A stretch of 6,898 nt of DNA, taken from positions 1 through 6,898 of IMG/VR virus record IMGVR_UViG_3300029656_000038. One strand, written 5' to 3'. Source of the stretch: a virus. Its lineage: Duplodnaviria; Heunggongvirae; Uroviricota; Caudoviricetes. Numbering within the stretch: position 1 is the first letter of the stretch; every line of letters starts with the position of its first letter. A program made the translations under genes and the position numbers. The notes under the pieces are model-generated. The model did not search any database, was not told where the DNA came from, and worked only from the letters and a program-made list of their open reading frames with translations. Shown here in pieces: positions 1 through 6,898 of this stretch.

Positions 1-5
1 CACGA

Positions 6-38
6 ACCGATCTCCATCGATGTTACTCACCGATCTCC
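6..38. repeat. 10-bp direct repeat ACCGATCTCC (6-15 and 29-38) flanking the gene H stop codon
   Basis: Exact 10/10 match read directly from the sequence. It coincides with the point where similarity to P2 H ends. Confidence 0.5.
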
Positions 39-355
39 TTCACGGTAATACGCAGCGTTCCCGCATCATCGTACAGGCCAAGCTCACGCATCCAGAAACC
101 GCCCACCTCCGGCGGAATAACCAGCTCTGCGATAATATAATTACTGTTTCGTTTGTCCTGGCTGATTTTATTCAGCGCATGTCGCCAGACTTTATGGATA
201 AGCCCGGTCTGTCCGGCATCCGGGACAGGCAATTTACCACCGCCATCCCCGACGGCCATCGTGGTAATGTTGACCTTCCGCCCTCCCGGCGTGGTTGCCG
301 CTGCCAGCTTTGCTGCACCGGCAGTGGTGATAACGGTTCTGAATTTTGTGCTCAT
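23..355 (-). CDS. H: Tail fibre protein gpH, N-terminal 110-aa fragment; appears truncated relative to the ~670-aa P2 protein
   Basis: Translation starts MSTKFRTVITTAGAAKLAAAT..., which I recognise as the conserved N-terminus of P2 gpH. The ORF ends at a TAA at 23-25 after ...GTLRITVKEIGE; as I recall P2 H, it continues past GTL for several hundred residues. Sits immediately downstream of gene I, as in P2. Confidence 0.75.
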   Translation of the reverse strand: MSTKFRTVITTAGAAKLAAATTPGGRKVNITTMAVGDGGGKLPVPDAGQTGLIHKVWRHALNKISQDKRNSNYIIAELVIPPEVGGFWMRELGLYDDAGTLRITVKEIGE

Positions 356-365
356 TATTCCTCAC

Positions 366-896
366 TTATCCGGGGTAAACCGTAATTACATCGCCGTCAT
401 AAGCCACACCACCGGCGAACAGGTAGCCGGGAATGTCCCGGGTAATGTTCAGACCAATAAGGTGACGGCTTGCAGGTTTGGCATCAGCAATCAGCCGTTC
501 CATTTCCTGATACATTGCCTCTGTGATACCGCTTTCCAGTACACCAATATCAAGGCGGAAGGTGCCGGGCGGGTCACTGTTTTCCCACCACTCCGTCACG
601 TTGATGAGATAGCCGAGCGGCTCCACCACACGCCGGATTGCGCCGATAGTGCCTTTATGACAGTGGATGAAATAGGCATCGCGGATAACGGCGCGTTTTG
701 TCGCTTCCGGCCACTTTTCATCCCACCTGTCGACCGAAAACGCCCACGCCAGCCACGGCAGCAAATTTGCCGGGCAGGTGTCCGGGTTCCACAGCTCACG
801 AATCCTGACCGGCGTTTTTTCAATTTCCGCACAGGCTTTTGCGGCAGCAACTTCAAGCGGTGATGAGCCGGTCGGCAGCAGTCGCGAATCACTCAT
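366..896 (-). CDS. I: Baseplate assembly protein gpI
   Basis: 176-aa ORF (MSDSRLLPTGSSPLEVAAAKACAEIEK...) matching P2 gpI in sequence as recalled and in length; overlaps the gene J stop by 8 bp. Confidence 0.9.
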   Translation of the reverse strand: MSDSRLLPTGSSPLEVAAAKACAEIEKTPVRIRELWNPDTCPANLLPWLAWAFSVDRWDEKWPEATKRAVIRDAYFIHCHKGTIGAIRRVVEPLGYLINVTEWWENSDPPGTFRLDIGVLESGITEAMYQEMERLIADAKPASRHLIGLNITRDIPGYLFAGGVAYDGDVITVYPG

Positions 897-1797
897 CCGA
901 GCCTCCGGTCACGACGCGGTATTCGGTGCAGAAAGACGCCTGCGTACTGTTGAGCACGATGTCGGCCAGTGGTGCGGCCAGCTCGACACGCTGCACGCCT
1001 TCCACATGCAAAGCGGCATAAATGGCAGACAGACGGATGTCGCGCCCCAGCCGGTGCTGTGCCGTGATGTACGCTTCCAGTTTTTTCACGGCAGCAGCGC
1101 GGATGGGTTCGCTTTCGGGACCAGGGTAAAGGTAAAGCGTGGCGTTTATCTGGTATTCAACGATGGCGGCAGACTGCACGGTCACGCGGTCGGCCACCGG
1201 CCTGACGTCCTCACCATTAAGGGCGTTACGCACCACGGCCAGCAGGTCTTCGGATGCCACACCGTTATTTTCACGTGACAGCACAGAGATGGTGACGCAG
1301 GCCGGAGACGGACTGGTGACAGAGATATCCGCGACGCGCCCGTCGGCACTGCGACCATGATACTGATAGGCACCCACCGACCCGGCGACGCTTAAGCCCT
1401 CAAACGCCTGCTGAATACGCAGACGATAATCGGTGTCAGACTCCATCACTGCCGGTGTCGGCGGGATAGTCGAATCATCTGCCGGGGTGATAATCAGGCG
1501 CGTGGTGTTGTAATTGGCACCAATCACATCAAGGTCATTACCCGCGGCACAGGCCAGCATCACCGCCCGTGCGGCCTCATTCACACGCTGACGCCAGATA
1601 AGCTCACGATAAGCATTTTCCTCCAGCAGTTTGACGAGAGGCTCGGATTCCAGCGTCAGGGTACGGGCGACCGCCTCCTGCTGGTCTTCCGGGTAAAGGG
1701 AAATCAGTGTCGCCTTGCGTTCGGCAAGAATGGTTTCAAAGTCCAGCTCCTCGACCACATCCGGTGCAGGTAGCTGGTTCAGGTCGATAATCGGCAT
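889..1797 (-). CDS. J: Baseplate assembly protein gpJ
   Basis: 302-aa ORF (MPIIDLNQLPAPDVVEELDFETILAERK...) matching P2 gpJ in sequence and length; follows W as in P2. Confidence 0.9.
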   Translation of the reverse strand: MPIIDLNQLPAPDVVEELDFETILAERKATLISLYPEDQQEAVARTLTLESEPLVKLLEENAYRELIWRQRVNEAARAVMLACAAGNDLDVIGANYNTTRLIITPADDSTIPPTPAVMESDTDYRLRIQQAFEGLSVAGSVGAYQYHGRSADGRVADISVTSPSPACVTISVLSRENNGVASEDLLAVVRNALNGEDVRPVADRVTVQSAAIVEYQINATLYLYPGPESEPIRAAAVKKLEAYITAQHRLGRDIRLSAIYAALHVEGVQRVELAAPLADIVLNSTQASFCTEYRVVTGGSDE

Positions 1798-1801
1798 GGT
1801 T

Positions 1802-2149
1802 TCAACTCACAGGGATGGTTAACGAAAGTGGCTGGCCGGTGTCGTTGTGCTGGCCGGTTAACGTAACTGTCATTCGCCCGTCAAAACTGCGCTCAGTGGT
1901 GACGGATGACAGGGTGACGCGGGGTTCCCATTTCAGCACCGCCATGTAACAGGCGACCTTAATCTGCAACTCAAGCGCCGGGGTCTGCGGCTGGTCAATC
2001 ATTGACGCCAGCAACGAGCCGTAATCACGACGCATCACCCGTGAGCCGACCGGTGTGCGCAGGATATCGCCGATACTCTGGCTGATATGCTCAAGGTCAG
2101 TGACAGTCAGGCCATCACTGCGATTCATTCCGAGATAACGCGCTGTCAT
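1802..2149 (-). CDS. W: Baseplate wedge protein gpW (T4 gp25-like)
   Basis: 115-aa ORF (MTARYLGMNRSDGLTVTDLEHISQSIGDIL...) matching P2 gpW; overlaps the V stop by 4 bp. Confidence 0.9.
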   Translation of the reverse strand: MTARYLGMNRSDGLTVTDLEHISQSIGDILRTPVGSRVMRRDYGSLLASMIDQPQTPALELQIKVACYMAVLKWEPRVTLSSVTTERSFDGRMTVTLTGQHNDTGQPLSLTIPVS

Positions 2150-2781
2150 AGAGGGCTCCCGGTTGTGCCGCCGCTGTCGCCGGGGTGTTTATGGGTATGC
2201 AGTACCTTACCGTTTGATGAGAGTTCACCGCCGGTGTGTTCAATGTTGCCGCGCATCGTCCCGCCCTTCTGCACTTCCAGCGTGCCGGTAATCAGCCTGT
2301 TGGTGCAGACCACCTCCGGTGTGTCCAGGGTGACGCGGGTTGATGCTTTCACCATGACCACCGGCACCGTGGCAGTAACAGAATCAGAAGCCGTCACGCT
2401 GGCCGTTTTAATTCCGCTTACCGTGAGTGCACTGGTTTCGGGTTCATACTCAATCACCGCCCCGTCAGGGAAACGGATATGCAGGGCATCCGCCGACGCA
2501 GACGGCGCGGGGTTATCGCCGGAATAAATCCCCGGCAGAACAAACGCCGTGTCAAGTTCACCGCCCACGGCCAGAATCAGCACCTGTTCCCCCACGGACG
2601 GTGCCCACCATGTGCGCGAACGTCCGGCGCGATGGGTCAGCCACTGCAGCCAGTCGGTACACATGCCGCCGGTCTGCACACGGCAGCGACCGGCGTTAAG
2701 GTCGGTTTCGACGATAATGCCGGTGCGGATCATGTTGCGCAGTGCGCGCGCGAGTTCCTGAATATTTGCGAGAGTGTTCAT
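2146..2781 (-). CDS. V: Baseplate central spike protein gpV
   Basis: 211-aa ORF (MNTLANIQELARALRNMIRTGIIVETDLNAGRCRVQTGG...) matching P2 gpV in sequence and length. Confidence 0.9.
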   Translation of the reverse strand: MNTLANIQELARALRNMIRTGIIVETDLNAGRCRVQTGGMCTDWLQWLTHRAGRSRTWWAPSVGEQVLILAVGGELDTAFVLPGIYSGDNPAPSASADALHIRFPDGAVIEYEPETSALTVSGIKTASVTASDSVTATVPVVMVKASTRVTLDTPEVVCTNRLITGTLEVQKGGTMRGNIEHTGGELSSNGKVLHTHKHPGDSGGTTGSPL

Positions 2782-2793
2782 AACGGGAAGGAT

Positions 2794-2815
2794 GCCGCCG
2801 GGTCATACCGGCGGC
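2794..2815 (-). promoter_or_regulatory. GC-rich stem-loop in the S-V intergenic region (8-bp stem GCCGCCGG/CCGGCGGC, 6-nt loop), 12 nt upstream of the V start codon
   Basis: Perfect inverted repeat read directly from the sequence at 2794-2801 and 2808-2815. It lies in the only sizeable intergenic gap (2782-2847) of the block, where the P2 late promoter for the V operon is expected. No U-tract follows, so it is not a canonical intrinsic terminator. Confidence 0.3.
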
Positions 2816-2847
2816 AATGTGACGATGAGGTGTCAGGAATGGCACAA

Positions 2848-3300
2848 CTAACGGTCGAGGTGAGCCAGGATAATCTCTTCAATCATCTGCACATCCTCAC
2901 CGGTAAAGCCGAGCAGAGGACGCGCCGGATAATCAATTTTCTTACCGTCCTTCCGGGTTTCTTCCGACAGACCGAACTGATGCACACTGGCTATTTTCGG
3001 TGACTTCCCGCCGTAAAACTCCATTGATGCCTGTTCAGGGCTGGCGCGGATATGCAAAAAACGACTGGTGATAAGTTTCGCAAACATTTTTCGTTTAACG
3101 CGACCGGTCTTTTTTCTGGCGCTCTGCTGCTGGCGTGGTGCGTAGGGTGTGCCGTCCGGGGCTTTCTGTGCCATCACCCGGCGTTGCTGACTCTGACGCA
3201 GACGTTTCGCCAGTTCGGCGCTCAGTCGCCGACGCCCTGACGGTGACAGCGATTCAATCAGTCCGGTCAGCCGGTCTTCAAAACGCTTAAACTCATTCAT
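2848..3300 (-). CDS. S: Tail completion protein gpS
   Basis: 150-aa ORF (MNEFKRFEDRLTGLIESLSPSGRRRLSAELAKRLRQ...) matching P2 gpS; overlaps the R stop by 8 bp. Confidence 0.9.
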   Translation of the reverse strand: MNEFKRFEDRLTGLIESLSPSGRRRLSAELAKRLRQSQQRRVMAQKAPDGTPYAPRQQQSARKKTGRVKRKMFAKLITSRFLHIRASPEQASMEFYGGKSPKIASVHQFGLSEETRKDGKKIDYPARPLLGFTGEDVQMIEEIILAHLDR

Positions 3301-3760
3301 CCCACTTGCTCACCAGTTCGCCATTGATATAAAGCTCCATCGGGCGGGTGACCGGCTCCGGCGGCGGAGGTTCCGGGATATTCTTCACATGCAGTGCGCC
3401 GTCAACCTCACTGACCAGCGTGCGCTCGGTCAGCATCAGACTGATACTGATATCAAAGCTGCTGTCATTGTTGATGTCTGCATAAAACGTGAAGCCCTTT
3501 TTCTGGCCTGCGTCGGTGGTCATTATGTCGGGCTGATTTTCCCGCAGCCACGCCAGCACCGGCACGATGAGCAGGTCAAAATCACCGGTAAAATCGGTCA
3601 CAATGACATTGAGCGTGTAACGCTTTTCGAATGACAGCGACGTCGCCAGTGTGGAGGCAATACTCCCGTTATCCACGAATATCCGCAGCATCTCGGGGCT
3701 TGTTTTCAGCACCGTGACGGCATCAGTCAGCGCCCTGCGCAGGCTGTCGGGTTTGAGCAT
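3293..3760 (-). CDS. R: Tail completion protein gpR
   Basis: 155-aa ORF (MLKPDSLRRALTDAVTVLKTSPEMLRIFVDNG...) matching P2 gpR in sequence and length. Confidence 0.9.
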   Translation of the reverse strand: MLKPDSLRRALTDAVTVLKTSPEMLRIFVDNGSIASTLATSLSFEKRYTLNVIVTDFTGDFDLLIVPVLAWLRENQPDIMTTDAGQKKGFTFYADINNDSSFDISISLMLTERTLVSEVDGALHVKNIPEPPPPEPVTRPMELYINGELVSKWDE

Positions 3761-4013
3761 CGGTTTCGTCCTGACAGTGTTTAATCATTTTTACCAAGCT
3801 GGCACAGCGTGCCAGCGCGTTCTCAAGCTGCCGGATATCGGCACTTAAATCGCCGTTCGTCTCCGGGTCACTGCCCGGCATCGGGCAAAGGCTCACTTTC
3901 GGGCAGGCGTTGTGGACAATCACTGGCGTCGGCGCAGGCCGGGCGCTGGTGCAACCGGCGCACAGCATCAGGCAGGCCAGCGCCGTACCAGCGGCGAAAA
4001 TCTTCGTTTTCAT
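3723..4013 (-). CDS. lysC: LysC, Rz1-like outer-membrane lipoprotein spanin, nested out of frame in the 3' part of lysB
   Basis: 96-aa ORF (MKTKIFAAGTALACLMLCAGCTSARPAPTPVIVHN...) with a signal peptide, a lipobox-like LCAGC and a Pro-rich mature part; embedded in lysB in another frame, the typical Rz/Rz1 arrangement, matching P2 LysC. Confidence 0.85.
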   Translation of the reverse strand: MKTKIFAAGTALACLMLCAGCTSARPAPTPVIVHNACPKVSLCPMPGSDPETNGDLSADIRQLENALARCASLVKMIKHCQDETDAQTRQPAQGAD

Positions 4014-4293
4014 TCAGTAACCTCGCGATGGTTTTCTCGCGCTGTGCTTCACGCTTCGCGGCGTTCTCCAGTTCCTGACGCAGTGCCACCTGCGCCAGCT
4101 CGTTTTTGTCTGCTCTGGTGAGGGCAACATGAAGCTGATTTTTCAGCATGGTGATGGTCGTCTGCTGCCCGCTGGCGACGCTGTTCGCCCTGTCCAGTGA
4201 GGTGCGCAGGCTGGCATTTTCATGCTTCACCAGAAACAGCCCCGGCACCGCCAGTGATAACAACACAACCAGCACCGTCATCAGCTTTGACAT
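3868..4293 (-). CDS. lysB: LysB, Rz-like inner-membrane spanin
   Basis: 141-aa ORF (MSKLMTVLVVLLSLAVPGLFLVKHENASLRTSLDRANS...) with an N-terminal transmembrane segment followed by a charged, helix-prone region; matches P2 LysB. Confidence 0.9.
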   Translation of the reverse strand: MSKLMTVLVVLLSLAVPGLFLVKHENASLRTSLDRANSVASGQQTTITMLKNQLHVALTRADKNELAQVALRQELENAAKREAQREKTIARLLNENEDFRRWYGAGLPDAVRRLHQRPACADASDCPQRLPESEPLPDAGQ

Positions 4294-4706
4294 GGTTCCC
4301 GCCCCTCAAAACGCTGACGGCAGGCCGTACGTATCAGCCGGAAAAACAGCGACGCCACAAGATAAATCAGCGCAGTAAAAATCCACCCGGCAGCGACCAG
4401 CGAGATAAACGTCGCCACCATCACTACCAGAGCCACTGACCGCCTGCGCCACGGCACCGGCTGCAAAAACAGCGCCGTGACAATCTTCACGGCCAGCGAT
4501 TCCGGCGGCAGCTCCCGCCCGTAGCGTTCCAGCACATACTCAGTGGCATACACGCCGACACCACCGGCAACCACACAGATAACCGTCGCCAGAATTGCCC
4601 AGGCAGCGACAAAACTGACAGCCACGCTCTGCGGGTAAATCAGGGACAGTGCCAGCATCAGCGCCAGCGACACGTTCAGCATCAGTGAAATGGATAATTT
4701 CTTCAT
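4281..4706 (-). CDS. lysA: LysA, multi-pass membrane protein that modulates lysis timing
   Basis: 141-aa hydrophobic ORF (MKKLSISLMLNVSLALMLALSLIYPQSVAVSFVAAWAILATVICVVAGG...) matching P2 LysA; lies between K and lysB as in P2. Confidence 0.88.
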   Translation of the reverse strand: MKKLSISLMLNVSLALMLALSLIYPQSVAVSFVAAWAILATVICVVAGGVGVYATEYVLERYGRELPPESLAVKIVTALFLQPVPWRRRSVALVVMVATFISLVAAGWIFTALIYLVASLFFRLIRTACRQRFEGREPCQS

Positions 4707-4720
4707 GGTGTTTACTCCGT

Positions 4721-5218
4721 TTAAGCCGGTACGCCGCCAGCGGTACGCCAGACGGTGACCAGTTTTTCCAGTGAATGCTCACGCTGACCGTAACCGGCAC
4801 CCGGCAGGGACGCCCAGATATTGCGACAGCGTGAAATGGCGCGCTCAATGCGTCCCGCCCGGATGTCATCCAGTGCACCGCGTTCGCGGATCAACTGAAT
4901 GGCGAGTCTGTCCTGTGATAACGGACTGAAATCCGGCAGGGCAAGCTGTTTGCGGTAGTGCGGCCAGAACAGGTAAAGCTGCTGATAGCGACCGGAGGCC
5001 GTGGATTTTTCACCGCGACGGTTAAACACCTTCGCCGGTCGGCCATGTGCGAACGGGTGGTCACTGTAGTCGGTGAAGATTTCCGGCTTCCCGTCCAGTC
5101 CGGTGACTATCACGTCATAGCCCCGGTTTTTCGTCAGCGGGTGATTCGCCGTCCCTTCGGACACGGCCAGCATGTCGAGAAAGGCCGCGATATTCTGATG
5201 CGTGTTAATAACCGGCAT
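4721..5218 (-). CDS. K: Endolysin gpK (phage lysozyme)
   Basis: 165-aa ORF (MPVINTHQNIAAFLDMLAVSEGTANHPLTKNRGYDVIVTG...) matching P2 gpK; its start overlaps the gene Y stop. Confidence 0.9.
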   Translation of the reverse strand: MPVINTHQNIAAFLDMLAVSEGTANHPLTKNRGYDVIVTGLDGKPEIFTDYSDHPFAHGRPAKVFNRRGEKSTASGRYQQLYLFWPHYRKQLALPDFSPLSQDRLAIQLIRERGALDDIRAGRIERAISRCRNIWASLPGAGYGQREHSLEKLVTVWRTAGGVPA

Positions 5219-5499
5219 TACTGTTTCCCCCTGCCCTTAAAGCGGCGCTGAATGGCAATCTCAATCACCTGATAACCGGCGATACCCAGCATGGAGCCGA
5301 TGCCGCACACCGCAGGCAGTGACAGGTCAGGAAACTGCACCAGAACAACACCGGCAACCATCGAGACAAAACCACCGAGCAACATGCGCCCGATAAACAG
5401 ACGCGGGGTGATGGGTTCACCACCGGCAAGCACCTTGCCGACAACAATCAGCACTCCAATCATGAAAAGCGACAGGACGCTTTTTTCTTCTGCTGTCAT
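5218..5499 (-). CDS. Y: Holin gpY
   Basis: 93-aa ORF (MTAEEKSVLSLFMIGVLIVVGKVLAGGEPITPRLFIG...) with hydrophobic transmembrane segments and a basic C-terminus (RRFKGRGKQ); matches P2 gpY. Confidence 0.9.
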   Translation of the reverse strand: MTAEEKSVLSLFMIGVLIVVGKVLAGGEPITPRLFIGRMLLGGFVSMVAGVVLVQFPDLSLPAVCGIGSMLGIAGYQVIEIAIQRRFKGRGKQ

Positions 5500-5502
5500 G
5501 CG

Positions 5503-5706
5503 TTACTCCCACAGATTGACAGTTTCAGCCACGGGCGCGGTCTGAACGTCGGGCAGTTCGACGGCGGTGCCGTGCGGCAGCACCGCACCCAGTTCAGCCA
5601 GTCCCGGATTTGCGGCGAGCACGGTCTCAACCACGCCCTCAGTGCGCCCGTAATACCGGACACAAATGGCGTCGAGCGTGTCGCCCTGTAGCGCAAAGGT
5701 CTTCAT
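5503..5706 (-). CDS. X: Tail protein gpX
   Basis: 67-aa protein MKTFALQGDTLDAICVRYYGRTEGVVETVLAANPGLAELGAVLPHG... matching P2 gpX. I take the ATG at 5706 as the start rather than the ORF-track start at 5775, because that ATG overlaps the gene L TGA stop (ATGA) and gives the P2 length. Confidence 0.88.
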   Translation of the reverse strand: MKTFALQGDTLDAICVRYYGRTEGVVETVLAANPGLAELGAVLPHGTAVELPDVQTAPVAETVNLWE

Positions 5707-6215
5707 CAGATTTGACTCACGATGCAGCGCGGCTTGTCCTGGATACGCGCCACCGCCCAGCGCATATCCCGCCACAGTTCATCAATGGTGCTGTCAATGC
5801 TGTCGGCCTTCTTGTCGCCTTTCGCACTGGCATCCACGCCGCGGTAACGCTCATAAAGCGACGCGGTCGCCATCGCACACACGGCGCGCTCGTAGTAAAA
5901 AACTTTGATGCTTTCACCGTCGATGTCGTCCGCCGGAACGTCCGCCAGACGCGTAAAACCGGCGGCAATTTTCTGTTCGCGGTACTCGTACAGCTCCGCA
6001 TTCGTCTCCGCCATGCCTGACTTGATGGCCTCACGCAGACGGGCGGGGGCGACGGTCTGCTCAAGGCGCATACGTTCCCGGACGCGCTTCGGGTCGATAT
6101 CGGGAAAAAAGAACGTGTTTTTAATCACCGGCTCGTCGCCTGCCGGTTGCGGGATGACCACCGTACCCTCACCGGACACGGGAGCCTCCTTTCGCGGAAT
6201 AATCAGCGTCATCAT
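5706..6215 (-). CDS. L: Head completion/stabilisation protein gpL
   Basis: 169-aa protein MMTLIIPRKEAPVSGEGTVVIPQPAGDEPVIKNTFFFPDID... matching P2 gpL. The ATG at 6215 is preceded by a GAGGT Shine-Dalgarno; the upstream extension to 6275 would begin at GTG with no ribosome-binding site, so I reject it. Confidence 0.88.
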   Translation of the reverse strand: MMTLIIPRKEAPVSGEGTVVIPQPAGDEPVIKNTFFFPDIDPKRVRERMRLEQTVAPARLREAIKSGMAETNAELYEYREQKIAAGFTRLADVPADDIDGESIKVFYYERAVCAMATASLYERYRGVDASAKGDKKADSIDSTIDELWRDMRWAVARIQDKPRCIVSQI

Positions 6216-6314
6216 GACTACCTCTGAAAAGTCGGGCGGTGGACGCCGGTGCAGTGTCAGGTGATTCACCCTCACTGACCGGCGTGCCGCCCTGGCGCGG
6301 GGCGCATTCGGTTG

Positions 6315-6825
6315 TTAACTGGCTTTCTTTTTCGGGCGTCCACGTTTTGCCGGTGTCACGCTCCGGGTCTTACGCGGGGTACGGGTGGCCGCTTTGGGCT
6401 GCGGCTCCGGCTTCGGTTTCAGCTCCCGCTCCAGTCGTTCAATCTCTTTTTTGACGCCTGCCTGACAGTCGAGCTGTGTCGCACGTTGCAGGTGAGCCAG
6501 CGCACCGGCGGCATCACCACCGTCACGCAGAAACAGACCGGTGATTTTGTGCAGCTTTGCGCGCACTTCATCAGGCATGTCAGCAGCGGCAGTCAGTTCA
6601 AGGGTCTCCGTCAGCAGGCGGGTATCCACAGACTCACCGGCCGCGTGGGCGCGCATGGCCGCAAGCGCTACCTCCTCGGTGAACATGTACGGCGGGGTGC
6701 GGCGGTGTTTACCCGGCATGGTCAGACCGTACTTCAGGGCATAACGGGCAATCTCCAGCGCACCGGCAATATCGCCGGTATCCAGACGCCACAGCATGAC
6801 CGTCATCAGAATGTCATCCTGTGCG
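6315..6825 (-). pseudogene. M: Terminase small (endonuclease) subunit gpM, C-terminal ~169 codons only; 5' end interrupted by a mobile-element insertion
   Basis: Translation AQDDILMTVMLWRLDTGDIAGALEIARYALKYGLTMPGKHRRTPPYMF...KRGRPKKKAS matches the C-terminal two-thirds of P2 gpM (about 247 aa as I recall). Upstream of codon A (6822-6824) the reading frame runs into IS10-end sequence; the native N-terminal ~75 codons are absent from the window. Confidence 0.85.
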
Positions 6826-6898
6826 CTGATGAATCCCCTAATGATTTTGGTAAAAATCATTAAGTTAAGGTGGATACACATCTTGTCATATGATCAAA
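6826..6898 (+). mobile_element. IS10 (Tn10) outside end, partial; the element extends beyond the right edge of the window
   Basis: Sequence CTGATGAATCCCCTAATGATTTTGGTAAAAATCATTAAGTTAAGGTGGATACACATCTTGTCATATGATCAAA matches the IS10 outside-end terminal sequence as I remember it. It begins exactly where the gpM homology stops. Confidence 0.8.

What the first reader, a model, noticed from the sequence alone, without database searches (positions are those of the whole stretch)
1..60. Tail-fibre gene H ends after 110 codons at an abrupt junction marked by a 10-bp direct repeat
The H ORF has the conserved P2 gpH N-terminus, but as I recall P2 H it should continue beyond GTL for several hundred residues. 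Here it reads GTLRITVKEIGE then TAA at 23-25. The junction (about 50-55) sits next to an exact 10-bp direct repeat ACCGATCTCC (6-15, 29-38). A new minus-strand ATG at 17-15 (MEIGS...) reads out of the window. This could be a deletion or rearrangement scar that removed the receptor-binding part of the fibre, or the junction with a different downstream module. Either way the host-range determinant differs from P2.
Basis: partly seen in the sequence, partly recalled or inferred. Interest (0 to 1): 0.5.

Follow-up and report, generated by a model that had tools for sequence, protein, structure and literature searches.

The report
ISEc12 insertion splits prophage tail-fibre gene
The tail-fibre gene of a P2-like E. 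coli prophage stops early because a common insertion sequence (ISEc12, IS21 family) has jumped into it, and the 10-bp repeat is that element's pair of transposase-binding sites, so this is ordinary prophage decay.

Summary
The sequence facts are all correct. There is a 110-codon H ORF (355-23, minus strand), an abrupt junction at 54/55, an exact 10-bp repeat at 6-15 and 29-38, and an ATG at 17-15.

The interpretation needs correcting. Window 1-54 is the last 54 bp of the right terminal inverted repeat of ISEc12, a 2581-bp IS21-family element. It is 100% identical to copies in over 2000 E. coli records. The two repeat copies lie 23 bp apart, which is the R1/R2 IstA-binding architecture described for IS21 ends. 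They are not a deletion scar.

H keeps codons 1-100. Codon 101 straddles the junction, and nine IS-encoded codons and TAA follow.

An IMG/VR contig carries the reciprocal junction: distal H (residue 100 onward), then G and the tail genes, 100% identical to the intact relative, abutting the ISEc12 left end. GCGTT flanks both junctions but occurs once in the intact gene, so it is a 5-bp target-site duplication. The receptor-binding part was displaced, not deleted, at least at the time of insertion.

The window is part of a gut-metagenome contig that breaks in repeats at both ends. The other end is IS10 inside terminase gene M.

Unresolved: whether the two H halves still flank a single IS copy.

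Known kind of event; low interest.

The parts
1..54 (+). Outermost 54 bp of the right terminal inverted repeat (IRR) of ISEc12 (IS21 family). The body of the element, with istA and istB on the + strand, lies to the left, off the window. The terminal CA is at 53-54.
   Evidence: 100% identical to L002 4001-4054, which lies 32-85 nt downstream of the annotated istB of an 'IS21-like element ISEc12'. 2267 E. coli records match at 99% or better. The parent contig L003 continues 72 nt further, to the istB stop codon (one search compared).
29..38 (+). Core (ACCGATCTCC, reverse complement GGAGATCGGT) of the tip-proximal 23-bp repeat R1 of the IRR. Inferred to be an IstA-binding site.
   Evidence: Exact repeat, 0.01 expected by chance. 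The 23-bp register aligns with L1-L4 of the left end. IS21 TIRs consist of direct repeats R1/R2 spaced 23 bp apart and bound by the IstA HTH domains (PMC10122671).
6..15 (+). Core of the second 23-bp repeat, R2, of the IRR.
   Evidence: Same as for R1. Start-to-start spacing is 23 bp.
55..59 (.). [quoted passage not shown]
   Evidence: The window reads ...AATACGCA|GCGTTCCCGC. L011 reads ...CAATTAGCGTT|TGCGTATTTT at the left IS end. Intact H (L001) has ...CAATTAGCGTTCCCGC with a single GCGTT. ISEc12 makes 5-bp duplications (PMC10711316; L002 ATATG).
23..355 (-). Truncated tail-fibre gene H'. Codons 1-100 (355-56) come from H. Codon 101 (CTG, Leu; 55-53) straddles the junction. Codons 102-110 (RITVKEIGE) and the TAA stop (25-23) are read from the IS end.
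   Evidence: The identical gene on L003 has a Pfam PF12571 Phage_tail_fib hit.
15..17 (-). It is not a gene start.
   Evidence: In the identical IS copy of L002 it opens MEIGSCHFHRTVFKLPSLISFGQRRLYFPH*, 30 codons, antisense to the end of istB.
366..6275 (-). Intact P2-like late genes upstream of H, in reading order L, X, Y, K, lysA, lysB/C, R, S, V, W, J, I.
   Evidence: ORFs. Pfam families on the identical contig L003. Zero mismatches to L001 in this span, because the only mismatch is at window 193. Annotation of L001.
6315..6826 (-). 3' remnant of terminase gene M (residues 79-247), cut by a second insertion sequence.
   Evidence: Homology to L001 ends at 6826. The join is at M residue 79.
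6826..6898 (+). End of IS10 (annotated as ISVsa5 family, IS4-like), with its transposase gene pointing out of the window.
   Evidence: 73/73 identical to about 1970 E. coli records. In L005 it lies 35 nt upstream of an 'IS4-like element ISVsa5 family transposase' next to tetC/tet(B). RNA-OUT (RF00240, 98.8 bits) is found on the parent contig L003 at 9-78.

Best explanation
A copy of ISEc12 transposed into gene H of a P2-like prophage, within the 5-bp target that spans codons 99-101. ISEc12 is a 2581-bp IS21-family element encoding the IstA DDE transposase and the IstB AAA+ helper.

Shown: Window 1-54 is the tip of the element's right inverted repeat, ending in the conserved CA at 53-54. The exact 10-bp direct repeat is the conserved core of the two 23-bp-spaced sub-repeats, R1 and R2. 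The staggered cut duplicated GCGTT, so one copy follows the right IS end (window 55-59) and the other precedes the left IS end (seen in contig L011). H translation therefore runs from codon 100 into the IS end, adds LRITVKEIGE and stops. This gives a 110-aa baseplate-proximal stub. The remaining 582 codons of H, and gene G, are displaced to the far side of the IS, at least 2.6 kb away.

Inferred: IstA tetramers bind R1 and R2 to synapse the ends, as published for IS21.

Inferred: The prophage cannot make fibred, infectious particles. Together with an IS10 insertion in terminase gene M at the other end of the window, it is a recently inactivated prophage. The rest of the 6.8 kb differs by one base from intact copies in O25:H4 genomes.

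Inferred: The window starts and stops where it does because the short-read metagenome assembly broke in these two multicopy elements.
For: IS identity: window 1-54 is 100% identical to the 3' end of annotated ISEc12 copies. The parent contig L003 extends to the istB stop.

Element anatomy: the 2581-bp element has TG...CA ends, about 67-bp imperfect terminal inverted repeats, and GGAGATC(G/A)(G/C)T cores in 23-bp register at both ends.

Literature: IS21 TIRs consist of R1/R2 direct repeats separated by 23 bp. Both are required by IstA. The ends carry a terminal CA and make 5-bp duplications (PMC10122671). ISEc12 makes a 5-bp duplication in ST131 tssM (PMC10711316).

Breakpoint: homology to intact H begins at 54/55. 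P2 gpH and the 681-aa relative read on as GTLIAVANM....

Reciprocal junction: L011 holds a complete ISEc12 whose left end abuts H residues 100-681, G and the tail genes, 6006/6006 identical to L001, with GCGTT at the join.

Recurrence: the exact 110-aa product is on 7 contigs from at least two ENA assemblies, and also in JGI/IMG.

Precedent: independent ISEc12 insertions at other H codons in complete genomes keep both H halves and G (L002 and L010).
Against: Only one junction is in the window, and the parent contig stops 126 nt into the IS. Linkage of H' to distal H across one IS copy is therefore not observed.

In L011 the right end of the IS is joined to F-like plasmid DNA, not to H'.

None of 5426 complete E. 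coli genomes has this junction. Neither did the JGI metagenome or GTDB-representative scans.

IstA binding to these particular repeats is inferred from IS21-family work and has not been tested for ISEc12.
Confidence: 0.9

Rival explanations
1. The IS insertion happened as described, but the two halves of H are no longer separated by a single IS copy. An F-like plasmid carrying ISEc12 may be integrated between them. This could arise by IS21-type tandem-(IS)2 cointegration or by homologous recombination between IS copies. Alternatively, IS-IS recombination may have inverted or deleted the intervening DNA. The window would then be one border of a larger rearrangement.
For: In L011 the ISEc12 copy that abuts distal H is joined at its other end to 2363 bp of F-like plasmid DNA (DUF4942, MobC and HTH genes; 2637 of the 2661 matching places are on plasmids). 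That IS-plasmid junction is in no complete genome. E. coli genomes that have the element carry a median of 3 and up to 14 copies of this IS end, on chromosomes and plasmids. General knowledge: IS21 is known for cointegrate formation from tandem copies.
Against: A 2.6-kb multicopy repeat cannot be phased by short-read metagenome assembly, so L011 may simply be a wrong path through the repeat. All seven contigs carrying H' break in the IS. Both scenarios contain the same four IS-flank junctions, so the data cannot tell them apart. Two other ISEc12-in-H loci in complete genomes are simple insertions.
Confidence: 0.2
2. Assembly artefact: the assembler wrongly attached 54 bp of IS sequence to an intact H gene.
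For: The window is a metagenome contig whose ends lie in repeats.
Against: The join is at the exact IS terminus (…CA). It recurs in 7 contigs from independent assemblies. The reciprocal junction, with a matching 5-bp duplication, exists in a separate data set. A chimera would not create a target-site duplication.
Confidence: 0.02
3. A natural short or alternative H module, either a recombination boundary to a different fibre or an invertible (Gin/Cin-type) segment at codon 101.
For: P2-like fibres are mosaic. The intact relative diverges from P2 after about residue 465. Draft contigs L006/L007 end at this same nucleotide.
Against: The sequence beyond the junction is an IS end, not fibre-coding DNA. 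Homologues read straight through codon 101. No invertase gene lies between H and G in the intact relative.
Confidence: 0.01

Closest known systems
ISEc12 (IS21 family) insertion in tssM of E. coli ST131 clade C (PMC10711316)
   Same: Same element. It causes the same kind of event, a gene split by a simple insertion with a 5-bp target-site duplication, and is detectable in short-read data as junction sequences at contig ends. The window's prophage is nearly identical to prophages of O25:H4 genomes.
   Different: The target is different: prophage tail-fibre gene H, with duplication GCGTT rather than ACTGC. This insertion is absent from all 5426 complete genomes searched, so it is not a clade marker seen there.
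IS21 / IS5376 terminal inverted repeat architecture (L1-L2, R1-R2; Spinola-Amilibia et al. 2023, PMC10122671)
   Same: Terminal CA, two direct repeats per end spaced 23 bp apart, and a 5-bp duplication. The window shows CA at 53-54 and repeat cores at 29-38 and 6-15.
   Different: The ISEc12 repeat sequence itself (GGAGATCGGT core) is specific to this element. Its left end shows four units in 23-bp register rather than two. IstA binding has not been tested for ISEc12.
ISEc12 insertions in P2-like H genes of E. coli MLI106K3 (L002) and EC05 (L010)
   Same: Same 2581-bp element (0-1 mismatch between these two copies), in the same orientation (istAB convergent with H). H is annotated as two pseudogene pieces, with G retained.
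   Different: The sites differ: H is cut after nt 1393 (about codon 464) in L002 and after nt 858 (codon 286) in L010. The duplications are ATATG and CTTAAC. Here the cut is at codon 100-101.
Bacteriophage P2 gpH (NP_046775, 669 aa)
   Same: Residues 1-101 are 96/101 identical, and the gene sits in the V-W-J-I-H-G operon position.
   Different: Only the first 100 codons remain in this ORF. The intact relative's H (681 aa) is about 98% identical to P2 gpH to roughly residue 465 and diverges in the C-terminal region.

Membership tests
IS21-family insertion sequence (ISEc12) | Element termini 5'-TG...CA-3' within imperfect terminal inverted repeats | tested here: met
   The window ends ...GGTAATACGCA at 54. 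IRL is TGCGTATTTTCATGAAAGGAGATCAC and IRR (reverse complement) is TGCGTATTACCGTGAAGGAGATCGGT. Inverted-repeat arms are 1474-1541 and 3988-4054 of L002.
IS21-family insertion sequence (ISEc12) | Multiple direct sub-repeats in each end (L1/L2, R1/R2) spaced 23 bp apart | tested here: met
   Cores are at window 29-38 and 6-15, with 23-bp spacing and 0.01 expected by chance. The register is shared with the left end. The definition comes from PMC10122671.
IS21-family insertion sequence (ISEc12) | Two consecutive genes, istA (DDE transposase) and istB (AAA+ helper) | tested here: met
   These are not inside the window. The parent contig L003 reaches the istB stop codon. Identical ends in L002 and L010 follow annotated istA and istB. 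L011, which holds the reciprocal junction, has the full 2581-bp element at 99.92% identity and a 249-aa IstB ORF.
IS21-family insertion sequence (ISEc12) | Short target-site duplication (5 bp for ISEc12) | tested here: met
   GCGTT follows the IRR in the window and precedes the IRL in L011, and occurs once in intact H. Caveat: the two junctions come from different data sets.
IS21-family insertion sequence (ISEc12) | IstA binds the sub-repeats and IstB delivers the target DNA | not testable with these tools
   Inferred from IS5376 biochemistry and cryo-EM.
P2 gpH tail fibre (Peduovirus) | N-terminal baseplate-proximal domain homologous to gpH (Pfam PF12571) | tested here: met
   96/101 identical to P2 gpH. 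PF12571 hit on the identical gene.
P2 gpH tail fibre (Peduovirus) | Position after V-W-J-I in the late operon | tested here: met
P2 gpH tail fibre (Peduovirus) | Full-length shaft plus C-terminal receptor-binding region, followed by assembly gene G, in one reading frame | tested here: not met
   The ORF stops at codon 110. It is therefore an interrupted gene (pseudogene), not a functional member. The distal part is found only across an IS.
Invertible tail-fibre segment (Gin/Cin/Pin type) | Invertase gene and alternative fibre C-termini next to the constant N-terminal part | tested here: not met
   The DNA beyond the junction is an IS end. The intact relative has H-G with no invertase.

The most novel reading that the evidence does not exclude
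Contig L011 is a true join, and an F-like plasmid is integrated into prophage gene H, flanked by two ISEc12 copies. That would be an IS21-type cointegrate, effectively an Hfr-like strain in the human gut. The window would be one border of the integrated plasmid rather than of a simple IS insertion.
Probability: 0.15. Interest if true: 0.35.

Novelty: already known. Interest (0 to 1): 0.08.

Why it matters
It matters little beyond annotation. The 110-codon ORF should be called an IS-interrupted H pseudogene, and the 10-bp repeat should be assigned to the ISEc12 end.

With IS10 in terminase gene M, it marks a very recently disabled P2-like prophage: 1 difference in 6773 bp from intact copies. 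The two junctions (ISEc12/H with GCGTT, and IS10/M) could serve as lineage markers for this strain in gut metagenomes.

The case also shows that a short repeat next to an abrupt loss of homology at a contig end is typical of an IS terminus.

Tried and rejected
- Exact junction searches: a 34-nt pattern found nothing in JGI metagenome contigs, GTDB representative genomes or IMG/VR. A 101-nt BLAST of the junction found no complete E. coli genome covering 80% or more of it.
- Reciprocal junction: the pattern found nothing in JGI metagenome contigs but did hit IMG/VR.
- Reciprocal IS10/M junction: not found in IMG/VR.
- Hot-spot idea: contigs L006/L007 end at the same nucleotide in another H allele. 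I did not adopt this, because one search found no ISEc12 at this site in any allele of complete genomes, and a de Bruijn branch at a nearby polymorphic position explains it as well.
- Minus-strand ATG at 17-15 as a gene: rejected, 30 codons.
- Natural divergence of H at codon 101: rejected. Homologues read through, and divergence from P2 starts at about residue 465.
- Not used: structure prediction and the large protein-database searches, because the DNA evidence was decisive.

Full report
**Observation**

The window carries P2-like late genes on the minus strand: M', L, X, Y, K, lysA, lysB/C, R, S, V, W, J, I, H'. The ORF 355-23 has 110 codons, ends ...DDAGTLRITVKEIGE, and stops with TAA read from 25-23.

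Its first 101 residues are 96/101 identical to P2 gpH, which is 669 aa. They are 100/101 identical to the 681-aa H of the closest intact prophage, L001 from E. coli O25:H4 strain 18044. Both full-length proteins continue GTLIAVANMAESYK.

ACCGATCTCC occurs exactly at 6-15 and 29-38 and nowhere else in the window. 0.01 matches are expected by chance, and 0 of 200 shuffles had two.

**What lies beyond the junction**

blastn aligns window 54-6826 to L001 with one mismatch and no gaps. Window 1-54 does not match the prophage. It is 100% identical to L002 4001-4054, the stretch 32-85 nt downstream of istB of an annotated 'IS21-like element ISEc12'. The same 54 bp occur at 99% or better in 2267 E. 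coli records, at up to 14 places per genome, on chromosomes and plasmids.

The window is 100% identical to part of a 7020-nt human-gut metagenome contig, L003 from ENA ERZ918314. That contig runs 72 nt further and reaches the istB stop codon.

In L002 the element is 2581 bp. It starts TGCGTATT, ends AATACGCA, and is flanked by a 5-bp duplication, ATATG. In the window the IS tip, CA, is at 53-54.

**The 10-bp repeat**

Read from the tip inward, the right end is TGCGTATT, then ACCGTGAAGGAGATCGGTGAGTA, then ACATCGATGGAGATCGGTTCGTG. These are two 23-bp units sharing the core GGAGATCGGT. The left end has four units in the same 23-bp register, with cores GGAGATCACT, CGAGATCGGG, CAGATCGCTG and GGAGATCACT.

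This is the published architecture of IS21-family ends. The TIRs are made of direct repeats L1/L2 and R1/R2 separated by 23 bp. Both repeats are required for integration, each is contacted by the HTH domains of an IstA subunit in the tetrameric synaptic complex, and the ends carry a terminal CA and make 5-bp duplications (PMC10122671).

The repeat is therefore real and functional. It belongs to the IS and does not mark the breakpoint. Binding by ISEc12 IstA itself is inferred, not shown.

**The breakpoint and the missing part of H**

Codon 100 (ACG, Thr) is window 58-56. Codon 101 (55-53) straddles the join and happens to remain Leu (CTG, against CTA in L001). Nine IS-encoded codons and a stop follow.

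A pattern for the predicted reciprocal junction hit one IMG/VR contig, L011. L011 contains a complete ISEc12 at 2364-4944, with 2 mismatches to the L002 copy. Its left end abuts DNA that is 6006/6006 identical to L001: H from residue 100 to 681, G, a cargo gene, FI, FII, E and the start of T. ORFs the size of the rest of T, U and D follow.

The join there reads ...CAATTAGCGTT|TGCGTATTTT. The window reads ...AATACGCA|GCGTTCCCGC. Intact H has a single GCGTT. This is a 5-bp target-site duplication, as reported for ISEc12 in ST131 tssM (PMC10711316).

The event was therefore a transposition into H, not a deletion. The receptor-binding part and G were pushed to the other side of the IS.

Two other complete genomes have independent ISEc12 insertions elsewhere in P2-like H genes, with both halves and G retained. 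L002 is cut after nt 1393 (about codon 464), and L010 after nt 858 (codon 286, duplication CTTAAC).

**Why the window ends here, and the other end**

The exact 110-aa product is on 7 contigs, five of them 5-10 kb long, from at least two ENA assemblies and JGI/IMG. L003 stops 126 nt into ISEc12, as expected for a k=127 assembly breaking in a repeat.

The right end of the window (6826-6898) is the end of IS10. It is annotated as ISVsa5 family and lies next to tetC/tet(B) in L005. It is inserted in terminase gene M at residue 78/79. RNA-OUT is detected on L003, oriented towards the phage genes.

The contig is thus a 6.8-kb prophage piece bounded by two different multicopy IS elements.

**Consequences (inferred)**

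H' retains only the baseplate-proximal 100 residues. In P2, H and G are in the V operon, so an IS with convergent istAB is expected to be polar on distal H and G. With M also split, the prophage should be unable to package DNA or make fibred particles.

The single difference from L001 in 6773 nt is E55K inside H'. Both insertions are therefore very recent.

**What remains open**

On its right side, the L011 IS is joined to 2363 bp of F-like plasmid DNA rather than to H'. No complete genome has that join.

One reading is that the assembler took a wrong path through the 2.6-kb repeat, which I favour. The other is that a plasmid is integrated between two ISEc12 copies in H. Both readings contain the same four junctions, so only long reads or PCR can decide.

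No complete E. coli genome of 5426 carries the H/ISEc12 junction.

**Comparison and verdict**

This is a copy of a known element (ISEc12, IS21 family), behaving as described for its family and inserted in a known gene (P2-type H). The alternatives are excluded or very unlikely: a natural short H, a module swap at codon 101, an invertible segment, or a new gene starting at the ATG 17-15.

Novelty: already known kind. Interest is low. The only mildly interesting reading left open is the plasmid cointegrate.

Noticed in passing
window 6826-6898 and 6315-6881 (minus strand): The right end of the window is an IS10 (ISVsa5-type) end inserted in terminase gene M at residue 78/79. A chimeric 188-aa ORF starts 19 codons inside IS10 and continues as M 79-247. 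RNA-OUT, and so the pOUT promoter, points from IS10 into M'-L-X-Y-K. This could give Ogr-independent transcription of the lysis and tail genes (speculative).
   Followed up: partly
window 193 (H codon 55): The only difference from the intact O25:H4 prophage over 6773 nt is GAA to AAA (E55K), inside the truncated H. This fits very recent inactivation.
   Followed up: yes
L011 1-2363: In the IMG/VR contig that holds the reciprocal junction, the other side of the ISEc12 copy is F-like plasmid DNA (DUF4942, MobC and HTH genes). No complete E. coli genome has this IS-plasmid join. It is either a chimeric path through the repeat or a plasmid cointegrate in gene H.
   Followed up: partly
L006 / L007 1191-1492 (NCBI drafts GCA_054787075.1 and GCA_054787035.1): 1492-nt contigs with a different H allele end exactly 2 nt after H codon 100, the same nucleotide as the IS junction here. 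The cause is unknown. It may be an assembly-graph branch at a polymorphic base or another insertion at the same site.
   Followed up: partly
L011 4919-6694: The displaced distal H forms a 591-codon ORF that starts at a GTG inside the ISEc12 left end (VISFHENTQ, then H 100-681). Whether it is ever expressed is unknown.
   Followed up: no
L002 1-18 and 7985-9028; L010 7922-8707; window 2782-2847: Related P2-like prophages carry cargo genes at the usual hotspots. L002 has a Shedu nuclease gene beyond G and a hypothetical gene between S and V, and L010 has a hypothetical gene between S and V. The window has only a 66-nt S-V spacer with no cargo gene.
   Followed up: no
L001 4257-6302 compared with P2 H (L009 7235-9244): The intact relative's fibre is about 98% identical to P2 gpH up to roughly residue 465 and then diverges strongly (52% identity with large gaps near the C-terminus). 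The natural mosaic boundary is therefore there, not at codon 101.
   Followed up: yes

What the first reader, a model, noticed from the sequence alone, without database searches (positions are those of the whole stretch)
6315..6898. IS10/Tn10 outside end inserted in terminase small-subunit gene M, splitting the late capsid-lysis operon
gpM homology ends exactly at 6825/6826, where the sequence becomes the IS10 outside end, so the N-terminal ~75 codons of M, its ribosome-binding site and the upstream genes lie on the far side of the element. Without an intact gpM the prophage cannot package DNA, and transcription from the upstream late promoter towards L, X, the lysis genes, R and S is interrupted. 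The 9-bp flank here (TCCTGTGCG, 6817-6825) does not resemble the IS10 hotspot NGCTNAGCN. Every other gene is full length, which suggests a recent insertion, possibly a laboratory Tn10 event.
Basis: partly seen in the sequence, partly recalled or inferred. Interest (0 to 1): 0.6.

Follow-up and report, generated by a model that had tools for sequence, protein, structure and literature searches.

The report
IS10 end interrupting P2-prophage terminase gene
The last 73 bases of the window are an exact copy of the end of the common jumping gene IS10, joined to a truncated packaging gene (M) of a P2-like E. coli prophage whose tail-fibre gene is cut by a second jumping gene; this is ordinary prophage decay in a human-gut strain.

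Summary
Window 6826-6898 is 100% identical to bp 1-73 of the IS10-Right outside end of Tn10 (E 4e-30). Homology to intact P2-type gene M stops at 6825/6826. Codons 79-247 of M remain, so about 77.7 codons are missing.

- "Every other gene is full length" is wrong. Window 1-54 is the right end of an IS21-family element, ISEc12, which cuts tail-fibre gene H after about 100 of 681 codons. The window is a 6.77-kb prophage piece bounded by two IS ends.
- A laboratory Tn10 event is not supported. The identical contig occurs in human gut metagenome assemblies. The prophage core differs by 1 nt from an intact-M prophage in the human rectal-swab isolate E. coli MSB1_4E.
- The presumed target TCCTGTGCG matches 4 of 6 specified positions of NGCTNAGCN, which puts it in the top 5% of sites in the window.
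RNA-OUT lies on the same strand as M', so the downstream late genes need not be transcriptionally silent.

The far junction, the 9-bp duplication and the choice between solo IS10 and Tn10 could not be shown. This is a known element doing a known thing, so interest is low.

The parts
6826..6898 (+). IS10-Right outside end, bp 1-73. This is the transposase-proximal end; the element continues beyond the window.
   Evidence: 100% identical over 73/73 bases to R100 Tn10 IS10-Right, with 4 mismatches to IS10-Left. The identical contig L004 extends the match to bp 123 with 0 mismatches and shows the transposase ATG at bp 108.
6871..6898 (-). The 3' 28 nt of the antisense RNA gene RNA-OUT, which is cut by the window end. 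It is transcribed outward from pOUT, in the same direction as M'.
   Evidence: Rfam RF00240 scores 98.8 bits (gathering score 41) on L004 9-78 (+), which is IS10 bp 115-46 on the strand of M'. The conversion to window coordinates uses the exact containment of the window in L004.
6892..6895 (.). GATC (Dam) site at IS10 bp 67-70, in the pIN promoter region.
   Evidence: Read directly from the sequence. Its role in pIN control rests on established knowledge of IS10 and was not tested here.
6817..6825 (.). Presumed 9-bp IS10 target, TCCTGTGCG. One copy is seen; the duplicate would lie at the far end of the element.
   Evidence: Adjacent to IS10 bp 1. It matches 4 of 6 positions of NGCTNAGCN and 3 of 4 of the relaxed NPuCNNNGPyN (consensus from PMC4574204). 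The duplication itself was not observed.
6315..6825 (-). Truncated terminase small-subunit gene M' (last nt of codon 78, codons 79-247, and the stop codon).
   Evidence: 100% identical to intact M of E. coli 18044 and others. Pfam PF05944 profile positions 45-130 of 130 are retained.
6315..6806 (-). Residual ORF of 163 aa starting at native Met85 of gpM. This is how gene callers annotate the remnant. A longer 188-aa ORF starts at an ATG inside IS10 (6881) but is not called anywhere.
   Evidence: The ATG at 6879-6881 lies in the RNA-OUT stem.
2848..6215 (-). Intact downstream genes of the same late operon: L (5706-6215), X (5503-5706), holin Y (5218-5499), endolysin K (4721-5218), lysA (4281-4706), lysB/lysC (3868-4293), R (3293-3760) and S (2848-3300).
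   Evidence: ORF lengths equal those annotated in intact relatives.
366..2781 (-). Intact baseplate genes V (2146-2781), W (1802-2149), J (889-1797) and I (366-896).
23..355 (-). Truncated tail-fibre gene H': 100 native codons, then a Leu codon that spans the junction, then 9 codons and a stop read from the IS end.
   Evidence: Translation. Intact H is 681 aa in MSB1_4E. H homology begins at window 55.
1..54 (+). Right terminal 54 bp of the IS21-family element ISEc12, ending ...ACGCA.
   Evidence: Identical to the end of the annotated ISEc12 (istA/istB) in E. coli EC05 and MSB1_4E. L004 extends it to 126 bp.

Best explanation
The window is a 6.77-kb piece of a P2-like (Peduovirus) prophage of a human-gut E. 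coli. It is bounded by two insertion-sequence ends at which short-read assemblies break.

At the right, an IS10 of the active IS10-Right type is joined by its outside (transposase-proximal) end to the terminase small-subunit gene M after nt 233 of the gene. The most likely event is a natural cut-and-paste insertion of a solo IS10 into the 9-bp target TCCTGTGCG. In that case the first 80 codons of M, and genes N, O, P and Q, lie about 1.3 kb away on the other side (inferred, not seen).

The consequences follow from what is known of P2, not from tests here:
- gpM loses its N-terminal third, so the prophage cannot package DNA.
- L, X, the lysis genes, R and S are cut off from the Ogr-dependent late promoter upstream of O.
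- IS10's constitutive outward promoter pOUT points into them and could give weak read-through.

Together with the ISEc12 insertion in tail-fibre gene H at the other end of the window, this is a doubly inactivated prophage that is decaying by IS insertion.
For: Shown:
- The 73 bp is identical to IS10-Right and distinct from IS10-Left.
- The junction with M is exact.
- The window is 100% contained in an independent MEGAHIT contig from a human gut metagenome, which runs 123 bp into IS10 and 126 bp into ISEc12. A Logan assembly of the same run holds it too. So the junctions are real.
- RNA-OUT lies on the M' strand.
- No terminator-like site was found between the IS10 end and holin gene Y, that is across M', L and X.
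- The core differs by 1 nt from the MSB1_4E prophage, which has intact M and H but its own ISEc12 in lysA. IS hits on this prophage are therefore recent and recurrent.
- The R100 control shows the expected 9-bp duplication for Tn10.

Suggestive:
- The product predicted for the far-side fragment exists as an exact sequence on 22 contigs from NCBI E. coli, ENA, JGI and Logan. That product is gpM 1-80, plus Asp, plus the stop supplied by the IS10 terminal CTGA (81 aa).

Literature:
- pOUT reads outward into adjacent DNA and can drive neighbouring genes (PMC2744996).
- IS10 makes 9-bp duplications and often uses non-consensus sites (PMC4574204).
Against: - The far junction was never seen. Neither junction occurs in 5,426 complete E. 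coli genomes, the GTDB species representatives, the JGI metagenome contigs or IMG/VR.
- The 81-aa fragment is ambiguous. The native residue 81 is also Asp. NCBI labels it 'partial'. Two allelic 81-aa fragments appear to come from the same draft genomes, judging only from neighbouring accession numbers. This fits contig ends at a repeat boundary as well as it fits IS10.
- Contigs that start at window-equivalent 6824 break beside the one base (window 6825) at which the relatives compared differ, which suggests a polymorphism rather than IS10. This shows how such coincidences arise.
- Only 123 bp of IS10 is seen anywhere, so a full-length element, pOUT itself and the transposase gene are inferred.
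- Expression from pOUT was not measured.
Confidence: 0.75

Rival explanations
1. The element is the composite transposon Tn10 (IS10-Left, tetracycline-resistance genes, IS10-Right), not a solo IS10. The window shows its IS10-Right outside end.
For: The 73 bp (123 bp in L004) is identical to the IS10-Right outside end of Tn10 in R100. A Tn10 insertion would look the same from this side.
Against: Nothing in the window or the related contigs links to tet genes. [quoted passage not shown] That solo copies outnumber Tn10 on E. coli chromosomes is my own knowledge and was not tested here. This is a prior only, not a test.
Confidence: 0.1
2. The junction is the product of an IS10-promoted adjacent deletion or inversion, or of recombination between IS copies. 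In that case the 5' part of M and the head genes are not on the other side and may be lost.
For: The prophage piece is bounded by two different IS ends, and neither far side is seen. No collection searched holds the predicted far junction.
Against: The same collections also lack the junction that certainly exists, so the negative result carries no weight. The exact 81-aa product predicted for a simple insertion with duplication is on record in the same kinds of sources. That simple insertion is the commonest IS10 outcome is my own knowledge of IS10/Tn10 and was not tested here.
Confidence: 0.13
3. This is a laboratory Tn10 mutagenesis event, or an IS10 hop in a cloning host.
For: IS10 is present in many laboratory K-12 strains and causes cloning artefacts (PMC4574204).
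Against: The identical contig comes from shotgun human gut metagenomes in at least two independent assemblies, plus further similar contigs. A second, unrelated IS sits in H. The parental prophage is found in human isolates, including an O25:H4 strain.
Confidence: 0.01
4. This is an assembly chimera that joins unrelated reads.
For: Contig ends at repeats are error-prone.
Against: The same junction was assembled with k=127 to 123 bp inside IS10 in L004. The window itself comes from an assembly with different end lengths (73 and 54 bases).
Confidence: 0.01

Closest known systems
IS10-Right of transposon Tn10 (IS4 family; annotated by NCBI as 'IS4-like element ISVsa5 family')
   Same: bp 1-73 (1-123 in the identical contig L004) match exactly. 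The match covers the terminal repeat, the Dam site, the RNA-OUT gene and the transposase start codon.
   Different: Nothing differs in the part seen. The rest of the element, the 9-bp duplication and its solo or composite status were not observed.
Terminase small subunit gpM of phage P2 and P2-like prophages (Pfam PF05944)
   Same: Position in the late operon (O N M L X Y K lysA lysB R S). The retained part is 100% identical to intact prophage genes, and the whole window is about 97% identical to P2-like phages such as Wphi, fiAA91-ss and pro147.
   Different: It lacks residues 1-78 and its own start and ribosome-binding site.
IS10 insertions that drive neighbouring genes from pOUT (for example otsBA in rpoS-null E. 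coli, PMC2744996)
   Same: The orientation is the same: the outside end and pOUT face the downstream genes. The target also resembles the consensus without being optimal.
   Different: There is no evidence of selection for expression here. The first downstream reading frame is a truncated gene, and expression was not measured.
ISEc12 (IS21 family) insertions in the same prophage lineage
   Same: The window's left end is the ISEc12 right end inside H. E. coli MSB1_4E has ISEc12 in lysA (5-bp duplication CCACC) and EC05 has it elsewhere in H.
   Different: The insertion site is different and so the event is independent. Only 54 bp lies in the window.

Membership tests
IS10 / Tn10 (IS4 family) | Terminal sequence of the outside end (CTGATGAATCCCC...) | tested here: met
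   73/73 identical to R100 IS10-Right, E 4e-30. 123/123 identical in L004.
IS10 / Tn10 (IS4 family) | Antisense RNA-OUT gene near the outside end, transcribed outward | tested here: met
   RF00240 scores 98.8 bits against a gathering score of 41 in the identical contig L004. Only the 3' 28 nt lies inside the window.
IS10 / Tn10 (IS4 family) | DDE transposase gene and a 1,329-bp element with an inside end | not testable with these tools
   These lie beyond the window and beyond every junction contig. Only the ATG at bp 108 is seen.
IS10 / Tn10 (IS4 family) | 9-bp target-site duplication | not testable with these tools
   The far junction was not found in any collection. Indirect evidence is that the predicted 81-aa product exists, but this is ambiguous. 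The R100 control gave CGCTCTGCC on both sides.
IS10 / Tn10 (IS4 family) | Target resembling NGCTNAGCN | tested here: inconclusive
   TCCTGTGCG matches 4 of 6 positions, and 4.6% of window 9-mers reach 4 or more. It matches 3 of 4 positions of the relaxed consensus NPuCNNNGPyN (PMC4574204).
P2-type terminase small subunit gpM | Pfam PF05944 domain and position between capsid gene N and head-completion gene L | tested here: met
   PF05944 E 1.6e-28 on profile positions 45-130. L lies immediately downstream. N lies upstream in intact relatives.
P2-type terminase small subunit gpM | Full-length, translatable gene | tested here: not met
   Only the last nt of codon 78, codons 79-247 and the stop are present, and there is no native start.
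ISEc12 (IS21 family) | Terminal sequence adjoining istB, ending in CA | tested here: met
   Window 1-54 is identical to the end of the annotated ISEc12 in EC05 and MSB1_4E.

The most novel reading that the evidence does not exclude
The IS10 insertion does more than kill the prophage. With pOUT facing M', it would uncouple L, X, holin, endolysin, spanins, R and S from Ogr control and express them weakly and constitutively. The disrupted prophage would then be a retained, rewired lysis/tail module.

Separately, codons 77-81 of gpM might be a shared insertion hot spot. In an unrelated P2-like prophage, ISEc12 sits only 4 nt from this IS10 site.
Probability: 0.05. Interest if true: 0.35.

Novelty: already known. 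Interest (0 to 1): 0.1.

Why it matters
It matters little beyond annotation. The result shows that this contig is not a viable phage but an IS-bounded fragment of a doubly disrupted P2-like prophage, and that its ends are repeat-induced assembly breaks. This prophage lineage, found in human isolates including an O25:H4 strain, has taken independent IS hits in M, H and lysA in otherwise nearly identical copies. That is a small, clean example of rapid prophage inactivation by insertion sequences. It could serve as a strain marker in gut metagenomes.

Tried and rejected
- **Far-junction pattern scans.** Exact scans for the predicted far junction (GGGGATYYMTCAG+TCCTGTGCG+CCTTTGCC, covering either IS10 end) found nothing in the GTDB representatives, the JGI metagenomes or IMG/VR. 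The junction that is in the window is also absent from these collections, so the negative results say nothing.
- **Complete E. coli genomes.** Megablast of the junction found no genome with it. The single hit with 80% or more coverage is an IS10 copy at an unrelated locus, at 92% identity.
- **Fusion ORFs.** Look-ups of the 188-aa and 181-aa ORFs that start inside IS10 found neither called anywhere.
- **Junction-spanning partial proteins.** Look-ups of ten partial proteins were made. Only the native-sequence 169-aa form exists. Five of the six contigs that carry it start at 6824, next to the one base (window 6825, GGC/GGT) at which the relatives compared differ, and carry no IS10 sequence; the sixth is L011, the Logan assembly of the window's own run. 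This is not evidence for IS10 in isolates.
- **Contigs L006 and L008.** They share the 163-aa M' product, but they turned out to be homopolymer frameshifts in M, not insertions.
- **Promoter and terminator scan of 5400-6898.** It found nothing.

Full report
**1. The observation**

The last 73 bases of the window (6826-6898) read CTGATGAATCCCCTAATGATTTTGGTAAAAATCATTAAGTTAAGGTGGATACACATCTTGTCATATGATCAAA.

- Megablast against the plasmid collection gives 2,752 matching records, 2,717 of them at 99% identity or more. One is plasmid R100, with 73/73 identity and E 4e-30.
- In R100 the match lies 35 bp upstream of the IS4-family transposase gene that borders tetC/tet(B). That is the outside end of IS10-Right of Tn10.
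- A base-by-base comparison with both IS10 copies of R100 gives 0 mismatches to IS10-Right and 4 to IS10-Left, at bp 24, 25, 27 and 47.

On the other side of the junction, window 6315-6826 is 100% identical to the 3' 512 nt of 744-nt genes in seven complete E. coli genomes. These genes are annotated 'terminase endonuclease subunit' or 'phage terminase small subunit'.

The whole window (56-6824) is 97-98% identical to P2-like phages such as HQ103, pro147, Wphi and fiAA91-ss. In these the gene is annotated M, terminase small subunit.

The intact gene reads ...TCCTGTGCG|CCTTTGCC where the window reads ...TCCTGTGCG|CTGATGAA. It is ambiguous by one base because C6826 fits both sequences.

What remains of M is the last nt of codon 78, codons 79-247 and the stop. 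Residues 1-78 are lost, and with them the first 44 of 130 profile positions of Pfam PF05944.

**2. What else is in the window**

Read on the minus strand, the window is the P2 late region H' I J W V S R lysB/C lysA K Y X L M'. The thirteen genes from I to L have the same lengths as in intact relatives.

H does not. Its reading frame ends after 110 codons at 23-25, and phage homology stops at 54/55.

- Window 1-54 is identical to the right terminus (...ACGCA) of the annotated IS21-family element ISEc12 (istA/istB), as found in E. coli EC05 and MSB1_4E.
- Intact H in the closest relative is 681 aa. Here only the first 100 native codons remain, covering about two thirds of the N-terminal collar domain and none of the fibre.

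The window is a 6,771-bp prophage segment bounded by two different IS ends, which is the typical look of a short-read contig that stops at repeats.

**3. Where it comes from**

The window is contained, base for base, in a 7,020-bp MEGAHIT (k127) contig of a human gut metagenome (ENA ERZ918314, run ERR912022).

- That contig runs 123 bp into IS10 and 126 bp into ISEc12.
- A Logan assembly of the same run carries the same segment.
- Another ENA assembly (ERZ27306524) carries the H'-ISEc12 junction, and several further similar contigs are on record.
- The extra 50 bp of IS10 is again identical to IS10-Right and includes the transposase ATG at bp 108.

After removing the IS ends, the core (55-6825) differs at a single position (193) from a prophage of E. 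coli MSB1_4E, a human rectal-swab isolate from Australia.

- That prophage has intact M and H but carries its own ISEc12 (2,581 bp, 5-bp duplication CCACC) in lysA.
- Six other human isolates, including O25:H4 strain 18044, are essentially identical and uninterrupted.

The insertions are therefore recent, natural and recurrent in this prophage lineage. A laboratory Tn10 event is not a sensible reading.

No complete E. coli genome, GTDB species representative, JGI metagenome contig or IMG/VR contig contains the IS10-M' junction.

**4. The far side**

The far side could not be seen. Pattern scans for the predicted second junction, with either IS10 end followed by TCCTGTGCG and CCTTTGCC, were negative. 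Because the same collections also lack the junction that certainly exists, this says nothing.

An indirect test was possible. A simple insertion with a 9-bp duplication predicts a left-over product of gpM residues 1-80, then Asp, then a stop supplied by the terminal CTGA of IS10, whichever IS10 end is there.

- Exactly that 81-aa sequence is in the protein collection, on 22 contigs from NCBI E. coli drafts, ENA, JGI and Logan.
- I rate this as suggestive only, for three reasons:
  - The native residue 81 is also Asp.
  - NCBI calls these proteins 'partial'.
  - Two allelic 81-aa fragments appear to come from the same draft genomes, judging only from neighbouring accession numbers, which looks like contig ends at a repeat boundary.
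- A parallel test on the near side showed how such coincidences arise. Contigs whose partial M starts at codon 79 begin at window-equivalent 6824. That is next to the one base (window 6825, GGC/GGT) at which the relatives compared differ, and these contigs carry no IS10 sequence.

The contigs of the 81-aa protein could not be fetched.

**5. How it most likely works**

Shown:
- An IS10-Right outside end abuts M at nt 233/234 of the gene.
- The RNA-OUT gene (Rfam RF00240, 98.8 bits) lies on the same strand as M' at IS10 bp 115-46. Its 3' 28 nt lies inside the window at 6871-6898.

Established knowledge:
- IS10 makes 9-bp duplications, prefers NGCTNAGCN, and often uses weaker sites (PMC4574204).
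[quoted passage not shown] 1983).
- In P2, M is the small terminase subunit and belongs to the late operon that starts at O and runs through L, X, the lysis genes, R and S.

Inferred:
- A solo IS10 (less likely Tn10) inserted into TCCTGTGCG.
- gpM is inactivated, so packaging fails.
- The downstream genes are separated from their Ogr-dependent promoter by at least 1.3 kb, but they face pOUT.
- No terminator-like site lies between the IS10 end and holin gene Y, so weak constitutive read-through is plausible. It was not measured.
- The residual frames are probably not significant:
  - A 163-aa frame starts at native Met85.
  - A 188-aa frame starts at an ATG that sits in the RNA-OUT stem, and no gene caller reports it.
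- With H also cut, the prophage cannot make infectious particles by two independent routes.

**6. The target site**

TCCTGTGCG matches C3, T4, G7 and C8 of NGCTNAGCN, that is 4 of 6 specified positions.

- Only 4.6% of the 9-mers in the window core, and 5.6% of those in an intact M gene, score that high.
- It matches 3 of 4 positions of the relaxed consensus NPuCNNNGPyN.
- It is a typical sub-optimal IS10 site, not one that 'does not resemble' the hotspot.

**7. Comparison, novelty and verdict**

Everything seen is a known element (IS10-Right, identical in sequence) doing a known thing (insertional disruption of a prophage gene) in a well-known phage family.

The specific allele is not in the complete-genome collections, but that does not make it a new kind of thing. 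The best explanation has confidence of about 0.75. The remaining uncertainty is almost entirely about the unseen far side: solo IS10, Tn10, or a rearrangement.

Interest is 0.1. The only mildly interesting threads are the outward-promoter orientation and the clustering of independent IS hits: IS10 here, and ISEc12 4 nt away in an unrelated prophage. The latter may well be chance combined with the way the contigs were retrieved.

Noticed in passing
window 1-54 (and H' at 23-355, minus strand): The left end of the window is the right terminus of the IS21-family element ISEc12. It truncates tail-fibre gene H after about 100 of 681 codons, so the window is bounded by two different IS ends and looks like a complete repeat-limited contig.
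   Followed up: yes
L007 1-60 (Logan SRR21729551 contig; window-equivalent 6829): In a different P2-like prophage (a different allele with intact H), the LEFT end of ISEc12 is inserted in M only 4 nt from the IS10 site of the window. Two unrelated IS families hit the same few codons. This could be a hot spot or chance; a rough estimate gives p about 0.04, given that the look-up only finds disruptions upstream of Met85.
   Followed up: partly
L010 13365-15945 (E. coli MSB1_4E; window-equivalent about 4419): The nearest complete-genome relative of this prophage (1 nt different over 6,771 bp) carries ISEc12 in lysA with a 5-bp duplication CCACC. The same prophage lineage has therefore been hit independently by IS elements in at least three genes (M, H, lysA).
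   Followed up: yes
L011 position 1 (window-equivalent 6826): The Logan (k=31) contig of run ERR912022 stops 1 base into IS10 but runs 29 bases into ISEc12. This implies a graph branch at 6827, most simply because an uninterrupted M allele with the same preceding 30-mer is also present in that gut sample (a second prophage, a second strain, or a mixed population).
   Followed up: no
window 6825 (M nt 234): The relatives compared differ at one base here, a synonymous GGC/GGT difference at Gly78 of gpM that sits exactly at the last base before IS10. Five contigs from other assemblies start immediately after it. It mimics an insertion breakpoint in draft assemblies.
   Followed up: partly
window 2782-2847: The S-V intergenic gap is only 66 bp here. 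Related prophages carry an extra gene at this spot (786 nt on the opposite strand in EC05, L003 12422-13207; a 251-aa ORF in L006 13959-14714). This is a cargo-gene slot that is empty in the window.
   Followed up: no
L006 9751-10492 and L008 28-772: Two other assemblies split M into two ORFs through length changes in A-runs (codons about 50-58). These may be sequencing errors or genuine frameshift inactivation of M.
   Followed up: partly
window 6312-6863 (+): A 183-aa TTG-started ORF lies antisense to M' and runs into IS10. It is most likely a spurious antisense frame in GC-rich coding DNA.
   Followed up: no

What the first reader, a model, noticed from the sequence alone, without database searches (positions are those of the whole stretch)
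6826..6881. Chimeric ORF starting inside the IS10 end and fused in frame to the gpM C-terminus; IS10 outward promoter faces the downstream genes
The ORF track shows a 188-aa reading frame whose first 19 codons (MCIHLNLMIFTKIIRGFIS) are encoded by IS10-end sequence and run in frame into gpM at codon A (6822-6824). IS10 carries an outward-directed promoter (pOUT) near its outside end, and the element is oriented so that pOUT points into M-L-X-Y-K. Read-through from pOUT could therefore express an N-terminally truncated gpM and the downstream head-completion, lysis and tail-completion genes independently of the normal late regulation.
Basis: inference. Interest (0 to 1): 0.45.

Follow-up and report, generated by a model that had tools for sequence, protein, structure and literature searches.

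The report
IS10 insertion splitting a prophage terminase gene
An IS10 insertion sequence has recently landed in the small-terminase gene of a P2-like E. coli prophage; the "chimeric gene" across the junction is an expected by-product that is unlikely to be translated from the proposed start, and outward transcription from IS10 into neighbouring genes is a long-known effect, so the finding is ordinary.

Summary
Window 6826-6898 is the first 73 nt of the IS10 outside end, identical to IS10 of R100. It abuts codon 79 of P2-type gene M (small terminase, 247 aa). A 188-aa minus-strand ORF (6315-6881) runs from an ATG inside IS10 in frame into gpM 79-247.

- The orientation is right: RNA-OUT lies on the same strand as M'-L-X-Y-K. 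Read-through from pOUT into adjacent genes is established in the literature.
- pOUT itself is not in the window. Its -10 hexamer is IS10 nt 128-123, and the source metagenome contig stops at nt 123.
- The in-frame fusion is a 1-in-3 chance event, because only one outward frame of the IS10 end is open.
- ATG 6881 has no Shine-Dalgarno. It is fully base-paired in the RNA-OUT stem and shares its context with the weakly translated transposase start.
- Gene callers instead chose the internal ATG at 6806 (163 aa).
- The fragment lacks 78 residues and a third of its Pfam domain, so it is probably non-functional.

The most likely net effect is loss of DNA packaging plus polarity on L...S, with at most weak constitutive transcription. 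This is a known kind of event and of low interest.

The parts
6826..6898 (+). IS10 outside end, nt 1-73 (terminal inverted repeat region). The element continues beyond the window's end.
   Evidence: 73/73 identical to IS10 on R100 and about 2,700 other plasmids. The source contig L004 extends the identity to nt 123.
6871..6898 (-). [quoted passage not shown] The full RNA would span window-equivalent 6940..6871.
   Evidence: Rfam RF00240 model positions 43-70, 29.1 bits, truncated by the window's end. The full-length match in source contig L004 9..78 scores 98.8 bits against a gathering score of 41.
6315..6881 (-). 188-aa chimeric ORF: 18 2/3 codons from IS10, then gpM residues 79-247.
   Evidence: The start codon has no SD and is buried in the RNA-OUT stem. 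The product is not on record in public gene calls.
6315..6825 (-). C-terminal fragment of P2-type gene M (small terminase / terminase endonuclease subunit), codons 79-247 plus the stop codon.
   Evidence: 100% identical to the intact gene in E. coli O25:H4 18044. Pfam PF05944 profile 44-130/130. 99.6% identical to 'M: small terminase subunit' of phage 299.
6315..6806 (-). 163-aa internal-start ORF (MTVMLWRLD...), the product gene callers actually assign to the truncated M.
   Evidence: On record from 7 contigs, including the source contig. AGGA lies 10 nt upstream and the SD duplex energy is -4.1 kcal/mol.
6817..6825 (.). Presumed 9-bp IS10 target site, TCCTGTGCG.
   Evidence: Matches 4 of 6 specified positions of NGCTNAGCN. 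Only 41 of 736 9-mers in intact M match as well or better. The duplication on the far side of the element could not be checked.
5706..6215 (-). Gene L (head completion), the first intact gene downstream of the junction.
   Evidence: Pfam PF05926. Gene calls in L004 and L001.
5503..5706 (-). Gene X (tail protein X).
   Evidence: Pfam PF05489..
5218..5499 (-). Gene Y (holin).
   Evidence: Pfam PF04550..
4721..5218 (-). Gene K (endolysin, glycoside hydrolase family 24).
   Evidence: RefSeq annotation of the 100%-identical prophage. No Pfam hit at E<=0.001.
2848..4706 (-). lysA, lysB, lysC, R and S, the remainder of the PO late operon downstream of the insertion.
   Evidence: Gene calls and annotation. 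Operon layout from PMC3931495.

Best explanation
A copy of IS10 (alone or as the end of Tn10) transposed recently into gene M, the small terminase subunit, of a P2-like prophage of a human-gut E. coli. The window shows the outside-end junction.

The 188-aa 'chimeric ORF' exists because the one open outward reading frame of the IS10 end happens to be in phase with M. It is a mechanical by-product and is most likely not translated from ATG 6881. That codon lacks a Shine-Dalgarno and sits paired in the very stable RNA-OUT hairpin. If any truncated gpM is made, it more plausibly starts at the internal ATG 6806, and it should be inactive because 78 N-terminal residues are gone.

The main consequences are as follows.
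- Loss of DNA packaging.
- Disconnection of M'-L-X-Y-K-lysABC-R-S from their Ogr-dependent promoter PO (inferred from the known polarity of IS10/Tn10 insertions).
- Possibly a weak, constitutive trickle of transcription into these genes from pOUT read-through, limited by Rho (inferred from published behaviour of IS10).

Shown here: the identities, junction, frames, orientation, RBS and structure features, and the recency of the insertion. Inferred: the presence of an intact pOUT beyond the contig end, read-through, polarity, and the phenotypes.
For: - IS10 identity and RNA-OUT orientation.
- Clean break at the exact IS10 terminal base, next to a target-like 9-mer.
- gpM identity and fusion point.
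- One of three outward frames open.
- No SD at ATG 6881 (+0.5 kcal/mol, the same as the IS10 tnp start at +0.4, with the shared ACAAGATGTG context), while ATG 6806 scores -4.1.
- ATG 6881 has P(unpaired) 0.00 inside the -23.9 kcal/mol hairpin.
- Gene calls record the 163-aa product, not the 188-aa or 181-aa ones.
- The phage part is ~100% identical over 6.8 kb to intact prophages, so the insertion is recent and nothing else has decayed.
- The junction is absent from 5,426 complete E. coli genomes, species-representative genomes, IMG/VR and JGI metagenomes.
- Literature on pOUT read-through and the RNA-OUT 3' end.
- P2 operon layout.
- RefSeq treats an analogous IS-split M as a pseudogene.
Against: No expression data exist for this locus. 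The rest of IS10, including pOUT and the transposase gene, and the far junction are not in the contig. A truncated or rearranged element, or an adjacent deletion, therefore cannot be excluded. Leaderless-like or standby initiation at ATG 6881 cannot be ruled out by computation. The opening-energy estimates for ATG 6806 (17.9 kcal/mol) are about as unfavourable as for ATG 6881 (19.2 kcal/mol) in the 300-nt fold, so ATG 6806 is favoured mainly by its SD and its partly unpaired start codon.
Confidence: 0.85

Rival explanations
1. pOUT read-through produces an mRNA on which the 188-aa IS10-gpM fusion is translated from ATG 6881. It expresses L, the lysis genes Y/K and the tail-completion genes R/S at biologically meaningful levels, independently of Ogr.
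For: The orientation is correct and there is no intrinsic terminator between pOUT and the IS end. pOUT read-through at about 10% of lacUV5 and activation of adjacent genes such as acrEF and cat are reported. An in-frame ORF that was translated would protect the transcript from Rho across the 510-nt remainder of M.
Against: ATG 6881 has no SD and is fully paired in the RNA-OUT stem. Its sequence context mirrors the transposase start, whose ribosome-binding site had to be strengthened before use as a reporter. The stable RNA-OUT species ends at nt 47, before the junction. pOUT is not present in the window or the contig. Meaningful constitutive holin and endolysin expression would be counter-selected, yet the strain was abundant enough to assemble (inference).
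Confidence: 0.1
2. The junction is an assembly artefact. A k-mer metagenome assembler joined an IS10 end to a prophage contig, and no such insertion exists in any cell.
For: The contig comes from a short-read k127 metagenome assembly. It ends 123 nt into a multi-copy repeat. The junction is found in no other collection.
Against: The join falls exactly at IS10 terminal nucleotide 1, with no overlap or missing bases. It lies next to a 9-mer in the top ~6% of matches to the IS10 target consensus. A contig that ends about one k-mer length into a repeat is what a genuine insertion gives. Independent IS insertions within 30 nt in the same gene are seen in complete genomes.
Confidence: 0.04

Closest known systems
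IS10/Tn10 insertions that provide outward transcription of adjacent genes from pOUT (Ciampi, Schmid & Roth 1982; Simons et al. 1983; Wang & Roth 1988 - cited from background knowledge and; acrEF activation in Salmonella, Olliver 2005)
   Same: The outside end of IS10 abuts a gene within an operon, with RNA-OUT and pOUT pointing into the distal genes. There is no intrinsic terminator before the IS end.
   Different: No expression or phenotype is shown here. The insertion lies 510 nt upstream of the end of the disrupted gene. In the his-operon work (background knowledge) that position favoured Rho-dependent termination of untranslated read-through transcripts.
IS-disrupted terminase genes in P2-like prophages, e.g. 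ISEc12 (IS21 family) in gpM of E. coli D5 NZ_CP010145.1
   Same: The same gene M is split by an IS within about 30 nt of this site, leaving intact L-X-Y-K-lysABC downstream. RefSeq annotates both halves as pseudogenes.
   Different: The IS family is different and has no known RNA-OUT/pOUT equivalent. That element is complete in a finished genome, whereas here only 123 nt of the IS are assembled.
Intact gene M (small terminase subunit) of P2 / Peduovirus phages
   Same: Residues 79-247 are identical to the intact protein of a resident E. coli prophage and 99.6% identical to phage 299 gpM.
   Different: The fragment lacks residues 1-78 and Pfam profile positions 1-43. In the ORF they are replaced by 19 residues of IS10-encoded sequence.

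Membership tests
IS10 (IS4 family) insertion sequence | Outside-end terminal sequence CTGATGAATCCCCTAATGATTTTGGTAAAAATCATTAAG... | tested here: met
   Window 6826-6898 is identical to R100 IS10 nt 1-73. Source contig L004 is identical to nt 123.
IS10 (IS4 family) insertion sequence | Antisense RNA-OUT gene near the outside end, transcribed outward | tested here: met
   Rfam RF00240 scores 98.8 bits (gathering score 41) over the full length in L004 9..78. The 3' 28 nt lie in the window at 6898..6871 on the minus strand.
IS10 (IS4 family) insertion sequence | pOUT promoter (-10 and -35) upstream of the RNA-OUT +1 position | not testable with these tools
   In R100 the -10-like TAAAAT is at IS10 nt 128-123. 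The window ends at nt 73 and the source contig at nt 123. The generic sigma-70 scan did not call it even in R100.
IS10 (IS4 family) insertion sequence | DDE transposase gene and inside end | not testable with these tools
   They lie beyond the end of the contig. Only the first 16 nt of the transposase ORF are present in L004.
IS10 (IS4 family) insertion sequence | 9-bp target-site duplication at a site resembling NGCTNAGCN | tested here: inconclusive
   The flanking 9-mer TCCTGTGCG matches 4 of 6 positions, within the top 41 of 736 sites in M. The second copy on the far side is not assembled.
P2-type small terminase gpM (Pfam PF05944) | Full-length Phage_term_smal domain | tested here: not met
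   Only profile positions 44-130 of 130 are present, and residues 1-78 of 247 are missing. This is a fragment of a member, not an intact member.
P2-type small terminase gpM (Pfam PF05944) | Sequence identity to gene M, and position between capsid gene N and head-completion gene L | tested here: met
   100% identical over 169 aa to the intact gene, which lies between the major capsid and head-completion genes. 99.6% identical to an annotated 'M'.
Genuine protein-coding gene (the 188-aa chimeric ORF) | Start codon with a ribosome-binding site in an accessible context | tested here: not met
   The SD duplex energy is +0.5 kcal/mol, against -2.2 to -9.5 for 12 real genes. The start codon has P(unpaired) 0.00, and opening the site costs 19.2 kcal/mol.
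Genuine protein-coding gene (the 188-aa chimeric ORF) | Recorded as a gene product in public gene calls | tested here: not met
   No record exists for the 188-aa or the 181-aa product. The 163-aa product from ATG 6806 is recorded on the source contig.

The most novel reading that the evidence does not exclude
The IS10 insertion converts the prophage into a packaging-dead element. Its head-completion, lysis and tail-completion genes would receive weak Ogr-independent transcription from pOUT, kept free of Rho termination by translation of the in-frame M remnant from ATG 6806 or 6881. The clustering of three independent IS insertions (IS10, and ISEc12 twice) within about 30 nt of gene M would then reflect selection for terminase loss, that is, prophage domestication, rather than coincidence.
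Probability: 0.07. Interest if true: 0.35.

Novelty: already known. Interest (0 to 1): 0.1.

Why it matters
It matters little beyond annotation. The locus should be annotated as an IS10-interrupted pseudogene of the P2-type small terminase, not as a new fusion protein. It shows that ORF-track 'chimeras' at IS10 outside ends are expected in one of every three insertions. If pOUT read-through into a holin/endolysin cassette were demonstrated, it would be a tidy natural example of an IS rewiring prophage late genes, but the principle has been known since 1982-83.

Tried and rejected
1. I looked for the junction elsewhere, to see the whole IS10 and the far side. It is absent from 5,426 complete E. 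coli genomes, GTDB species representatives, IMG/VR and JGI metagenomes. Only the ENA source contig L004 holds it, and that stops at IS10 nt 123.
2. Exact-product look-ups for the 188-aa and 181-aa ORFs found nothing.
3. I considered a second outward promoter (OUTIIp, pIII) inside the window. I rejected it, because both lie at IS10 nt 1000-1230, near the inside end.
4. I considered that RNA-OUT ends at an intrinsic terminator that would block read-through. No stem-plus-U-tract was found, although the stable species does end at nt 47.
5. I tried to mark the PV late promoter in the S-V gap with TGT-N12-ACA. There is no exact site there, and the 1-mismatch sites (2818-2835, 2829-2846) are no more frequent in the window than chance, 32 against 30.6 expected. 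The PO/PV boundary therefore rests on the literature only.
6. The C/G composition of the M remnant shows only mild C>G stretches, so it neither predicts nor excludes a strong Rho site.
7. The primary papers (Ciampi 1982, Wang & Roth 1988, Martinez-Garcia 2003, Olliver 2005) are not held in the library. They are cited only via secondary sources or as background knowledge.
8. The generic sigma-70 scan does not detect pOUT even in R100. Its position here is therefore read from the RNA-OUT 5' end plus the TAAAAT hexamer, not from the scan.

Full report
**What is in the sequence**

The window is the late region of a P2-like prophage read on the minus strand. It runs M' (truncated), L, X, Y (holin), K (endolysin), lysA, lysB, lysC, R, S, V, W, J, I and the start of H (ORFs; Pfam; RefSeq annotation of an identical prophage).

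**Identity of the two halves**

- Window 6826-6898 is identical to the first 73 nt of IS10 on plasmid R100, and it matches about 2,700 plasmids at 99% identity or more.
- Rfam places the 3' 28 nt of RNA-OUT (model positions 43-70 of 70) at 6898..6871 on the minus strand.
- ORF residues 20-188 are 100% identical to residues 79-247 of an intact 247-aa 'terminase endonuclease subunit' in E. coli O25:H4 strain 18044.
- That intact protein is 99.6% identical to 'M: small terminase subunit' of P2-like phage 299.
- Pfam PF05944 covers only profile positions 44-130 of 130.
- The uninterrupted site reads catcctgtgcg|cctttgcc, and the window reads catcctgtgcg|CTGATGAATCCCC. The break is therefore exactly at the terminal base of IS10.
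- The adjacent 9-mer TCCTGTGCG matches 4 of the 6 specified positions of the IS10 target consensus NGCTNAGCN. Only 41 of 736 9-mers in M match as well or better.
- Codon 19 of the ORF straddles the junction (two IS10 bases plus one phage base). This is a minor correction to the finding.

**Source and context**

- The window is the reverse complement of positions 51-6948 of a 7,020-bp human-gut metagenome contig, ENA ERZ918314, k127_45850.
- That contig continues only to IS10 nt 123. It contains the whole RNA-OUT (98.8 bits against a gathering score of 41).
- It holds just the last base of the TAAAAT -10-like hexamer, which in R100 lies at nt 128-123, 7 nt upstream of the RNA-OUT 5' end at nt 115.
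- pOUT is therefore in neither the window nor the contig. Its presence is inferred from the conservation of IS10.
- The far junction, the transposase gene and any target duplication are also unassembled.
- The junction is absent from 5,426 complete E. coli genomes, GTDB species representatives, IMG/VR and JGI metagenomes.
- The phage part, window 54-6825, is ~100% identical to intact prophages in several human E. coli isolates. The insertion is therefore recent, and nothing else in the operon has decayed.

**Is the chimeric ORF more than chance, and is it likely to be translated?**

Translating the outward strand of the IS10 end in all three phases shows that two frames are closed by stops within the last 20 codons. 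Only one frame is open, and it contains the ATG at IS10 nt 56-54. Any insertion in this orientation therefore has a 1-in-3 chance of giving an in-frame 'fusion'.

- The ATG at 6881 has no Shine-Dalgarno complementarity. Its SD duplex energy is +0.5 kcal/mol, against -2.2 to -9.5 for the twelve real genes of the region and -7.8 for the native M start.
- Its context, ACAAGATGTG, is the mirror image of the IS10 transposase start, which scores +0.4 kcal/mol. The two lie on opposite arms of the RNA-OUT stem.
- The transposase ribosome-binding site had to be strengthened by two nucleotide changes before it was used as a reporter (PMC1994261).
- In a modelled pOUT transcript, the ATG is paired with probability 1.00 inside the -23.9 kcal/mol RNA-OUT hairpin.
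- Public gene calls record neither the 188-aa nor the 181-aa product.
- They do record the 163-aa product that starts at the internal ATG 6806, and they do so on the source contig itself. That ATG has AGGA 10 nt upstream, an SD energy of -4.1 kcal/mol, and a start codon that is partly unpaired.
- Either product lacks the N-terminal 78 residues and a third of the conserved domain. A functional terminase subunit is therefore not expected (inference).

**Outward transcription**

- The orientation claim is right: RNA-OUT is on the same strand as M'-L-X-Y-K. It is also trivial, because pOUT always points out across the outside end.
- The consensus scan finds no intrinsic terminator between pOUT and the IS end. 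The RNA-OUT stem is not followed by a U-tract, and the second AU-rich hairpin (-10.4 kcal/mol) also lacks one.
- Published work describes RNA-OUT as a 69-nt species ending at IS10 nt 47, which is window 6872 and 46 nt short of the junction (PMC5006887).
- A review that cites Simons et al. 1983 states that some pOUT transcripts extend into neighbouring genes, at about 10% of the lacUV5 level. It lists IS10 activation of acrEF in Salmonella (PMC9330008).
- IS10-driven cat expression is discussed in PMC4574204.
- The other outward promoters of IS10, pIII and OUTIIp, lie at nt 1000-1230 near the inside end and are irrelevant to this junction (PMC11481808).
- Read-through into the operon is thus plausible and already known as a phenomenon.
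- From background knowledge (Ciampi et al. 1982; Wang & Roth 1988; papers not held), such transcripts are subject to Rho-dependent termination when the remainder of the disrupted gene is untranslated. Here that remainder is 510 nt plus a 99-nt intergenic gap.
- The C/G composition gives no clear prediction either way.

**Reach of the effect**

In P2 the late operons are PO (O-N-M-L-K-R-S) and PV (V-W-J-I-H-G), both dependent on Ogr (PMC3931495). The insertion therefore separates only M'...S (window about 2848-6825) from PO, while V onward keeps its own promoter. I could not confirm PV from sequence, because TGT-N12-ACA has no exact match in the S-V gap. The one-mismatch sites there occur at the chance rate.

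The most likely net effects, both inferred, are as follows.
- Loss of DNA packaging.
- Strong polarity on head completion, lysis and tail completion during induction.
- At most a weak constitutive trickle of transcription from pOUT.

**Rivals**

It is disfavoured by the start-site evidence and by the expected toxicity of constitutive holin and endolysin.

An assembly chimera is unlikely for three reasons. The join is at IS10 nucleotide 1 and next to a target-like 9-mer. A contig that ends about one k-mer length into a repeat is what a genuine insertion gives. Complete genomes also show the same gene split by other IS elements nearby.

**Comparison with the known, and verdict**

This is an ordinary IS10 insertion allele of a prophage gene. 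The pOUT/RNA-OUT arrangement and its capacity to transcribe adjacent genes are textbook. The chimeric ORF is an expected by-product, and RefSeq treats an analogous IS-split M as a pseudogene.

- Observation: confirmed.
- Interpretation: partly supported.
- Novelty: already known.
- Interest: about 0.1.

Noticed in passing
window 6795-6830; L003 1-45; L007 430-460 and 3000-3060: Gene M of P2-like prophages carries three independent IS insertions within about 30 nt. They are IS10 after codon 78 (this window), an ISEc12 (IS21 family) end 6-8 nt away in Logan contig SRR21729551_40, and a complete ISEc12 at about codon 69 in E. coli D5 and elppa10 (TSD aacgg). Whether this is a hotspot, selection for terminase loss, or coincidence is unknown.
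   Followed up: partly
L002 9740-10000; L005 150-260: Two other contigs carry M split by length changes in A-runs (gcgaaaaaacg has 5 or 7 A instead of 6, and ttcaaaagag is changed to ttcaaagag). This yields the same 163-aa downstream product. They are probably homopolymer sequencing errors or frameshift pseudogenes, and they explain why that product is on record from 7 contigs.
   Followed up: partly
window 6871-6881 versus IS10 nt 103-116 (beyond the window): The proposed start context ACAAGATGTG is the reverse-strand mirror of the IS10 transposase start context. The two lie on opposite arms of the RNA-OUT stem, so the outward ATG is a structural echo of the tnp start codon rather than an independent feature.
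   Followed up: yes
window 2790-2815 (minus strand): A GC-rich hairpin, GCCGCCGG-tatgac-CCGGCGGC, lies in the S-V intergenic gap just upstream of the V start. No T-run follows it, and the terminator scan did not call it. It may mark the boundary between the PO and PV operons.
   Followed up: no
H34, NZ_LR890693.1 10411-19768: E. coli MSB1_4E has the same prophage segment at 100% identity, but with an ISEc12 (istA/istB) inserted elsewhere within the region that corresponds to the window. This is another IS hit on this prophage lineage.
   Followed up: no
window 4721-5218 (minus strand): The endolysin K homologue (RefSeq: glycoside hydrolase family 24) gave no Pfam-A hit at E<=0.001, although its neighbours all did.
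   Followed up: no
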